DNA of 64,000 nt from Opitutaceae bacterium (GTDB lineage Bacteria; Verrucomicrobiota; Verrucomicrobiia; Opitutales; Opitutaceae): contig JAUSID010000128.1 of NCBI GenBank assembly GCA_030648295.1, positions 5,897-69,896 on the forward strand, in the 5' to 3' direction. The translations under genes and the position numbers were made by a program. The notes beneath the pieces were generated by a model. That model did no database searches. It was not told the origin of the DNA and saw nothing but the letters and a program-made list of their open reading frames with translations. Below, piece by piece: positions 1 to 64,000 of this stretch (within the stretch, counting starts at the first letter, position 1; each line of letters starts with the position of its first letter).

Positions 1-1
1 C

Positions 2-1174
2 GAACTCATCGAGCAGCAGCGCACCGAAAAGCGCCGCAACCTCCTCGACTCGATCCAGCCCGGCCAGATCCGCCGCGGCGTGGTCAAGAACATCACCGAC
101 TTCGGCGCGTTCATCGACCTCGACGGCATGGACGGGCTGCTCCACATCACCGACATGTCGTGGGGCCGGATCTCGCACCCGAGCGAAATGCTCAAGCAGG
201 GCGAGGAAGTGCAGGTCATGATCATCGAGGTGAACCGCGAGAAGGAACGCGTTTCGCTCGGCCTGAAGCAGACCACGAAGAATCCATGGGACGAGATCGA
301 CCGGAAGTATCCGGTGGGCGCGAAAGTTCACGGCAAGGTCGTCAACCTCGTTCCCTACGGCGCATTCGTCGAAATCGAACCCGGCGTCGAGGGGCTCGTG
401 CACATCACCGAGATGTCCTGGACGAAGCGCATCACCAAGCCCTCCGAACTGCTCAAGGTCGGCCAGGAGCTCGATGCGGTGGTCCTCGGTATCCAGAAAG
501 AGGAGCAGAAGATCTCGCTCGGCCTGCGCCAGCTGGAGCCGAATCCGTGGGACATGGTTCGCCACAACTACCCGATCGGCGCGCGGGTTCGCGGCAAGGT
601 GCGCAACATGACGACCTACGGCGCCTTCATCGAACTCGAGGAAGGCATCGACGGCATGGTGCACGTCTCGGACATGAGCTGGACCCGCAAGGTCAACCAT
701 CCGTCCGAAATGCTGAAGAAGGGCGACGAAGTGGACGCCATCGTCCTCGACGTCGATTCGAACCAGCAGCGCATCAGCCTCGGCATGAAGCAACTCGCGA
801 CCGACCCGTGGTCGGACATCGACGCGTTCTTCAAGATTGGCGATGTCGTGAAGGGCAACGTGACCAAGATTACCTCGTTCGGCGCCTTCGTGGAGCTGAA
901 GGACGGAATCGACGGGCTCGTGCACATCTCGCAGATCAGCGAGGAGCGGATCGACAAGGTGAAGGACGTGTTGAAGCCCGGCCAGGAAGTGAGCGCCCGC
1001 GTGATCAAGATCGATCGCGACGAGCGCCGCCTTGGCCTGTCGATCAAGGCCGCGAACTACTCGAACGAGCAGCTCGCCGCCGAGACGTCAGCCTACGAGG
1101 CGCTGAATCGCAGCGCCGGCAACGACATGATGAACCTCGGCGACATCCTCGACGAAGCCGCGAAGAAAGAATAG
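2..1174 (+). CDS. rpsA: 30S ribosomal protein S1, 5' end outside window
   Basis: Tandem S1 repeats (FGAFIDLDGMDGLLHITDMSW, YGAFVEIEPGVEGLVHITEMSW, FGAFVELKDGIDGLVHISQIS); frame open from position 2. Confidence 0.97.
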   Translation, partial: ELIEQQRTEKRRNLLDSIQPGQIRRGVVKNITDFGAFIDLDGMDGLLHITDMSWGRISHPSEMLKQGEEVQVMIIEVNREKERVSLGLKQTTKNPWDEIDRKYPVGAKVHGKVVNLVPYGAFVEIEPGVEGLVHITEMSWTKRITKPSELLKVGQELDAVVLGIQKEEQKISLGLRQLEPNPWDMVRHNYPIGARVRGKVRNMTTYGAFIELEEGIDGMVHVSDMSWTRKVNHPSEMLKKGDEVDAIVLDVDSNQQRISLGMKQLATDPWSDIDAFFKIGDVVKGNVTKITSFGAFVELKDGIDGLVHISQISEERIDKVKDVLKPGQEVSARVIKIDRDERRLGLSIKAANYSNEQLAAETSAYEALNRSAGNDMMNLGDILDEAAKKE

Positions 1175-1228
1175 GAATGGCCGCGACGGCCATTCCTTGG
1201 GCGCCGGAAACCGGCGCCGCAGAAATTC

Positions 1229-1258
1229 AAACCGCCCGGAGAAATCCGGGCGGTTTTT
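1229..1258 (+). terminator. Rho-independent terminator of rpsA
   Basis: aaaccgcccgga-gaaa-tccgggcggtttttt: perfect stem followed by a T-run. Confidence 0.85.
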
Positions 1259-1433
1259 TGTGCCGCGCGAGCTTCCGCCTGCAACTCAGTGCCTCGGTCA
1301 ACCATGGTCGCCTCGGGGCCTTGGCCTTTTCGCCGCTTGGCGGCGAACTAAGGATTTTGTCGGGGGTGGTACTGTCGTCCGCCGCGAAATCCGCGACTCC
1401 CCCGCCGGCTATTGTCGCGTCCCGACAAAATCC

Positions 1434-3740
1434 TCACGCGTCATACAGCGCCCGCAACTGCGTGTTCGTGTGCCGCAGGCGCAAGGCGAGCGTCCGCGCG
1501 AGGCGGGCAAACATCTTCACTCCAATCGTGGGATGGGCGCGGGACACTTCGTTGAACCGCGCGCGCGAAATCATGTACAAATCGCAGGCCGTGGTCGCGA
1601 CCGCGTGGGCGGAGCGAAAACCGTGGTCGAGGAAGGACATCTCGCCGAAAAAGTGGCCGCGGCCGAATGAGGCGAGATTGTGATACTTGCCGTTGGCCAG
1701 CGGCAGCACGATGCGAACGATGCCGCGCCGGATCAGGAAGAGCTCATCGGCCGCGATTTCTCCGCCCTTGAAGATCGTCTCGCCCGCGGAGAACGACCGT
1801 TCGACGGCGCAGGCAGTGAGCGCGGCCAGTCCCCCGTCGGGATTCGAATCCTGGAATAGTTCGAATTCGCCCAGCCCGAGCGGCGCCTCGGTTTCGGTTT
1901 CGGCCGGCAGATGCTCCGCCAGGGTGCGATCCTCGACCCACTGGAGCGCATCGTCCAGGGTCTCGAACTGCCTTACGCGGCGGTTCGCCGCGAGGATCCC
2001 GACTTGCGTGAAATACGTCTGCAGTTCGCGGCGCGGCGGCATCCGGCTGAGCAGCAGCCAGCCGTCGCGTTCGGCGAGCCGCGCCTCGAATTGTTCGAGC
2101 AGGTGCACTGCCGTGTAGTCCACCGACTGCACGCGGCGCAAATCGAGGATCAGATGGCGGCAGCGGCCGAGGTCCGACTCGAGCTCGGTGTAGAGCTGAT
2201 CCGTCGTGCCGAAGAACAGGCTGCCCTGAAGTTCGCAAATCACCGTTTCCGGGCCGTGGCGATCGAGCACCGCCAGCTCGGCCGGCAATCGGTGCTGGGT
2301 CGACGAAAGGCTGTTGGCGGTCACTTTCCGGCGGATGACCGAGCCTCGAATCTGCTCCCGGATGAACAGCAGGATGGCGAACGCGACGCCGGCGCCAGCG
2401 GCGGCAATGAGGTTGAACGCGACCGCCACCACGATGACGGTGACGATGACGGCAAAATCCAGGGCGGTGGATCTCTGGCGGGCGAGGTGGAAGCTGTTGC
2501 GATCGATCATGCGGACGCCGACGACGATCAGGATGCCGGCGAGCGCAGAGATCGGGACCCAGGCGATCCATTTTCCGAATACGACGGCGGCAAGCAGCGC
2601 CGCCGCCGCCGCGATCACGCCGGCGCGGCGCGTGCGGCCGCCACTCTCGATATTGACCAGCGTCGCGCCCATGGTGCCGGCGCCCGGCATGCCCGCCACG
2701 ATCGCGGCGGCAAAGTTTCCCGCGCCTTGCGCGAAAAGCGTGCGATCGGAGTTGTGCCGGCTCAGCGTCAGGGCGTCCACGACCACACAGGTCTTGAGGG
2801 TGTCGACCGAGAGCAGCAGCGACAGCGTCAGCGCCGGCACGAACACGGACTGCCAGTCGGACGGGCCCAGCCCGGCCACGGTGGACCAGGTGGAGACGAC
2901 GGTCGACCAGAGCGAAGCGGGGTCGGCCGCGACCGGGCCAAGCAGCAGCGTGTTGTGCTCGAGGTGGCGCAGGGCAGGCAGAAAAATCGCGCACGCGAAG
3001 TATGCCGCCGCGCCGGCGAGCAGCCCCACAATCGGGCCGGGAATGCTGCGGGCCACCCGCCGCGCGAGCACCATCACGACGATCGCCGCCGCGCCGACGG
3101 CGATGCCCGGCCATTGCCAGTGAGCGGGGGCGAGGATGCCGTCGTACGCCGGTGTTCCCTTCGCGATGCCGAGCAATGATGGCAGCTGGCCGAGCACGAT
3201 GATCACGCCGACCGCGCTCAGGTATCCGGATACAACGGGATACGGAATGTATTTGATCAACCGGCCGCCGCGGAGTGCCCCGTAGCCGACCTGGAGCACG
3301 CCGGTGAAAAGCGCGACCAGGCTCATCAAGGCGATCAGCCGCGGGACGGAAACGGCGCCGGTGGTTGCGAGCACCTGGGTGGCGAAGGCCGCGAGGATGG
3401 CCGCGGCCGGCGCGCAGGGTGCGGAAATCAGCCGCGGTGAGCCGCTCATCGCCGCGGCGATGACGCCCAGCGCGACTGTGCCCATGATGCCGGCGTGCAC
3501 GCCGTGCGCGATCCCCTCCGCGCCCAGCGGCGCGTACACCGCCACACCATACGCGATGGCCGAAGGCAGCGCGACGAGCATGGCGGCGACACCGCCCCAC
3601 AGGTCGCCGGTCGGGCGCGGCGGAGCGGACGTTCGCGGCGCGACCGGAGGGGTCGTCGTGACCGAGACCCGCGGCGGAGCCGCGGCGGTCAGAAGTGGGG
3701 AGGGCGGGGGCATCGGGGTGGCAGGCCGGTCCCGCGACAT
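1434..3740 (-). CDS. SulP-family anion permease with STAS and C-terminal cNMP-binding domains
   Basis: SulP TM motifs (AIAYG, GYLSAVG, GAGTMGAT), STAS (LQGSLFFGT, ILDLRRVQSVDYTA), CRP-like domain (GHFFGEMSFLDHGFRSA); start approximate. Confidence 0.9.
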   Translation of the reverse strand: MSRDRPATPMPPPSPLLTAAAPPRVSVTTTPPVAPRTSAPPRPTGDLWGGVAAMLVALPSAIAYGVAVYAPLGAEGIAHGVHAGIMGTVALGVIAAAMSGSPRLISAPCAPAAAILAAFATQVLATTGAVSVPRLIALMSLVALFTGVLQVGYGALRGGRLIKYIPYPVVSGYLSAVGVIIVLGQLPSLLGIAKGTPAYDGILAPAHWQWPGIAVGAAAIVVMVLARRVARSIPGPIVGLLAGAAAYFACAIFLPALRHLEHNTLLLGPVAADPASLWSTVVSTWSTVAGLGPSDWQSVFVPALTLSLLLSVDTLKTCVVVDALTLSRHNSDRTLFAQGAGNFAAAIVAGMPGAGTMGATLVNIESGGRTRRAGVIAAAAALLAAVVFGKWIAWVPISALAGILIVVGVRMIDRNSFHLARQRSTALDFAVIVTVIVVAVAFNLIAAAGAGVAFAILLFIREQIRGSVIRRKVTANSLSSTQHRLPAELAVLDRHGPETVICELQGSLFFGTTDQLYTELESDLGRCRHLILDLRRVQSVDYTAVHLLEQFEARLAERDGWLLLSRMPPRRELQTYFTQVGILAANRRVRQFETLDDALQWVEDRTLAEHLPAETETEAPLGLGEFELFQDSNPDGGLAALTACAVERSFSAGETIFKGGEIAADELFLIRRGIVRIVLPLANGKYHNLASFGRGHFFGEMSFLDHGFRSAHAVATTACDLYMISRARFNEVSRAHPTIGVKMFARLARTLALRLRHTNTQLRALYDA

Positions 3741-3750
3741 GCCGGAACCG

Positions 3751-5217
3751 TCAGAGTACGGACTCGAGCCGGTTGACGATGGTTTTCAAAATCTGGATGC
3801 GCGCAAACCTCTTGTCGTTGCCGGCAACGAGCGTCCACGGCGCGTTGGCGGTGCTGCAATGCGCCACCATGTCGTCAACCGCGGCCTGATAGCCGGGCCA
3901 CTTCTCGCGGTTGCGCCAGTCCTCGTCGGTGATCTTGTAGCGCTTGTATGCGACGGTCTGCCGCTCCTTGAACCGGCGCAGCTGCTCATCGCGGCTGATG
4001 TGCAACCAGAATTTGCATACGACGATGCCGTGCGACGTCAGCAGCTCCTCGAATTCGTTGATTTCGCCATAGGCGCGGTTCCACTCCGCGACGGAGGCGA
4101 AACCTTCCACCCGCTCGACCAGCACGCGGCCATACCAGGAGCGATCGAACATCGTGGTGAAGCCGGCGCGCGGGAGCTGGCGCCAGAACCGCCACAGGTA
4201 GTGCTGCGCGCGCTCCTCCTCGGTGGGCGCGGCGATTCCGACCACGCGGTATAGTCGTGGATCCATCGCCTGGGTCACGCGGCGGATCGCGCTGCCCTTG
4301 CCGGCGGCGTCCCAGCCCTCGAACATGAGGACCATGGCTCGTTCCTTCGCGTGGGCCTGCCACGCCAGCTTGCTGAGCCGTCGCTGATATTCCTCGAGCT
4401 GCTCCTCGTATCTCGGCTTCGTCAGCTTCTGGCCCAGGTTGACGTGGTCCAGAATCGAAACCGGATCGCGACGTTCCGGCTTCCCCGGCTTATCCCCCGC
4501 GGCATCCGTCGCTTTTCCCGTCGCGCGCGAGCCCTTTTCCATCGCTTCGAGCAGGATCCGCCCGGCCGTGAGCTCGCGAAACCGGCGGTCCGTCGCCTCG
4601 ATCACGTGCCACGGCGCGGACGGCGTATCCGTCTGGCGGATGGTGCGCTCGGACACGGTCAGGAACTTGTCGAACAGCTTGAAATGCTTCCAGTCGGCGG
4701 GCGCGATGCGGCCTTCCTTCTCCAGCTGCTTCAGCCGTTTTTTCTGCTCCTTCTTCGGCAGGTGCAGCCACAGCTTCACGATCACCGCGCCGTCCTGGGC
4801 CAGCATCTTCTCGAACGCCACGATGTGATCCATCGCTCCGTCCAGCTGGGTGTTCTTGGTTTTCCCATACACGCGCCGGATGATCGGATCCGAATACCAC
4901 GAGCCGAAGAAAATCCCCACCCGGCCGCGACCGGGCATCGCCCGCCAGAACCGCCAATACGGCGGGCGCTCGCGCTCCTCATCCGTCGGCTCCCAAAAAG
5001 CATGGGTGGCGACGCCGCGCGGATCCAGCCACTCGTTCAGCCGCTGGACCAGTTCGCCTTTGCCGGCGCCATCGGCGCCGGAGACGATGACGATGACGGA
5101 AAACTCGCGCGTGCGCAGCGCAAGGTGGGCGGCCAGGAGCCGCGATCGCAGTTTTGGGAGCTCCGTCTTGTACTTTGTCGGGCTCAGCTCGTGGCCTAAT
5201 TCAGCGGCTTCAAACAT
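3751..5217 (-). CDS. pap: Polyphosphate:AMP phosphotransferase (two-domain PPK2)
   Basis: Two PPK2 domains (SGADGAGKG; FEGWDAAGKG...FDRSWYGRVLVERV...KITDEDWRNR), 488 aa. Confidence 0.93.
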   Translation of the reverse strand: MFEAAELGHELSPTKYKTELPKLRSRLLAAHLALRTREFSVIVIVSGADGAGKGELVQRLNEWLDPRGVATHAFWEPTDEERERPPYWRFWRAMPGRGRVGIFFGSWYSDPIIRRVYGKTKNTQLDGAMDHIVAFEKMLAQDGAVIVKLWLHLPKKEQKKRLKQLEKEGRIAPADWKHFKLFDKFLTVSERTIRQTDTPSAPWHVIEATDRRFRELTAGRILLEAMEKGSRATGKATDAAGDKPGKPERRDPVSILDHVNLGQKLTKPRYEEQLEEYQRRLSKLAWQAHAKERAMVLMFEGWDAAGKGSAIRRVTQAMDPRLYRVVGIAAPTEEERAQHYLWRFWRQLPRAGFTTMFDRSWYGRVLVERVEGFASVAEWNRAYGEINEFEELLTSHGIVVCKFWLHISRDEQLRRFKERQTVAYKRYKITDEDWRNREKWPGYQAAVDDMVAHCSTANAPWTLVAGNDKRFARIQILKTIVNRLESVL

Positions 5218-5228
5218 GGAGGGACGCG

Positions 5229-6659
5229 TTATGGCGCCGACGCGATGATGTCGCTTTCAGCCACGAGGGCAATCCGTCTCACGGTCTTCAGGGTTTCAGC
5301 CGCGACAGCCTGAACATCGCGCTCGCCGGCGATTTCATGCAGGAGCGTCGCGTGGCGGTAGAATTCAATCAACGGCTCCGTCTGGCGGTGGAATGTCGCC
5401 AGCCGCGCGCGCACCGTGCTCGAACTGTCATCAGGTCGCTGATACAGCGTCCCGCCGCAGTGATCACATTTCCCGGCGGCCTTGGGCGCCTTGAAGTGCG
5501 TGTGATAGGGCGCCTGGCATTTTTCGCACACCAGCCGGCCGGAAAGCCGCCCCACGATCGCTTCGTCCGCCACCTTGATATAGAGGACGGCCGTCAGCCG
5601 CCGTCGGTGGCGTGACATCATCTCCATCAGGGCGTGCGCCTGGTGCAGCGTGCGCGGGAATCCATCGAGGACGAAACCATCGACAACGTCGGGCTGCGCC
5701 AGGCGATCCTCGACCATGGCATCGGTGACGTCGTCGGGGACGAGTTCGCCGCGATCCATGTAAGTCTTCGCGAGTTTTCCCAGCTTGGTCTCGCGGCGCA
5801 GGTTGTCGCGGAACAAGTCGCCGGTGGCGATGTGCGGCAGCCGCAGCCGCGCGCAGAGGACCTCCGCCTGCGTCCCTTTGCCGGAACCCGGCGCACCCAG
5901 CAGCACGAAGTCGAGGGTCTGGCGGGCGAGATGAACCGGTGTCGCCGCCGCGACCGCCGGCCGCGGCAGCGCCGCCACGTCGCGCGCGCTGGCAAACACG
6001 ATCTTTCCGGACCGTACCGCCGTGAGCGTGAGCTCGAGGCGGCTTTGTACTTCGAGCAGCGAGTCGCCGCCCGGAACGATGACCAGTTTCTGCGCCGCCC
6101 GATAGTGATCGAGTACGGCACTGGTCGTCCGATGAAACATCCTCAGCCGCGCGCGCACCACGTCCGTCGAATCGTCCGGCCGGTGGTACAATTCGCCGCC
6201 GCACTCGTCGCACACGCCGTAGACGGCCGGTGGATTCTCCTGCTGGTGATAAGGCTTCTGGCAGTTGCGGCAGATGAACCGGCCGGATAACCGCAGCACG
6301 ATCTCCTCGTCGTCGACGTGAAGGTAAATCACCGCGTCGAGGGTGCGATGATAGCGGCGCAGGAGTTCGTCGAGAAAACGCGCCTGGCCGGCGGTGCGGG
6401 GAAACCCATCGATGAGCGTGCCGCGATCGCCGGGCAGCCGGTTCGTCCACTCCTCGAGCATCGCGTCGACGACCTCGTCCGGGACGAGTTCGCCCTGCTC
6501 CATGTACTTCCGCGCGAGAATTCCGAGCGCGGTGCGGTTTTTCAGGTTGGCGCGAAACACGTCGCCGACGGCGACGTGCCGCAGTTCGAATTTCGCGCAA
6601 AGATGGCTGGCATGTGTGCCTTTTCCGACGCCGGAAGGACCAATGATTGCGATGTTCAT
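5229..6659 (-). CDS. adk: Tandem two-domain adenylate kinase
   Basis: Start at ATG 6659 (MNIAIIGPSGVGKGT). Second domain LLGAPGSGKGT. Both have GxLVPD, DGFPRT and a Cys4 LID (CxxC...CxxC). Confidence 0.9.
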   Translation of the reverse strand: MNIAIIGPSGVGKGTHASHLCAKFELRHVAVGDVFRANLKNRTALGILARKYMEQGELVPDEVVDAMLEEWTNRLPGDRGTLIDGFPRTAGQARFLDELLRRYHRTLDAVIYLHVDDEEIVLRLSGRFICRNCQKPYHQQENPPAVYGVCDECGGELYHRPDDSTDVVRARLRMFHRTTSAVLDHYRAAQKLVIVPGGDSLLEVQSRLELTLTAVRSGKIVFASARDVAALPRPAVAAATPVHLARQTLDFVLLGAPGSGKGTQAEVLCARLRLPHIATGDLFRDNLRRETKLGKLAKTYMDRGELVPDDVTDAMVEDRLAQPDVVDGFVLDGFPRTLHQAHALMEMMSRHRRRLTAVLYIKVADEAIVGRLSGRLVCEKCQAPYHTHFKAPKAAGKCDHCGGTLYQRPDDSSSTVRARLATFHRQTEPLIEFYRHATLLHEIAGERDVQAVAAETLKTVRRIALVAESDIIASAP

Positions 6660-7175
6660 ACGGAAAGAGAGACGGGGCGGGGCACGAACGGTTCGCGCCG
6701 CGCGTTGCCGGCCGTGCGTCGCGGGGGTGCGGACGGGGGTAAGTGGTGCCACCAGACAATGCGCTTCCACTCGCTGGTTGAAAACTCCGGGCTGTTTGGG
6801 CGCGTTGTCATGGCCCTGGCACGCTGGCACGACGGTCGCAGCGGCGCTGCGGGGTGTCTCCGCATTAATTGACATTCCCGGGGCGAATCCTGTCAGCGGA
6901 AAGCCCTCATCAACTCGCGGCGTGGCTGGGATGTGAATTGGCAAGGAATTTTTCCCCGTGGGCGCAGTGTACCACCGGCCACGGATCCCTTCAAAACCAG
7001 TCCCCTGCAATTTAGCGATGACGCGACAGCCGAATCCTCGCGCCTCTCGATGCCGGGCCAGGAATGCGCGCGAAGAGCTCGTCAAATTTGCTTGCCCGGA
7101 TTTTTCCGCCCACCGTAATACCGCCGCTCCTCGTGGTTCGTCGGCATCGGCAGAACCGGTCGAGGGCTGCGTGTC

Positions 7176-7250
<75 letters not shown>

Positions 7251-7556
7251 GTTTTTTTGCGGGCCGAGTACGGGCACGCGGAGCTGCAGCCGGCGGCCGC
7301 CGTCGATTTGATCGGGAGTTCGCGGTTCCCCAAATTCCACCGTGATGGCCGGAAAAAATCGGACTGCCGTCCGAAATTGCGGGTGGGTTCTCACCCCATT
7401 TCATGAACCTTGCCGTTGTGCATCGGTCTGTACTTGCCAGCAGTCCAAATTCCGAGGCTCCAATTAGTTGCCGCGGGCTCCGCTCAGATTTGGCTACGAT
7501 AGCGTAGCAAAAAAGCAGGTGCTATTTGGCGCTCCAACACTTTTGTTAATTCAGAC

Positions 7557-7766
7557 ATGGGCCAAAAGAAACAAATCAACGCCCGCGTGCCGGATCACCT
7601 GCACGAGATTATCTCCGAGCGCGCGACCCTGATCGAAGAAACCCATGGCGGCTACTTGGGATTGATCGCGCAGTGGTGGTTCGCACAGGGACATCCGCCG
7701 GTGAACGACTACGAAGCGAGACTGCTGGCCCAAAAAAAGCAGTCGTCGAAGCGCTCCTCGTCCTGA
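7557..7766 (+). CDS. Small protein, possible ribbon-helix-helix DNA-binding fold
   Basis: 69 aa; alternating beta pattern KQINARVP followed by helix DHLHEIISERA. Confidence 0.5.
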   Translation: MGQKKQINARVPDHLHEIISERATLIEETHGGYLGLIAQWWFAQGHPPVNDYEARLLAQKKQSSKRSSS

Positions 7767-7809
7767 GACATGGCACGATTGGTCCGGCTAAGCCGGAACA
7801 ATTCAGTTC

Positions 7810-7959
7810 AACCGCGAATAGACGCCAATTCACGCGAATGGAGAGGGCGTCTTTGGGGAGCATCGAAACGATCAACCAAACGGTGACCATGGTTTCACTT
7901 GGGTAATCCTCCTCGTCCCTCCTCTGGAATTTGCGTCCATTCGCGTTCATTCGCGGTTT
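7810..7959. repeat. Inverted pair of degenerate 10-bp tandem repeats
   Basis: aaccgcgaat-agacgccaat-tcacgcgaat (7810-7839) versus atttgcgtcc-attcgcgttc-attcgcggttt (7929-7959). Confidence 0.7.
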
Positions 7960-8124
7960 CCACTGAATCGATACGGCTGCTATGAAGCCTTGTTCCAGGA
8001 GAAGGCAAAACCGCTCCGGCGGTTTTACTTTTAGCCCGCATGAGTTCGAGAGGTGCGATATGGCCGAAATCATGGCCGAGGACAAAGGAACTCTGAATGG
8101 CACGCAGACGGTGAAAAATGCGGG

Positions 8125-8439
8125 CTAAAGATCCGCGAGCAGCGCGCGGTCGTCGCGTTCCGGTTCTTCGTGCGCCTGCTCGATCGCGAGTCGCAGTGCA
8201 TCCTCCAATAGCGGCTTCGCCTCGTCGCGCCGATTCAGCGCGATCAGCGTTTTGCCGAGGACAATTCGCGGGATCATCCAGTCGACCCGCTGGCGGACGC
8301 AAAACTCGAGGTGCGGCACCGCGTCCGCGGTGCGTTGCTCCGCCAGCAAGGCTTGCGCGAGGCTGAACCGAAAGAGCTCATTGCCCGGATTACCGGTGAC
8401 GAGCGCCTGAAACTGCTCGACGCGACTCGACACGATCAC
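8125..8439 (-). CDS. Small TPR protein
   Basis: TPR-like helices (RFSLAQALL, LGKTLIALNRRDEAKPLLEDAL); 4-bp overlap with phosphatase gene. Confidence 0.8.
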   Translation of the reverse strand: MIVSSRVEQFQALVTGNPGNELFRFSLAQALLAEQRTADAVPHLEFCVRQRVDWMIPRIVLGKTLIALNRRDEAKPLLEDALRLAIEQAHEEPERDDRALLADL

Positions 8440-9158
8440 ACGCCGTCAACGAACAGCAGGACGCCGGTGGCGTTGTCCGGACCGCCGCGACGCACGGCGA
8501 GGCCGACAATCTCATCCACCGCGGGCTGCGGCTCCGCGTATTGCATTACGAGGCTCGCCAGCTCGGAGTCAGGGATCATCCGCGTGACGCCGTCGGTGCA
8601 AAACAGGTACCGGTCGCCCGGCGCCAACTCGCAGGTGATGACATCGACCTCGGGCGGCGATGGCTGGCCAATGCAGCGGGTAAGCGCATGGCGATTGGCC
8701 TCATGATAATAAACGACCTCGCCGCGGGCACGGCGCATGCGCGCCTCGTTCTCCACCGAATGATCCTCGGTCAGCCGAATGAACTGACCCTTGCGGCCGC
8801 CGTAACACCGCGAGTCACCGACATGCGCAATCGTCAGCGTGGCGCCGCGCAAACAGCCAAACGTGAGGGTCGTCCCGATGCCCATCGAGGGGCTCAGCTT
8901 CTGCCCCAGCGCGGCGACGGACCGGTTCGCATCCTGCACCAGCGCGACCAGATCGGGTTCGCCAGTGCCGTTAGGCGATTGAAACAGCGCCATAACCTTC
9001 TCGACCGCGAGCTGGGCCGCCTCGGCGCCGCCCGGAAGCCCGCCCACGCCATCGGCGACGCCGAAAACCAGGTCCTTTTCGTCCATGAGATATCGGTCTT
9101 CATTTTGACGACGAACACGGCCGATATCAGTGAGCGCGGCGGCGCGGAACGAAAGCAT
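8436..9158 (-). CDS. PP2C-family Ser/Thr protein phosphatase
   Basis: GRVRRQNED, VADGVGG, HVGDSR, CTDG, GGPDNAT motifs. Confidence 0.93.
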   Translation of the reverse strand: MLSFRAAALTDIGRVRRQNEDRYLMDEKDLVFGVADGVGGLPGGAEAAQLAVEKVMALFQSPNGTGEPDLVALVQDANRSVAALGQKLSPSMGIGTTLTFGCLRGATLTIAHVGDSRCYGGRKGQFIRLTEDHSVENEARMRRARGEVVYYHEANRHALTRCIGQPSPPEVDVITCELAPGDRYLFCTDGVTRMIPDSELASLVMQYAEPQPAVDEIVGLAVRRGGPDNATGVLLFVDGV

Positions 9159-9193
9159 GGGATGTACGCGGTGGACGGTAGCTGTGGGTGGTG

Positions 9194-11269
9194 CTAGGCG
9201 AAAGGACGAAATTCATCCGACCGCGTTTCGCGCGTCAAACGGACATATTCGGGCTGGGGTAGCGAGTCCAAGAAAAGCCGACCATAGCTCTTCGAAACCA
9301 CGCGCGAGTCGAGCACGATAATGACGCCGCGATCGGTCGCCGTCCGGATCAGCCGGCCCACCCCCTGGCGGAATTTCATCAAGGCATCCGGCAACGTGAG
9401 CTCGTTGAACGCGTTTCCGCCGTGGCCGCGGATGAAATCGCAACGTGCCTCGGTGATCGGATGGGTCGGCGGATCGAAGGGCAGCCGTGTAATGATGACC
9501 TGGGCCAGCGAATCGCCCGGGACATCGACACCGGTCCAAAAGCTGTCGGTACCGAAGAGCACGGCGTTGCCAAGCGCGCGCATTTGTTTCGTGAGTTCCG
9601 TGCGGGAAAGGTCCGCGCCCTGCATGAGGAACGGCCGGCCGGCTGCGCGAAACACCGGCTCGAGTTCGCCCGCGATTGCGCGCATGTCAGTGTAGCTGGT
9701 GAACAACACGAGTGACCCGCCGCGCACCCGTTCGGTGCAAAACCGGATGTAGTCGGTGAGCACATCCAGGGCGAGTTTCGCCTCCTGCGGCGACGGCAGC
9801 GGGACATCGGCGGCCACGTATACCCGCATGTTGCGCTCGAAATCGAAGGGGGATTTTACCACGACCGCGCGGGCGCTCTCGGCGCCCATCCGCGCGGCGA
9901 ATGACTCGATCTGGCCGCCGAGCGCCAGGGTGGCGCTCGTGCACACGACGCTCGTCGAACAGCCAAAAAGGTGTTTGCGCAGTTCCGGCGCGACGTCGAT
10001 CGGCGCGCTCCGCAGGGTGACGATCGTCTGATGGCGGCCGGAACGCTCGGCCCAATACACGTGGTCCTTGTCGCCGAGCGTGAGCCACTCGTTGACGGCG
10101 GCCTGCAGCGCTTTCATCCGCTGCTTCTGCTCCAGTAATTCGTCGCGCTCGCGCCCGTCCTCGAGCGTGTCCGCCAGCTTCGCGAGGATTCGGTGCAACG
10201 CCCCCAGCGGCCCGTCGAGCGTGGGCTCGGCCACGCCTTCTTCGCGGACGCGGACGACCGGCCGCTGCGCGAGCAGGGAATCGGCGAGGAACTGGAAAAA
10301 CTGCCGCGACGCGTCCAGCGCATCGAGGACGAGTTGCTGCGCTTCGGGCCCGCCGAGTTTCCGAAACACGCCGCGCTTGGTCCGCGGGTTGAAGAGATAT
10401 TTGAGCGCGCGATCGACGCCGAAGCTGGAAAGCGAGAGGCCGAAGTTCTCGGTCGCGACGTCGGGTACGGTGTGTGCCTCGTCGAGCACCACGAAATCAT
10501 CGGGAAACAGGACGCCGCGCGTGTCGGTGTTGGCGTCGTTGGCCTTTGCGCCGCCGGCCCGAATCAGCGCAAACAGCAGCGCATGGTTGACGATGATCAC
10601 GTGCGCCGAACGCAGTCGGGCGCGGGCGCGCTGATAGAAACATTTCTCGCAATCGCAGTGCTTCCGCGAGCAGGACGACGAGTCCGCGTTCACCACATCC
10701 CAAACATCCAGTCGGGGCGGCGGCTTCAATTCGTGCCGGATGCCGGTCGTCGTGGTTTCGGCCCAGGTGGCGATCCGCTTGAGCTCGTCGTAGTCGGCAT
10801 CGGCCAGCAGCGTCGCGCGATCCGCGAGAGCGTGTGCCAGCCGGGTCGTGCAAAGGTAATTCGACTTCCCGACCAGGACCGCGGCGCGAAAATCGGCGTA
10901 ACGGGCGAGCGACGGCACCGCTTTGAACAGCCGCCGGCACTTCGGGAGGTCGCTCGTTTCCAGTTGTTCCTGGAGTGAAATCGTGTGGGTCGAGACGATC
11001 ATCTGCCGCGCGACATCCACGGCGTGGATGATGCCGGGAACGAGGTAGGCGAGCGATTTGCCGACGCCGGTGCCGGCTTCGAAGAGGAGCGCGGCGTCAT
11101 CGCGCATCGCGTCGGCGGCGGCGCGGGCCATCTGCTCCTGTTCCGGCCGATGCTCGAGTTTGAGGGCATCCTGGAGAAACCCGCCTTCCGCGAATATGCG
11201 GCAGGCCAGCACCGGAGCCTCGCTCACGCGCGGCGGCGCTGATCCGGTGTCTTCGCGAAGGCCGATCAT
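9194..11269 (-). CDS. dinG: DinG/YoaA-family ATP-dependent helicase
   Basis: EAGTGVGKS, Fe-S cysteines (C..SC...C.C..C), DEAH, LFTSY, FWTGVDVPG, RQGVGRLIR. Confidence 0.92.
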   Translation of the reverse strand: MIGLREDTGSAPPRVSEAPVLACRIFAEGGFLQDALKLEHRPEQEQMARAAADAMRDDAALLFEAGTGVGKSLAYLVPGIIHAVDVARQMIVSTHTISLQEQLETSDLPKCRRLFKAVPSLARYADFRAAVLVGKSNYLCTTRLAHALADRATLLADADYDELKRIATWAETTTTGIRHELKPPPRLDVWDVVNADSSSCSRKHCDCEKCFYQRARARLRSAHVIIVNHALLFALIRAGGAKANDANTDTRGVLFPDDFVVLDEAHTVPDVATENFGLSLSSFGVDRALKYLFNPRTKRGVFRKLGGPEAQQLVLDALDASRQFFQFLADSLLAQRPVVRVREEGVAEPTLDGPLGALHRILAKLADTLEDGRERDELLEQKQRMKALQAAVNEWLTLGDKDHVYWAERSGRHQTIVTLRSAPIDVAPELRKHLFGCSTSVVCTSATLALGGQIESFAARMGAESARAVVVKSPFDFERNMRVYVAADVPLPSPQEAKLALDVLTDYIRFCTERVRGGSLVLFTSYTDMRAIAGELEPVFRAAGRPFLMQGADLSRTELTKQMRALGNAVLFGTDSFWTGVDVPGDSLAQVIITRLPFDPPTHPITEARCDFIRGHGGNAFNELTLPDALMKFRQGVGRLIRTATDRGVIIVLDSRVVSKSYGRLFLDSLPQPEYVRLTRETRSDEFRPFA

Positions 11270-11481
11270 GATGAAAAGGTCAACAGGTGACGCCGAACCC
11301 GCGGCAGTTCAACCGCGAAGCAGGAAACCGCTGACATGACGTTTCCGCCCCGTGCGAAACAGGCCCGGCGCAAACCACAGTGTTTGTCCTAATCCCGGCC
11401 AATCCGGAGACTTGGAACGCGCACTCGGGCCGGGAATCGATTTGCGAGCTGCACCATCCGTGCGCTCACTTGCGACCTTCG

Positions 11482-13719
11482 ATGGACAAGACGACTTATA
11501 CCGGCGGCTCGTGGGTGGACGAACTTGTCCACTTTTTGCGCACAGAACCGACGGTAACGGCGGTGCGGATCGACCCGGACGCGCAAACCGTTTCGGTCGC
11601 AACGATCGGAAACGTCGAGTTGCATGGGCTCGAGGAAAAGCTGAGCGAGACGATTGCGGCCATTGAGGCGGAGCTTGCGGCCAAAGCCGCCACGCGCGCG
11701 CCGGTGGGATTTTCCGTGCGGCGCGAAGGCGGGGCGATGGTCGTCGGCCGCAATACCTGCGAAACGGCGGAGAAGCTCTGGCGGTGGCGCGAGATGGAGT
11801 GGCCGGAAATCAAACCCGGCGCGGCGGCGCACGAACAGGAGTGGCGCAAGCTCGCCATCCTGGCGACGGTCTGTGGCGTGGCGGGCATCGCGGGCGCGGT
11901 CGCGTCGAGCGTGGCGCCGGGTGTTCCCTGGATTTCAAAAGCGTTTTTTGGCCTCGGCCTGCTTGCGGGTGGCTGGGACGCCGCGGTCGACACCTGGCAG
12001 AACCTCCGGAAGCGTGAAATCGACATCCACTTCCTCATGCTCGCGGTCGCGCTCGGTGCGATGTTCATCGGCGCGTGGGGCGAGGCGGTGCTGTTGCTGT
12101 TCCTGTTCTCCGCGGCCGGCGCGATGGAGGAATACGCGCTGGATCGTACGCAGCGCGAAGTCAGTGCGCTGCTGAAATCCGCGCCCAAGAGCGCGACGAT
12201 CGTACTCGCGGACGGGACGGAAAAGGAAATCCCGGTGGAGGAACTTCAACTGCGGCATCGCGTGCGCGTGAAGCCGGGTGAGGCGTTTGCCACCGATGGC
12301 GTGGTGGTGAAAGGCCGCAGCGCCAGCGACGAATCGGCGCTCACCGGCGAGGCGACTCCGGTGGAAAAAAACGTCGGGGACGAGGTCTTCAGCGGGACTG
12401 TCAATCTCTGGGGCGCGGTGGATTTCGATGTGGTGCGGCTGCCATCAGAGAGCACGCTGCAAAAGATCATCCGTCTGATTCAGACGGCGCAGAAGCTGAA
12501 GGCGCCGAGCGAGCGATTCACCGACCGGTTTGGCACCGGCTACACGTATCTCGTGATTGGCGCGGCAACATTCATGTTTCTCGTCTGGTGGCTGGGCTTC
12601 GGTCTGCCGGCATTTACCAACACCGAGGGTACCCGCTCGGCGTTTTATCGCGCCATGACGCTGATGGTCGTCGCGAGCCCGTGCGCGCTGGTGCTGTCGA
12701 TCCCGTCGGCGATCCTCGCCGCGATCGCGTGGGGCGCGCGGCACGGGGTGTTGTTCCGTGGCGGCGCGGCGATCGAGAAACTCGCGGATGTGTCCGTCGT
12801 CGCGCTCGACAAAACCGGCACCCTGACGACGGGCGAACTCGCCGTCGTCGGCTGCGAGAGTTATCCGCAGGGTCGCGAAGGCGAGGTGATCGAACTCGCC
12901 CACGCGCTCGAGGTGAAATCGCATCACCCGATTGCCCGGGCGATCGTCCGGCATGCGCGCGCGACCGGCGTCGCGGAACTGGCGGTCGATGATTTCGAGT
13001 CGCTCACGGGTCAGGGACTTCGCGGCAAGATTGATGGCGCCACGCTGCTGCTGGGCCGCCGCGAATTGCTCGAGAGCGGACCGCTCTCGGGTTGGGCAAA
13101 AAAACTCCCGCCGGCCTCGGCCGAGCTCAGTGAAGTTTGGGTCATCAGCCGCGACCTCGTCGGCCGGATTCTCCTGAAGGATCAGATTCGCGCGGAATCA
13201 CGCGACGTGCTCCTGGCGTTGAAGCGCTATGGACTAAGAACGGTCATGCTAACCGGCGACCGCCGGCATGCGGCCGAAGCGGTGGCAAAGGAACTCGGGC
13301 TGGATGAGGTTCGTGCGGGGCTTTCGCCGGAGGACAAGGTCACCGCGGTGCAGGCTTTGCGTGAGGGGGGACGAAAGGTCGCGATGGTCGGTGATGGAGT
13401 GAACGACGCGCCCTCGCTCGCCGCGGCGGACGTAAGCGTGGCGATGGGCGCGCGCGGCAGCGACGCCGCGTTGGAGCAGGCGGAGGTGATCCTGATGCAC
13501 GATCGGATCGAGAATTTTCTCGCCGCGCTGCGGCTGAGCCGGCGGGCGCGCGCCATCATCCGGCAGAACCTCGCCATCTCGCTCGGAGTGGTGGTGATCA
13601 TGGTCTTGGCCACCGCGTTTGGGGCCGTACCGCTGGCAGTCGGTGTCGGCGCCCACGAGGGCAGCACCCTCGTTGTGTGCATAAACTCGTTACGGCTGCT
13701 GTTTGGCCGCAACGCCTGA
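11482..13719 (+). CDS. Heavy-metal P1B-type ATPase (P1B-4-like)
   Basis: TGEA, SPCAL, DKTGTLT, HP, GDGVNDAP and HEGST signature; start at ATG 11482 inferred. Confidence 0.92.
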   Translation: MDKTTYTGGSWVDELVHFLRTEPTVTAVRIDPDAQTVSVATIGNVELHGLEEKLSETIAAIEAELAAKAATRAPVGFSVRREGGAMVVGRNTCETAEKLWRWREMEWPEIKPGAAAHEQEWRKLAILATVCGVAGIAGAVASSVAPGVPWISKAFFGLGLLAGGWDAAVDTWQNLRKREIDIHFLMLAVALGAMFIGAWGEAVLLLFLFSAAGAMEEYALDRTQREVSALLKSAPKSATIVLADGTEKEIPVEELQLRHRVRVKPGEAFATDGVVVKGRSASDESALTGEATPVEKNVGDEVFSGTVNLWGAVDFDVVRLPSESTLQKIIRLIQTAQKLKAPSERFTDRFGTGYTYLVIGAATFMFLVWWLGFGLPAFTNTEGTRSAFYRAMTLMVVASPCALVLSIPSAILAAIAWGARHGVLFRGGAAIEKLADVSVVALDKTGTLTTGELAVVGCESYPQGREGEVIELAHALEVKSHHPIARAIVRHARATGVAELAVDDFESLTGQGLRGKIDGATLLLGRRELLESGPLSGWAKKLPPASAELSEVWVISRDLVGRILLKDQIRAESRDVLLALKRYGLRTVMLTGDRRHAAEAVAKELGLDEVRAGLSPEDKVTAVQALREGGRKVAMVGDGVNDAPSLAAADVSVAMGARGSDAALEQAEVILMHDRIENFLAALRLSRRARAIIRQNLAISLGVVVIMVLATAFGAVPLAVGVGAHEGSTLVVCINSLRLLFGRNA

Positions 13720-13774
13720 TTGAGTTGCAACTTTTAGCCCGAATTGTCGTCGTAACGGACAGCCAATCCTGACC

Positions 13775-14245
13775 ATGAAAACCTCACCCGTCCGCCATGT
13801 GGTTTTGATTGCCGTGATCGCCGCGGGGCTCGCGGGATGCACGTTCCCCTCCTCACGTCGCATAATCCCCCGGGGCCAGGCCAACGTGCTCCAACGCTCT
13901 GATACCGGCGTGGTGACCAGCGTGCGCGAAGTGACGATCGAGGGTGAGCGCAGCAACCTTGGCATGTATGGCGGCGGCATCATTGGTGCGGCGGCGGCCA
14001 GCGGTGGCCGCGGCGTCGGCGGGGCCATAGGTGTCGCGGCGGCAGGCGTGACCGGTGCCGTCGTCGGCCATGCGACGGAGGAAGCGGTGACGCGGAAGCG
14101 GGCGCAGGAAATCACGATTCGCCTGGATGATGGTTCCACCGTGGTCGTGACCCAGGAATCGGCAACCGGGCTCTTTCAGGATGGCGATCGCGTCCGCGTG
14201 ATGAACGGTGGCGGTGGCGCCCGCGTCGCGATGCAGACGAATTGA
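13775..14245 (+). CDS. SlyB-like outer-membrane lipoprotein (glycine zipper)
   Basis: Lipobox LAGC, glycine zipper GGGIIGAAAA/GAVVGHA, C-terminal beta domain. Confidence 0.85.
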   Translation: MKTSPVRHVVLIAVIAAGLAGCTFPSSRRIIPRGQANVLQRSDTGVVTSVREVTIEGERSNLGMYGGGIIGAAAASGGRGVGGAIGVAAAGVTGAVVGHATEEAVTRKRAQEITIRLDDGSTVVVTQESATGLFQDGDRVRVMNGGGGARVAMQTN

Positions 14246-14323
14246 GCGGTGAGACGGTAATACGGTGAATCGGTTCACACCCACCGATTCACGGTTTCAC
14301 TGATTCACTGCCTCACCGTCTCA
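14246..14323. repeat. Repeat-built hairpin between convergent genes (possible bidirectional terminator)
   Basis: gtgaatcggt/accgattcac and tgagacggt/accgtctca arms made of short related units. Confidence 0.7.
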
Positions 14324-14343
14324 TTGCTTCACCGACGCACCGA

Positions 14344-14868
14344 TCAGTCCGCGATCCACACCAGGTCGCCGACGCGGACGTCCTCGTAGAGTTCGACGAT
14401 GTCGTGGTTTCGCATCAGCACGCAGCCGGCGCTCAGCGGCTCGCCGATGCGTTCCTCGTGATTCGTGCCGTGGATGTACACGTAGCGGTCGTAGGTATCG
14501 ACTTCGCCTCCGCGGTTCACGCCCGGCTCGAGCCCGCGCAACCAGAGGATCCGGCTTGTGATCAAATTGTCGTCCGATGTCGCCTCGGGCAGTTCGCGAA
14601 AATGATGGCCGGTGGACACGCGTGACTTGAACACCATGCCCGGCGGCTGCCCGGCGCCGATGCGCTCGGCAATCTCGTGCAATCCTCGCGGCGTGCCCAT
14701 CGACCCTTTTATGTTCGATGGCGGACGCTTGGAGGTCGAAATCACGTAACTCTTTACCAGCGCAGCTTTGCGAAAAAACTGGAGGGTTGCTGTGCTGATG
14801 CGCGCCGCCAAAACCCGCTCTCCGGGCTTGATGCCCAGCCGGGCGCAAGTTTTGTTGACCTGCTCCAT
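14344..14868 (-). CDS. L,D-transpeptidase (YkuD family)
   Basis: TPRG and YIHGTN...SAGC catalytic His/Cys motif; start at ATG 14868 inferred. Confidence 0.88.
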   Translation of the reverse strand: MEQVNKTCARLGIKPGERVLAARISTATLQFFRKAALVKSYVISTSKRPPSNIKGSMGTPRGLHEIAERIGAGQPPGMVFKSRVSTGHHFRELPEATSDDNLITSRILWLRGLEPGVNRGGEVDTYDRYVYIHGTNHEERIGEPLSAGCVLMRNHDIVELYEDVRVGDLVWIAD

Positions 14869-14881
14869 TGGAGACAAACTC

Positions 14882-15943
14882 GTGAACAACGCATCCATCA
14901 ATGTCGGTATCGTCGGCGCCACGGGCGCCGTCGGTCAAGAGCTCCTGCAGCTCTTGCACGATCGCAACTTCCCGATGGCTTCGCTGCGGCTCTTCGCCTC
15001 GGCGCGGTCGGCGGGCAAAGTCATCGCGTGTGCCGGCAAGAAATACACGGTGGAGGAGGCGAAGCCGGGGGTGTTCGCGGACCTTGACGTCGCGTTCTTC
15101 GCGGTCGAAACGGCAACCACCCAGGCGCTTGCGCCGGATGCGGTGAAAGCGGGCTGCCTCGTGATCGACAAGAGCTCCGGGTATCGAATGGATCCCGACG
15201 TGCCGCTCGTGATTCCGGAGATTAATCCGGAGCAATTGCGGCAACACAAGGGCATCATCGCGAATCCGAACTGCTCGACGGCGGTGGCGCTCATGGGGCT
15301 GTGGCCGCTGCACCGGGCCTTCGGTCTGAAACGGTACATTGCCGCGACCTATCAGTCGGTTTCCGGCACGGGCGCCGATGCGATCGAGGAATTGGATCAG
15401 CAGGTGCACGCCTATGCCAAGGGCGCGCCGCTGACGAAGAAGGTTTATCCGTATCAGATCGCGTTCAACGTGATCCCGCAGGTCGATTCGTTCGGGCCCA
15501 ACGGCTACACCGGCGAGGAGACCAAGATGATGCTCGAGAGCCGGAAGATCATGGGGCTGCCGGACCTCAAGGTTTCGACGACCACGGTCCGGGTTCCTGT
15601 GGTGCGCGCACACTCGATCGCAATCAACGCCGAATTCGAGCGTCCTGTCAGCGTGGAGGCCGCGCGCGCCGCGGTCGCGGCTTTCGATGGCGCGCAGCTG
15701 GTCGATGACCCGGCGAACAAGGCGTATCCGACCCCGCTCGATTTCACGCGCAAGGTGAAGTGCGGGGTCGGCCGAATCCGGATCGATACTGCACTCGACA
15801 ACGGCCTGGCGCTCTGGGTCAGCGGCGACAACCTGTGGAAGGGCGCCGCGCTGAATGCGCTCCAGAACGCCGAACTCATGGTCCGCGAAGGCTGGCTGAA
15901 GCCGAAGGCAGCGCAGGCGAAGCCGGCGCTCGCGGCGGTGTAG
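14882..15943 (+). CDS. asd: Aspartate-semialdehyde dehydrogenase
   Basis: VGATGAVG, ANPNCST, YQSVSGTG, RVPVVRAH, DNLWKGAA; GTG start inferred. Confidence 0.96.
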   Translation: MNNASINVGIVGATGAVGQELLQLLHDRNFPMASLRLFASARSAGKVIACAGKKYTVEEAKPGVFADLDVAFFAVETATTQALAPDAVKAGCLVIDKSSGYRMDPDVPLVIPEINPEQLRQHKGIIANPNCSTAVALMGLWPLHRAFGLKRYIAATYQSVSGTGADAIEELDQQVHAYAKGAPLTKKVYPYQIAFNVIPQVDSFGPNGYTGEETKMMLESRKIMGLPDLKVSTTTVRVPVVRAHSIAINAEFERPVSVEAARAAVAAFDGAQLVDDPANKAYPTPLDFTRKVKCGVGRIRIDTALDNGLALWVSGDNLWKGAALNALQNAELMVREGWLKPKAAQAKPALAAV

Positions 15944-15957
15944 TTTGCCGCTGCGGC

Positions 15958-16047
15958 AATGACGAATGACGGATGACGAATTGAGGCCTCGAGTCGGCCT
16001 CTGATTTGCCCGCAGCATCGGCACTCGTAATTTGTAATTCGTCATTC
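15958..16047. repeat. Heptamer-repeat hairpin
   Basis: aatgacg-aatgacg-gatgacg on the left; ctcgtaat-ttgtaat-tcgtcat on the right. Confidence 0.7.
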
Positions 16048-16108
16048 TCCCTCCCCAATAATTCCTTGTCACCCGGTTGGTGCGGCCGTCTTGATTCCAG
16101 TTTGGCTC

Positions 16109-16182
16109 GGACGCTTAGCTCAGTTGGTTAGAGCATCTCGTTTACACCGAGGGGGTCGGGGGTTCGAGTCCCTCAGCGTCCA
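16109..16182 (+). tRNA. tRNA-Val(TAC), CCA not encoded
   Basis: GGACGCT/AGCGTCC acceptor stem, anticodon arm TCTCG-TTTACAC-CGAGG, GGTTCGAGTCC T-loop. Confidence 0.95.
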
Positions 16183-16600
16183 GCCGTCGCTCCTCCGCTG
16201 CGCGGCAGTTCCGCCCAGGGAGCGGAGGCGGGCAGTGGCCCCGCGGCGAGTTTCGACCCGGCAGACCAGTCAGCGCTGCTCCGCCACTCTGGAGCTATGG
16301 CTGGCAGGCCAGCCGGCGCGAGCCGGACACAGCCCGTGAAGCTCATCCGCCGGTGTGGGTTGAGGCCGCCGACGATTGCGTCCCGCACACGGGCGACCGG
16401 GCATTGCTGCCTTGCAATAGCCTCCGGCGAAGGAGGGCGACACCCTGTTCCAGCGAATCGTTCGCACGCTGTGGACATTTTCCTAAAGAGACGAGCCACG
16501 GCATTTTATCGACGCCCCGGTAGTTTGGCGCGCTTGCTCCGCAGGCCGTTTCCGTCATCAGTCGTCATCCTTCGCCTTCCCCGATTTTCCGTCTTCCATC

Positions 16601-19600
16601 ATGTCCACAAAGTTCTTCACCAATGAAGAGGGTCGCACCATGTTGGAGAAGATTGCGGGCATCTTTGCGCACAAGAACATCCATTTCTTCGATGTCTTGG
16701 TAGGCTACTTCCGCGCATCGGGCTACTTTCGCATCCGACCGTTTGTTCAGCGTTCCGGCAGGATTCGGATTCTCGTCGGCATCAACATCGACCGATTGGT
16801 TCAGGAAGCTTGGGATAAGGGGCTTCAATTCGGAGCCAACCCGACCGTTGCTCGTGCCGAGTTTCTCGACGAACTGAAACAGAGCATTCAAAAGTCGGCT
16901 TACGATCGCGTCGTGGAAGAAGGCATGATCGGCCTCGTTGACGACATCGCGTCCGGCAAAGTCGAGATTCGCATCCATCCGTCTCAGACTATCCACGCCA
17001 AGGTTTATATTTTCCGCGAGGAAACGAAACACGCTCATGGCTACGGCGCTGTCATCACGGGCTCGAGCAACCTCACCGATGCGGGCTTAGAGCGCAATTT
17101 CGAGTTCAATGTCGAACTGCGCGACGACCACGACATCGATTTCGCCACGGACACCTTCAATCGACTCTGGGACGAGGGCGTCCCCGTGGGGCCTGAGCAT
17201 GTTCAGGAGATCAAGCGGCAGACGTTTCTCAACGACTCATTCACGCCGCACGATCTCTTCATCAAATTCCTCGCCGAATATTTCGGCGCCGCCATTCAAT
17301 ACGACCCCAGCGTTCTTGAAGACCTGCCCTCGGGTTTCAAGAAACTCACTTATCAGGGTGATGCCGTCAGCGACGGCTTCGCCAAACTTCAACGGCACGG
17401 CGGCTTCTTTCTCTCCGACGTCGTTGGCCTCGGCAAAACCCTCGTCGCAACGCTTATCGCCAAGCGCTTTTACTACACCAACGGCTACATCACCGGTCAT
17501 CACTCTTCGACGCTCTTCGTCGTGCCACCCGCGCTCGTGGAGACTTGGGATGACACCATTCGCCAGATCGATCTCAAGAACACGCGCATCATAACTACCG
17601 GCAGTCTCCACAAAATTCGCCACCCCGAGGACTACGACTTGGTTGTAGTGGACGAAGCCCACAAATACCGCACCGACACCGCGGAGATGTATCAGGAGCT
17701 TCAGCGAATCTGCAAATCGCCGACCCGCCGCCGCGACGAATTGGGCCGGGCGTGCCCCAAGAAGGTCATCCTCGTTTCAGCGACACCGCTGAACAACCGG
17801 CCCAGCGATATCGCCAACTTGGTCTACCTCTTTCAGGACAGCAAAGACTCCACTTTGGAGACCGCCAATCTTCAGCGGTTCTTTGCTCCGCTCATGAAGG
17901 AATACGACCGCCTCAAGCGCGACCCGGATCCCGTCGCCGTGCGCAATGGCGTTCGTGCGATCTACGATCTCATTCGCGTTCACGTCATCCAACCGCTCAC
18001 CGTCCGGCGCACCCGGCAGGATTTGCAGGCCCACCCCGCCTATCGCGACGACCTCGCCGCGCAGGGCATCGTGTTCCCCGAAGTCCAGACCCCGGAGAAA
18101 ATCCTCTACGTGTTGCCACCCGTCGTGGATAAACTTTTTGATCACACCATCCGGTTGCTCACCGATTCGGCAAAGGGCCTGACCTACAATCGCTACCGGG
18201 CTATCGCGTTTCTGAAGCCGGGAAAAAAGGCCCGCTACCAGCAGGCCGACCGCATTTCGGCCCAGCTCGCCTTCATCATGAAGACGATGCTCGTCAAGCG
18301 TCTCGACAGCAGTTTCTACGCATTCCGAAAATCTCTTGAACGGTTCGCCACCGCGACTCGACAAATGGTCGGGATGTTCGACCGGAAGAAAATCTACATC
18401 GCGCCCAATCTGCCCGTCACCGAATATCTGGCCGACGGCAAGGAGGAGGCGTTGATCAACCTGATCGCGGTGATCTCCGAAACCGACCCCACCATCCAGA
18501 TTTGTGAGCCAGACGACTTCGAAGCCACCTTTGTCGAAGGCTTGCGCCACGATGCGGACATTCTCGACGAACTCGTCGCGGCGTGGAACCAAGTCACCGA
18601 TGACCCCAAGCTCGACGAGTTTATCGCGCGCCTAAAACGTCAGCTCTTTGATAAGAAGCTCAACCCCGCCCGCAAGCTCATCGTATTTTCGGAGTCCGCC
18701 GAGACCACCGACTATCTCATTCGCGCCCTAGCGAACGCGGGCTTCGATCGTGCACTCGCCGTCTCAAGCGCCAATCGCGCCGAAGCGCTGCCAGTCGTGA
18801 AGGCCAATTTCGACGCCAGCCTGCCCACGAAGGACCAAGAGAACCGCTACGACATTGTCGTCTCCACGGAAGTCCTCGCGGAGGGCATCAACCTGCATCG
18901 CGCCAACATCGTTGTGAACTACGACACCCCGTGGAATTCCACACGCCTCATGCAACGCATCGGTCGCGTCAACCGCATCGGCTCCCCGCACACCCAGATT
19001 CATATTTTCAATTTCTTTCCCACGTCTCAGGTCAAGGACGAGATCGAGCTGGAGAAGAAGGCCAAGATGAAGCTGCACGCCTTCCATGTGGCGATGGGCG
19101 AGGACAGCCAAATCTACTCCGACGAGGAAGACCCCGAGACGTTTGGCCTCTTCGAGAAAACGGTGAAAGAGGAAGTCGACGAGCGTCTCGCCCTGCTGAT
19201 GGAATTGCGCACGTTCAAGACGAACCACCCGGACCGCTTCAAGCAGATCAAGAATCTGCCCCAGCGTGCCCGCACCGGGCGGAGCAATCCTGCACTCGCG
19301 CGCTCCACCCTCGCCTTCATTCGCAGCCATCGGCGCGATGCGTTTATTCACGCTCGGCCTAACGACACCAACGAGGAGCTCGCTTTTGTCGAAGCCGCGC
19401 GGCGTTTCCGTGCCGAACCCTCCGAGAAATCCATCCCGCTCCATGAGAAGCATCATGACCAAGTGCAGACCGCGGTCCGCTTGTTCAACGAGATGTTGCA
19501 GGAAGACATGGCCCGCGAACAAAAGGTCGACCCCAAGATCGGCCCCAACGAAAACAAGGCGCTGAAACTCCTCGCGGCACTCCGCGACATGCCGGTTTCC

Positions 19601-19873
19601 TCGGAAAAGGAACGCGCCCTGCTCGAATCGGCCCAGCGCGCCATCCGGGTCGGCAAATTCCAGCAGCTCCACCGCGACCTCAACAAACTCCAAAAGGCCG
19701 TCAAAGACACGCCCGTCGCGCCCTCCCTCTTGCTGGAGCGCGTGGTGGCCATCCTCGGCAAGTATCCCATCGCGCCCGATGACGCGGCCACCACCGCTCC
19801 GGTCGAGCGTCTGCCAGTCGCCACCGCTGGCCCGCGTCTGCCCGAGATTATCATTTCCGAGTCGTTCGCCTGA
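16601..19873 (+). CDS. PLD-like nuclease domain fused to SF2 (SNF2-like) helicase
   Basis: HAKVYIF...GSSNLT (HxK...GSxN), DVVGLGKT, DEAH, SATP, STEVLAEGINL, QRIGRVNRIG. Confidence 0.88.
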   Translation: MSTKFFTNEEGRTMLEKIAGIFAHKNIHFFDVLVGYFRASGYFRIRPFVQRSGRIRILVGINIDRLVQEAWDKGLQFGANPTVARAEFLDELKQSIQKSAYDRVVEEGMIGLVDDIASGKVEIRIHPSQTIHAKVYIFREETKHAHGYGAVITGSSNLTDAGLERNFEFNVELRDDHDIDFATDTFNRLWDEGVPVGPEHVQEIKRQTFLNDSFTPHDLFIKFLAEYFGAAIQYDPSVLEDLPSGFKKLTYQGDAVSDGFAKLQRHGGFFLSDVVGLGKTLVATLIAKRFYYTNGYITGHHSSTLFVVPPALVETWDDTIRQIDLKNTRIITTGSLHKIRHPEDYDLVVVDEAHKYRTDTAEMYQELQRICKSPTRRRDELGRACPKKVILVSATPLNNRPSDIANLVYLFQDSKDSTLETANLQRFFAPLMKEYDRLKRDPDPVAVRNGVRAIYDLIRVHVIQPLTVRRTRQDLQAHPAYRDDLAAQGIVFPEVQTPEKILYVLPPVVDKLFDHTIRLLTDSAKGLTYNRYRAIAFLKPGKKARYQQADRISAQLAFIMKTMLVKRLDSSFYAFRKSLERFATATRQMVGMFDRKKIYIAPNLPVTEYLADGKEEALINLIAVISETDPTIQICEPDDFEATFVEGLRHDADILDELVAAWNQVTDDPKLDEFIARLKRQLFDKKLNPARKLIVFSESAETTDYLIRALANAGFDRALAVSSANRAEALPVVKANFDASLPTKDQENRYDIVVSTEVLAEGINLHRANIVVNYDTPWNSTRLMQRIGRVNRIGSPHTQIHIFNFFPTSQVKDEIELEKKAKMKLHAFHVAMGEDSQIYSDEEDPETFGLFEKTVKEEVDERLALLMELRTFKTNHPDRFKQIKNLPQRARTGRSNPALARSTLAFIRSHRRDAFIHARPNDTNEELAFVEAARRFRAEPSEKSIPLHEKHHDQVQTAVRLFNEMLQEDMAREQKVDPKIGPNENKALKLLAALRDMPVSSEKERALLESAQRAIRVGKFQQLHRDLNKLQKAVKDTPVAPSLLLERVVAILGKYPIAPDDAATTAPVERLPVATAGPRLPEIIISESFA

Positions 19874-19884
19874 CCCGCCCAGCC

Positions 19885-20667
19885 ATGCATCTCATCTACT
19901 TCGACGAATCGGGTAACAGCGGCACCAATCTCACCGCGCCACACCAACCAATTTTTGTGCTCGGTGCCTTGGTCGTGCCCGAAACCGCCTGGCTGGCGTT
20001 GGAAGCAGACCTCCAAGCGGTGATTGACCGCTATTTCCCGGCCCCACGCCCGGAACACTTCGAAATCCACGCCACCGAACTCCATAACCCCCGCGATTTC
20101 TGCAAATCCTTCCCCATCGCTCATCGCCTCGCGTTCCGCGACGACTGGTTGCGCGTCGCGCAAAAACACGGGCTCAAGTTCCTCTATCGCGCCATTGTCA
20201 AAAAGCGCTTTCAAGCCTGGCTCCACACCGCGTTTGGCGGCGGCGTGGCCATCAATCCCCATGTCGCCGCCTTCCCGCTGGTCGCCCGCGCCGTGGACAA
20301 TCACCTGCGCACCCTGCCGGGATCGCCGCTCGGCATGTTCATCGCCGATGAAAACAAAGACGTCGTGCGCGATGTGGAAAAAGCCCATCGCCTTCTGCGC
20401 GGGACTGAGGGAGTGCTCAAGCTCGGGCGCATCGTCGAAAAGGGCTTCTTCATCGACTCGGCCTCCAGCCTGCCGCTCCAGCTCTGCGACCTCTGCGTTT
20501 ACGCGGCGCGGCGCCACGAGGAGCGAAAGGCCGGGTTCGCCGTAAAACCTTTGGATGCCTCGTCCATTTCCTTGTGGGAAACCCTCGTCCTGCGGATTGA
20601 CGAATCCATGCCCGACGTTCTCGCGTGGCTCACTGAACAGCAAAAAAAGATGCGGCCAGGGAACTAA
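19885..20667 (+). CDS. DUF3800 family protein
   Basis: N-terminal IYFDESG, EIHATEL, IADE and IDS...LQLCD pattern typical of the family. Confidence 0.8.
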   Translation: MHLIYFDESGNSGTNLTAPHQPIFVLGALVVPETAWLALEADLQAVIDRYFPAPRPEHFEIHATELHNPRDFCKSFPIAHRLAFRDDWLRVAQKHGLKFLYRAIVKKRFQAWLHTAFGGGVAINPHVAAFPLVARAVDNHLRTLPGSPLGMFIADENKDVVRDVEKAHRLLRGTEGVLKLGRIVEKGFFIDSASSLPLQLCDLCVYAARRHEERKAGFAVKPLDASSISLWETLVLRIDESMPDVLAWLTEQQKKMRPGN

Positions 20668-20737
20668 GTCGCGGGAACGGAAAGGGTCCGAACCACTCTG
20701 GTCGCACTGGAAACCGAACCCATCTCCGCCTTTTTTT
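20642..20737 (+). ncRNA. Candidate structured RNA overlapping DUF3800 stop codon
   Basis: 11-bp stem UGCGGCCAGGG (20651-20661)/CUCUGGUCGCA (20696-20706), inner hairpin CGGA/UCCG, flanked by A7 (20642-48) and U7 (20731-37). Confidence 0.5.
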
Positions 20738-20804
20738 CAAGTCTCCTTTCCTCGTTTCTGTAATCGACTTTCCCCTCCCGATCGCCGCCTTCGCCCGCTC
20801 TCCA

Positions 20805-23800
20805 ATGCCTCTTCCTCTCGCCGCTCTGCGCGAAGCCCTTCGTCAGCCCTACCAGCGCGCCACCTGGACCGGCGGCAAAGATAACGCCGGGTTGTTGCGC
20901 CAGTTCTTCGCGCAGACGCAGGTCGATTTCCGGCTCACGCCCCATTCGGTCGAGTTCCCTGGGAAGATCGCCCGCCGCATCCTCCAGCTCGGCGTCGTCA
21001 CGCTTGCCGACAGCAAGCGCCTCGGCGTGTTTGAGGTCGAGCTGGCTGATACCAGCACCCACATCGCTCGCAACCGCGTCGGCCTCCGCGAACTCGCCCG
21101 CCGCCTCATCGATGAGGCCACCATCCACGGCGCGCTCGCCTTCTATTTCCATCCCCAAGTCGGCGAATACCGTTTCAGCTTCATCTCCCGCCAGTCCCGC
21201 ATCGAAAGCGACGGATCGCTCTCCGCCAGCGAGACGCACCCGAAGCGCTTCACCTACGTCCTCGGCCCCGGCGAGCTTTGCCGCACGCCCGCCGAACGCT
21301 TCGGCCTGCTCGCCGCGCAAGCTACCCCCGTCACCATCACGGATCTCGTCGAGGCTTTCTCCGTCGAGAAGCTCACCCGCGAATTCTACCAGCAATTGCA
21401 GCACTGGTATTTTTGGGCGCTCGGACACGTGCGTTTCCCGGCCGATGCGCCCAAAGACGATGGCCGCGACTCGCTCTCCCTCATCCGGCTGCTCACTCGC
21501 TTGATCTTTGTCTGGTTCCTGAAGGAGAAGGGCCTCGTCCCGCCCAACCTCTTCGATCCGGCCGCGCTCGCCCGGCTCCTGCGCCATTTCTCCCCCGACG
21601 ACGAGACCGTCCGCGCCTCGGCCTACTACCGGGCCATCCTGCAAAACCTCTTCTTTGCCACGCTCAACTCCGAGTCCGAGCACCGCGGCTGGGCGCGCGA
21701 GGGTCAAAACATGATGGCTCACTCACTTTATCGCTTCCGCGAGGAGTTCGTTTCACCCACCAGCGCCCTCGATCTCTTCCGCGATATCCCCTTCCTCAAC
21801 GGCGGCCTTTTCGAGTGTCTCGACAAGGATCTGGGCGAAGGCGCCAAGCCCCGCTACGTCCGTATCGACGGCTTCTCCCGCCGCGAAGACAGCCAGCCCG
21901 TCGTCCCCGACTTCCTTTTCTTTGGCCCCGAGCAGGACGCCGACCTCAGCGCCTTCTACGAGGAGAAAAAGCCCGGCAGGAAATCCCGCCCCGCTCGCGT
22001 CCGCGGCCTCCTCGCCATCCTCCATGACTTCAAGTTCACCATCGAGGAAAACACCCCGCTCGACGAGGACGTCGCCCTCGACCCCGAACTGCTCGGCCGG
22101 GTCTTCGAAAACCTCCTTGCCGCTTACAACCCGGAGACGCAGGTCACCGCCCGCAAGCAGACCGGCTCATTCTATACGCCGCGCGAGATCGTGGACTACA
22201 TGACCGGTCAAGCGCTCTTCTACGCGCTGCGCGAAAAAGTGCCGGGGCTGCCCGACCTCGACACCCGCCTCCCGTCAGCGCTCGCCCACGACGATGCGCC
22301 GAATCCCTTCAACTCAGCCGAGACCGGCCAACTCATCGCCGCCCTCGACGACCTGAAAGTCCTCGACCCCGCCTGCGGCTCCGGCGCCTTTCCGATGGGC
22401 GTGCTCCACCGGCTCGTGCATCTCCTGCAAAAAATCGACCCCGGCAACGCCCGCTGGAAAAAGCGCCAGCTCGACAAGGCCGCCGAGATTCCCGACGCCA
22501 CTGTGCGCGAGCGCGTGCTGGCCGACATCGAGCAGGCCTTCGGCGCCAACGAGCTCGGCTACGGTCGCAAGCTCTACCTCATCGAAAACTGCCTCTACGG
22601 CGTGGACATCCAGCCCATCGCCGCGCAGATCACCAAGCTCCGCTTCTTTATCTCCCTCGTCGTCGAGCAGCGCACCGATCCCGCCGCGCCCAATCGCGGC
22701 ATCCGCCCGCTCCCCAATCTCGAAACAAAAATCGTCGCCGCCAATACGCTCCTCGGCGTCGAGCGGAAAGAAAAGCAGGCGGATTTTCTTACCGAAGACA
22801 CAGCAGCTCATATCGAGCTGCACAAACTTCGCCATGCATTGACCAAGGTGCGCGACGACCATTTCCTAGCGCGCACGTCGAAAACAAAGGCGAAGTGCCG
22901 TGAGGATGATAAGCGGATTCGTGCAGAAATGTCGGCATTGCTGGAGAAGGCCGGAATGACTGCAGCTCTGTCTCGCCAACTCTCGGCGTGGGATCCCTAC
23001 GACCAGAACGCTCACGCCTCCTTCTTCGATAGTGAGTGGATGTTCGGGCTTACCGAGGGCTTTGATGTCATTGTTGGCAACCCTCCATATCGGATGCTTC
23101 AACCGCATAATACTGCTCAGTCCGATTTGGACTATTTCCGCGAGCACTTCGTGTCCGCAGAGTTCAAAATCGAGCTATTCCATCTTTTCCTGCAACGCGG
23201 AACCTTGCTCCTTCAGGATTGCGGATGCCTCGCCTTTATCGTTCCGAGTTCGATTCTGAACAACGTTTACGCGGAGAAGCTTCGTCGATGGCTAATGGAA
23301 CATTGTGCCATTCGATCAATCGCCGTTTCTCCGGATCGCGTGTTTGCGGCGGCTGACGTTCATACCTCCGTTATTATTCTCGGACGCGAAACGAATCCCG
23401 GAAGGAGAAAGGAAAACGTCGTTGCCACAACCACCGCGCTCACACCTCAGTTCGCTCGAACGCCAGGTGCATACGACCGAACCTTGCAGGCTCGATTTGC
23501 CGCCTTACCTGGAGCGATTTGGAACATTCTTCTGAACGAAGATAACGCCGGCTTGTTTGAGAAACTGAGAGCGACATCGTCGTCGTTGGAATCCGTATCG
23601 AAAATCAACCGCGGCTTGATATCAGGGGATCGTGATCAATACTTTTCGGAGAAAAAATTGACCGGGAAGCACATTCCTATTCTCACCGGTGCGGATGTGG
23701 ATCGTTATGCTCTAAAGCCGTCGACCGAGTTCGTTTTGTTCGAACGCCCTGATTCCGCAGGAGGTTGTTGGGACGAGGATGTTCACCTCGCCCCGCACAA

Positions 23801-24239
23801 GATAGTTGTTCGGCAGATCGGCACAAAGCCAACCGCCAGCTTCTTGGCGAAGCCTGTCGCCGTAACCGGAAACATTTTCACGATTCGAGGCGAAAACGAG
23901 GACCACGAGCTGTTCATACTCGGTATTTTGAATTCCAAGCTCATCGAATATTTTTGGCGGATCATGTTTTCAGATTTCAAGAGTTCGTTCCCGCAAGTCA
24001 CAATCTTCAGTCTTTCTCAAGTGCCAGTGGTCGTCACACGGGCAGGGGACGCAAAGCAGCATTCACTGAGAAAGCGCCTCGTCACCCTCGTGGACCAAAT
24101 CCTCGCCGCGAAGCAGGCGGACGCGGGGGCCGACACGAGCGCGCCGGAAGCGGAGATCGACCGGCACGTTTACGCTCTCTACGGCCTGACCCCCGCCGAA
24201 ATCAAAATCGTCGAAGAGTCCGCTTCCGCCGCCAAGTAA
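20805..24239 (+). CDS. N6-adenine DNA methyltransferase, type IIG/Eco57I-like, with C-terminal target-recognition domain
   Basis: GSFYTPREIV, DPACGSGAF (motif I), GVDI, IVGNPPY (motif IV), TaqI-C-like tail (KIVVRQI, LGILNSKLI). Confidence 0.9.
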   Translation: MPLPLAALREALRQPYQRATWTGGKDNAGLLRQFFAQTQVDFRLTPHSVEFPGKIARRILQLGVVTLADSKRLGVFEVELADTSTHIARNRVGLRELARRLIDEATIHGALAFYFHPQVGEYRFSFISRQSRIESDGSLSASETHPKRFTYVLGPGELCRTPAERFGLLAAQATPVTITDLVEAFSVEKLTREFYQQLQHWYFWALGHVRFPADAPKDDGRDSLSLIRLLTRLIFVWFLKEKGLVPPNLFDPAALARLLRHFSPDDETVRASAYYRAILQNLFFATLNSESEHRGWAREGQNMMAHSLYRFREEFVSPTSALDLFRDIPFLNGGLFECLDKDLGEGAKPRYVRIDGFSRREDSQPVVPDFLFFGPEQDADLSAFYEEKKPGRKSRPARVRGLLAILHDFKFTIEENTPLDEDVALDPELLGRVFENLLAAYNPETQVTARKQTGSFYTPREIVDYMTGQALFYALREKVPGLPDLDTRLPSALAHDDAPNPFNSAETGQLIAALDDLKVLDPACGSGAFPMGVLHRLVHLLQKIDPGNARWKKRQLDKAAEIPDATVRERVLADIEQAFGANELGYGRKLYLIENCLYGVDIQPIAAQITKLRFFISLVVEQRTDPAAPNRGIRPLPNLETKIVAANTLLGVERKEKQADFLTEDTAAHIELHKLRHALTKVRDDHFLARTSKTKAKCREDDKRIRAEMSALLEKAGMTAALSRQLSAWDPYDQNAHASFFDSEWMFGLTEGFDVIVGNPPYRMLQPHNTAQSDLDYFREHFVSAEFKIELFHLFLQRGTLLLQDCGCLAFIVPSSILNNVYAEKLRRWLMEHCAIRSIAVSPDRVFAAADVHTSVIILGRETNPGRRKENVVATTTALTPQFARTPGAYDRTLQARFAALPGAIWNILLNEDNAGLFEKLRATSSSLESVSKINRGLISGDRDQYFSEKKLTGKHIPILTGADVDRYALKPSTEFVLFERPDSAGGCWDEDVHLAPHKIVVRQIGTKPTASFLAKPVAVTGNIFTIRGENEDHELFILGILNSKLIEYFWRIMFSDFKSSFPQVTIFSLSQVPVVVTRAGDAKQHSLRKRLVTLVDQILAAKQADAGADTSAPEAEIDRHVYALYGLTPAEIKIVEESASAAK

Positions 24240-24271
24240 ATCAACCGATCCGCGCTCGCCCTGCCTTCGTC

Positions 24272-25018
24272 GTGAAAAAGAATTCCCCGCTCAAAATCCT
24301 CCTTCGCGCGGAAGCCATCCCGGCGCTGACGGCGGGGCGGCCCTATTTTTCGATGGCGGAGTTGCGCGCCTGGCTCACGCGCCGGCGCATCCCGTGGACC
24401 GCCGCCACGCTCAATTCCTACCTCCACGCCTTCACCAACGACGGCACGGTTTACGATGCCGGCCGCGGTTGGTATTCCACCCTCGCGCAACCGCTCGCCC
24501 TTGGTCGCGCCCACGTCGCGCCAGTGGTGGAACTCATCGAAAAGGAATTTCCGCTCTTGTCGTTCGCGGTGTGGTCCACCCAGCAGATCAACCCGTGGAT
24601 GCACCACCTGCTCGGGAAGTTTGTAACTTTCGTTTACGTGGAGAGGGAAGGCGTCGGCGCGGTGTGGGAACTCCTGAAAGAGAAAGGCTACGACGCCCAC
24701 CGCAACCCGACGAAGAAGGAGGCCGCGAAGACCTTCAGTGTGCGCGACAACACCGTGGTCGTCCGCGCCGGTAGTCTGTCCCAAGCACCAGTGGACGGCC
24801 ATTACGCCGCCCCCGAAAAAATCCTCGTGGATCTGGCGGCAGAGCTGGCCGTGCTGCAGCTGATGGACGCCAGCGAATTCACTGCCCTGTTTTCGAGTGC
24901 AGCGACTTCCGGCCGGCTGGAAATCACCGGCATGTTGCGTTACGCGCACCGCAGAGAGTTGAAGCCTCGCTTCTTACGCCTCCTGAATCAATTAACGTCA
25001 GAAAATTACGAGTCCTGA
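24272..25018 (+). CDS. AbiEi-like type IV TA antitoxin (wHTH N-terminus)
   Basis: wHTH-like YLHAF...VYDAGRGWYS, central WSTQQIN, PEKILVDL; upstream of AbiEii-like gene; GTG start inferred. Confidence 0.65.
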   Translation: MKKNSPLKILLRAEAIPALTAGRPYFSMAELRAWLTRRRIPWTAATLNSYLHAFTNDGTVYDAGRGWYSTLAQPLALGRAHVAPVVELIEKEFPLLSFAVWSTQQINPWMHHLLGKFVTFVYVEREGVGAVWELLKEKGYDAHRNPTKKEAAKTFSVRDNTVVVRAGSLSQAPVDGHYAAPEKILVDLAAELAVLQLMDASEFTALFSSAATSGRLEITGMLRYAHRRELKPRFLRLLNQLTSENYES

Positions 25019-25023
25019 CAACA

Positions 25024-25278
25024 ATGGATTCATCCTTCTCCAAACTCCCCCTCGACGGCCACTACGCCACGCCCGGAAAACTGCTCGTAGAATTGGCCGC
25101 CGAGGCCGAACTCTTGCCGCTCATGGTCCCGTCTGAGTTGGCCGGCGTTTTCTCCGGCGTGATTCGTTCAGAACGCTTGGATATGCCGACAATGCTAGAA
25201 TACTCATTCCGCAAAAGGAACAAAGGGAATGTCTTAAGACTAGTGAGTCCGGTATCGTCACAAAACGTCGAAATGTGA
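25024..25278 (+). CDS. Stand-alone paralog of the antitoxin C-terminal domain
   Basis: Gapless hand alignment to the last 81 aa of the upstream protein, 37/81 identical. Confidence 0.65.
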   Translation: MDSSFSKLPLDGHYATPGKLLVELAAEAELLPLMVPSELAGVFSGVIRSERLDMPTMLEYSFRKRNKGNVLRLVSPVSSQNVEM

Positions 25279-25299
25279 CGATACCGGATTATCGCCCCC

Positions 25300-26061
25300 A
25301 TGATCCACCCCGACTGCTTCCAACTCCCTTGGCTGCGGCAGCAGGCGGAGGCGATGCGGGTGCAGCAAGCCAACCTGCATTTGTTGGAGCGGTGCATTCA
25401 TGCCTTGGAACTGGTCGGTCGGCTTTCGGATGCTGGCTTGAACTTCGTTTTCAAGGGCGGCACCAGCTTGGTGCTGCTCCTCCAGCCCGTTCGTCGGCTG
25501 TCCCTCGACGTGGACATCGCGACCCCGGAGCCAATCGAGCGAATCAAAGCCATGCTGGACCAAGTGGCGACGAACCAACCGCCCTTCCTGCGCTACGAAC
25601 ACCAGACCAAGCGCGACCGCGATGCTCCGCCGACCAAGCATTTCAAAATATTTTTCCGCTCCGTCGCCGGCCCGCAACCGGAGTCCTATGTGCTGCTCGA
25701 TGTCATCACGACCGGCCATCGCTATGCGGTGACGGCAAAACGCAGCATCGCGGCGCCGTTCATCAGGCTCGAGTCGGATGCCCAAGTCGTCCTGCCCACA
25801 GTCGACTGCATCCTCGGGGACAAACTCGCCGCATTCGCCCCGAGAACGATAGGCGTGTTGTATGACCCTCTGGATCGAAACGGCCAAGTGCCCAGGATCA
25901 TTGCTCAGCGGGTGCCATCACTTGCCGAGCTTCGGCTGATTGCGCTCTCCGAAGAGAACGCCGCACTATATCCCATTTTGCGCCCGCTCGCACCGGAAGC
26001 GCTTTATTACTGGTCGATGATCGAAGACGCCATCGCGTTGAGCCGCGATGCCACGCCGTGA
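25300..26061 (+). CDS. AbiEii/AbiGii-like nucleotidyltransferase toxin, possibly internally shortened
   Basis: FKGGTSL and RLSLDVDI NTase motifs, DKLAAFAP, PEALYYW. Confidence 0.8.
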   Translation: MIHPDCFQLPWLRQQAEAMRVQQANLHLLERCIHALELVGRLSDAGLNFVFKGGTSLVLLLQPVRRLSLDVDIATPEPIERIKAMLDQVATNQPPFLRYEHQTKRDRDAPPTKHFKIFFRSVAGPQPESYVLLDVITTGHRYAVTAKRSIAAPFIRLESDAQVVLPTVDCILGDKLAAFAPRTIGVLYDPLDRNGQVPRIIAQRVPSLAELRLIALSEENAALYPILRPLAPEALYYWSMIEDAIALSRDATP

Positions 26062-26253
26062 GCCCAAAGCCCGCATCGCTTCGGCCCTGAACGGGCCGAC
26101 CGTAAGCTGCCGCTCGCGAAGTTCCGCGGAGCCAAGAATCAACTAATGCCACCAATTCAGATTGATTGATGGAAATCGAGTGATCTCTGCAGGTGGGCAG
26201 CCCGTTCGCGCGTTGACGATCGGCTTTCGCTGGCGAACCCCGCGACTCATGTT

Positions 26254-26352
26254 GCAGGCGAAGGCGAGGAGGAATTCGTGGCCGCAGTCGAGGCTGCGCA
26301 AGCGCGAGAAACGGGTGTGGAGTTCGCCGCACGCGAGAAACGCCTGGATGGC
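26254..26352 (-). pseudogene. IS91-family transposase zinc-binding domain remnant
   Basis: FLACGELHTRFSRLRSLDCGHEFLLAFAC resembles IS91 N-terminal C(G)..GF.R..C..CGHE.LVAFSC; no HUH/Y2 domain follows. Confidence 0.65.
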
Positions 26353-26486
26353 AGCGGTGGCTTCGGGCGCTAGGGCGGGCAGTCGCGGGAGACTCGCGTC
26401 AACCATTCCATACTGAATCAGCGCTTCGGCTGGAATTCGGGTCCGATTTAGTATCTCCTCACGGTTCGTTTTCCAACTTCACCTCC

Positions 26487-26957
26487 ATGCGACACACGAT
26501 CTCCGTCCTCGTTGAGAACAAGTTCGGCGTTTTGGCCCGCATCTCCGGAATGTTTTCCGGCCGCGGCTTCAACATCGACTCGCTCAACGTCGCGCCTACG
26601 CACGATGCGTCGCTCTCCCGCATCACCGCGGTGCTGAAGGGCGACGACGCGCAGCTCGACCTGTGCGTCAAGCAGCTGCGGAAGCTCGTGAATGTCGTCG
26701 ACGTGAGCGATTTCAAGGAAGGCCAGGCGGTAAACCGCGAACTCGTGCTCGTCCGAATCAAGGCCGATGCGAAAACGCGGCCGGAGATTCTCCAAATCAA
26801 GGAAATCTTCCGCGCCAAGATCGTCCACCTCGGTGCCGACTCGGTCATCATCGAAGCGACCGGTGACGACGAAAAGGTCGGTGCGCTGCTCGGGTTGCTC
26901 GAGCCGTTCGGCATCCTCGAACTCGCCCGCACCGGCCGGCTCGCGCTGAAGCGGTGA
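26487..26957 (+). CDS. ilvN: Acetolactate synthase small subunit
   Basis: ACT domain VENKFGVLARISGMFSGRGFNIDSL; ELARTG C-terminus. Confidence 0.96.
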   Translation: MRHTISVLVENKFGVLARISGMFSGRGFNIDSLNVAPTHDASLSRITAVLKGDDAQLDLCVKQLRKLVNVVDVSDFKEGQAVNRELVLVRIKADAKTRPEILQIKEIFRAKIVHLGADSVIIEATGDDEKVGALLGLLEPFGILELARTGRLALKR

Positions 26958-26958
26958 T

Positions 26959-27090
26959 AAAGGGACTAAAGGACTAAGGGACTAAAGGACCAAGGGACCA
27001 AGGGACCAGGGACCAGAGACGAAAAAGAAAACTTCACCGCGTTCCGGCGTTTCCAACCCAGAACCCAAAACTCAGAACCCGAAACCGAAA
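26959..27090. repeat. Octamer (AAAGGACT/AAGGGACC) and heptamer (CAGAACC) tandem repeats
   Basis: About 8 degenerate 8-bp units at 26959-27020; cagaacccaaaactcagaaccc at 27059-27080. Confidence 0.85.
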
Positions 27091-27106
27091 AGCGCAGCTT
27101 TTTTCC

Positions 27107-28135
27107 ATGCCCGCCAAAGTCTACACCGACAAAGACGCCGATCTCGGCGTGTTTCAGAACAAAACGCTCGCCATCCTCGGCTACGGTTCGCAGGGCCACG
27201 CCCACGCGCTCAACCTGAAGGACAGCGGCTGCAAGGTCATCATCGGCCTGTATCCAGGTTCCAAGTCCAGGGAGGTTGCCGAGCAGCACGGGTTCGAGGT
27301 CTTCGACGCGGCCGAGGCGGTCCGCCGCGCCGACGTAATCATGATCGGTCTGCCCGACATGAAGCAGGCTGATGTCTACGAGCGTGACATCCTGCCGAAT
27401 CTCGCGAAGGGCAAGACGCTGCTGTTCTCGCACGGGCTGAGCGTGCACTTCGGGCTGATCAAGCTGCACAAGGATATCGACTGCATCATGGTCGCGCCGA
27501 AGGGCCCCGGACACATGGTTCGCCGGCTCTACACCGAAGGCAAAGGCATGCCGGCTCTCATCGCCGTCGCGCAGGACAGGTCGAAGCAGGCGAAGAGAAC
27601 CGCGCTGGCGTGGGCGAAGGGCATCGGCTCGACGCGCGCGGGCGTGCTCCAGACTTCATTCAAGGAGGAAACCGAGACCGATCTTTTCGGCGAGCAGGCG
27701 GTGTTGTGCGGCGGCGCGAGCGCCCTGGTCCAGGCCGGGTTCGAGACGCTCGTCGAAGCCGGTTACCAGCCCGAGATGGCCTATTTCGAGTGCCTGCACG
27801 AGCTGAAGCTAATCTGCGACCTGATGTACGAGAGCGGCATCGCCGGAATGCGTTTCTCGATTTCCGAGACCGCCAAGTACGGTGATATCACCCGCGGCCC
27901 GCGCGTCGTGAACAAGAAGACCAAGGCGGAGATGAAGAAGATACTGAAGGAGATTCAGACCGGCAAATTCACGAAGGAGTGGGTGAACGAATACAAGGGC
28001 GGCCTGAAGAAGTACAACGCACTGCTGAAGGCCGGTGAGAAGCACCCGATCGAAAAGACCGGTGCCTACCTCCGCTCGATGATGCCCTGGATGACCAAGA
28101 AGAACATCAAGGGCGTCCAGGCCTCTTACTCGTAG
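27107..28135 (+). CDS. ilvC: Ketol-acid reductoisomerase
   Basis: [43 protein letters not shown]. Confidence 0.98.
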
Positions 28136-28174
28136 GCGCCCGCGGTTCCCATCTTGGAACTTCCTGGAATTTGG

Positions 28175-28211
28175 AGACGCGGAGCCTCTGTTTGGGCCGC
28201 GTCTTTCTTTT
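28175..28211 (+). terminator. Probable terminator after ilvC
   Basis: agacgcgg...ccgcgtct stem followed by ttctttt. Confidence 0.6.
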
Positions 28212-28424
28212 GAGTCTCGACGGAGTATCCGACATTCCAGCGTCGTTACCTCCGCTGCTACGGGCTGGCCGCCTTGCGCGCGCCGGAGGCGCGCTTAGGT
28301 TCCGTGTCCCGCGCGGAACCTGCCGAACCTGCAGAACCTGTTTTCTGGCGTTGCGCGCCGCGAAACGACTCCGCAAGTTAGCTGGTTTCCCATCGCCGGT
28401 TTCACCGGTTTCGCACCCCACATC

Positions 28425-29282
28425 ATGACGAAACTCGTTCTCGCCACTCGTAAAAGCCCGCTCGCCCTCACCCAGACCGAGATGGTCGCGGCGCATTTGC
28501 GCAACCAGCTCGGCGTCGAAACCGAACTGATGAAGATTGTCACGACGGGCGATCGCCAGACGGAGTGGTCGCTCGAGCAACGCGGCGGCAAGGGGCTTTT
28601 CACCAGCGAACTCGAGGCGGCGATCCAACGGGGCGAGGCGGATGTCGCCGTGCACAGCACGAAGGATCTGCCGGGCGACATGCCGCCGGGGCTCGCCATC
28701 GGCGGCTACATGCCGCGCGCGGATGCGCGCGATGTGCTCGTGCTCCGGACTGGAATCGACACGCCGAAGTCCGTCGCCACCGGAAGCCCGCGGCGGCGGC
28801 TCCAGCTCAAGGCGATTTTTCCGCACGTGGAGTTCACCGAGATTCGCGGCAACGTGGACACGCGGCTGCGCAAGATCGGCGAGCAGGGCGTGGCCGACGG
28901 AACGATTCTCGCCGCGGCCGGCATGAAGCGGCTCGGAATTGACACGTGGCCCGGGGTGGATTTTCTGCCGCTGAATTTCGACCAGATGGTCCCGGCCGTG
29001 GGGCAGGGCGCGATCGCGGTTCAATGTCGCGAGGATGACGCGGCGAAGTTTGCGGCGGTCTTCGACGCCCTCACCATGCGCAACGTCACGCTCGAGCGCG
29101 CATTCCAGACGGCGCTCGGCGGCGGCTGCCATACCGCGTTTGCCGCGCATGTCGCGAATGACACGCTGTACCTGTTTCACGAGACGACCGGGCTGAGCAG
29201 CCACGCATTGACGGCGGCCGATTTCGCGGAACCGTCGGAAACTGCGGCGCGGGTTTTGAAGCAATTACAGCTCGTTCCGTAA
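28425..29282 (+). CDS. hemC: Hydroxymethylbilane synthase
   Basis: ATRKSPLAL, TTGD, KGLFT, VHSTKD, IRGNVDTRL, AVGQGA, GGC. Confidence 0.96.
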   Translation: MTKLVLATRKSPLALTQTEMVAAHLRNQLGVETELMKIVTTGDRQTEWSLEQRGGKGLFTSELEAAIQRGEADVAVHSTKDLPGDMPPGLAIGGYMPRADARDVLVLRTGIDTPKSVATGSPRRRLQLKAIFPHVEFTEIRGNVDTRLRKIGEQGVADGTILAAAGMKRLGIDTWPGVDFLPLNFDQMVPAVGQGAIAVQCREDDAAKFAAVFDALTMRNVTLERAFQTALGGGCHTAFAAHVANDTLYLFHETTGLSSHALTAADFAEPSETAARVLKQLQLVP

Positions 29283-29300
29283 AGAGTCCCGGCGATTCAA

Positions 29301-31541
29301 TCACACCGCCACCGACTGAAGCGTTGGGCGAACGGCCCTCGCCCGTTGCAGCAGATACGCGGCAAGATAGACGGCAAGCGCGAGCAGCAGGAGCGCCCGC
29401 AGGCCGACAATCATCGACAGAAACTCGCAGAGCCCGCCCGCGACGGCGCCAAGAAGATTCCAGCCGAACGCGTGCCCGACGTTGGCCCGGCTTTCATATA
29501 CTCGCGCAAATCCGGTTGCGGCGAACAACACCGGCGCGCCGACTGCTCCGATCGATAGCAGGATCCGGAGCGGCAGGCTCATCGTGAGCAGCCAGTCGCC
29601 CGGCAGAAAATAGAGTCCGGCCAGGCTGGCGGAAAGTCCGGTGATGCTGGTCCGAAGGCTCAACGGAAACCGCGAAAAAACAATCGTCCCGAGCAGCACG
29701 GTCAGGAGAATGGCGCCGAATACGACGGCGCTCGTAAGCCAGGTCGCGCCCCAGACGAGATTCATGGCCGTTACCGCGCGAGTTTCGAGCAGCAGGAAAC
29801 CCAGGCCGAAAAGGAACATCGGTCCGTCAACACCACCCCGGCGTACGGCGGCCAGGCGAAAATCACGCGAGGCAAAAAAGACTCCCGCGATGGCCAGCGC
29901 TGAAATCGAGGCGATGATCACCCGATAGAATGTGCTGAGGGAACGGCCGCTGAGATAAAGAAACGGCCAGTCGTCATCAGGCGGGGAATAAACGCGGGCA
30001 TACGCGCTGAAGAAGCGGAGCCGCTCATCCGCTCGATCCCGGTTGAGCGCGGCAAATGCAGGCCCGGTCATGAATATCGTGTTGAACAGCGTGTGATGTC
30101 CGTGATGCACCACCGGTGCATGGCCAAAGGCACGTGTCAGCATCGCTCCGATGCGAAGGCCGAGCGCCTCGTGACCCGTCATGAAATAGAGAATGAGCGC
30201 GCCATCGTCCGTCAGTCGCGTGCGCGCGGCCTGAAAGCAATTGGTCGTATAGACGAAATTGTCCAGGCGCACGTTGGACAACGCGGAGAGCCGCGTCATC
30301 GAATCGAGCGTTCCAAAAACGATCGTGTCGTAATGGTTCGGCGTTTCATTAAGGAACGCGCGGGCATCGCCGCTGATCAACCGCACGCGGGGTGAATCAT
30401 AGGGCCGATCGGGATGGATCTTGCGCCCAAGTTTGATGATCTCGGGATCGATTTCGACCGCGTCAACTGACTCCGCGCCTTCCTGGAGCAGGGTCGCGAC
30501 ATCATTGCCGGTGCCGGCTCCCAGCACGAGGGCGCGCCGGGGCTTGTGCCCCGACATCGTATACGGCAGATGGTAGCCGGCAGCGACGGTTGCATGGTAG
30601 CCACCCATGGCCGTGCTGAATGCCGTTTGGTGCAGCGATCCGTTGGCCAACACGTGCTCGGCCTGGTCGCCGCGCGTATGCGTCAAGGCATAGTAAGGAC
30701 TGTAGATTTGCGCCCGTTCGGAACGATAAACCACCGCGAGCAGCAGAATGCTGCATGCAATGTGGATCGCGAGCCGCGCCCGGGAGTGGCGAAATACGCC
30801 GGCTGCGCCGATGGCACCAAGCAGAAACCAATGGACGGGCTGGGCGCGGGAGAACGCCGCCAGCGCAAAGACACCGATGCCGAGCAATGAGCCGCCGAGG
30901 TCCCAGCAATAACCCTGTAGCCCATGTCCGAATTGCTGAAATGCGCGCAGGCGCTGCGCGATCATTTGTCCGGGCGGAATGAACGCCAGTACCGCCAGGA
31001 CGAAACAGGCGATTACCGGTGCGGCCACACTATCCACCACCGGTGCGTCCTTCGGCAGGTCATAGTAGAGAAGCCAGAGGTGCTCTTCCACGGCGGACGT
31101 TTGGGTGAACACAACCCGGCTCAGGCCAACGTAGGCGACCGCCAGCAACAGGAGGGCAGGCATCCACCACGAGGCCAGCGACCGGCCCTCCCCACGCAGA
31201 CAACCGATGCCCAAGCCCAAAAACGATCCGATCAAAATCAGGTTGGGAAAATAGGCGACGGCTCGCACCTGCGCTCCGGACCATCGGATGAGCGCAAGCT
31301 CGAGGAACAGAACGGTCGCGGAAATGAGGAACAATTCGACTTTGATGGCCCGGGGGGGAAGGGCGCCGGCGCGCGGCGGCTTTGCGTCCTTTGTTTCGGA
31401 TGCCAGCGAGTGCGAATACACGCTCGGCAACGTAGGTTTCGAGCCGGCGGGAGCGAGCCGCAATATCCCAGGATGCTTGATCCAGCGCCTCGTTCTCTCC
31501 TGTTGCTCGAATCGCAATGTTGATGACAATCGCATCACCAT
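29301..31541 (-). CDS. Membrane protein with central spermidine-synthase-like SAM methyltransferase domain
   Basis: TM helices flanking LVLGAGTGND...VEID...GDAR; start codon uncertain. Confidence 0.8.
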   Translation of the reverse strand: MVMRLSSTLRFEQQERTRRWIKHPGILRLAPAGSKPTLPSVYSHSLASETKDAKPPRAGALPPRAIKVELFLISATVLFLELALIRWSGAQVRAVAYFPNLILIGSFLGLGIGCLRGEGRSLASWWMPALLLLAVAYVGLSRVVFTQTSAVEEHLWLLYYDLPKDAPVVDSVAAPVIACFVLAVLAFIPPGQMIAQRLRAFQQFGHGLQGYCWDLGGSLLGIGVFALAAFSRAQPVHWFLLGAIGAAGVFRHSRARLAIHIACSILLLAVVYRSERAQIYSPYYALTHTRGDQAEHVLANGSLHQTAFSTAMGGYHATVAAGYHLPYTMSGHKPRRALVLGAGTGNDVATLLQEGAESVDAVEIDPEIIKLGRKIHPDRPYDSPRVRLISGDARAFLNETPNHYDTIVFGTLDSMTRLSALSNVRLDNFVYTTNCFQAARTRLTDDGALILYFMTGHEALGLRIGAMLTRAFGHAPVVHHGHHTLFNTIFMTGPAFAALNRDRADERLRFFSAYARVYSPPDDDWPFLYLSGRSLSTFYRVIIASISALAIAGVFFASRDFRLAAVRRGGVDGPMFLFGLGFLLLETRAVTAMNLVWGATWLTSAVVFGAILLTVLLGTIVFSRFPLSLRTSITGLSASLAGLYFLPGDWLLTMSLPLRILLSIGAVGAPVLFAATGFARVYESRANVGHAFGWNLLGAVAGGLCEFLSMIVGLRALLLLALAVYLAAYLLQRARAVRPTLQSVAV

Positions 31542-31554
31542 TTCTCCAACTACG

Positions 31555-32349
31555 ATGCCCTCCGTTCATCCACTCCGCGGCCGACGAATCGCGGTCACGC
31601 GTGCACGCGAGCAAGCGTCCGAGCTCGCAACGAAACTCGGCGCTCTCGGCGCCGAAGTGGTCGAGCTTCCGCTGATTCAGGTTTCAAAACACATCGACCA
31701 GCAGATGCTCGACGACGTGCTGGCGGAGCTGGGCACCTACGACTGGATTGTTTTCACCAGCGCGAACGGCGTCCGGTATTTCTTCGAGGAGTATCATCGC
31801 AAGTTCGACGACATCCGTGCCCTGGGGCTGCTGCGGTTCGCCTGCGTCGGCGACGCGACGGGCCGGTTGATCACCGAGCTGCATATCCGGATCGAATGTC
31901 AGCCGAAGATTGCCACGGCGGAAGCGCTGGCGGACGAACTCGTTGCCACCGGCAGCCTCGACAGCGCGAAGATGCTCGTCATCACCGGCAATCTGAACCG
32001 CGACACGCTGACGAAGAAGCTCGAGGAGGCGCGCGCGATTGTTGACCAGCTCCAGGTATACAAGACGGAAAAAACCGATCTCGGCTCAAACGCGGCGGCG
32101 GCGGATTTTCGCGCGCGCGGCGCGGATGCAATCCTGTTTGCGAGTTCGTCGGCGGTGCAATCGTTCGTCGATCAAGCCGCGTCGCTCAAGCTCGCGAAAG
32201 ACGCGCGGCGGCCGCTCGCGGGCAGCATCGGTCCGCAGACGAGCGAGAAGATGAAAACGGTCGGCATGCCGATCGATTTTGAAGCGAAGACGCCGAGCCT
32301 CGAAGCCCTGGTCGACGCGTTGGTGAAGAAATTAGCGGGCAACTCATGA
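31555..32349 (+). CDS. hemD: Uroporphyrinogen-III synthase
   Basis: IAVTRAREQ, YDWIVFTSANGV, FASSSAV, IGPQT. Confidence 0.93.
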   Translation: MPSVHPLRGRRIAVTRAREQASELATKLGALGAEVVELPLIQVSKHIDQQMLDDVLAELGTYDWIVFTSANGVRYFFEEYHRKFDDIRALGLLRFACVGDATGRLITELHIRIECQPKIATAEALADELVATGSLDSAKMLVITGNLNRDTLTKKLEEARAIVDQLQVYKTEKTDLGSNAAAADFRARGADAILFASSSAVQSFVDQAASLKLAKDARRPLAGSIGPQTSEKMKTVGMPIDFEAKTPSLEALVDALVKKLAGNS

Positions 32350-33479
32350 AGGTTCCGTTCCTCGATCTCTCGCTCCAGCATCGCGCCCTCCGCGAGCCGG
32401 CGCTCGCCGCGCTGACCGCGACGTACGACGCGACGCGATTCTGCCTTGGCAAGGATGTCGAGGATTTCGAGCGCAACTTTGGCGCAACGCTCGGCTATCC
32501 GCGCGTACTTGGGATGAACAGCGGCACATCGCCGCTCCATGTTGCGTGCCTGGTCGGCGGGTTCGGTCCCGGCGATGAAGTGATTACGACGCCGTTCACC
32601 TTCATTTCATCCGCCTGGGGCATAAGCTATGTCGGCGCGAAACCGGTGTTCGTGGACATCGAAGAAGGCACCTTCAACCTGGCCCCGGCGAAGATCGCCG
32701 CCGCCATCACGCCGCGCACGAAGGGGATCATCGTCGTGCATCTCTTCGGTCAACCCGCGCGCATGGACGAGATCATGGCGGTCGCCAGGAAGCATAATCT
32801 TTTTGCGATCGAGGATTGCGCCCAAGCCATCGGTGCGCGCTACCTGGGAACGTCAGCCGCCGCCGGGAGCGCGGGCGTCCCGCCCGCCACGCCCGTCGGA
32901 CTGATCGGCGATGTCGGTACCTTCAGTTTCTATCCCACGAAAAATCTCGGCGCATGCGGTGAGGGTGGAGCGTTCGTGTCGCGCGACGAAGCGATTCAAA
33001 CGAAAGCGCGACACATTCGCGTGCATGGATCGGACCGCCGCTATTACCACGACATCGTCGGCGGCAATTTCCGGATGGATGGCTTCCAGGGTGCGCTGCT
33101 CAACGTGAAGCTGCCCCACCTCGGGCGCTGGACGGCGCGCCGGCAGGAAATCGCCGGACGCTTTCTTGCGGGGATCAAGCTCAGCGACCTCCGAATGCCC
33201 GAGCAGCCGGCATACGGCCGCTCCGTGCTTCACCAATTCACCGTGCGCCATCCGCGTCGCGATGCGCTGCGCGAGCACCTGGCGAAACAGGAGATTGGCA
33301 CCGACCTGATCTATCCGGTGCCGCTGCACCTGCAGAAATGTTATTCGGGTCTCGGCTACGGCCGCGGCGCTTTCCCCGTGGCCGAGCGGGCGGCCGACAC
33401 CTGTGTGAGCCTGCCGATTTTCCCCGAACTCACCGATGCGCAGGTCGACCATGTGATCAAGGCCATCAATTCATTCTAG
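32346..33479 (+). CDS. DegT/DnrJ/EryC1/StrS PLP aminotransferase with a short insert
   Basis: NSGT, EDCAQAIG, SFYPTKNLGACGEGG, SLPIFP. Confidence 0.93.
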   Translation: MKVPFLDLSLQHRALREPALAALTATYDATRFCLGKDVEDFERNFGATLGYPRVLGMNSGTSPLHVACLVGGFGPGDEVITTPFTFISSAWGISYVGAKPVFVDIEEGTFNLAPAKIAAAITPRTKGIIVVHLFGQPARMDEIMAVARKHNLFAIEDCAQAIGARYLGTSAAAGSAGVPPATPVGLIGDVGTFSFYPTKNLGACGEGGAFVSRDEAIQTKARHIRVHGSDRRYYHDIVGGNFRMDGFQGALLNVKLPHLGRWTARRQEIAGRFLAGIKLSDLRMPEQPAYGRSVLHQFTVRHPRRDALREHLAKQEIGTDLIYPVPLHLQKCYSGLGYGRGAFPVAERAADTCVSLPIFPELTDAQVDHVIKAINSF

Positions 33480-33554
33480 GCCCACCAAACACGCGGCTGG
33501 CGCGAAAGTAGTTTTGTTTTTCGCGGGTTTGGTGTGTTTCGTGGGTTCATCCCG

Positions 33555-34214
33555 ATGATCGACGGCATTCGCTTCAAGGTTTGTGGGCTCACTTCGCTCG
33601 TCGACGCGGAGTTCGCGGATCGCTGCGGCGCGGATTACCTCGGATTCAACTTTTATCCGCAATCGCCGCGCTGCATCTCGCTGGCTCAGTACAAGGCGAT
33701 GGCGCCGCGGCTGCCGGATCGCCGCAAAGTCGCGGTTTCGGTCGAGCCCGCGATCGAGGAGCTCACCGCGATGCGCGGTGCCGGCTTCGATTATTTCCAG
33801 ATCCATTTCCGGCTGGAAACGCCGGCGGAGACGTTGGCGGAGTGGTCCCGGTTGGTGGGGAAAAAGCACTTGTGGCTCGCACCGAAACTGCCGCCCGAGT
33901 CGGATGTCTCGATGGCGGCACTGGCCGTCGCGAAGTTCATCATGCTCGACACGTTTCACGCCGAGGGGTTCGGCGGCTCGGGCCGCGTCGGCGATTGGGA
34001 AAAGTTCGCCCGTCTCCAATCCGCCCATACAAAGAATTTCTGGATCCTCGCCGGCGGGCTGAACCCGGAAAACATTGGCGACGCGATCCGGCGCAGCGGC
34101 GCGCGTTTCGTCGATGTCAACAGCGGCGTGGAGTCCGCGCCCGGCATCAAGGACGAGGCGAAGCTCAAGGCCTTCGTCGTCGCCCTGCATCGCGCCGCCG
34201 GCGATCGGCGATAA
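33555..34214 (+). CDS. trpF: Phosphoribosylanthranilate isomerase
   Basis: KVCGLT, GFNFYPQSPR, GGSG, LAGGLNPEN, DVNSGVE. Confidence 0.95.
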   Translation: MIDGIRFKVCGLTSLVDAEFADRCGADYLGFNFYPQSPRCISLAQYKAMAPRLPDRRKVAVSVEPAIEELTAMRGAGFDYFQIHFRLETPAETLAEWSRLVGKKHLWLAPKLPPESDVSMAALAVAKFIMLDTFHAEGFGGSGRVGDWEKFARLQSAHTKNFWILAGGLNPENIGDAIRRSGARFVDVNSGVESAPGIKDEAKLKAFVVALHRAAGDRR

Positions 34215-34293
34215 GCCCTCCGTCGATCCCATCCCGCGCCGCTGTTCCCCGTGCGCGCCCTTCGTGCCGGAACACCACCGTAACGCCTCACCA

Positions 34294-34316
34294 TTTGTCA
34301 TCTATTAGATGACAAA
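34294..34316. promoter_or_regulatory. AT-rich perfect palindrome (operator or repeat element)
   Basis: TTTGTCATCTA-T-TAGATGACAAA, with a second TGTCATCTA half-site a few bp downstream. Confidence 0.5.
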
Positions 34317-34434
34317 CGCCTCCACCGCCGATGTCATCTAGCGGAAGACAGCGGGCTTTTGGATCTTGGCCGCGCCGAGCAGGCCAACGATCCGCTTGCA
34401 AGGGTCACGAGTCCGTTGGTTAGTTCCGCCCTTC

Positions 34435-37035
34435 ATGTCACCGCGCGAGCTGCCGATCTACGAACTCGAGCATGCGGTCGTGGCGTCGCTGCGTTCGCAG
34501 GGCCGGCTGATCGTACAGGCGCCGACCGGCTCCGGCAAATCGACGCAGATCCCGCAGATGCTCTGGCGGCACGGGCTGCTCGGTGACCGCGGGGAAGTTG
34601 TCGTGCTCCAGCCCCGGCGGCTGGCGGCGCGGCTGCTGGCCAAACGCGTGGCGGAGGAGGCGGGCACTAACCTTGGCGAGGGCGTCGGGTACCAAATCCG
34701 GCTGGAGTCGCGCGTTAGCGAGCGGACACGGATCCGTTTCGTGACCGAGGGAATTCTTCTCCGGCAGATGTCGTTCGATACGTCGCTGCGCGGAATCGCG
34801 GCCATCATATTCGACGAGTTCCACGAGCGGCATCTTTATGGCGACATCTCGCTGGCGCGCGCGGTGCAGATTCAGCAAACCATCCGGCCGGAGCTGAAGA
34901 TCATCGTCATGTCCGCGACGCTCGATGCCGGCGCGCTGAAAAACTATCTCGCGCCTTGCGAGGTGCTCGGGTCGGAGGGCCGCAGTTTTCCGGTGCGAAT
35001 CGAGTACCTGCCGAAGGCGGTGAATTTCGACCAGGAGCCGGTTTGGGAAATCGCGGCGAGGGAGTGCGAGCGCGTGGCGTCCGAATCGGGCGGCGACATG
35101 CTGGTCTTCATGCCCGGCGGCTATGAAATCAGCCGCACCGTCCAGGCGCTCCAGGGAACGCGGGTGCTTCGTGATTTCGTGGTTTTCCCTTTGCATGGCG
35201 AATTGCCGCCGGAGCAGCAGGACCGCGCAGTGGCGCGCTACGATTCGCGCAAAATTATCGTCTCGACGAACGTGGCTGAAACATCGCTCACGATCGAGGG
35301 GGTCACGACCGTCATTGACAGCGGACTGGCGCGCATGGCGCGTTTCGACCCGCATCGCGGAATCAACACGCTGTTGATCGAAAAGATATCGGCCGCGAGC
35401 GCGGATCAGCGCGCCGGCCGGGCGGGCCGCACCGCTCCTGGCGTTTGCGTGCGGCTGTGGACGCAGCGCGAGCACGCGCAGCGCCCGCCGCAGGAGCTGC
35501 CCGAGGTGAAGCGGCTCGATTTGTCCGAGGTCGTCCTGACGCTCAAGGCGAGCGGGATCGACGATGTATTCAGTTTTCCGTGGCTGGAAAAACCCGACGT
35601 CAAGGCGCTCGAGCGGGCGGAGATGTTGCTGGCCGACCTGGGGGCGATTGGGAGTGGCACGGGCGTCTTGCCCGTGAGTTCTTCCGATTCAGATCACGGG
35701 CGGGACGCCTGTGCCACTTCAATCACGGAAGTCGGCCGGAAGATGCTCCGGTTCCCGGTGCACCCACGTTATGCGCGGATGTTTCTCGCCGGGCAGGAGC
35801 GCGGCTGCGTGCGATCGGTCGCACTGATGGCGGCGCTCACGCAGGGGCGCAATTTTCTCCTGCGCGGGGTCCCGCGCGAGGTGGAGGACGCGCGCGAGGA
35901 TGTTCTGGGCGAGGAGCACGAGAGCGATTTTTTCCTGCTCATGCGCGCGTGGCGCTATGCCGACAAGGCAAACTACTCGCTCGATGCGTGCCGCCGGCTC
36001 GGCATCCACGCGCAAGGTGCGCGGCAGGTGGGGCCGTTGTTCGAGCAGTTTCTCGATATCGCGGAGAAGGAGGGACTCGACGTGAGCGAACGCCGGACCG
36101 ACGGCGCCGAAGCGCGCAAATGCGTGCTGGCCGGTTTTTCGGATCAGCTCGCAAAGCGGCTCGATGCGGGGACGCTGCGCTGCGAACTGGTGCACAACCG
36201 GCGTGGGCTCCTGGCGCGAGAAAGCACGATTCAGAAAGCGCCCCTTTTCGTCGCGGCCGAAATCAGCGAGATCGAGGGCCGGGGCGGCGAGATCAACGTA
36301 TTGTTGTCGCTCGGCACCGCGGTGGAGGAGTCGTGGCTGAAGGAGATATTTCCCGCGGATTATCGCGAGACCAGCGGTGTCGTCTACGACGAGCACGCCA
36401 AACGGGTGATGTCGCGGCGGGAGCGGTGTTTTCGGGATCTCGTGCTCGAGGCGAAATCCAGCAGCGATGAAGCGCCGCTCGACGCCGCGGCCGCCTTGCT
36501 CACCAGGGAAGTCGTCGCCGGCCGGCTCAAGCTCGAAGGCTGGGACGAAAACGTCGAGCAGTGGATCACGCGCGTGAACCGGCTGGCGGAATGGATTCCC
36601 GAACTCGAGGTGAACCCGATCACCGAAGCGGATCGCGCGACGCTGATCGAGCAGGTGTGCTACGGCGAGCTCGGGTATCGGGGAATCAAGGACAAGCCGG
36701 TGATGCCGGTGCTCCGCGACTGGCTCACGGTCGAGCAACTCGGCGCCTTGGAGTCGTATCTGCCGGAACGGCTCACGATGGCGAATGGCCGCCGCTCGCG
36801 GGTGACGTATTTCAACGAGGGGCCGCCCGTGCTCAGCGCGCGGATCCAGGAGTTGTACGGGATCGAGGGAAGATTCGCCGTCGGGCACGGCCGGGTGCCG
36901 GTGAAGATCGAGGTGCTCGCGCCGAACCAGCGGCCGATTCAGGTCACGGACGACCTCACGAATTTCTGGCGCGAGGTGTATCCGAAGATCAAGCCCGAGC
37001 TGTCACGCCGCTACCCGCGGCACGAATGGAGATAG
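34435..37035 (+). CDS. hrpB: ATP-dependent RNA helicase HrpB
   Basis: APTGSGKST, DEFHER, MSAT, STNVAETSLT, QRAGRAGR, C-terminal ELSRRYPRHEW. Confidence 0.95.
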   Translation: MSPRELPIYELEHAVVASLRSQGRLIVQAPTGSGKSTQIPQMLWRHGLLGDRGEVVVLQPRRLAARLLAKRVAEEAGTNLGEGVGYQIRLESRVSERTRIRFVTEGILLRQMSFDTSLRGIAAIIFDEFHERHLYGDISLARAVQIQQTIRPELKIIVMSATLDAGALKNYLAPCEVLGSEGRSFPVRIEYLPKAVNFDQEPVWEIAARECERVASESGGDMLVFMPGGYEISRTVQALQGTRVLRDFVVFPLHGELPPEQQDRAVARYDSRKIIVSTNVAETSLTIEGVTTVIDSGLARMARFDPHRGINTLLIEKISAASADQRAGRAGRTAPGVCVRLWTQREHAQRPPQELPEVKRLDLSEVVLTLKASGIDDVFSFPWLEKPDVKALERAEMLLADLGAIGSGTGVLPVSSSDSDHGRDACATSITEVGRKMLRFPVHPRYARMFLAGQERGCVRSVALMAALTQGRNFLLRGVPREVEDAREDVLGEEHESDFFLLMRAWRYADKANYSLDACRRLGIHAQGARQVGPLFEQFLDIAEKEGLDVSERRTDGAEARKCVLAGFSDQLAKRLDAGTLRCELVHNRRGLLARESTIQKAPLFVAAEISEIEGRGGEINVLLSLGTAVEESWLKEIFPADYRETSGVVYDEHAKRVMSRRERCFRDLVLEAKSSSDEAPLDAAAALLTREVVAGRLKLEGWDENVEQWITRVNRLAEWIPELEVNPITEADRATLIEQVCYGELGYRGIKDKPVMPVLRDWLTVEQLGALESYLPERLTMANGRRSRVTYFNEGPPVLSARIQELYGIEGRFAVGHGRVPVKIEVLAPNQRPIQVTDDLTNFWREVYPKIKPELSRRYPRHEWR
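35653..35718. repeat. REP-like palindrome inserted in frame in hrpB
   Basis: AGTGGCACGGGCGTCTTGCCCGTGA ... TCACGGGCGGGACGCCTGTGCCACT: 25-bp arms, 66 nt total. Confidence 0.85.
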
Positions 37036-37042
37036 GCCTGGG

Positions 37043-37485
37043 GCAGTCACGCGTTGCGACCTGTGATTGGCGCGCGTACAGCCGGTGCACGCACTGGGCC
37101 AGCAGCGCCAGCATCGACTCCGGGAACGCGAGCAGGAACCGTTTGAAGTACTTGTAGTCGAGCGTCAGCACGCTGGTCGGTCCGCACGCCCGAAGCGTGG
37201 CCGACCGGCCCTCGGAAAGGAACATGCCGTATTCGCCCACGATATCGCCAACGCGGCGCCGGACGGTAGGTGTAGGCGCCGCGGGCAAACGGATCGGAAT
37301 TCCAGCGGGTCACCTGGAGTTTGCGTGGCGCCGGCGCGTCGGGCCCGAACATCTCGCGCAACACCCGCCCGCTCCACGCGCTCACCTGCGCTTCCGGCCA
37401 TTGCTCGATTTCGCGACCGCGTTCGCCGCCGATTGAGACCGGACAACCCGGCGCCAATGACAATGACCTTCTGCTTTGCTGACAT
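37043..37485 (-). pseudogene. Deleted remnant of a flavin amine oxidase with a cNMP-binding domain
   Basis: MSAKQKVIVIGAGLSGL, then TRWNSDPFARGAYTY, then GDIVGEYGMFLSEGRSATL, in different frames within ~450 bp. Confidence 0.7.
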
Positions 37486-37897
37486 GTGGGATTCGAGGTT
37501 GCTGCCAACGTGAACAAGGCTCCTCGACGGTCGAGAAGCGACGGGGTGGGGCGTCGGATTAGACCCGGCTTCCGAGACAATTCAAGTACCTCGGTGCGTT
37601 CGCTTTCGCGAACGGCGGCGATTGGGGCCAGGGCAGCCGCCCGCGGAGGCGCCGACATCAAGCCGGGCCCCGCCGGCCAGCGCGCGGGTACCGCCCCGGC
37701 AAACGCTCAGCCCGCACCGGGGAAACAGCACCACCCAGGAACGCGGGAACCGGCGTGTTATCGCGCCGCTATCCGCGGCACGAGTGGCGGTAGCCGGGCA
37801 CGGCGATTGGAGCACCCGCAGTCAAGATGCGCCCAACGCGCCGGGGCTTCCCGCGAGCGGTTGACAATGGCAGACAGGTTTGCACCGTGGCGCGATT

Positions 37898-39187
37898 GTG
37901 GCCGAAAACCCCAGGGGAAATACGACCAAACCCATCGATGTGACAATCGTTGGCGGAGGCATGATCACGCTCGATCTGCTGCTGCCGTCCATTTACCACC
38001 TCCAGCGAACCGGCACCGTGGGATCCCTCCAGGTGTGTGCGCTCGACAGCGGGCCGCTCCAGGCGCTCAAGACCGACGAGGGCATGCGGCAGGCTTTCCC
38101 CGGACAGAGTTTCACCGCGCACCCGCCCGAAAACGAGGATCCGAAGAAGAAGTTTCCCGCGCTTTACAAGGAGGTGCTCGCGTCGATGGCTCCGCGGCAG
38201 GCGGTGGTGGTCGCGATGCCGGACCAGTTTCACTACGAGGTGGTGATGGAGGCGTTGCGGAACGAACAGCACGTGCTGTGCGTGAAACCGCTCGTTTTGC
38301 GATACCAGCACGCGCTCGAGGTGGAGAAGCTGGCTTACGACAAGGGTCTGTTCGTCGGAATCGAGTACCACAAGCGGTTCGACCGGCGCGCGCTGCTGGC
38401 GCGGCGGCATTACGAACTCGGGCACTTCGGCGAGTTCGTCATGGGCGAGGCGAAGATGATCGAGCCGTATTACTACCGCTCGTCCAATTTCCAGAACTGG
38501 TTCACCTGCGACAAGACGGATCCCTTCGTGTATGTGGGCTGCCACTACGTCGATCTCGTCCAGTTCATCACCGGCCTGAAGCCGGCGCAAATCAGCGTGT
38601 CAGGGGTGAAGGGCCGTTTCCCCAATGGCAACGAGGGGTACATGTGGGCGAACGGGCGCGTCATTTACGAGAACGGGGCCATTCTTTCCGTCATCGACGG
38701 GCTCGGCTATCCGGATGACGGCGCCGGCAGCAATGAGCAGTGCCTGACGATGTTTTGCGAAGGGCAGGGCAAATCCGGGATGATCGCGCACGATGATCAG
38801 TTCCGGGGCGTCGAGCACAGCTATCTCAAGTCCGGGATCGGCTGCGCGGGCAGCATCTTCAACTACATCAATCCGGATTTCTTCCGGCTGGTGCCGTGGG
38901 AGGGGGCGGGCTACCGGCCCGCCGGGTACGGCTTCGACTCGGTGGCGGCGATTCTGGGCATGGCGCAGCGGATCGAAGCCGAGGTGGCGGGGCTGCCCGG
39001 GCCGGCCGCCATGGTCCGGCGCCGCGAGTTGCTGAAGGAGGTTGACGCGAAGGGCATCATCGCGACGCCGGCCAACAGCAGCACGAACGAACTCGTGGTC
39101 GAGGCGGCGCGACTCTCGATTCTGAACAACGGGCGGATGGCGCGGATTTCATATGGTGAAGACGCGCACGTGGAACTTGCCCATTAA
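37898..39187 (+). CDS. Gfo/Idh/MocA-family oxidoreductase
   Basis: Rossmann IVGGGM, VAMPDQFH, VLCVKPL, YHKRFD, GCHYVD; start inferred. Confidence 0.85.
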   Translation: MAENPRGNTTKPIDVTIVGGGMITLDLLLPSIYHLQRTGTVGSLQVCALDSGPLQALKTDEGMRQAFPGQSFTAHPPENEDPKKKFPALYKEVLASMAPRQAVVVAMPDQFHYEVVMEALRNEQHVLCVKPLVLRYQHALEVEKLAYDKGLFVGIEYHKRFDRRALLARRHYELGHFGEFVMGEAKMIEPYYYRSSNFQNWFTCDKTDPFVYVGCHYVDLVQFITGLKPAQISVSGVKGRFPNGNEGYMWANGRVIYENGAILSVIDGLGYPDDGAGSNEQCLTMFCEGQGKSGMIAHDDQFRGVEHSYLKSGIGCAGSIFNYINPDFFRLVPWEGAGYRPAGYGFDSVAAILGMAQRIEAEVAGLPGPAAMVRRRELLKEVDAKGIIATPANSSTNELVVEAARLSILNNGRMARISYGEDAHVELAH

Positions 39188-39207
39188 CCCTTCTCCAGCG
39201 TTTCAAC

Positions 39208-40575
39208 ATGGCTATATATAGTCTGAACCCCGTCGTCGTTCCACCCGTCAAGACGCGCTACCGCACGATCAAGACAAAGTTGCCCGTGCCGCAGTCGCTC
39301 CCGCTATTCAAGGCGCTGGCGAAGGCCGAGCCCCGCTCCATGCTGGGGCAGCCCCCGATTATCTGGGACAAGGCCGACGACTTCAGCGTTTCGGATCGCT
39401 GGGGCAACCGGTGGATTGACTGGTCGTCCGGTGTGCTCATCACCAACGTCGGCCACGGCGCCGATGAGGTGAAACGAGCCGTGATCAAGAAGGTCAAGCA
39501 GGGTCTGCTTGCCACCTACGTGTTCGTGCACGAGGACCGCGCCGCGCTTTGCCGCGAGCTCCAGTCCATCTCGCCCGACCCCCGGAAGTATCACGTGTTC
39601 CTGCTCAGCACCGGCAGTGAGGCGGTGGAGAACTGCATCAAGCTCTCCAAGACGTACGCGATGGAAAAGCACGGGCCACAGAAGAGATACCTGGTGAGCT
39701 TCACCAATGGGTTTCACGGGCGGACGATGGGTTCGCAGCTCGCCGGCGGGATGCCGAAGCTCAAGAAATGGCTGGGCGAAAGCGACCGGACATTCGTCCA
39801 GGTGCCGTTCCCGGATGGATTCAAGAACGCGGACACGAGCTTCGATCTGTTCCTGCGGTCACTGCAGGAGCAGGGCGTCAAGCCGGAGGAGATCGCGGGT
39901 GTCCTGAGCGAAGCCTACCAGGGTGTCGGCCCGGATTTCTTCCCGGTCGATTATGCGCGGAAGCTGGAGGCCTTCTGCCGGGAGCACGACATCGTGCTGA
40001 CGATGGACGAGGTGCAGTCGGGCTTCGGCCGGACCGGAAAGTGGTTCACCTATGAACAGTACGGCATCAAGCCCGATCTCATCGCCTGCGGGAAAGGGAT
40101 CACCTCGTCACTGCCGTTGTCGGCGGTGATCGGCCGCGAGGATATCCTGGGTTTGTACGCTCCGGGTTCGATGACCTCCACGCATTCAGCCTCGCCGTTG
40201 TGCGTGGCGGCGGCACTGGCCAACATGAAGCTGTTGAAGAAGGGACCCTATATCCGGAACGCCGCCAGACTGGGCCGGATCCTGGTTCCCGAACTCCACC
40301 GGATTCAGAAGAAATATCCGGACGTACTGGGCGCCGCCACCGGGATGGGCCTCGTTGGGGGCATCCAGGTCGTAAAGCGTGGTACGAAGGAGCCGGACGC
40401 CGAGACTGCGACCGCAATCAATGTGAAGTGTTTTCATAAGGGGTTGCTGATGTTCGCGCCCGTCGGCATCGGCGGAGAGTGCATCAAGATCGCTCCTCCC
40501 CTGAGCATCAATGAGGCCGCGCTCCGCGAAGGGCTGCAGGTGCTCGAGGAAGCGATCGACGAGGTGCTGGGCTGA
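39208..40575 (+). CDS. Class III PLP aminotransferase
   Basis: STGSEAVE, FHGRT, DEVQSGFGRTG, PDLIACGKG, IAPPL. Confidence 0.92.
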   Translation: MAIYSLNPVVVPPVKTRYRTIKTKLPVPQSLPLFKALAKAEPRSMLGQPPIIWDKADDFSVSDRWGNRWIDWSSGVLITNVGHGADEVKRAVIKKVKQGLLATYVFVHEDRAALCRELQSISPDPRKYHVFLLSTGSEAVENCIKLSKTYAMEKHGPQKRYLVSFTNGFHGRTMGSQLAGGMPKLKKWLGESDRTFVQVPFPDGFKNADTSFDLFLRSLQEQGVKPEEIAGVLSEAYQGVGPDFFPVDYARKLEAFCREHDIVLTMDEVQSGFGRTGKWFTYEQYGIKPDLIACGKGITSSLPLSAVIGREDILGLYAPGSMTSTHSASPLCVAAALANMKLLKKGPYIRNAARLGRILVPELHRIQKKYPDVLGAATGMGLVGGIQVVKRGTKEPDAETATAINVKCFHKGLLMFAPVGIGGECIKIAPPLSINEAALREGLQVLEEAIDEVLG

Positions 40576-40740
40576 GGAATTCCACGACGGCGGTTGGACT
40601 CACTGCAGTCTGGAATGCCGGGCGCACCTCGCGCGCAGCCAACCACCTTTCGGAGGGGGTTGCGTCGCGGCGTCGCGCCCCCCGGCTATGCAATTGCCAT
40701 CTGCTCCGAAACCCCGCAAACCTCGCGCTCACAAACTCGA

Positions 40741-41385
40741 ATGAAAACACCCTGGCATATGGCGATCGCGATCGTGGGTACGGTGATATTGGGCGGAGCG
40801 CTGCTGGCCGCCCAGCAAACCAGGAAGGTGAGCGATGAATTTCGCCGCCAGTTCATCAAGGATTTCAAGCGTATCGGGTTGAACACGACCGTGGGCGACG
40901 CCGCGCTCCTGCGCATCCTGGTCGAATCGGGGCGATGCAAACGCGGAGTGGAGGTCGGCTCGGCCACGGGCTTCGGAGCGATCAACATGGGGATCGCGTT
41001 CGAGCGCAACGGCGGCCAGCTGATCACACTCGATATCGATCCCGCGATGATCAAGACGACGCGCGAGAACGTCGCCGCGATGGGCTTGGAAAAAACCGTC
41101 ACGGCCATCGAGGGTGACGCGCTGAAGACACTGGCCGAGCTGAAAGGCGAATTCGACTTTGTCTTCATCGATGCGCTGAAGCCGGATTATCTGAAGTACC
41201 TCAAGCTAATCGAACCCAAGCTCAAGGCAGGCGCCGTGGTGGTGGCCGATAACGTGATTCGCAGCGAGCGGCAGATGAAGGATTATCTCGAATACGTCCA
41301 GACCAGCCCGAACTACGACACGACGATCGTCCGTGCCTCGGTGGAGAAGAACGACGGGATGGCGATCTCGTACAAGTTGAAGTGA
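40741..41385 (+). CDS. O-methyltransferase (family 3) with N-terminal signal-like segment
   Basis: VEVGSATGFG, LDID, GDA, FDFVFIDA, VADNV; hydrophobic N-terminus. Confidence 0.85.
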   Translation: MKTPWHMAIAIVGTVILGGALLAAQQTRKVSDEFRRQFIKDFKRIGLNTTVGDAALLRILVESGRCKRGVEVGSATGFGAINMGIAFERNGGQLITLDIDPAMIKTTRENVAAMGLEKTVTAIEGDALKTLAELKGEFDFVFIDALKPDYLKYLKLIEPKLKAGAVVVADNVIRSERQMKDYLEYVQTSPNYDTTIVRASVEKNDGMAISYKLK

Positions 41386-41448
41386 AGGTTGCGTCGCCGG
41401 ACGCGGGTACGCTCATCGGAAAAGCATTCGGACAATTCGATCGAGCTT

Positions 41449-41520
41449 CGTAGCAGCCGAGGTAACGAGGCTGGAGTATTCGACTCACCGGTCGACAGCC
41501 TCCTTACGTCGGCTGCTACG
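41449..41520. repeat. GTAG-type REP doublet
   Basis: cgtagcagccgaggtaacgaggctg ... cagcctccttacgtcggctgctacg. Confidence 0.75.
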
Positions 41521-41607
41521 CTCGACTGCATGGATGCGGCCAAGGTGTGAGCCAATTCGCCGGACCATACACGGTCGCGACGATTGCATCTTTCTCATTC
41601 TCTTAAT

Positions 41608-41644
41608 CCCTGGTCGCCTGCGGCGCCGCCAAAGGCGGGTAAAC
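41608..41644 (-). repeat. 37-nt dispersed GC-rich repeat (copy of 61506-61578 units)
   Basis: Reverse complement gtttacccgcctttggcggcgccgcaggcgaccaggg differs at 3 positions from 61542-61578. Confidence 0.8.
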
Positions 41645-41764
41645 TTTCTCTTTCTCTCGGTTGGCGGCGCGCGGCGAGAAAGATAAAGAGAACGAGGAAA
41701 GAGAAAGAACCGGAGCCATATCCGTTCTGGCAGCGGCCGCGCCAACGCCGATCCCATTGGCGGC

Positions 41765-42964
41765 CTACCGCGCGAACGCGCGTTTGATTTGCGCCAGACT
41801 CACGCCGAGGCCGGCCCGTGCAACCGGGTCGAGCGCGGATTCGGCCGCCTGCACGTGAATCGTTCGGTGCGTATGCGTGGCGGAGGCACCGGGCGCCAGG
41901 GCGAGGGCAGGAGAGGATGACTCGAGCTCGTAGAACTTTCCCATTTGCGCGGCGCCGGGCTTCGGCGCTCCGTCGTTGTAGCTGTTCACGACGTCGCCGG
42001 CGAACGGAGCCTTCTGGATCTCCCACATCGAGTTCACGTACTCGGTCGCGCCAGTGGGGAAGGTGAACGAGACAAGCGTCAGCGTGCCGCCGCTCGCATC
42101 GTAGCTGCCGAGCTGTGGCCGGGCCCGCCAGGGAGAAAAACCGATCTTGCTGCGATAAGCCGCATCAGCGCGGAAATAAACCACGCCATCCTTCACCACG
42201 AGGCGCTCCGCTGGAACCTTGCCGAAGTACGTGTCGTTGACGACGGGGCCGAGCGTGGATTCCGGTCCGGCCTTATACGGCACCACCACGGTCGCGGCTG
42301 GTGATGCGTTGAACATGCCGAGAATCCAGATCGAGAGCAGTCCGGTTTCCTTGCGCCACGGCGCAGTGCCCGTGTTCTTGATCGTGTTGATCGATTCGAA
42401 AGCCACTGCCTTGGCTGATGCCGGCAGCGTGAGGCCTTGCGCCGCGAGTGCCTTCGCCGGGGAAAGCAGCCGGATTTCGCGCGTAACCTCGAGTTGCAGT
42501 TGCGTGCCGCTGTAATTGGTCAGCGTGATTGCCCGCCGGAACGTCGCGCGATCGGCCGACTGACTCACCACTTCGAATGGCTCGGTGTCGATGGCAGGGG
42601 GCGTGAACCAGTGTTCGAGATCGAACTTCGAGCCTTTGGCGAAGAAGATTGAAAACTGCCCGCCTTCGGGGCCGAGCCAGAACCGGTCCTCGCCGCCAAA
42701 TACGTTGATATGCGGCACGAATTTTCCGGACACGATGAGCTCGCGGTTGACCCAGCCATAACTCGCGGCCGCGCCGCCGCCCGCCGTGCTCGTCATGATC
42801 CGGCCCTGCCATGCGGGCACGAGCGCGACCTGGGCCTGCTGGGCGGAGTCGGACAAAACCACGACCGCGACGTGTTTCTTCAGGAACGCGACGTCATCGG
42901 CAAAATTCGCGGCAAACGCGGCAGAACTCATGGCGGTGGCAATCACGAGGAGTCGGAGTTTCAT
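41765..42964 (-). CDS. Exported protein, DUF6786-like
   Basis: Signal peptide; YGWVNRELI, FGGEDRFWLGPEGGQFSIFF, FYELESSSPA. Confidence 0.7.
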   Translation of the reverse strand: MKLRLLVIATAMSSAAFAANFADDVAFLKKHVAVVVLSDSAQQAQVALVPAWQGRIMTSTAGGGAAASYGWVNRELIVSGKFVPHINVFGGEDRFWLGPEGGQFSIFFAKGSKFDLEHWFTPPAIDTEPFEVVSQSADRATFRRAITLTNYSGTQLQLEVTREIRLLSPAKALAAQGLTLPASAKAVAFESINTIKNTGTAPWRKETGLLSIWILGMFNASPAATVVVPYKAGPESTLGPVVNDTYFGKVPAERLVVKDGVVYFRADAAYRSKIGFSPWRARPQLGSYDASGGTLTLVSFTFPTGATEYVNSMWEIQKAPFAGDVVNSYNDGAPKPGAAQMGKFYELESSSPALALAPGASATHTHRTIHVQAAESALDPVARAGLGVSLAQIKRAFAR

Positions 42965-43025
42965 GGCGAAGACATTTAGTCAGGTTGGCGCCCATCGGTC
43001 GATGACGCCGTTGGGTGCTCCGGTG

Positions 43026-43715
43026 TCAGCTCGCCTCCGACGGCGATTCGTCGGGCAAAGGCGTCAGCATCACTCCGCGAAAGTGGATCTCTCCGCCCTC
43101 GGATTGCAGGCCAATGCGCCCCGGCACGACGGTGACGCCGCTGACATCGTTCACGAGCTGCCCGTTCAACCGCACGGTGTAATGATCACCGCGGGCCTCG
43201 AGTTCGACGCGGTTCCATTCGCCCGGTGGCTTCTCGGCGCCGGCCGATTTTTTCACGCCGTTGATCCTGCCCACGGCGGCGCTCTCGCGCTCGAACCAGC
43301 GTGGCTGACCACCCGCGATGGCGAAGCCCTTCAGGCCGAGGACGTCACCGGCGTTGCCATGCTGAAGTTGCACCTCGACCGTTTGCGGCAGCGCGCCCGT
43401 CCCCGGCTTGATTCGCGACATGATCCCGCTGTTGCCCGGCTTGCCGCCGGGCGCCCAGCGGTATTCGACCACCAGCTGAAAATTCGTGTAATTTTTTTCC
43501 GTATACAACACGCCCAACGGAGTGCCGGCGCAGACGAGCAGGCCATCGCGCACGCTCCACACCTGCTCGCGCGGGACGGCCGAATCGGCCAGCACATGCG
43601 TCCACCCGTCGAGCGTTCGGCCGTCAAAAAGCGCGACGGTCGCGGCCGGGCGGGAGGCCAGGCCGAGGCCGGTCATCGCCACGCTGAGGGTTATGAACCC
43701 GAGAATCCGATACAT
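43026..43715 (-). CDS. DUF1080 (3-keto-disaccharide hydrolase family) exported protein
   Basis: LFDGRTLDGW, GNSG, EVQL, GEWN, IGLQSEG. Confidence 0.88.
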   Translation of the reverse strand: MYRILGFITLSVAMTGLGLASRPAATVALFDGRTLDGWTHVLADSAVPREQVWSVRDGLLVCAGTPLGVLYTEKNYTNFQLVVEYRWAPGGKPGNSGIMSRIKPGTGALPQTVEVQLQHGNAGDVLGLKGFAIAGGQPRWFERESAAVGRINGVKKSAGAEKPPGEWNRVELEARGDHYTVRLNGQLVNDVSGVTVVPGRIGLQSEGGEIHFRGVMLTPLPDESPSEAS

Positions 43716-44103
43716 CACCGAGGTTTTCACGGCCTGGCATGCAATCGGGTCAGGGCCACGACTCCAATCGAAAGCCGGTCCGTTCGCAGCGGTGCGCTCA
43801 GGATAGAATCTGCGGTGATGCATCACATTCCAGCCTGGTATGGGTGGAACGAGGTGAAGCGAGCGATGCGCGGACTGGAATCCGGCGGCCTATCGCCTGG
43901 TGGCGGGAGCCGCGGTGGCGTCGGGCCGGGCATCCGGAAATGCCAGCCTTACGGCCTATGTTCTTTGGATGAAACACCGCCGCGCGGCCGCGGTTCAGTA
44001 GGGTGGTGCGCACCGACGCGCCGGGCTTGTGCTTCCGCACGGCGCTTCTTTCAATCCGCCATCCCGGGTCAACCGCAACCGCGCATCACGAAAAAACAAA
44101 CGC

Positions 44104-45483
44104 ATGAGTTCCCTTCCGCCAGCTCGGACCGGCCAATATTCGCCACCGAAATTTCACGTCTCGCGCCGGTCCTTTCTCCGGCATTGCGGCGCCGTGGCGG
44201 CGCTGACGGGATTACCGGCTTGGTTTCTCGAACGCGAACTCGCGGCGGCCGAAACCTCTTCGCGTCCAGCACCGGTTGGACGACCCGGGATTGCGCTCAT
44301 TGGTTGCGGCGGCCAGGGCCGGCGCGACGCCGCCAACGCGGCGAGCTTCGGCGACGTGGTGGCGGTTTGTGACGTCGACGACGACCGGCTCGCCTCGGCG
44401 GTGAAGCAGTTCGCCAACGAGGAGAAAAAGCCCGTTGGCTACACCGACTTCCGGCGCGTGCTCGAGCAGCGCGACGTGCATGTCGTCATCAATGGCACGC
44501 CCGATCACTGGCACACGTTGATCAACATCGCGGCGGCTCGCGCGGGGAAGGACGTGTATGCCGAGAAACCGCTCACGCTGACGATCGACGAGGGCCGGCA
44601 CGTCGTTGCGGCGGTGCGAAAGGCCGGGATCATCCTCCAGACCGGCACGCAGCAGCGCAGCTCGCAGCGGTTCCGGCTCGCCTGCGAGCTCGTGCGAAAC
44701 GGCCGGATTGGAAAACTCCAGGAGGCGAACGTGTGGCTGCCGGCGGGATTGCGCGAGGGACCCTTCAAGTCCGAGCCGGTGCCGGCATATCTCAATTGGG
44801 ATTACTGGCTGGGGCAGGCGCCGCAGGTCGAGTACGTGCCGCAGCGCTGCCGGGGCCGGTTCCGGTTTTGGTACGATTATTCCGGGGGCACGATGACCGA
44901 CTGGGGCGCGCATCACAACGACATCGCGTATTGGGCGATCGGTCTCATCGCGCCGCGGGACATCGAGGCGGAGGCGCTGGTCGAACCGATTCCCGGCGGC
45001 TACACCGCGCACAGCGAATACAAGGTCCGCTATCGGTACGAAAACGGCGTGCGGCTCAACATCGCCACGACGACCGACGAGAACCCCTCGGGGGCGAAGA
45101 CGAAGCCGGATGGCCAGCGCAATGGTATCCGTTTCGTGGGCACCGAGGGCTGGATCTGGGTGAATCGAGAGCAGTTGACGGCGAGCGAGCCCGAAATCCT
45201 CAAGGCGCCGCTGGCGGCAAACGCGGTGCGGCTCTACCAAAGTTCGAATCACATGGAGAACTTCTTCGATTGCGTGCAGTCGCGAAAGCCGCCGATTTGC
45301 GACGCCGAAACCGGTCATCGTTCCGCGACCATGTGCCACCTCGGGTCCATCGCGCTCCGCACCGGGCTGAAGCTCACGTGGGACGCGCAGCGCGAGCGGT
45401 TTACGGGCGAACACGCGACGGTGGCAAACCGCCATGTCGCCCGCGAGATGCGGAAGCCGTACGGTCTTGGTTTCGCGGGCTGA
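44104..45483 (+). CDS. Tat-exported Gfo/Idh/MocA oxidoreductase
   Basis: SRRSFL twin-arginine, IGCGGQG, TPDHWH, EKP, GTQQRS, DWGAHH. Confidence 0.92.
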   Translation: MSSLPPARTGQYSPPKFHVSRRSFLRHCGAVAALTGLPAWFLERELAAAETSSRPAPVGRPGIALIGCGGQGRRDAANAASFGDVVAVCDVDDDRLASAVKQFANEEKKPVGYTDFRRVLEQRDVHVVINGTPDHWHTLINIAAARAGKDVYAEKPLTLTIDEGRHVVAAVRKAGIILQTGTQQRSSQRFRLACELVRNGRIGKLQEANVWLPAGLREGPFKSEPVPAYLNWDYWLGQAPQVEYVPQRCRGRFRFWYDYSGGTMTDWGAHHNDIAYWAIGLIAPRDIEAEALVEPIPGGYTAHSEYKVRYRYENGVRLNIATTTDENPSGAKTKPDGQRNGIRFVGTEGWIWVNREQLTASEPEILKAPLAANAVRLYQSSNHMENFFDCVQSRKPPICDAETGHRSATMCHLGSIALRTGLKLTWDAQRERFTGEHATVANRHVAREMRKPYGLGFAG

Positions 45484-45584
45484 CGCGCCGCGGGCCACGA
45501 ATGTCGAAGTTTGGCTTGGCGACCCTTGGCGTCGCGTCCATGGTCGGGGCGGGAGACGAACAATCCGGTCATCGTCAACCGTTC

Positions 45585-45995
45585 ATGACTGAAAAAACGG
45601 TGAGTTTGGGAACAGCGCTGTTGATCGACGATGAGGCGTATTTTCGCAGATTCGTTGGCCAGGTGCTGAAGAAGGCACTCGTCGAGCGCGTCTTTGAAGC
45701 GTGCGACGGACGCGAGGGCGTGAAGCTGTTTCAGGAAATCTCCCCCGAAATCGTTCTGCTCGACATCAACATGCCGCACATGGGAGGGGTCGAAACCCTC
45801 ACCGCGCTGCGCAAACTTTCGGCCACCGTGCCGATCATCATGCTGACGTCGGTCTCCGAGGAAAAGGTGGTGGAGGAATGTGTCGGCCAGGGTGCGACGT
45901 ATTTTATTCGCAAGGACGTGCCGGCGCATGAGCTGACGGCGGCGTTGCAGGAGGCGCTGGGCGAGTTTCTCGAGCACCGGAAGCCTTCCGCATGA
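45585..45995 (+). CDS. Single-domain response regulator
   Basis: IDDE, LLDINMP (phospho-Asp), MLT, IRK. Confidence 0.9.
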   Translation: MTEKTVSLGTALLIDDEAYFRRFVGQVLKKALVERVFEACDGREGVKLFQEISPEIVLLDINMPHMGGVETLTALRKLSATVPIIMLTSVSEEKVVEECVGQGATYFIRKDVPAHELTAALQEALGEFLEHRKPSA

Positions 45996-46189
45996 GTACG
46001 CCGGCCCCGAAACCGAAGGCGAAGTCGCTCGCCGATTACCTGATGCGCTACGATCTGGCGGCCACGATCGAGGAAGCGCGCGCCGACTACAGCCAGTCGT
46101 CCTCCGGCGGTCCACGGCTCCTCACGCAGCGGGATATCGCGGCCCGCTTCCGCAAACTCCGTCCGCCAGCCAAGGGTCCGAATGAGTAA
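45992..46189 (+). CDS. Small hypothetical protein coupled to both neighbours
   Basis: 65 aa; ATGA overlap with the response regulator and 8-bp overlap with the ATPase. Confidence 0.65.
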   Translation: MSTPAPKPKAKSLADYLMRYDLAATIEEARADYSQSSSGGPRLLTQRDIAARFRKLRPPAKGPNE

Positions 46190-47906
46190 TGTCGAAGTCT
46201 TCCTGGACTCTCTCCGTCGGTCGGCCCCGGAACAGGTACAGCTCATCGATTCGCGTTCGGAACTGCTGAAGGCCGAGCCGATGAAGCTGCTCACCGACCT
46301 GCTGGAACGGTCGGTGCTCGATAAGACCCGGTTGTTTCAACATTGGGCCGACTCGCTGGGCGTGGCCTACGTGAATCCGATGACGGTCGCGATTCCAACC
46401 GACGGCTATGAACAGCTGCCGGTGGACATCGCGCGGCGGGTGCTGGCGATCGTGCTCAACTCGCTCGGCGACGCCGCGACGGTCGCGATGGCCGATCCAG
46501 TGAACACGAAGCAAATCGAGTCGCTGGGAAAGATCCTGGGCAAGACCGTCAGCCCGGTCTTCGCGCATCCCGGTGAGATCGCGACGGTGATCGACATGTA
46601 CCTCGGTAACGAGGGCAACATCGCCACGAATCTGCACACGGTGTGTTCGCAGCTCCCGGCCCTCATTGGGGCGCGGGAAATAAGAACCGCCGCCGACGTC
46701 GCCGACCTCGTCGAATCGCGCGCGGTGATCGAGTTGCTGAACAGCATCATCCTCACCGCGTATCGGCGCCGGGCGTCCGACATTCACCTGGAGGCCCGGG
46801 CCGACTCCAGTCGCGTCCGCATGCGGATCGATGGGGACATGGAAACGATCATGGAGTTGCCGCGCACCGTGCACCTGACGCTGCTCGCGCGGGTGAAGGT
46901 GCTCTGCCAACTGGATGTTTCACAGAACCGGCTGCCGCAGGATGGTGCGTTCGAACTGGATTTCGGCGCACTGAACACCTCGTTCCGGGTTTCGACCCTG
47001 CCCAGCTTGTACGGGGAAAAGGCGGTCCTCCGCGTGCTCGGTTCGCCCCTCAGCCAGTCGTTGCTGAATCTGGATACGCTCGGACTGCCGCATTCGACGC
47101 TGGATGCGGTCAAGCGCGTGATTTCCCGGCCGAGCGGGATTCTCATCGTGTGCGGACCGACGGGGAGCGGGAAGACGACGACGCTTTATGGGTGCATCAA
47201 CCATCTGAACCGGCCCGATCTCAACATCACGACGATCGAGGATCCGGTCGAATACCGCCTGCCGGACATCACGCAGCATCAGGTCAACGCGGGGATTGGG
47301 CTGACGTTTGCCAAGGTGCTGCGAAGCGTGCTGCGCCAGGATCCCGATGCGATCCTCGTGGGTGAAATTCGCGACTTGGAAACGGCCATGATCGCGACGG
47401 ACGCGGCGCTGACCGGGCACTTCGTCCTGACCACGCTGCACACGAACAATGCATTGCAGGCGGTGACGCGGCTGGTGGAGATCGGCGTCGACCCGTATCT
47501 CGTCGCGCCCACCACGATGGGCGTGCTCTCGCAACGGCTGGTGCGCCGGATTTGTTCATCCTGCAAGGAGTCGTACACGCCGACGGACGCGGAACTCGCC
47601 GCGCATTTCTCGAACTGGCAGGGTGTGCCGGTGACGCTCTATCGCGGCCGCGGGTGCCCGAAGTGCTTTGATACCGGATACAGCGGCCGCGTCGGCATCT
47701 ACGAGTTCATCGAGGTGTCGGAGAAGATGCGCGAGCTGATCACCGAGCGGCAGAGCGTGGCGCTGCTACTGGAGGAGGCGAAACGGGTGGGCCACCGTAC
47801 CCTGCGGTATGACGGTTTAAAGAAGGCCCTGATCGGCTGGACGACGCTGGAGGAAGTGGAGCGAAACACGTTGCCGGACGTGGCCTACGAGCCGGTGGCA
47901 ACCTGA
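46182..47906 (+). CDS. GspE/PilB-family secretion/pilus ATPase
   Basis: ASDIHLE, GPTGSGKTT, TIEDPVEY, LRQDPD, GEIRD, TTLHTN, Cys4 motif, GYSGR. Confidence 0.93.
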   Translation: MSNVEVFLDSLRRSAPEQVQLIDSRSELLKAEPMKLLTDLLERSVLDKTRLFQHWADSLGVAYVNPMTVAIPTDGYEQLPVDIARRVLAIVLNSLGDAATVAMADPVNTKQIESLGKILGKTVSPVFAHPGEIATVIDMYLGNEGNIATNLHTVCSQLPALIGAREIRTAADVADLVESRAVIELLNSIILTAYRRRASDIHLEARADSSRVRMRIDGDMETIMELPRTVHLTLLARVKVLCQLDVSQNRLPQDGAFELDFGALNTSFRVSTLPSLYGEKAVLRVLGSPLSQSLLNLDTLGLPHSTLDAVKRVISRPSGILIVCGPTGSGKTTTLYGCINHLNRPDLNITTIEDPVEYRLPDITQHQVNAGIGLTFAKVLRSVLRQDPDAILVGEIRDLETAMIATDAALTGHFVLTTLHTNNALQAVTRLVEIGVDPYLVAPTTMGVLSQRLVRRICSSCKESYTPTDAELAAHFSNWQGVPVTLYRGRGCPKCFDTGYSGRVGIYEFIEVSEKMRELITERQSVALLLEEAKRVGHRTLRYDGLKKALIGWTTLEEVERNTLPDVAYEPVAT

Positions 47907-47922
47907 CGAAACGCGCTGCCCG

Positions 47923-48480
47923 ATGAGCCGGCCCCGGCACCCCGCTTCACTTCATGTGGGACGCAACCGGCGCCGCGGCTCCCTGGCCGTCGAAGCCGGA
48001 CTCGCCTTGCTGATCATCGTGCTGGCGGCATGGCTCGGTGCTGAACTGCTGGGGCGGATACAGCAGCGTCGCCGCTGCGATCGGTTTGTCGCGGACCTGC
48101 GGACCATCGCGGCGGCGTTCCAGCGCCACGGTCGCGAGATGAAAGGGGCACCCTTGACCCGCGGGGACGAGGGGAGGTTGCCGCCGCGGCTGGAGGGGCT
48201 GCTCCAGGGCACGAACTGGCGCCACGGCTCGCCGTTCGGTGGCGATTACGAGTGGCTGCCGCGCCTGGACGGGGCGATGTGGCCGGGCGTTGCGAACCAG
48301 CGGGAGGCGGGGCCGGGCGCCATTGCCGTCACGGCGTTTTCACCAGCGTATCCGCTGACGGCGACCAGAGCCGACTGGCTGCGCATCGATGCCGCGATCG
48401 ACGATGGCAATCTGGCGACCGGCCGGTTTCGCACCCGGTTCAACGGCTGGCCGGTCTACCTGCTGACGGAAAAACCGTAG
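47923..48480 (+). CDS. Pilin/pseudopilin-like protein
   Basis: RRG|SLAVE followed by a TM helix (atypical +1 Ser); IDDGNLATG C-terminus. Confidence 0.7.
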   Translation: MSRPRHPASLHVGRNRRRGSLAVEAGLALLIIVLAAWLGAELLGRIQQRRRCDRFVADLRTIAAAFQRHGREMKGAPLTRGDEGRLPPRLEGLLQGTNWRHGSPFGGDYEWLPRLDGAMWPGVANQREAGPGAIAVTAFSPAYPLTATRADWLRIDAAIDDGNLATGRFRTRFNGWPVYLLTEKP

Positions 48481-48485
48481 GGACC

Positions 48486-49280
48486 ATGTATCACATCACC
48501 CTGATCAACCTGGCCCCTAACGCCGGTTCGGCTGACGCCGAAGCGCCGAGAATCGACCGGCGCGGGGTCCACGCGGACGAGATGCGGAATCTGCTGGAGA
48601 AGTTTTGTGCCATCGACCCGGTGGAGAATGCCAACGTCGAGCCCGAAATTCGTGTGCAGGTGAGGAGGGAAAGCTACCTCCTGCGGGTCGGGCAGAAGAA
48701 GCTGATTCTGTACGATGTGCTGAATCGCGAGGCGCCGGGGCACATCCTTTCCGTCGACGAGGTGATGGCGGAGCTGGACGGGTCCGCGAGTGCGGCGCGA
48801 AGCATGCCGCCATGGCGTGATTTGTCGGCTGGGTTGGCCGCGAGCGAGCCGGCCGAACCCGGGCTCGCCCACCATCAGGCCCCGATCAATGTCCCGCGAC
48901 GAATCGGCCTGGCCGCACTGGCCGGCGCGCTTCTCATCGCGGTGGGTTACGTGCGCCTGTCCTCACCCGCCGTGGCATTGGCCGGAGCGTACGTGCCCCT
49001 GGCCGCTGCCGATGCCCATGCCACCGGACGCACCCTGGCCGGCGTATACCTGACCGGAACCGAGGCGGGGCAGCACGGGATTGTCGTGAGCGCGACGCGC
49101 GAATTGCGGCTGTTCGAGATGCGCGGCCTCGAGCCGCCTCGCGTGGTCAATGGCAGTTTTGAACCGGTCCGCCTTGGTCCGTCGCTCGCTCTGGCCACGG
49201 ATCAGCCGGGCGGGCTCATCCTGGTCAGGGATCCGGACACGCTGCTGTATTGCGGCGAAACCTACGCGCGGGTGCGCTAG
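48486..49280 (+). CDS. Hypothetical single-pass membrane protein
   Basis: Coherent ORF within the pilin cluster; TM IGLAALAGALLIAVGYV. Confidence 0.65.
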   Translation: MYHITLINLAPNAGSADAEAPRIDRRGVHADEMRNLLEKFCAIDPVENANVEPEIRVQVRRESYLLRVGQKKLILYDVLNREAPGHILSVDEVMAELDGSASAARSMPPWRDLSAGLAASEPAEPGLAHHQAPINVPRRIGLAALAGALLIAVGYVRLSSPAVALAGAYVPLAAADAHATGRTLAGVYLTGTEAGQHGIVVSATRELRLFEMRGLEPPRVVNGSFEPVRLGPSLALATDQPGGLILVRDPDTLLYCGETYARVR

Positions 49281-49287
49281 CCAATCG

Positions 49288-49749
49288 ATGCGAATGTCGC
49301 TTCCAACAAACTCAGCCTGGCGGGAACGGCGGCGCGGGTTCACCATCGCGGAGGTGTCGATGGCGGTGCTCGTGCTGGCGCTGGGCCTCACGACGTCGTT
49401 CGCGGCGATGCAGCGCGCGTTTCTCGATCTCGACACGGCTCGCAGTCTCGACCTCGCCGGCAGCATCATGCAATGCGAGTTGGAAAAGGAGCGGCTGTTC
49501 AACTGGCCGCAGGTCAGTGATGCGACGTATCAGCCGGCGATCGATGCCGCCTTGATGCGCAGTCCGGTGGTGGCCGGCCGGTTCACGCTTTCGCGCGGCG
49601 TGACCGTATTGCCGCAGCGTTCGGGCCAGATGGTCCAGGTGACGCTGACCGTGCAATGGCGCAGCCACGACGGCCGCAATGTGTCACGGAGCTACACCAC
49701 GTACTTTTGCCAGGGGGGACTCCACGATTATTTCTACCCAAATCTTTAA
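49288..49749 (+). CDS. Minor pilin (PilV/GspI-like)
   Basis: RRG|FTIAE prepilin peptidase site plus TM helix. Confidence 0.82.
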   Translation: MRMSLPTNSAWRERRRGFTIAEVSMAVLVLALGLTTSFAAMQRAFLDLDTARSLDLAGSIMQCELEKERLFNWPQVSDATYQPAIDAALMRSPVVAGRFTLSRGVTVLPQRSGQMVQVTLTVQWRSHDGRNVSRSYTTYFCQGGLHDYFYPNL

Positions 49750-50314
49750 CGGGCGGCTCGTCCGCCCGCGGGCCTTCACCCTGGTCGAAGTCATGGTGGC
49801 CTCGGCCATCGGTGGTATCGTGCTGCTCGGGGTCCTCACGACCAACCTGCAGCTGATCCGGAGTGGTATCCGGATTCACCACTACAGCGAAATGCAGGCG
49901 CAGGTGCGGCGCGGCCTCGAACGGCTGGGCGTCGATGCGAAGATCGCAACCGGAATCCGGTGGAACGGCACCAATGACGTGACCCTGACCGTTCCGGACA
50001 GCGGCGGCGGCACCACGCAGGTCACGTATGCTTGGACCGTTGCCACGCAGAGTTTTTTTCTCGTTCCCGGAGCCGACAGCTCGGTGACGGCCGGCCGCGT
50101 TTATCTCGTGCAGGGCATCGCGCCGCTTGCCGACGGCAGTCCCGGAGTGGCGTTTCAGCGCTTCGACCGGGATGGAAGTCCCGCCACCACCGACCTCGCG
50201 ACCAAGCGGATTCTCGTGAGCATGGCGGTGAGCCGGCAGGTGAGTACCATGGCGGCTGCGACGGAAAACGCGGTCGTGGCCAGCTTCACCTTGCGCAACA
50301 AACCGATTGAATGA
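49679..50314 (+). CDS. Minor pilin (PilW/GspJ-like); start uncertain
   Basis: RA|FTLVE prepilin site plus TM helix. Confidence 0.8.
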   Translation: MCHGATPRTFARGDSTIISTQIFNGRLVRPRAFTLVEVMVASAIGGIVLLGVLTTNLQLIRSGIRIHHYSEMQAQVRRGLERLGVDAKIATGIRWNGTNDVTLTVPDSGGGTTQVTYAWTVATQSFFLVPGADSSVTAGRVYLVQGIAPLADGSPGVAFQRFDRDGSPATTDLATKRILVSMAVSRQVSTMAAATENAVVASFTLRNKPIE

Positions 50315-51675
50315 CGTCACGCCGGCACCGAATTCATGGGTCCCCACGGCCTGGCTCCACCGCTCAACGTGGTAGCGTGCTGCTGGTCGCGATCCTCCTC
50401 GTGACGGTGATCGCGATCGGGTTGGTGGGGTATCTCAGCCTCAGTCGCACGTCCGCAAAGCTGGCGCATCGGACATTTTTCGCGAACGACGCGGCCAACC
50501 TCGCCGAAGCCGGGCTGGAGGAGGCAATCTACTGCTTCAACCTGATGGGTTCCGGCACCGTGGCGGCAACGGCGTGGACGGGATGGACGATTTCCGGCAC
50601 GAGTGCCATGCGTACGCTCGCGCCGTTCAACCGGGACCAGAACGGCGTCGGGATCATCAAGGTGTACGTCGAGGGCTACAATGGAACCAACTCGACGCCG
50701 TTCATCATCTCCCAAGCCGCCATCACCCCGTTCGATGGCTCCGCCCCAATCGTCAAGACCCTGCAGGTGGCCCTGAAGAAAGGCGGTGGCCGGAACGACG
50801 GAGTGGTGGGGCTCAATGGACTGACGATGAAGAACGTCACGGCGATCGACAGCTTCAACTCGAATCCCAGCCAGAGTGCGACGGGCCCGTGGCGGCCTTA
50901 CAGTACGACCATCGCGACCGCCAATGCGCCGGTGGTCGTGGCGGATGGCACGGTCAACCTGGGCACCGGCAAGATCTTCGGCACGCTCAGCCTTGGGCCC
51001 GGCGTCGCGTCGCCGGCCGCCAGCCAGGTCACCGGCGGCATCCTGACCAACGTCAGCTATGCGTATTCGCTTCCCACCTACCCAACCCCGACCTCGGTCA
51101 GTCAAGGTTACAACGTTGGGGGCACGCTGCCGGTGACGCTGCCGGTGGCCGGCCATCTGCCGGCCTCCGACGGACGCTACTACTATTTCACCACGGACGA
51201 TATTGCTGCCGTCACGATCACGGCCGGCAGGAACGTGACGATCGTGGGCACGAGCTCGAAGCTGACTTCCGGTCTGGCCCTCGAGGCCGGCGCCACCTGC
51301 GAAATCTACATCGATGGCCCTGTTACCCTGACCAAGGGACGCGACATCACGAACAGCGATTGGGCGGGCGCCCTGCAAATTTACACCACCGCCACCGGCA
51401 ACTGTAATATCGGCGACAAGAGCCAGTTTGTCGGCTGTCTCTATGCCCCCTATGCGGCCCTTCACGCCAACGGCAACGACCCCACGAACATGATCGTCGG
51501 AATGTTTGTGGCCCAGACCATCACAATCTCCGGCAATTTCGACATTCACTACGACGAAGCGCTGAGAGCCATCTCCAGCACGGGCAATGCGTGGGTGGTG
51601 ACTTCCTGGTTCGACCGGCAAAGCGCCGCCGACCGAAGTGCGGTGGCAGGGCTGACGAACAATTTCCTGCCCTGA
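50311..51675 (+). CDS. PilX/GspK-like tip pilin with large C-terminal beta-rich domain
   Basis: QRG|SVLLV, LAEAGLEEA; Thr/Gly-rich C-terminal domain ending DIHYDEAL. Confidence 0.78.
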   Translation: MTSRRHRIHGSPRPGSTAQRGSVLLVAILLVTVIAIGLVGYLSLSRTSAKLAHRTFFANDAANLAEAGLEEAIYCFNLMGSGTVAATAWTGWTISGTSAMRTLAPFNRDQNGVGIIKVYVEGYNGTNSTPFIISQAAITPFDGSAPIVKTLQVALKKGGGRNDGVVGLNGLTMKNVTAIDSFNSNPSQSATGPWRPYSTTIATANAPVVVADGTVNLGTGKIFGTLSLGPGVASPAASQVTGGILTNVSYAYSLPTYPTPTSVSQGYNVGGTLPVTLPVAGHLPASDGRYYYFTTDDIAAVTITAGRNVTIVGTSSKLTSGLALEAGATCEIYIDGPVTLTKGRDITNSDWAGALQIYTTATGNCNIGDKSQFVGCLYAPYAALHANGNDPTNMIVGMFVAQTITISGNFDIHYDEALRAISSTGNAWVVTSWFDRQSAADRSAVAGLTNNFLP

Positions 51676-51709
51676 GGCGCGGCGGCGGGCGGCCGCGCCA
51701 AGGCGATGC

Positions 51710-54700
51710 TCACCGGAAATCGTGCGAGGCCTGGGCGGGGAGCGCGACCTCGGTGAGCGCTTCGATCTTTTCGGCCTTCACGTGAATCACGCCGTGCTGA
51801 TTCTGGAGCTTGCCGGTGATCTTCAGCGCCGGTTCCTGCGTCACAACCAGCCGGCGGGCCTCGAACAATTTCGGCACCACGATGACGTTCGCGATTCCCG
51901 TCTCGTCCTCGAGGCTGATGAACACGAAACCTTTCGCCGTGCCCGGCCGCTGGCGGCAGATCACCGACCCCGCGACGATCACGCGTTCACTGTCGCGACC
52001 GACCGTGAGATCACTCGCGCGCCAGATGTCGGGGAGTTGCGGACGGACGAGTGCCATCGGATGCACGCCGACCGTGAGTTCGAGACCCGTGAAGTCGGCG
52101 CGGAAGCGCTCGGGCAGCGTCATCGGTGCGAGCGGCCCTGGGGGCGCGGGCGTCTCGCCCGCATTGCCTGAAACGGCCGCCAGGACGTTCGCGTCGCCAA
52201 TGTCGCCGAAATGCCGGAACAACGCTTCGTCCTCCGACCACGCCGCCTCGACCTGCCACAGCGCGGCGCGTCGATGCGCTGCGAGCGCATTCAGCGCGCC
52301 GACGGCGGCGAGCGCACGCCGCTCCGCCGGATTGAAATTCGTCCGCCGCAGGAAATCGTCGATTGAACTGAACGCGCGCTCCGCTCGCGCGGCAAGCATC
52401 GCGTGTGCGGGCGCCTCGCGCAGTCCCTTCACGTAGCGCAATCCGATCCGAATCGTGTCGGCCGACTCGACCGTGCAGTTCCAGTCCGACGAAGCCACGC
52501 ACACCGGTTTCGCCTTCAGCCCGTGTCGGCGGCCGTCCTGGAGGATGGTCGCGGGCGAGTAGAAGCCCATCGGCTGGTTGTTCAGCAGGCTGGCGGTGAA
52601 CTCCGCCGGGCGATGCACCTTCAGCCAGGTGCTCGCGTAGGCGAGCAACGCGAAGCTGAGCGCGTGTGACTCGGGAAACCCGTAGGCCGCGAACGAGAGC
52701 GCCGATTCGCTCACTTTTTTCACCACGCTCTCGTTGCGGCCTTTCGCGCGCAATGCGGCGCAGAGTTTCGCCAGCGCCCGGTCGAGGCGCGACGTGTTCT
52801 TGGTGAACCCCATCGCCCGGCGGAGTTCCTCCGCTTCGGAACCGGTGAAATCGGCCAGCCGCATCGCCAGTTCGAGCATCTGCTCCTGGAACAGAATCAC
52901 GCCCATCGTTCGCTCCAGGATTGGCCGAACAATCGGTGCGACGCTCGGATCGATGAAATCCGGCTCCTCGAGCTTGTTTCGCCGACGAATGAGGGGATGC
53001 GCGAGGTTGCCGACAATCGGGCCCGGCCGCACAATCGCGACCTGCATCGCCACGTCGTAGAAGCAGGCCGGCCGCATGCGCGGAAGCGACGCCATCTGGG
53101 CCCGGCTCTCGATCTGGAACACGCCAATTGTGTCCGCTTTTTGCATCGCCGCGAAGGTCTCCGGGTCGTCCTGGGGAATCGAATACAGCTCCAGCGGCTG
53201 CCCGCGGTCCGCGCAGAGTTTGAACGTGTCCTGGAGCACGGCCATCATGCCGAGTCCCAGGAAGTCGACCTTCACGATCCCGAGCTCCTCGCAGTCGTCC
53301 TTGTCCCACTGGCCGACGACGCGGCCGGGCATGGACGCGTTTTCCAGCGGCACCACGCGATCGAGCTGGCCCTGCGAGATGATCATGCCGCCCGAATGCT
53401 GGCCGAGATGGCGCGGCAGCCCATGGATCTGTTGATACAGGACGTGTAACGCCGCGGCCCGCGGGTGTTTTTTCGCGATGCCCGACATCGCGAGCTGTTG
53501 CTGCAACTCGAGCGTCTCGGGAAAATCGCCGTTCGCATAGAGGCTCGAAAACCGGTCGAGGGCGTCATCGCCGAAGCCGAGGACCTTGCCGATTTCGCGC
53601 ACGGTGCTGCGTCCGCGGTACGTGATCACGTTTGCGGTCATCGCCGCGCCGCGCGGCTGGTAGCGCTCGTACACGCGCTGGATGATCCGCTCGCGCAGGT
53701 CGCCGCTGGGCAAATCTAGATCGATGTCCGGCCACGACGGATGGCCGTCGCGGCCGACGCGACCCTCGCTGAGGAACCGTTCGAAGAGCAGCCGGTTCGC
53801 AATCGGGTCGACGGCGGTGATGCCGAGCACGTAGCAGACGATGCTGTTCGCGGCGCTGCCGCGACCCTGCACGAGAATGTCGTTTTCGCGGGCGAACCGG
53901 CAGATGTCCCAGACGATGAGAAAATAGCCGCTGAACCCGAGCTTCGTAATCAGCGCGAGCTCCTTTTCGATCTTTTCGCGGATTGGCGGCGTGAGCGCGC
54001 CATAGCGGCGGATGGCGCAGTCGAAGGCGAGCTCACGCAGGAACACGTGCATCGGCTTTCCGTCCGGCGTCGGGTAATCGGGAAACTTGTAGCCCAGGTC
54101 GCGCAGCGTGAACTCCAGTCGCTGCTCCAGTCGCACCGTGTTGGCGATGGCTTCCGGCCAGTCGCGGAACCGCTCCTGCATGTCACGCGGCGATTTCAGG
54201 TGACGTTCGTTGTTGATCGCGAGCCGGCGGCCCGCGACGTCAAGGGTGGTGTGCAGTCTCAGACAGGTGAATACATCGGCCGCGGCGCGGAGCGCTGGCA
54301 CCGCGTAGTTGACGCCGCCGGTCGCGAGTAGCGGCAGCTGGTGCGCGGCCGCGAGATCGGTGAGGAAGGCGAGCTCGCGTTCCTCGCCCCGGATCCGCTG
54401 CCGCTGCAACTCGACGTACAGGCGGTCGCGCCCGAAAATCCCGAGCAGCTTTCGGAGCGCATCACCGGCGGCGCCGGCACCAGCGGCGGCCCAGGCACGG
54501 CGAACGGGTCCCTCCTCGTCGCCCGTGAGCGCGATCAATCCCTCCGCGTAACGTGCGAGTTCCTCCCACGTGGCGAAGCACGGGCGTTTGCGTTCGCGCG
54601 GATCGGCAAAGTGGCTGCGGCTTCCCCGTTCGACGAGCCTCTCGGCCAGCTCGAGGCCTCGAGCCTGCCGAGGGGCAGCCGCAGAGTCTTGGGGATCAGC

Positions 54701-55036
54701 GGCTGGAAGCCGCTGCCACTGATCGACCAATCCCGCCGGCCGCTCGACGAGCTTCGCCTCCGTGATCAGCTGGCACAGATTCTGGTACCCCGTGCGGTTG
54801 GTCACGAGCAGCGGGACGACGCTGCCGTCCGCCATCGTGATCTCGGCGCCGACGCGCGGCCGGAGGTGGTGTTCACTCGCGGGTCCGTAAAGTCGCGGCG
54901 CGCCGTACACGCCGTCGCGATCGAGCAGCGCGAGGGCGGGCAGTTCGACTTCAACCGCGCGCCGCACGAGCTCCTCCGGATTGGAGGCTCCGCGCAAAAA
55001 GCTGAACGCGCTGCGGGCGTGAAGCTCGATGTACAT
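51710..55036 (-). CDS. dnaE2: Error-prone DNA polymerase DnaE2
   Basis: ELHARSAFSFLRG, QGRGSAANS, PDIDLD, YGFPESHA, LLNNQPMGFYSP, RQRPGTAKG, C-terminal SHDFR. Confidence 0.95.
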   Translation of the reverse strand: MYIELHARSAFSFLRGASNPEELVRRAVEVELPALALLDRDGVYGAPRLYGPASEHHLRPRVGAEITMADGSVVPLLVTNRTGYQNLCQLITEAKLVERPAGLVDQWQRLPAADPQDSAAAPRQARGLELAERLVERGSRSHFADPRERKRPCFATWEELARYAEGLIALTGDEEGPVRRAWAAAGAGAAGDALRKLLGIFGRDRLYVELQRQRIRGEERELAFLTDLAAAHQLPLLATGGVNYAVPALRAAADVFTCLRLHTTLDVAGRRLAINNERHLKSPRDMQERFRDWPEAIANTVRLEQRLEFTLRDLGYKFPDYPTPDGKPMHVFLRELAFDCAIRRYGALTPPIREKIEKELALITKLGFSGYFLIVWDICRFARENDILVQGRGSAANSIVCYVLGITAVDPIANRLLFERFLSEGRVGRDGHPSWPDIDLDLPSGDLRERIIQRVYERYQPRGAAMTANVITYRGRSTVREIGKVLGFGDDALDRFSSLYANGDFPETLELQQQLAMSGIAKKHPRAAALHVLYQQIHGLPRHLGQHSGGMIISQGQLDRVVPLENASMPGRVVGQWDKDDCEELGIVKVDFLGLGMMAVLQDTFKLCADRGQPLELYSIPQDDPETFAAMQKADTIGVFQIESRAQMASLPRMRPACFYDVAMQVAIVRPGPIVGNLAHPLIRRRNKLEEPDFIDPSVAPIVRPILERTMGVILFQEQMLELAMRLADFTGSEAEELRRAMGFTKNTSRLDRALAKLCAALRAKGRNESVVKKVSESALSFAAYGFPESHALSFALLAYASTWLKVHRPAEFTASLLNNQPMGFYSPATILQDGRRHGLKAKPVCVASSDWNCTVESADTIRIGLRYVKGLREAPAHAMLAARAERAFSSIDDFLRRTNFNPAERRALAAVGALNALAAHRRAALWQVEAAWSEDEALFRHFGDIGDANVLAAVSGNAGETPAPPGPLAPMTLPERFRADFTGLELTVGVHPMALVRPQLPDIWRASDLTVGRDSERVIVAGSVICRQRPGTAKGFVFISLEDETGIANVIVVPKLFEARRLVVTQEPALKITGKLQNQHGVIHVKAEKIEALTEVALPAQASHDFR

Positions 55037-55175
55037 AAAGGACTAAGGGACTAAGGGACCAAAGGACTAAAAGACTAAGAGACTAAAGGACTAAAGGACG
55101 AACGGAGAACCGAAGAAACATCAAATGAGAGGAGTTTTGTCTTTTGGTCCCTTGGTCCTTTGGTCTTTTGGTCTC
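55037..55175. repeat. Octamer tandem repeats in inverted arrangement
   Basis: 8 x AA(A/G)(G/A)GAC(T/C)-like units at 55037-55100 facing ttttggtc-ccttggtc-ctttggtc-ttttggtc at about 55141-55173. Confidence 0.85.
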
Positions 55176-55178
55176 TGC

Positions 55179-55844
55179 ATGTCTTGGATCGATCAGCCAA
55201 TCTTCTTCATTGATTTCGAGGGCAGTCGCGCCTCGGGCATCCTCGAATTCGGGGTGGTGACGATACAGGGCGGGCGAATCACCGCGACGCGGACGGGTTT
55301 GTGCGCGCCCACGGGGGACGTACGGCCGGAGGATGTGGCGGTGCACGGCCTCAACGTGGAAAAGCTCACCGGCCATGCCCCGTTCGTGGACGAATGGGAA
55401 TATTTCGCGACTCTGCGCGAGCACGGCCCCCTCGCCGCCCACTACGCGGGGGTCGAAAATGCCCTGCTGAAATCCGTGTGGCCGTATCCGCGCAACTCGC
55501 CCGACTTCGCGCGCCCCGGCGAACGCGTCATCGACTGGGGCCCCTGGATCGACACGGCGCGGATTTACGCGCAGCTGTATCCACAATTCACCTCCGGAGG
55601 GCTGGGGGAACTCGTCGCGGCCGCGGGGTTGCAGCCGGAGCTCCAGCAGCTGGCGATCGTGCATTGCCCGTCGGAGCGGTGCCGGTATCACTCCGCCCTT
55701 TATGACGCGCTGGCGGGCGCGGTGCTGCTGCGGGCGATTGCCCGAGACCCGCAGCTGGCGCGTCTTTCCATCATGCAGCTGCTGGCACTGAGCACGTTGA
55801 ACGGGACGAAACGTGACGCGCTCCAGCAGCGCGAATTATTTTGA
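55179..55844 (+). CDS. DEDD-family 3'-5' exonuclease (Pol III epsilon-like)
   Basis: IDFE, AAHYAGVE, WIDT, HSALYDA. Confidence 0.82.
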   Translation: MSWIDQPIFFIDFEGSRASGILEFGVVTIQGGRITATRTGLCAPTGDVRPEDVAVHGLNVEKLTGHAPFVDEWEYFATLREHGPLAAHYAGVENALLKSVWPYPRNSPDFARPGERVIDWGPWIDTARIYAQLYPQFTSGGLGELVAAAGLQPELQQLAIVHCPSERCRYHSALYDALAGAVLLRAIARDPQLARLSIMQLLALSTLNGTKRDALQQRELF

Positions 55845-56038
55845 AGAAGCGGAAGAAGCGGAAGAAGCGGAAGACGGAGAAGAACGCGAGAACGCGAGAG
55901 GGAAGACACGGAAGACACGGAAGACGGAGAAGACGGAGAAGAACGCGAGAACGCGAGACGGGTGGAAGACTTGGAAGACCATGAGAACGCGAGAACGCGA
56001 GAGGGGTGGAAGACTATGAGAACGCGAGAACGCGAGAC
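55843..56038. repeat. Purine-rich mosaic tandem repeat
   Basis: GAAGAAGCG x3, GAAGACGGA, GAAGACACG x2, paired GAACGCGA units occurring four times. Confidence 0.85.
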
Positions 56039-56151
56039 GTCGGAGATGGATCGAAGACGCGGCACGGCTGAGGACGCGAGATGCTGGATCCGAGGATTTT
56101 TTCTGTAACTTTTGTGTTGGCTGCGGGGTTTATGCTGCAACCCAGACTTGC

Positions 56152-56522
56152 ATGACTCCTTCTCTTCGCCTGCTGTTCGCGGCCGGACTCCTTGCGTTGC
56201 CCGCCATCGATGCCCTCTCGGCCATCGAACGTGTCGTCGAGAAAACATTCAGTGTCGCGGCTGCCGGCAATCTGCACGTCGAAACCCAGGGCGGCGCCAT
56301 TCAGGTCGACCCGGCTTCCGATTCGGTCGTGAAGATCACCGCGCGGCAAAGGATTCGCGCCAATAGCGATGCCGAGGCGGATGAGCTGTTGAAGAAGCTC
56401 GAATTCACTTTCGAGCAAGCCGGCAACGACGTGCGCGTCGTTTGGTGGGTTTGGTCAACGGCGGCGGACCGGAGCTGAAGCTGCGCGCGAGTGGTGGCGG
56501 GATCGCCGTCCAAGTGCGGTAG
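56152..56522 (+). pseudogene. DUF4097-like exported protein with large internal deletion
   Basis: N-terminus VEKTFSV...VETQGGAI joined out of frame to C-terminus VNGGGPELKLRASGGGI-stop (56442-56522). Confidence 0.7.
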
Positions 56523-56662
56523 CAGCCTGTTGGACCGGCCAACGCAGTGTGAGCGATTCGCGCGATCTTGTACCGGCTGCTTTTGCCGCGCGGTGCGGGG
56601 CCGCCTCCAGCGTTCAACACAACGTGCTGGCGTCGATCGGCGACTGCCATTCAATCCGCGGC

Positions 56663-58177
56663 ATGACCACGCCAATGCCGTTCGCGGAATTGCTCCCGTT
56701 GTTAAAGCGGGCGCACACGCTCAGCACGATTGGCGAGCTGCTCGGGTGGGATGAGCAGGTGAACCTGCCGCCCGGGGCCGCGGAGCAGCGGGCGGCCCAG
56801 CACTCGGCCATGGCGGAGGTGGTGCACGCGGCTGCCAGTGCGCCGCGGATGGGAGAACTGCTGTCGCAACTCGAGGCGACTCCGGAGCTGTCAGCCGAAA
56901 CACAGGCCGTCGTGCGGGAAGCCCGGCGCGATTACGATCGCGCGACGAAACTGCCGCCCGATTTCGTTCGCGAAAAGGCGGCCCAGGGCAGCCGCGGATT
57001 TCATGCCTGGGCCCGGGCGAAGGCAGGCGACGATTTCGCGAGCTATGCGCCGTTCCTCGAAAAAAACCTGGAGCTCGCGCGCCGCGAAGCGGCTTACCTC
57101 GGACACGGGGATAGCCCATACGATTACATGCTCGATAAACACGACCCCGGGGTCACGGCCGCGGCCGTTGATCGCCTGTTCACCGAGCTGAAGCGCGACC
57201 TTGTGCCGCTCGTTCGCGCAATCGTCGCCTCGCCGATCGCGGCACGCGCGCGCGCCGCCGGTGAGCGACTTCGAGGTTTTCCCATCAACGCGCAACAGAT
57301 GTTCCTGCGCGAAGTCACCGGGCGGATTGGCTTCGATTATCAGCGCGGTCGAATCGATGTGTCGCTGCATCCGTTCTGCTCCGGCACCGGAAGCGACGTG
57401 CGGATGACGACACGATACCAGGAGGATCAGCCCCTCGACGCGCTGTTCAGTTCGATTCACGAAACGGGTCACGGGCTTTATGAGCAGGGATTACCGGCGG
57501 AACATCTTGGCAACGCGCTCGGTATCCATGCCGGCATGGCAATGCATGAGTCGCAGAGCCGGCTGTGGGAAAACCAGGTGGCGCGCAGCCGCGGTTTCTG
57601 GCGCTTCTTCGAGCCGCGCTGGCGCGAATTGTTTCCGGCGCCGACGCGCGAGGTGAGTTCGGAGGATCTCTATCTGGCCATCAACGCCGTCGAGCCGACG
57701 CTGATTCGCGTCGATGCGGACGAAGTCACCTACAATCTCCACATCATCCTCCGCTTCGAAATCGAGAAGCGGCTCTTCACCGGCGAACTGCCGGTGCGCG
57801 ATCTCCCGGCCGCGTGGCGGGTGGCATCGCGGGAACTGATCGGATTGGAACCGGCGACCGACCGCGAAGGCGTGCTCCAGGACGTGCACTGGAGCGATGG
57901 CGCGTTCGGATATTTCCCGAGCTATTGCCTCGGCAACATGATTGCGGCGCAGCTGTGGTATCGCGTGCTGGAGCTGCGGCCGGCGATCGAGGAGGATTTC
58001 GCGCGGGGCGACTTTCGCTGGCTGCTCGACTGGCTGCGCGAAAACGTCCACGCGCAGGGTCGCCGATTCAGGGCACTCGAACTCGTCCGCCGGGTGACCG
58101 GTCAGGAGTTGTCGCCAAAACACCTGACGCGTTATTTGCGCGAGCGGTATGGCGGGCTGTATGGGGTTCATCCATGA
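56663..58177 (+). CDS. Carboxypeptidase, M32 family
   Basis: LLGWDEQ, HPFC, HETGH, HESQS, IRVDADE, LQDVHW, YFPSY. Confidence 0.95.
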   Translation: MTTPMPFAELLPLLKRAHTLSTIGELLGWDEQVNLPPGAAEQRAAQHSAMAEVVHAAASAPRMGELLSQLEATPELSAETQAVVREARRDYDRATKLPPDFVREKAAQGSRGFHAWARAKAGDDFASYAPFLEKNLELARREAAYLGHGDSPYDYMLDKHDPGVTAAAVDRLFTELKRDLVPLVRAIVASPIAARARAAGERLRGFPINAQQMFLREVTGRIGFDYQRGRIDVSLHPFCSGTGSDVRMTTRYQEDQPLDALFSSIHETGHGLYEQGLPAEHLGNALGIHAGMAMHESQSRLWENQVARSRGFWRFFEPRWRELFPAPTREVSSEDLYLAINAVEPTLIRVDADEVTYNLHIILRFEIEKRLFTGELPVRDLPAAWRVASRELIGLEPATDREGVLQDVHWSDGAFGYFPSYCLGNMIAAQLWYRVLELRPAIEEDFARGDFRWLLDWLRENVHAQGRRFRALELVRRVTGQELSPKHLTRYLRERYGGLYGVHP

Positions 58178-58497
58178 CGACATGATTGGGTGCGCGTTCC
58201 GGGAGGGCCCGGCTTCGTCCGGACCGCGGTCGACGCGGAGGTCGGCCCTTCATCGAAGCGTGGAGAATCATGGCGCTGGGTATGGTTCAGGGATTTAGGT
58301 CAGTGCCCACTCGCGACGATGGGTATGCGTTACACCGGCTCGCTCCGCGCTCGCCACTTCATGCGCAACCTAATTGGCCGGATGCGAAACGCAGCGGCGC
58401 GGCAGGATGACAGTCGCATTGGCGGGCAACAATTTCCGTCTCGGATCGCACCTGTTCGGGATTTCACGGTCTCATCGGGAATCCCCACCAAGGACCC

Positions 58498-59103
58498 ATG
58501 AAAATCCATCCTACGATTATCGTCTGTTCACTGGCAGCGGCATTGTGCGCTTCACCCATGTTTGCCCAAGGAAAGGGTGGCGGTGGCGGCGGCGGTCAGG
58601 GCGCCGGCAAAGGGGGCGGCGTTGGACAACCACCGGGTGCCATGCCGCCACGAGGCAACGACGCGGCGCCGGGACACCAACCTGATCGCTCGATCGGAAA
58701 CGACGACGCCAACAGCCGGGCGGACCGCGCGGGCAAGGGCAAGGGAGCGTCCGGTGCCGCGCAGGATCTTTCGAGTTCGATGCACGAGATCAATCAGACG
58801 GCGTTCGCACAGCGACGCCAACTGATGAGCAGCGTCGACATGAAACTGAAATCCAGTCGCGATGCGCTGCGGCAGATTCAGGAAAACGCCAGGAATCTCC
58901 GGGAAGATGCGCGCAGTGAGTTCAAGCGCGCGCTTGGGGACGTGAAGGCCCGCGAACGCGAAGTGGACGGGAGTCTCAAGGCGACCCGCAGGTCGACCGA
59001 GGCCACCTGGCCGAACGATCGCGAAATCCTCGCGCGCGCATATCGCAGCCACGCCGAGGCCATGGCCCGGCTCGAGGCGATCGCGCGCCCGCCGAAGCTG
59101 TAG
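58498..59103 (+). CDS. Secreted hypothetical protein, Gly-rich N-terminus and helical C-terminus
   Basis: Signal peptide ending FA|Q, Gly-rich linker, coiled-coil-like region. Confidence 0.7.
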   Translation: MKIHPTIIVCSLAAALCASPMFAQGKGGGGGGGQGAGKGGGVGQPPGAMPPRGNDAAPGHQPDRSIGNDDANSRADRAGKGKGASGAAQDLSSSMHEINQTAFAQRRQLMSSVDMKLKSSRDALRQIQENARNLREDARSEFKRALGDVKAREREVDGSLKATRRSTEATWPNDREILARAYRSHAEAMARLEAIARPPKL

Positions 59104-59258
59104 TCCGGCTTTCGCCGCCTCCCGTTCGTATCCGTTATGGTCCCACGGACGGCGGCGAAAGGTTCTGCGTCACGTCGCCGCTTTTCAGCGGTTTTCACGT
59201 AATACGTTAAGACGGAAAGCGCTGGCTTCTCTTTTCGCCCGCAATTGAATGCGCGGCG

Positions 59259-60110
59259 ATGGGACTCATCGACACGCACACGCATCTCGAGTCGTTCGCG
59301 CGCAAGGGCTCGCTGGCGGCGGTGCTCGCCCGCGCGCGTGATGCCGGCGTAGACGCGATGATCACGATCGGAACTTCGCCCGATGACTGGACGCTCTATC
59401 ACGGGATGGCGGCCGGGCATCGTGGCTTCATCCATTATGCGGTCGGGCTTCACCCGTGTTCGGTCGATGCGGCATGGGAGGCGGCGGTCGCGCAAATTGA
59501 AGCGTTCTGGAACCGCAGTGGGTCCGGGATGCAGCCGCAGGAAACAAACACCGGGCGGCTGGAAACCGGTGGCGTTTTTCCCGTCGCGCTCGGCGAGTGC
59601 GGACTCGACCGGTTTCATTTGCCGACGGAGCCCGCGGAGGCTGAAAAGATTTTCCAGTGGCAGCGCGCGGCCTTTGTCGAGCAGCTCGCGATCACGAAGC
59701 GGCTCGCGTGCCCGGTGGTGGTACATTCGCGCGGTGCCTTCCGCGAGTGCGTGGACATCATCGATGCGAGCGGCGTCGATTGGCGCCGCGTCGTGTTTCA
59801 CTGCTTTACGGAAGGCGAGGCGGAGATGGCCGAGTTGACCCGCCGCGGCGGAGTTGGATCGTTCACCGGAATCCTGACCTACAAGAACGCGGATTCAATT
59901 CGGGCGGCGGCGAAAACGCAGGGACTCGGGAAGTTCATGGTGGAAACCGACGCGCCATATCTCACACCGATGCCGCATCGCGGAAAGCCGAACGAGCCCG
60001 CGTTCGTCCGGCACACGGCGGAATTCGCGGCCGCCGAAGTATTTGGCGTCAGCTACGACGAACTTTCCGGATGCGCGTCCGGTAACGCCCGCCAATTCTT
60101 CTCACTCTAG
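59259..60110 (+). CDS. tatD: TatD-family hydrolase with a short insert
   Basis: DTHTH, GLHP, GECGLD, HSR, HCF, ETDAPY. Confidence 0.93.
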   Translation: MGLIDTHTHLESFARKGSLAAVLARARDAGVDAMITIGTSPDDWTLYHGMAAGHRGFIHYAVGLHPCSVDAAWEAAVAQIEAFWNRSGSGMQPQETNTGRLETGGVFPVALGECGLDRFHLPTEPAEAEKIFQWQRAAFVEQLAITKRLACPVVVHSRGAFRECVDIIDASGVDWRRVVFHCFTEGEAEMAELTRRGGVGSFTGILTYKNADSIRAAAKTQGLGKFMVETDAPYLTPMPHRGKPNEPAFVRHTAEFAAAEVFGVSYDELSGCASGNARQFFSL

Positions 60111-60130
60111 GTTTTCGCGCCGCGAAAACC

Positions 60131-60430
60131 TCAGGCCTCGTCGAACTTGCGTGCAAAAAGCGCGTCGATTTCGGCCAGCATCCCGCTGGCGTCCTCGCCC
60201 GTGGCGATGAACTTCACTTTGGAGCCTTTGCCCGCCGCGAGCATCATCAAACCCATGATGCTCTTGCCGTTTACCTGTTCCTCGTCCTTTTCCACGAACA
60301 CCTCCGACTTAAATTTATTGGTAACCCGGACGATCATGGCGGCGGGGCGGGCGTGAATTCCCATTTTGTTCTGCACGACCAACTCCTTTGTAACGGGCTG
60401 GAGGGCCGCCGACGCGTCGCTTTTGTTCAT
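60131..60430 (-). CDS. ptsH: HPr phosphocarrier protein
   Basis: GIHARPA and NGKSIMG motifs. Confidence 0.93.
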   Translation of the reverse strand: MNKSDASAALQPVTKELVVQNKMGIHARPAAMIVRVTNKFKSEVFVEKDEEQVNGKSIMGLMMLAAGKGSKVKFIATGEDASGMLAEIDALFARKFDEA

Positions 60431-60509
60431 GGATGCTGAAAAGACCGGCCAAATTCCGGGCGGTGGCGGCGGCTTGCAACCCAAAAACCGAAAGTCAGGC
60501 TGCGCCTCG

Positions 60510-61259
60510 ATGGCACAGACCGCGATCATCGTCCCATGTCGCCTCGAATCCACGCGATTCCCCCGCAAGCTGTTGCACATGATTAGAGGCAAGCCGCTTG
60601 TGCTGTGGGTGGCGGAGCGAATCGCTCGCGAGGCGCCCGAATTTCCACTCTGGTTCGCGGTCGATCACGAGTTGTTGCGTGATTGTGTGGCCGGCGCGGG
60701 ATTTCGCGCGTTGATGACGGCTCCCTCGCATCAAACCGGCACCGATCGGCTGGCGGAGGCAAACCGGGCGGTGCGCGCGGACTTCGTGGTCAACGTCCAG
60801 GCGGACGAGCCGCTGGTGACGGGCGCGCAAATCCGGATGCTGGCGCGGCTTTTGAGCGGAGGCGCGCCGATGGCGACGCTCGCGACCGCGTTCCGGCGCG
60901 CCGCGGATTTCACCAACCCAAACCAAGTGAAGGTGGTCCTCGCCATGGCGGCGCGGAGGGCGCTGTTTTTTTCCCGCTCGCCGATTCCGTTCGCCCGTGA
61001 TCGCGGCGGCGCGGTGGACGACGCTTGGGTGAATGCACACGCGTGCTACAAACATCTCGGGCTTTACGGTTACAGCGACGAGCTGCTGCAAAAGTATGCC
61101 ACGCTGCCGCCCGGGCGGCTCGAGCAAATCGAGAAACTCGAGCAGCTCCGGGTACTCGAGAACGGTTATGAGATCGCGTGCGACATTACCGAGGATCCGA
61201 CCATCGGCGTCGACACGCCGGAAGACGCGGTGCTTTTCGAGCGCAGTATCGGCGCGTAG
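60510..61259 (+). CDS. kdsB: 3-deoxy-manno-octulosonate cytidylyltransferase
   Basis: RLESTRFPRK, GTDR, NVQADEP, VKVV, LEQLRVLENG, GVDTPED. Confidence 0.95.
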   Translation: MAQTAIIVPCRLESTRFPRKLLHMIRGKPLVLWVAERIAREAPEFPLWFAVDHELLRDCVAGAGFRALMTAPSHQTGTDRLAEANRAVRADFVVNVQADEPLVTGAQIRMLARLLSGGAPMATLATAFRRAADFTNPNQVKVVLAMAARRALFFSRSPIPFARDRGGAVDDAWVNAHACYKHLGLYGYSDELLQKYATLPPGRLEQIEKLEQLRVLENGYEIACDITEDPTIGVDTPEDAVLFERSIGA

Positions 61260-61269
61260 CCGTTGCGCG

Positions 61270-61460
61270 GCGGTTCTGGGTTTTGGGTTCTGAGTTTGTT
61301 TCGGGTTTCGCGTTTCGAGTTTCGGGTGGAAATCCGAATCGAATTTGGCGCGAGGGGCCTCATCACGAACAACCGGCAACTCAGACCTCAGAACCCAAAA
61401 CTCAGAACCCAGAACCCAGTACCGAACCGCGCGCGCAGCGCGAGAACCCGAAACCCGCAA
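61270..61460. repeat. Heptamer tandem-repeat hairpin between convergent genes
   Basis: ggttctg/ggttttg/ggtttcg units on the left facing cagaacc/caaaact/gaaaccc units on the right. Confidence 0.8.
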
Positions 61461-61505
61461 ATCGCTAGATTCCTTGAAACGCGAAAGTTATTGTGAACAG
61501 GTCAA

Positions 61506-61578
61506 GCTTGCCCGCCTTCGGCGGCGCCGTAGGCGGCCAGGGTTTACCCGCCTGCGGCGGCGCCGAAGGCGACCAGGG
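61506..61578 (+). repeat. Two tandem copies of a 37-nt REP-like unit
   Basis: gcttgcccgccttcggcggcgccgtaggcggccaggg and gtttacccgcctgcggcggcgccgaaggcgaccaggg. Confidence 0.8.
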
Positions 61579-61597
61579 TTTTCGAAAATTCCTAAAC

Positions 61598-61683
61598 TGT
61601 CATTCTGAGGGCCGCCGAAGAATCCAGTGGCGCGTCCGGCTGCGAGCATCGTGCTGGATTCTTCGCCAAGCCTCAGAATGACA
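61598..61683. repeat. GTCATTCTGAG-type palindromic element
   Basis: tgtcattctgagg/cctcagaatgaca outer arms and cgaagaatccag/ctggattcttcg inner arms. Confidence 0.8.
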
Positions 61684-61719
61684 AACTGGGAATTGTGTCG
61701 GGTCTGCGGCGGAACCTTG

Positions 61720-62892
61720 CTAGATTTTGCCCGCTTTGCGCGCTTCCACCATCCGGTAGAAGTCGACGAACAGGGGATCGGCGTCGTTCGGGCCCGGCGC
61801 GGCCTCGGGGTGGTATTGAACGCTGAACACCGGCAGCGTCTTGTGACGCAGGCCTTCGACGGTGTTGTCGTTGAGATTGATCTCCGTGATCTTCGCGCCG
61901 CGGTTCTCGATCGATTTCGGGTCGGTGGCGAAACCGTGGTTCTGGGCCGTGATCGAAACCTTTCCGGTCTCCAGGTTTTTCACCGGCTGGTTGCCGCCAC
62001 GATGACCGAACTTCAGCTTGAATGTCTCGCCGCCCAGCGCGTGCGTGAGCATCTGGTGGCCGAGACAGATCCCGAACATCGGGAATTCCGGCAGCAATGC
62101 TGTCACGGTTTTGTGGATATATGGCAGCGCCGCCGGGTCGCCGGGCCCGTTCGAGAGGAACACCGCGTCGGGGTTCTGCTCGCGCACCATTTCCGCCGTC
62201 GCGGTCGCGGGGAACACCTGCACCCCGAACCCGTGGTTCACCAGCTTGCGAAAAATGCTGTGTTTCGCGCCGTAATCGAAGGCTGCCACGCGAAACTTCC
62301 GCGTCGGTGCGCTGGGCGCGTTCATCGTCGTGCCCACGGGGAAATACGGCTGGTTATGGTTTGCCGGATCATCCGGGCGCCAGATGTAGGGCTCGCGCGT
62401 GGTCACATCCTTGACGTAGTCCGTCCCCGCCATGTCGCGCCACGCCCGCGCGCAGGCCACGGCGTCGGCCTCCGATACCGGGAGCGTGCTGAGACAGCAT
62501 TTCATCGCGCCATCGACGCGCAGTTTTTTCGTCAATGCCCTCGTATCGACTTCGCTGATGCAAGGGATGCCGTATTTCCGCAGGTAGTCGTCCAGGGAAA
62601 GTTTGCTGCGCCAGTTGCTGACGACCGGAGAAAGTTCCCGCACCACCAAGCCGCTGCATTTCGGGACGGATGCCTCGGTGTCCTCATCGTTGACGCCATA
62701 GTTGCCAATCTGGACGGCGGTCATCGTCACGATCTGCCCGAAATACGATGGGTCGGTGAGAATCTCCTGATACCCCGTCATCGAGGTGTTGAAGACGCAC
62801 TCCCCCGACACGGTGACGTCGGCACCAAAGGCTCGACCGCGAAAAATCGAGCCATCCTCGAGGGCCAGAAGGGCGGGCTTCCGTGTAGGCAT
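61720..62892 (-). CDS. carA: Carbamoyl-phosphate synthase small subunit
   Basis: FNTSMTGYQE, DPSY, LSNGPGDP, GICLGHQ, QYHPEAAPGP. Confidence 0.97.
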   Translation of the reverse strand: MPTRKPALLALEDGSIFRGRAFGADVTVSGECVFNTSMTGYQEILTDPSYFGQIVTMTAVQIGNYGVNDEDTEASVPKCSGLVVRELSPVVSNWRSKLSLDDYLRKYGIPCISEVDTRALTKKLRVDGAMKCCLSTLPVSEADAVACARAWRDMAGTDYVKDVTTREPYIWRPDDPANHNQPYFPVGTTMNAPSAPTRKFRVAAFDYGAKHSIFRKLVNHGFGVQVFPATATAEMVREQNPDAVFLSNGPGDPAALPYIHKTVTALLPEFPMFGICLGHQMLTHALGGETFKLKFGHRGGNQPVKNLETGKVSITAQNHGFATDPKSIENRGAKITEINLNDNTVEGLRHKTLPVFSVQYHPEAAPGPNDADPLFVDFYRMVEARKAGKI

Positions 62893-63190
62893 TAAGGTCG
62901 AACGAAAGGTTTTGGCCCGGGCTTTTGCGAACAAAAACCCGGGGCAAAACCAAAGTTTTCCGCCGCCGGTGGAAACTTGAGGAAAATCCCATCGCCCGAA
63001 CAGACCATTGCCGCCGCGCTGTTCTTCGACTCCAGGGAGGTCGCTGTGCCCAAGGGGCGCGGGATGAATTCCCCGCATCATTTGACAGGGACGGATTCGG
63101 CCGCAGACTCTGGCCCTTCGCGATTTGCGAGAACACACAAAAATGCGTCCAAGTGACAGTGCCGAAAACGCGGCAGAGCGCTGCCAACCA

Positions 63191-64000
63191 ATGGACGGAG
63201 TCGCTTGCCAGAGCGCTGAGTTTTTACCGGGCTCGGACGGGAATAACTCCTGGTTCGAGGGCCAGGGCCTCTGGCAGCACATTCCCGAAAGCGACTGGCG
63301 CGACTGGACCTGGCAGCTGAAAAACCGGATTACCACCGTCGCGCAGCTCGAACAGTTCATGACGTTGACGGCCGAGGAGAAGGCCGGATGCGCGTTCGCG
63401 AATCAGAAGCTGGCGCTCGCCATCACACCGTATTTTTTCAACCTGATCGATCGATCGGATCCGGACTGCCCGATCCGCAAGCAGGTCATTCCGCGAGCCG
63501 GCGAAATGGTCATTTCGGATGGCGAAATGCTGGACTCCCTCGGCGAGGATGAGCACTCGCCTGTTGCCGGGCTGGTTCATCGCTACCCCGACCGTGTGCT
63601 GTTCCTCGTCACGGACCGGTGTGCGGCGTACTGCCGCTATTGCACGCGCAGCCGGCTGGTTTCGAACGCGCAGGACTACAACTTTCACCCGGAGTACGAG
63701 CAGGGATTGCGCTACATCGAGGCGCATCCCGAAATCCGCGACGTGTTGCTCTCCGGCGGTGATCCACTGCTGCTCTCGGACAAGAAGCTCGAACACCTGC
63801 TCGCGCGACTCCGTGAAATCAAGCACGTGGAGTTCATCCGGATTGGATCGAGGATCCCGGTATTCCTGCCGCAGCGGATCACGCCCGCGCTCGCCGACAT
63901 CTTTAAAAAGTACGGGCCGATTTGGATGAGCATCCACGTCAATCATCCGAAGGAGTGCACGGCCGAGCTGCGCGCGGCGTGCGACCGGCTGTCGTTTGCC
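63191..64000 (+). CDS. KamA-family radical SAM protein (lysine 2,3-aminomutase-like), runs off window
   Basis: W.WQLKNRI, ITPYF, HRYPDR, CAAYCRYC, LLSGGDPL, IRIGSR, HVNHP; read by hand, start inferred. Confidence 0.92.
   Translation, partial: MDGVACQSAEFLPGSDGNNSWFEGQGLWQHIPESDWRDWTWQLKNRITTVAQLEQFMTLTAEEKAGCAFANQKLALAITPYFFNLIDRSDPDCPIRKQVIPRAGEMVISDGEMLDSLGEDEHSPVAGLVHRYPDRVLFLVTDRCAAYCRYCTRSRLVSNAQDYNFHPEYEQGLRYIEAHPEIRDVLLSGGDPLLLSDKKLEHLLARLREIKHVEFIRIGSRIPVFLPQRITPALADIFKKYGPIWMSIHVNHPKECTAELRAACDRLSFA

Follow-up and report, generated by a model that had tools for sequence, protein, structure and literature searches.

The 66-nt palindrome that lies within the hrpB gene of an Opitutaceae bacterium raises the question of how a repeat of this kind came to be translated, in frame, as part of a conserved helicase, and why it has persisted there. 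The gene was studied in a 64,000-nt stretch of a metagenome-assembled genome (MAG), referred to here as the window, and the genome itself is designated G000. Very probably, the element is a doublet of REP units of a GT[A/G]G-headed family (family A) that was inserted in frame into the winged-helix loop of HrpB, between LGAI and ITE, and is tolerated there.

The host gene and its product

The gene for the DEAH-box ATP-dependent helicase HrpB (34435..37035, plus strand) was delineated from its open reading frame, Pfam matches, and an alignment of orthologues. The open frame spans positions 34366-37035, with the ATG at 34435 as the likely start; orthologues align from residue 24 onward. The frame is unbroken and encodes a product of 866 aa. 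Its Pfam matches (DEAD, Helicase_C, HA2_N, HA2_C, and HrpB_C, the last at 7.5e-36) make up the DEAD/Helicase_C core, the HA2 winged-helix and ratchet regions, and the C-terminal HrpB_C domain by which members of the HrpB family are recognized. The translation also contains the helicase motif stretches GSGKST, DEFHER, SAT, and QRAGRAGR; apart from the insert, HrpB thus retains every helicase motif that was checked. The best solved relative is the HrpB protein of E. coli (6EUD, E = 8e-110), and the alignment with it is interrupted exactly at LGAI/LGAL, just before the insert. An AF2 model based on an alignment of 37 close orthologues reached a mean pLDDT of 54.8, which is not enough to support a fold search; it places the insert between two short strands, with pLDDT below 50 across the insert itself. 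Given the low confidence of this model, it is mainly because the orthologues vary so extremely in length here that the insert can be described as a disordered, exposed loop, and the new surface loop proposed in an earlier note on this DNA is only weakly suggested.

The palindrome, a REPIN-like REP doublet of 22 codons (35653..35718, plus strand), encodes SGTGVLPVSSSDSDHGRDACAT, and its first base is codon-aligned with the open frame, as the earlier note had read it. The left arm, AGTGGCACGGGCGTCTTGCCCGTGA (35653..35677, plus strand), is a family-A unit with two mismatches to the family consensus and consists of a GTGG head, a CACGGGC/GCCCGTG stem, and a GTCTT loop. It is followed by a 16-nt spacer, GTTCTTCCGATTCAGA (35678..35693, plus strand), and by the inverted right arm (35694..35718, minus strand), a family-A unit with a single mismatch to the consensus. 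The two 25-nt arms are complementary at 22 of 25 positions (88%), and all three differences are G·U pairs on the sense strand, so that the arms of the sense RNA pair completely. The predicted fold of this RNA has an energy of -60 kcal/mol (z = -11.4; none of 200 shuffled sequences equaled it), compared with -49.9 kcal/mol and three internal mismatches for the antisense strand. The stretches LADLGAI and ITEVGRKM named as flanks in the earlier note are indeed present, although one Gly and one Ser intervene, so that the full order is LADLGAIG, insert, SITEVGRKM. The junctions in the DNA (GGG/AGTGG on the left and CCACT/TCA on the right) show no direct duplication. Unlike a MITE, which has the inverted termini of its parental IS and a target-site duplication, the element is made of two REP hairpins, not of IS ends.

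REP families in the genome

Both arms belong to a family that is widespread in the genome. The 25-nt consensus of family A, AGTGGCAC GGGC GTCCC GCCC GTGA, comprises a GTGG head and a 7-bp stem with a 5-nt loop, and matches the usual form of a REP sequence, a short (20-40 nt) imperfect palindrome with GT[A/G]G at one end. Units with no more than 4 mismatches to this consensus number 199 and are dispersed over 89 contigs, and five shuffled versions of the consensus gave none; 125 of the units in G000 have no more than 2 mismatches. The GTGG head is intact in 193-196 of the 199 units, and the stem is preserved by paired substitutions at positions 8/22, 9/21, and 11/19. The motif counts suggested in the earlier note, run on the 9.12-Mb genome, returned 66 occurrences of GTGGCACGGGCGTC and 152 of GCGGGCGTCCCGCCCGC. 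Doublets of inverted units, which can fold as one hairpin, are nearly always oriented head outward, both in family A (16 A+A- versus 1 A-A+) and in family B (103 B+B- versus 1 B-B+). In addition to G000 with its 125 units, family A is represented by 338 units in G016, 80 in G001, and 52 in G007, and by 0-3 units in the other genomes.

REP units are strongly depleted from coding DNA. As judged by our own codon-usage score and not by annotation, only 10 of the 566 scorable REP clusters (1.8%) lie in frame between strongly coding flanks, a setting shared by 42% of positions drawn at random from the genome; when the threshold for open coding flanks is relaxed, the respective values are 22 of 566 and 53%. 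The element thus belongs to a REP family of high copy number and mainly intergenic location, in support of the earlier note.

In-frame REP units in other genes

Nevertheless, at least 11 conserved genes, including hrpB, carry REP units in frame. Coding inserts flanked by Pfam matches were found in the genes for PurL, an ABC-F protein, NuoG, RecD2, PolX, a DUF3516 helicase, a chorismate-binding enzyme, a solute-binding protein, DegT, and DnaE2, and PurL, which is encoded outside the window, holds the same doublet reading as the HrpB insert. Some of the units are intact and others decayed, consistent with the earlier note, which had described related palindromes in several housekeeping genes. 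For the examples it named within the window, the outcome differed from case to case. The gene for the DegT/DnrJ/EryC1 aminotransferase contains a 39-nt in-frame insert, SAAAGSAGVPPAT (32853..32891, plus strand), with a family-B unit at 32864-32888. The site was read in 26 congeners: G016 has a decayed 10-aa version of the insert, and the other 25 show a 13-aa stretch that lacks it. In the dnaE2 gene (minus strand, about 51713-55042), a family-B unit (52139..52163, plus strand) is read antisense as NAGETPAPP between the HHH_6 and OB domains. These two inserts are thus family-B units located in Pfam-matched domains or linkers. The second insert claimed for dnaE2, in the PHP domain, is a nested palindrome with a strong hairpin (54613..54684, minus strand), the outer arms of which, GGCTGCGGCTTCC and CAGCCGCAG, match a further REP family with ~133 genomic copies; the Pfam PHP match there takes up 209 residues for 164 profile positions. 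The proposed insert in tatD (about 59524-59569) contains only a weak inverted repeat (15 nt, 80%) and is at most a candidate for a REP-derived sequence.

The HrpB loop in other Opitutaceae

Among 85 HrpB orthologues from Opitutaceae, the loop that holds the insert is the only site with large indels. It is occupied in 53 of the 85 species and contains many different REP-type palindromes, with peptides that differ completely from one species to another; three of the four such palindromes tested are present in multiple copies in the genome of their own host. Short loops of no more than 8 aa were found in 18 species, 15 of which have a 6-aa loop, and HrpB proteins from outside the family have a 5-aa loop. 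All 17 congeners of an earlier set carry some insert at this site, many of them of other REP types; the length of the loop differs in every congener, and in G007 the site is taken up by a plain tandem repeat. Distant orthologues thus lack the insert, but it is no simple novelty of one lineage, as congeners carry other inserts at the same position. Since distant HrpB proteins lack the segment and intergenic copies of the palindrome exist, the reading in the earlier note stands on both of the points by which it could have failed. The PurL loop between TPQL and LLLIDLG behaves like the HrpB loop. Sister species show empty, occupied, or differently occupied states of these loops; the 48 changes of loop type that were counted are indicative only, as clustering by shared 10-mers merged too many types in this G+C-rich DNA.

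An orthologous copy of the HrpB element, 60 nt long and with the spacer bases partly shared, is present in G001 (JANXSC01), an independent MAG from another study. The loops of G000 and G001 are 84% identical, while their hrpB genes differ at 49% of four-fold sites. Given an orthologous copy in a genome whose hrpB gene has diverged so far, the HrpB copy is, by this comparison, an old one. Two further pairs of genomes, L070/L099 and L036/L045, also retain loop identities of 83-87%. Some loop copies are far better conserved than neutral change would leave them. In G016, the closest relative, the copy is decayed. The G000 copy has departed from the family consensus far less than neutral sites have diverged, a sign that it is conserved as DNA or has been converted by other copies.

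Origin and retention of the insert

Under the preferred reading, two inverted 25-nt family-A units would have been inserted in frame into the winged-helix loop, probably after a REP-associated tyrosine transposase had mobilized them in single-stranded form; the resulting peptide would be a neutral or near-neutral passenger. The element can survive in HrpB because it has a length divisible by three, because it is G+C-rich and free of stop codons in this frame, and because it encodes a hydrophilic stretch rich in Gly, Thr, Pro, and Asp within a loop that tolerates changes in length. The ancestral 6-codon loop has not been kept around the insert, so the event was more complex than a clean insertion.

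That the palindrome might instead be an artefact of assembly is very hard to credit. The MAG is indeed fragmented (294 contigs, 96.6% complete), and 38 REP clusters lie at contig edges. However, this element is located 35 kb inside a 94-kb contig, keeps the reading frame, and has its 60-nt orthologue, shared spacer bases included, in the independently obtained G001. Hardly any weight can be given, either, to an ordinary fast-evolving, low-complexity loop that became palindromic by chance, e.g., by a local inverted duplication. The variable loop length of the congeners and the tandem repeat in G007 would fit such a history, but it is refuted by the match of both arms to a 25-nt consensus with ~200 genomic copies, mostly outside genes, and the same doublet reading recurs in PurL.

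A palindrome kept for its function, whether as a hairpin in the hrpB mRNA that affects translation, folding pauses, or RNase processing or as a recruited peptide loop of the winged helix, has more in its favor but is still improbable. It would account for the identity of the G000 and G001 arms (84%, versus 51% at four-fold sites), for the similar conservation in the L070/L099 and L036/L045 loops, and for the three mismatches all being G·U on the sense strand, with the resulting difference in folding energy. Yet this last pattern is not general: among 30 palindromic orthologous loops, 13 favor the sense strand and 16 the antisense strand (Wilcoxon p = 0.54), and selection for an mRNA hairpin was accordingly rejected as a general signal. 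Furthermore, the copy in G016 is decayed, 18 species manage with loops of no more than 8 aa, and the encoded peptides have nothing in common from one species to the next. Conversion by other copies of the family, or maintenance of the doublet linked to the transposase, would explain the conserved arms just as well. Tolerated insertion of a family-A doublet therefore remains the preferred explanation for the G000 copy.

In the preferred reading, the HrpB loop is also a recurrent nest for REP-type elements across Opitutaceae. An average 18-nt intergenic stretch would, by our estimate, be occupied in roughly 1% of cases (with intergenic DNA assumed to total ~1 Mb and to contain ~600 clusters). 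The occupancy of the HrpB loop, 53 of 85, is far higher. More generally, it is a serious possibility, if one that falls short of probable, that certain loops of conserved proteins, such as those of HrpB and PurL, are recurrent landing sites for REP doublets across the family; this would imply site-directed integration or replacement, or selection for a structured insert, tolerance by itself being insufficient. A hairpin-prone empty site was rejected as the target: in 15 species with short loops, the 90-nt window centered on the loop ranked from 3rd to 143rd of the 160 windows per gene, with a median near the middle. Recent recombination that moves whole loops received no support in the 7 pairs compared, in which the identity of the flanks is no higher near the loop than further away.

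Search for a mobilizing enzyme

The earlier note also called this REP family active and proposed a search for a RAYT/TnpA-REP gene. RAYT-like genes do occur in G000, several of them flanked by other repeat families of their own, but no Y1/RAYT gene flanked by family-A or family-B units was found in the assembly: neither the 11 PF01797 hits (with 1.5-kb flanks) nor the 14 NF047646 hits (with 2.5 kb around the extra hits) had such units. With 294 contigs and 96.6% completeness, a cognate RAYT gene may be absent from the assembly. A C-terminal remnant of a RAYT gene (C65:42270-42497) is flanked by units of family C, which shares the GGGAGCGC head with family B. The age of the HrpB copy and these searches do not bear out the word "active".

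Relation to known repeat systems

In behavior, although membership is not claimed, the HrpB element resembles the Rickettsia palindromic elements (RPEs), with which it shares frame-keeping insertion into conserved genes and the presence of copies at different stages of decay; like them, it is a palindromic insertion that leaves the open reading frame intact. Ogata and coworkers reportedly described RPEs in 2000 and 2002 as lying in frame in conserved genes whose proteins are thought to be functional. At about 100-150 bp, RPE-1 exceeds the HrpB element in length, and it is rich in A+T. Composition and the GT[A/G]G head, which RPEs are not known to have, suggest that the HrpB element belongs to an unrelated sequence family, and the RPE host is an obligate intracellular alphaproteobacterium. 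RPE-4 and RPE-6 have been placed among the CGTC-tagged families CGTC-1 and CGTC-4 (PMC3733652).

The REPIN-RAYT systems of Pseudomonas and E. coli are similar in that a pair of inverted REP units folds into a single long hairpin, copies number in the hundreds, and the families are lineage specific, with sequences that are maintained for a long time. In contrast to REPINs, which have been described as almost exclusively extragenic (Bertels & Rainey 2011, PMC3116915; bioRxiv 10.1101/2021.07.10.451892), about 2-4% of the clusters in G000 are read through in frame, and a RAYT gene with family-A or family-B flanks was not found in the 294-contig assembly. As a natural system, the HrpB and PurL loops could show what makes a REP doublet settle or stay at a given site, which is of interest for REPIN-RAYT systems as well, and they offer a measure of the insertion load that a conserved enzyme can absorb.

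The closest precedent comes from the same family. In-frame insertion of REPs has already been published for Opitutus terrae PB90-1, in which Di Nocera, De Gregorio & Rocco (2013, BMC Genomics 14:522; PMC3733652) reported ~70 intragenic REPs of the GTAG type. The HrpB insert illustrates cleanly how a DNA repeat, whether selfish or semi-domesticated, creates protein loops, but as a finding it adds one host gene and one species to the known intragenic REPs of Opitutaceae, comparable to the RPEs of Rickettsia. The repeated occupation of the HrpB and PurL loops may matter more than any single insert, and it may be new that one and the same codon position is taken by different REP families in different species. 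The O. terrae study covered one genome, so that its scope did not extend to a loop filled by different families in several species; recB in two Xanthomonas species is the sole cross-species site noted there (PMC3733652).

The O. terrae units likewise have a GT[A/G]G head, which has changed to GTGG in one of the families (PMC3733652), and a short stem-loop, and they encode the same peptides (GTGVPPV, HGRDARAT, WHGRPAR, and TGGTPVP). The O. terrae family that encodes GTGVPPV and HGRDARAT includes a dimer in UvrA, GTGVPPVDSGSASDDHGRDARAT, and such dimers encode 20-30 aa (PMC3733652). The host proteins overlap (DnaE2, PurL, RecD-like proteins, RNA helicases, and ABC proteins), but the species and the host site are different, and HrpB is not named in the O. 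terrae list; the entries that come closest are HrpA and an 876-aa DEAD/DEAH helicase that carries its insert at another position (PMC3733652). In the DnaE2 protein of O. terrae, a REP dimer occupies residues 934-971.

A REP doublet in the reading frame of HrpB

The ORF at 34366-37035 encodes an HrpB protein that matches the Pfam domains DEAD, Helicase_C, HA2_N, HA2_C, and HrpB_C and contains GSGKST, DEFHER, SAT, and QRAGRAGR, which we take to be its helicase motifs. HrpB orthologues align from residue 24 onward, which makes the ATG at 34435 the likely start. An inverted-repeat search identified in this ORF a palindrome of 66 nt (35653-35718) with two 25-nt arms, complementary at 22 of 25 positions, and a 16-nt gap. 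It is in codon register with the ORF and is translated as SGTGVLPVSSSDSDHGRDACAT, preceded by LADLGAIG and followed by SITEVGRKM. As sense RNA, it folds into a single unbroken hairpin (-60 kcal/mol, z = -11.4); in the antisense strand, the three G·U pairs at the arm differences become A·C mismatches, and the fold therefore reaches only -49.9 kcal/mol. The earlier note, which had described an intact in-frame palindrome in HrpB with all arm differences G·U compatible, was borne out on both counts. In the low-confidence AF2 model of HrpB (mean pLDDT 54.8), the insert occupies residues 407-428, between two short strands after the helix 389-401, with pLDDT below 50 at residues 409-425; this predicted placement is weak evidence for a hairpin tip of the winged-helix domain.

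The source genome (G000) is a metagenome-assembled genome of 9.12 Mb in 294 contigs (63.7% G+C), and the relatives of its HrpB carry the record titles Opitutaceae, Opitutus, or Nibricoccus. HrpB orthologues from outside the family have a 5-aa loop at the insert site, and the E. coli HrpB alignment (6EUD) is interrupted exactly at LGAL. The relative G001 has a corresponding doublet of 60 nt, with the same unit type and spacer bases in common with the source genome, and G016 and G017 carry decayed versions. The G000 and G001 loops are 84% identical despite differences at 49% of the four-fold sites in HrpB. The insertion is therefore old rather than recent, and its sequence has been kept close to the family consensus.

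REP families of the source genome

Each arm of the HrpB element is a small hairpin unit, with a GTGG head, a 7-bp stem, and a 5-nt loop, of the family designated here A (AGTGGCAC GGGC GTCCC GCCC GTGA). At up to 4 mismatches, 199 such units were found on 89 contigs, whereas none was found with any of five shuffled consensus sequences. Substitutions at paired stem positions match in number (44 T versus 45 A at positions 8/22, 17 versus 20 at 9/21, and 12 versus 13 at 11/19), so the hairpin has been maintained. Family B (TGGGAGCGC GGGC GTCCC GCCC GCA) is commoner, with 641 units, and family C (GGGAGCGCGACCG CCCC CGGTCGC) has ∼185. Paired units are nearly all head-outward (16 A+A- versus 1 A-A+; 103 B+B- versus 1 B-B+), which is the REPIN arrangement of two inverted REP units, and the HrpB element is a REP doublet of family A. 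At up to 2 mismatches, family A is represented by 125 units in G000, 338 in G016, 80 in G001, and 52 in G007, and by 0 to 3 units in each of 27 other relatives.

The window contains other hairpins. The palindrome at 41449-41520 (72 nt, CGTAGCAGCCGAGG...CGGCTGCTACG, -48 kcal/mol) is near perfect and has a GTAG head. An O-methyltransferase-like ORF ends a short distance upstream of it, at 41385, and the palindrome resembles an intergenic REP doublet from a further family. The strongest hairpin of the window (61507-61578, -57 kcal/mol, GCCTTCGGCGGCGCCGTAGGCGG...CCGCCTGCGGCGGCGCCGAAGGC) is located in the gap between two ORFs and probably represents another intergenic repeat family.

In-frame copies in other genes

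In place of annotation, coding potential was scored by a codon-usage log-ratio whose training set was 1102 long ORFs from the source genome. When the frame had to be open through the cluster, with a coding score on both 240-nt flanks, 10 of the 566 scorable REP clusters (1.8%) were in-frame coding, versus 42% of 5000 random genome positions; a lax threshold gave 22 clusters versus 53% expected. The REP families are thus strongly biased toward extragenic DNA, and Pfam matches place the few in-frame copies inside or between the domains of real proteins. Besides HrpB, these include PurL (a 66-nt A+A- doublet, SGTGVPPMISGKSDHGWDARAT), an ABC-F protein (four units, 43 aa), NuoG, RecD2, PolX, a DUF3516 helicase, a chorismate-binding enzyme, and a solute-binding protein. 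In the window, a family B unit in DegT (32864-32888) and a unit in DnaE2 (52139-52163) agree with in-frame palindromes previously claimed for these genes.

DegT offers a clean test of insertion by sequence comparison: 25 of the 26 congeners read have RYRGTPVGLLGDA at the site, the source genome has 13 extra residues that include the B unit, and in G016, the closest relative of the source genome, the insert is 10 residues long and decayed. The 39-nt insert (32853-32891) has ACG at both borders (GGA ACG / TCA...GCC ACG / CCC), which may be a 3-nt duplication, and the 11 nt that precede the B unit in it (TCAGCCGCCGC) lie outside the unit consensus. A further element lies in the PHP domain of DnaE2 (54613-54684). 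Its outer arms, GGCTGCGGCTTCC / CAGCCGCAG, correspond to a repeat present in ∼133 copies (GGCTGCGGCTTCCAGCCGCAG) and also flanking an IS200-like gene on contig C85; the would-be loop contains another palindrome, of 20 nt, so the insertion is nested.

Rickettsia RPEs are the classical parallel to in-frame palindromic inserts. Di Nocera et al. (PMC3733652) listed ∼70 intragenic cases from Opitutus terrae, including a UvrA dimer (GTGVPPVDSGSASDDHGRDARAT), DnaE2, PurL, a RecD-like protein, and RNA helicases, and noted the GTGG variant of the REP head. The peptides encoded by one family in that list (GTGVPPV, HGRDARAT, WHGRPAR, and TGGTPVP) correspond to the three reading frames of family A, and the HrpB insert is a further case of this published phenomenon. 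The earlier interpretation, a REP family of this lineage repeatedly entering housekeeping ORFs, is largely right but not new, and it overstated lineage specificity. Recurrence across species at one codon position was outside the scope of the work of Di Nocera et al., and no description of it was found in the papers searched.

Recurrent occupation of the HrpB and PurL loops

Occupation of the same protein loops, time and again, by several REP families is the most interesting outcome of the analysis. Among 85 distinct Opitutaceae HrpB orthologues, 15 species share a 6-aa loop of conserved sequence ([GA]G-E-x-K-[ST], 18 nt) and most others have 10 to 52 extra residues. Near-perfect palindromes of 54 to 90 nt (-40 to -80 kcal/mol) are found in ∼22 to 30 species, with GTAG, GTGG, or GGGAG heads and wholly different stems. 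The loop is the sole site of large indels, with at least 10 extra residues in 53 of the 85 species; one other insert was seen, in one species. When the loop was masked and a tree made from the rest of HrpB, at least 10 changes between short and long states were required on it; strongly palindromic states required 21 changes. Well-supported sister taxa differ: entry L095 has a REP doublet versus the short loop of L097, and L008 has family A versus another family in L098. L084, which has a doublet, branches among five species with short loops.

Four insert families were tested, and three of them occur in multiple copies in the genome of their host. G004 contains 20 copies of the GTAGCGCCGG type, which is absent from G000; the L098 type is present 76 times in the L098 genome and once in G001; and the genome of L070 has 33 copies of family C. 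The exception is L099 (G076, a 2.8-Mb MAG), where the only two family C units found are the two HrpB arms. This copy (C26:3786-3845) is 87% identical to that of the distantly placed L070, with the same junctions; retention after family extinction, transfer, and independent site-specific insertion are the candidate explanations. The loop in G007 (L003) is a tandem repeat, (CCGGAAA/CCGGAGA)n, encoding PETGD repeats with no palindrome, despite the family A units in that genome.

The PurL loop between TPQL and LLLIDLG behaves similarly, being 7 aa in many congeners and holding REP doublets of at least four types in others. The source genome insert (L131, contig C79) is 62 aa, with nested palindromes upstream of the 66-nt doublet (-102 kcal/mol in total), which suggests repeated insertion beside a resident element.

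As to why this loop is favored, the empty HrpB site is not consistently prone to fold, flank divergence shows no local drop of the kind expected from recent recombination, and there is no advantage in sense-strand folding of the kind expected from selection on the mRNA. If ∼600 clusters are spread over intergenic DNA that is assumed to total ∼1 Mb, 18 nt of it would on average be occupied in ∼1% of cases, versus 62% of species at the HrpB loop, and on these rough numbers filtering by tolerance alone seems insufficient. Most of the ancestral six codons are missing beside the inserts, which speaks against simple insertion events. The candidates that remain are integration or replacement targeted to REPs already in place, and a lower rate of loss for in-frame copies.

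Transposase genes

The view that the family is active proved overstated: the HrpB copy is old, and no A or B units flank the Y1/RAYT (REP-associated tyrosine transposase) genes of the source genome (0 of 11 PF01797 and 0 of 14 NF047646 matches). Additional RAYT-like or IS200-like genes have repeats of other families on their flanks, so the genome contains several REP/Y1 systems. Directly after proB on contig C65 (42270-42497) lies a C-terminal RAYT remnant of ∼70 aa (YYDRFIRN...YIHNNPV) that lacks the N-terminal half. Family C units surround it (42241-42580), one upstream and two inverted downstream, in the classical REP-RAYT-REP layout. At C218:5560-5640, C288:2300-2380, and C208:13500-13530, three paralogous Y1-like genes (327 to 351 aa, MARKLRLEY...NHYHLALETP) each adjoin tandem arrays of short repeats, for example (GGTGAAT)n, (CCGACTA)n, or (AAGGTAA)n, that are multicopy in this genome.
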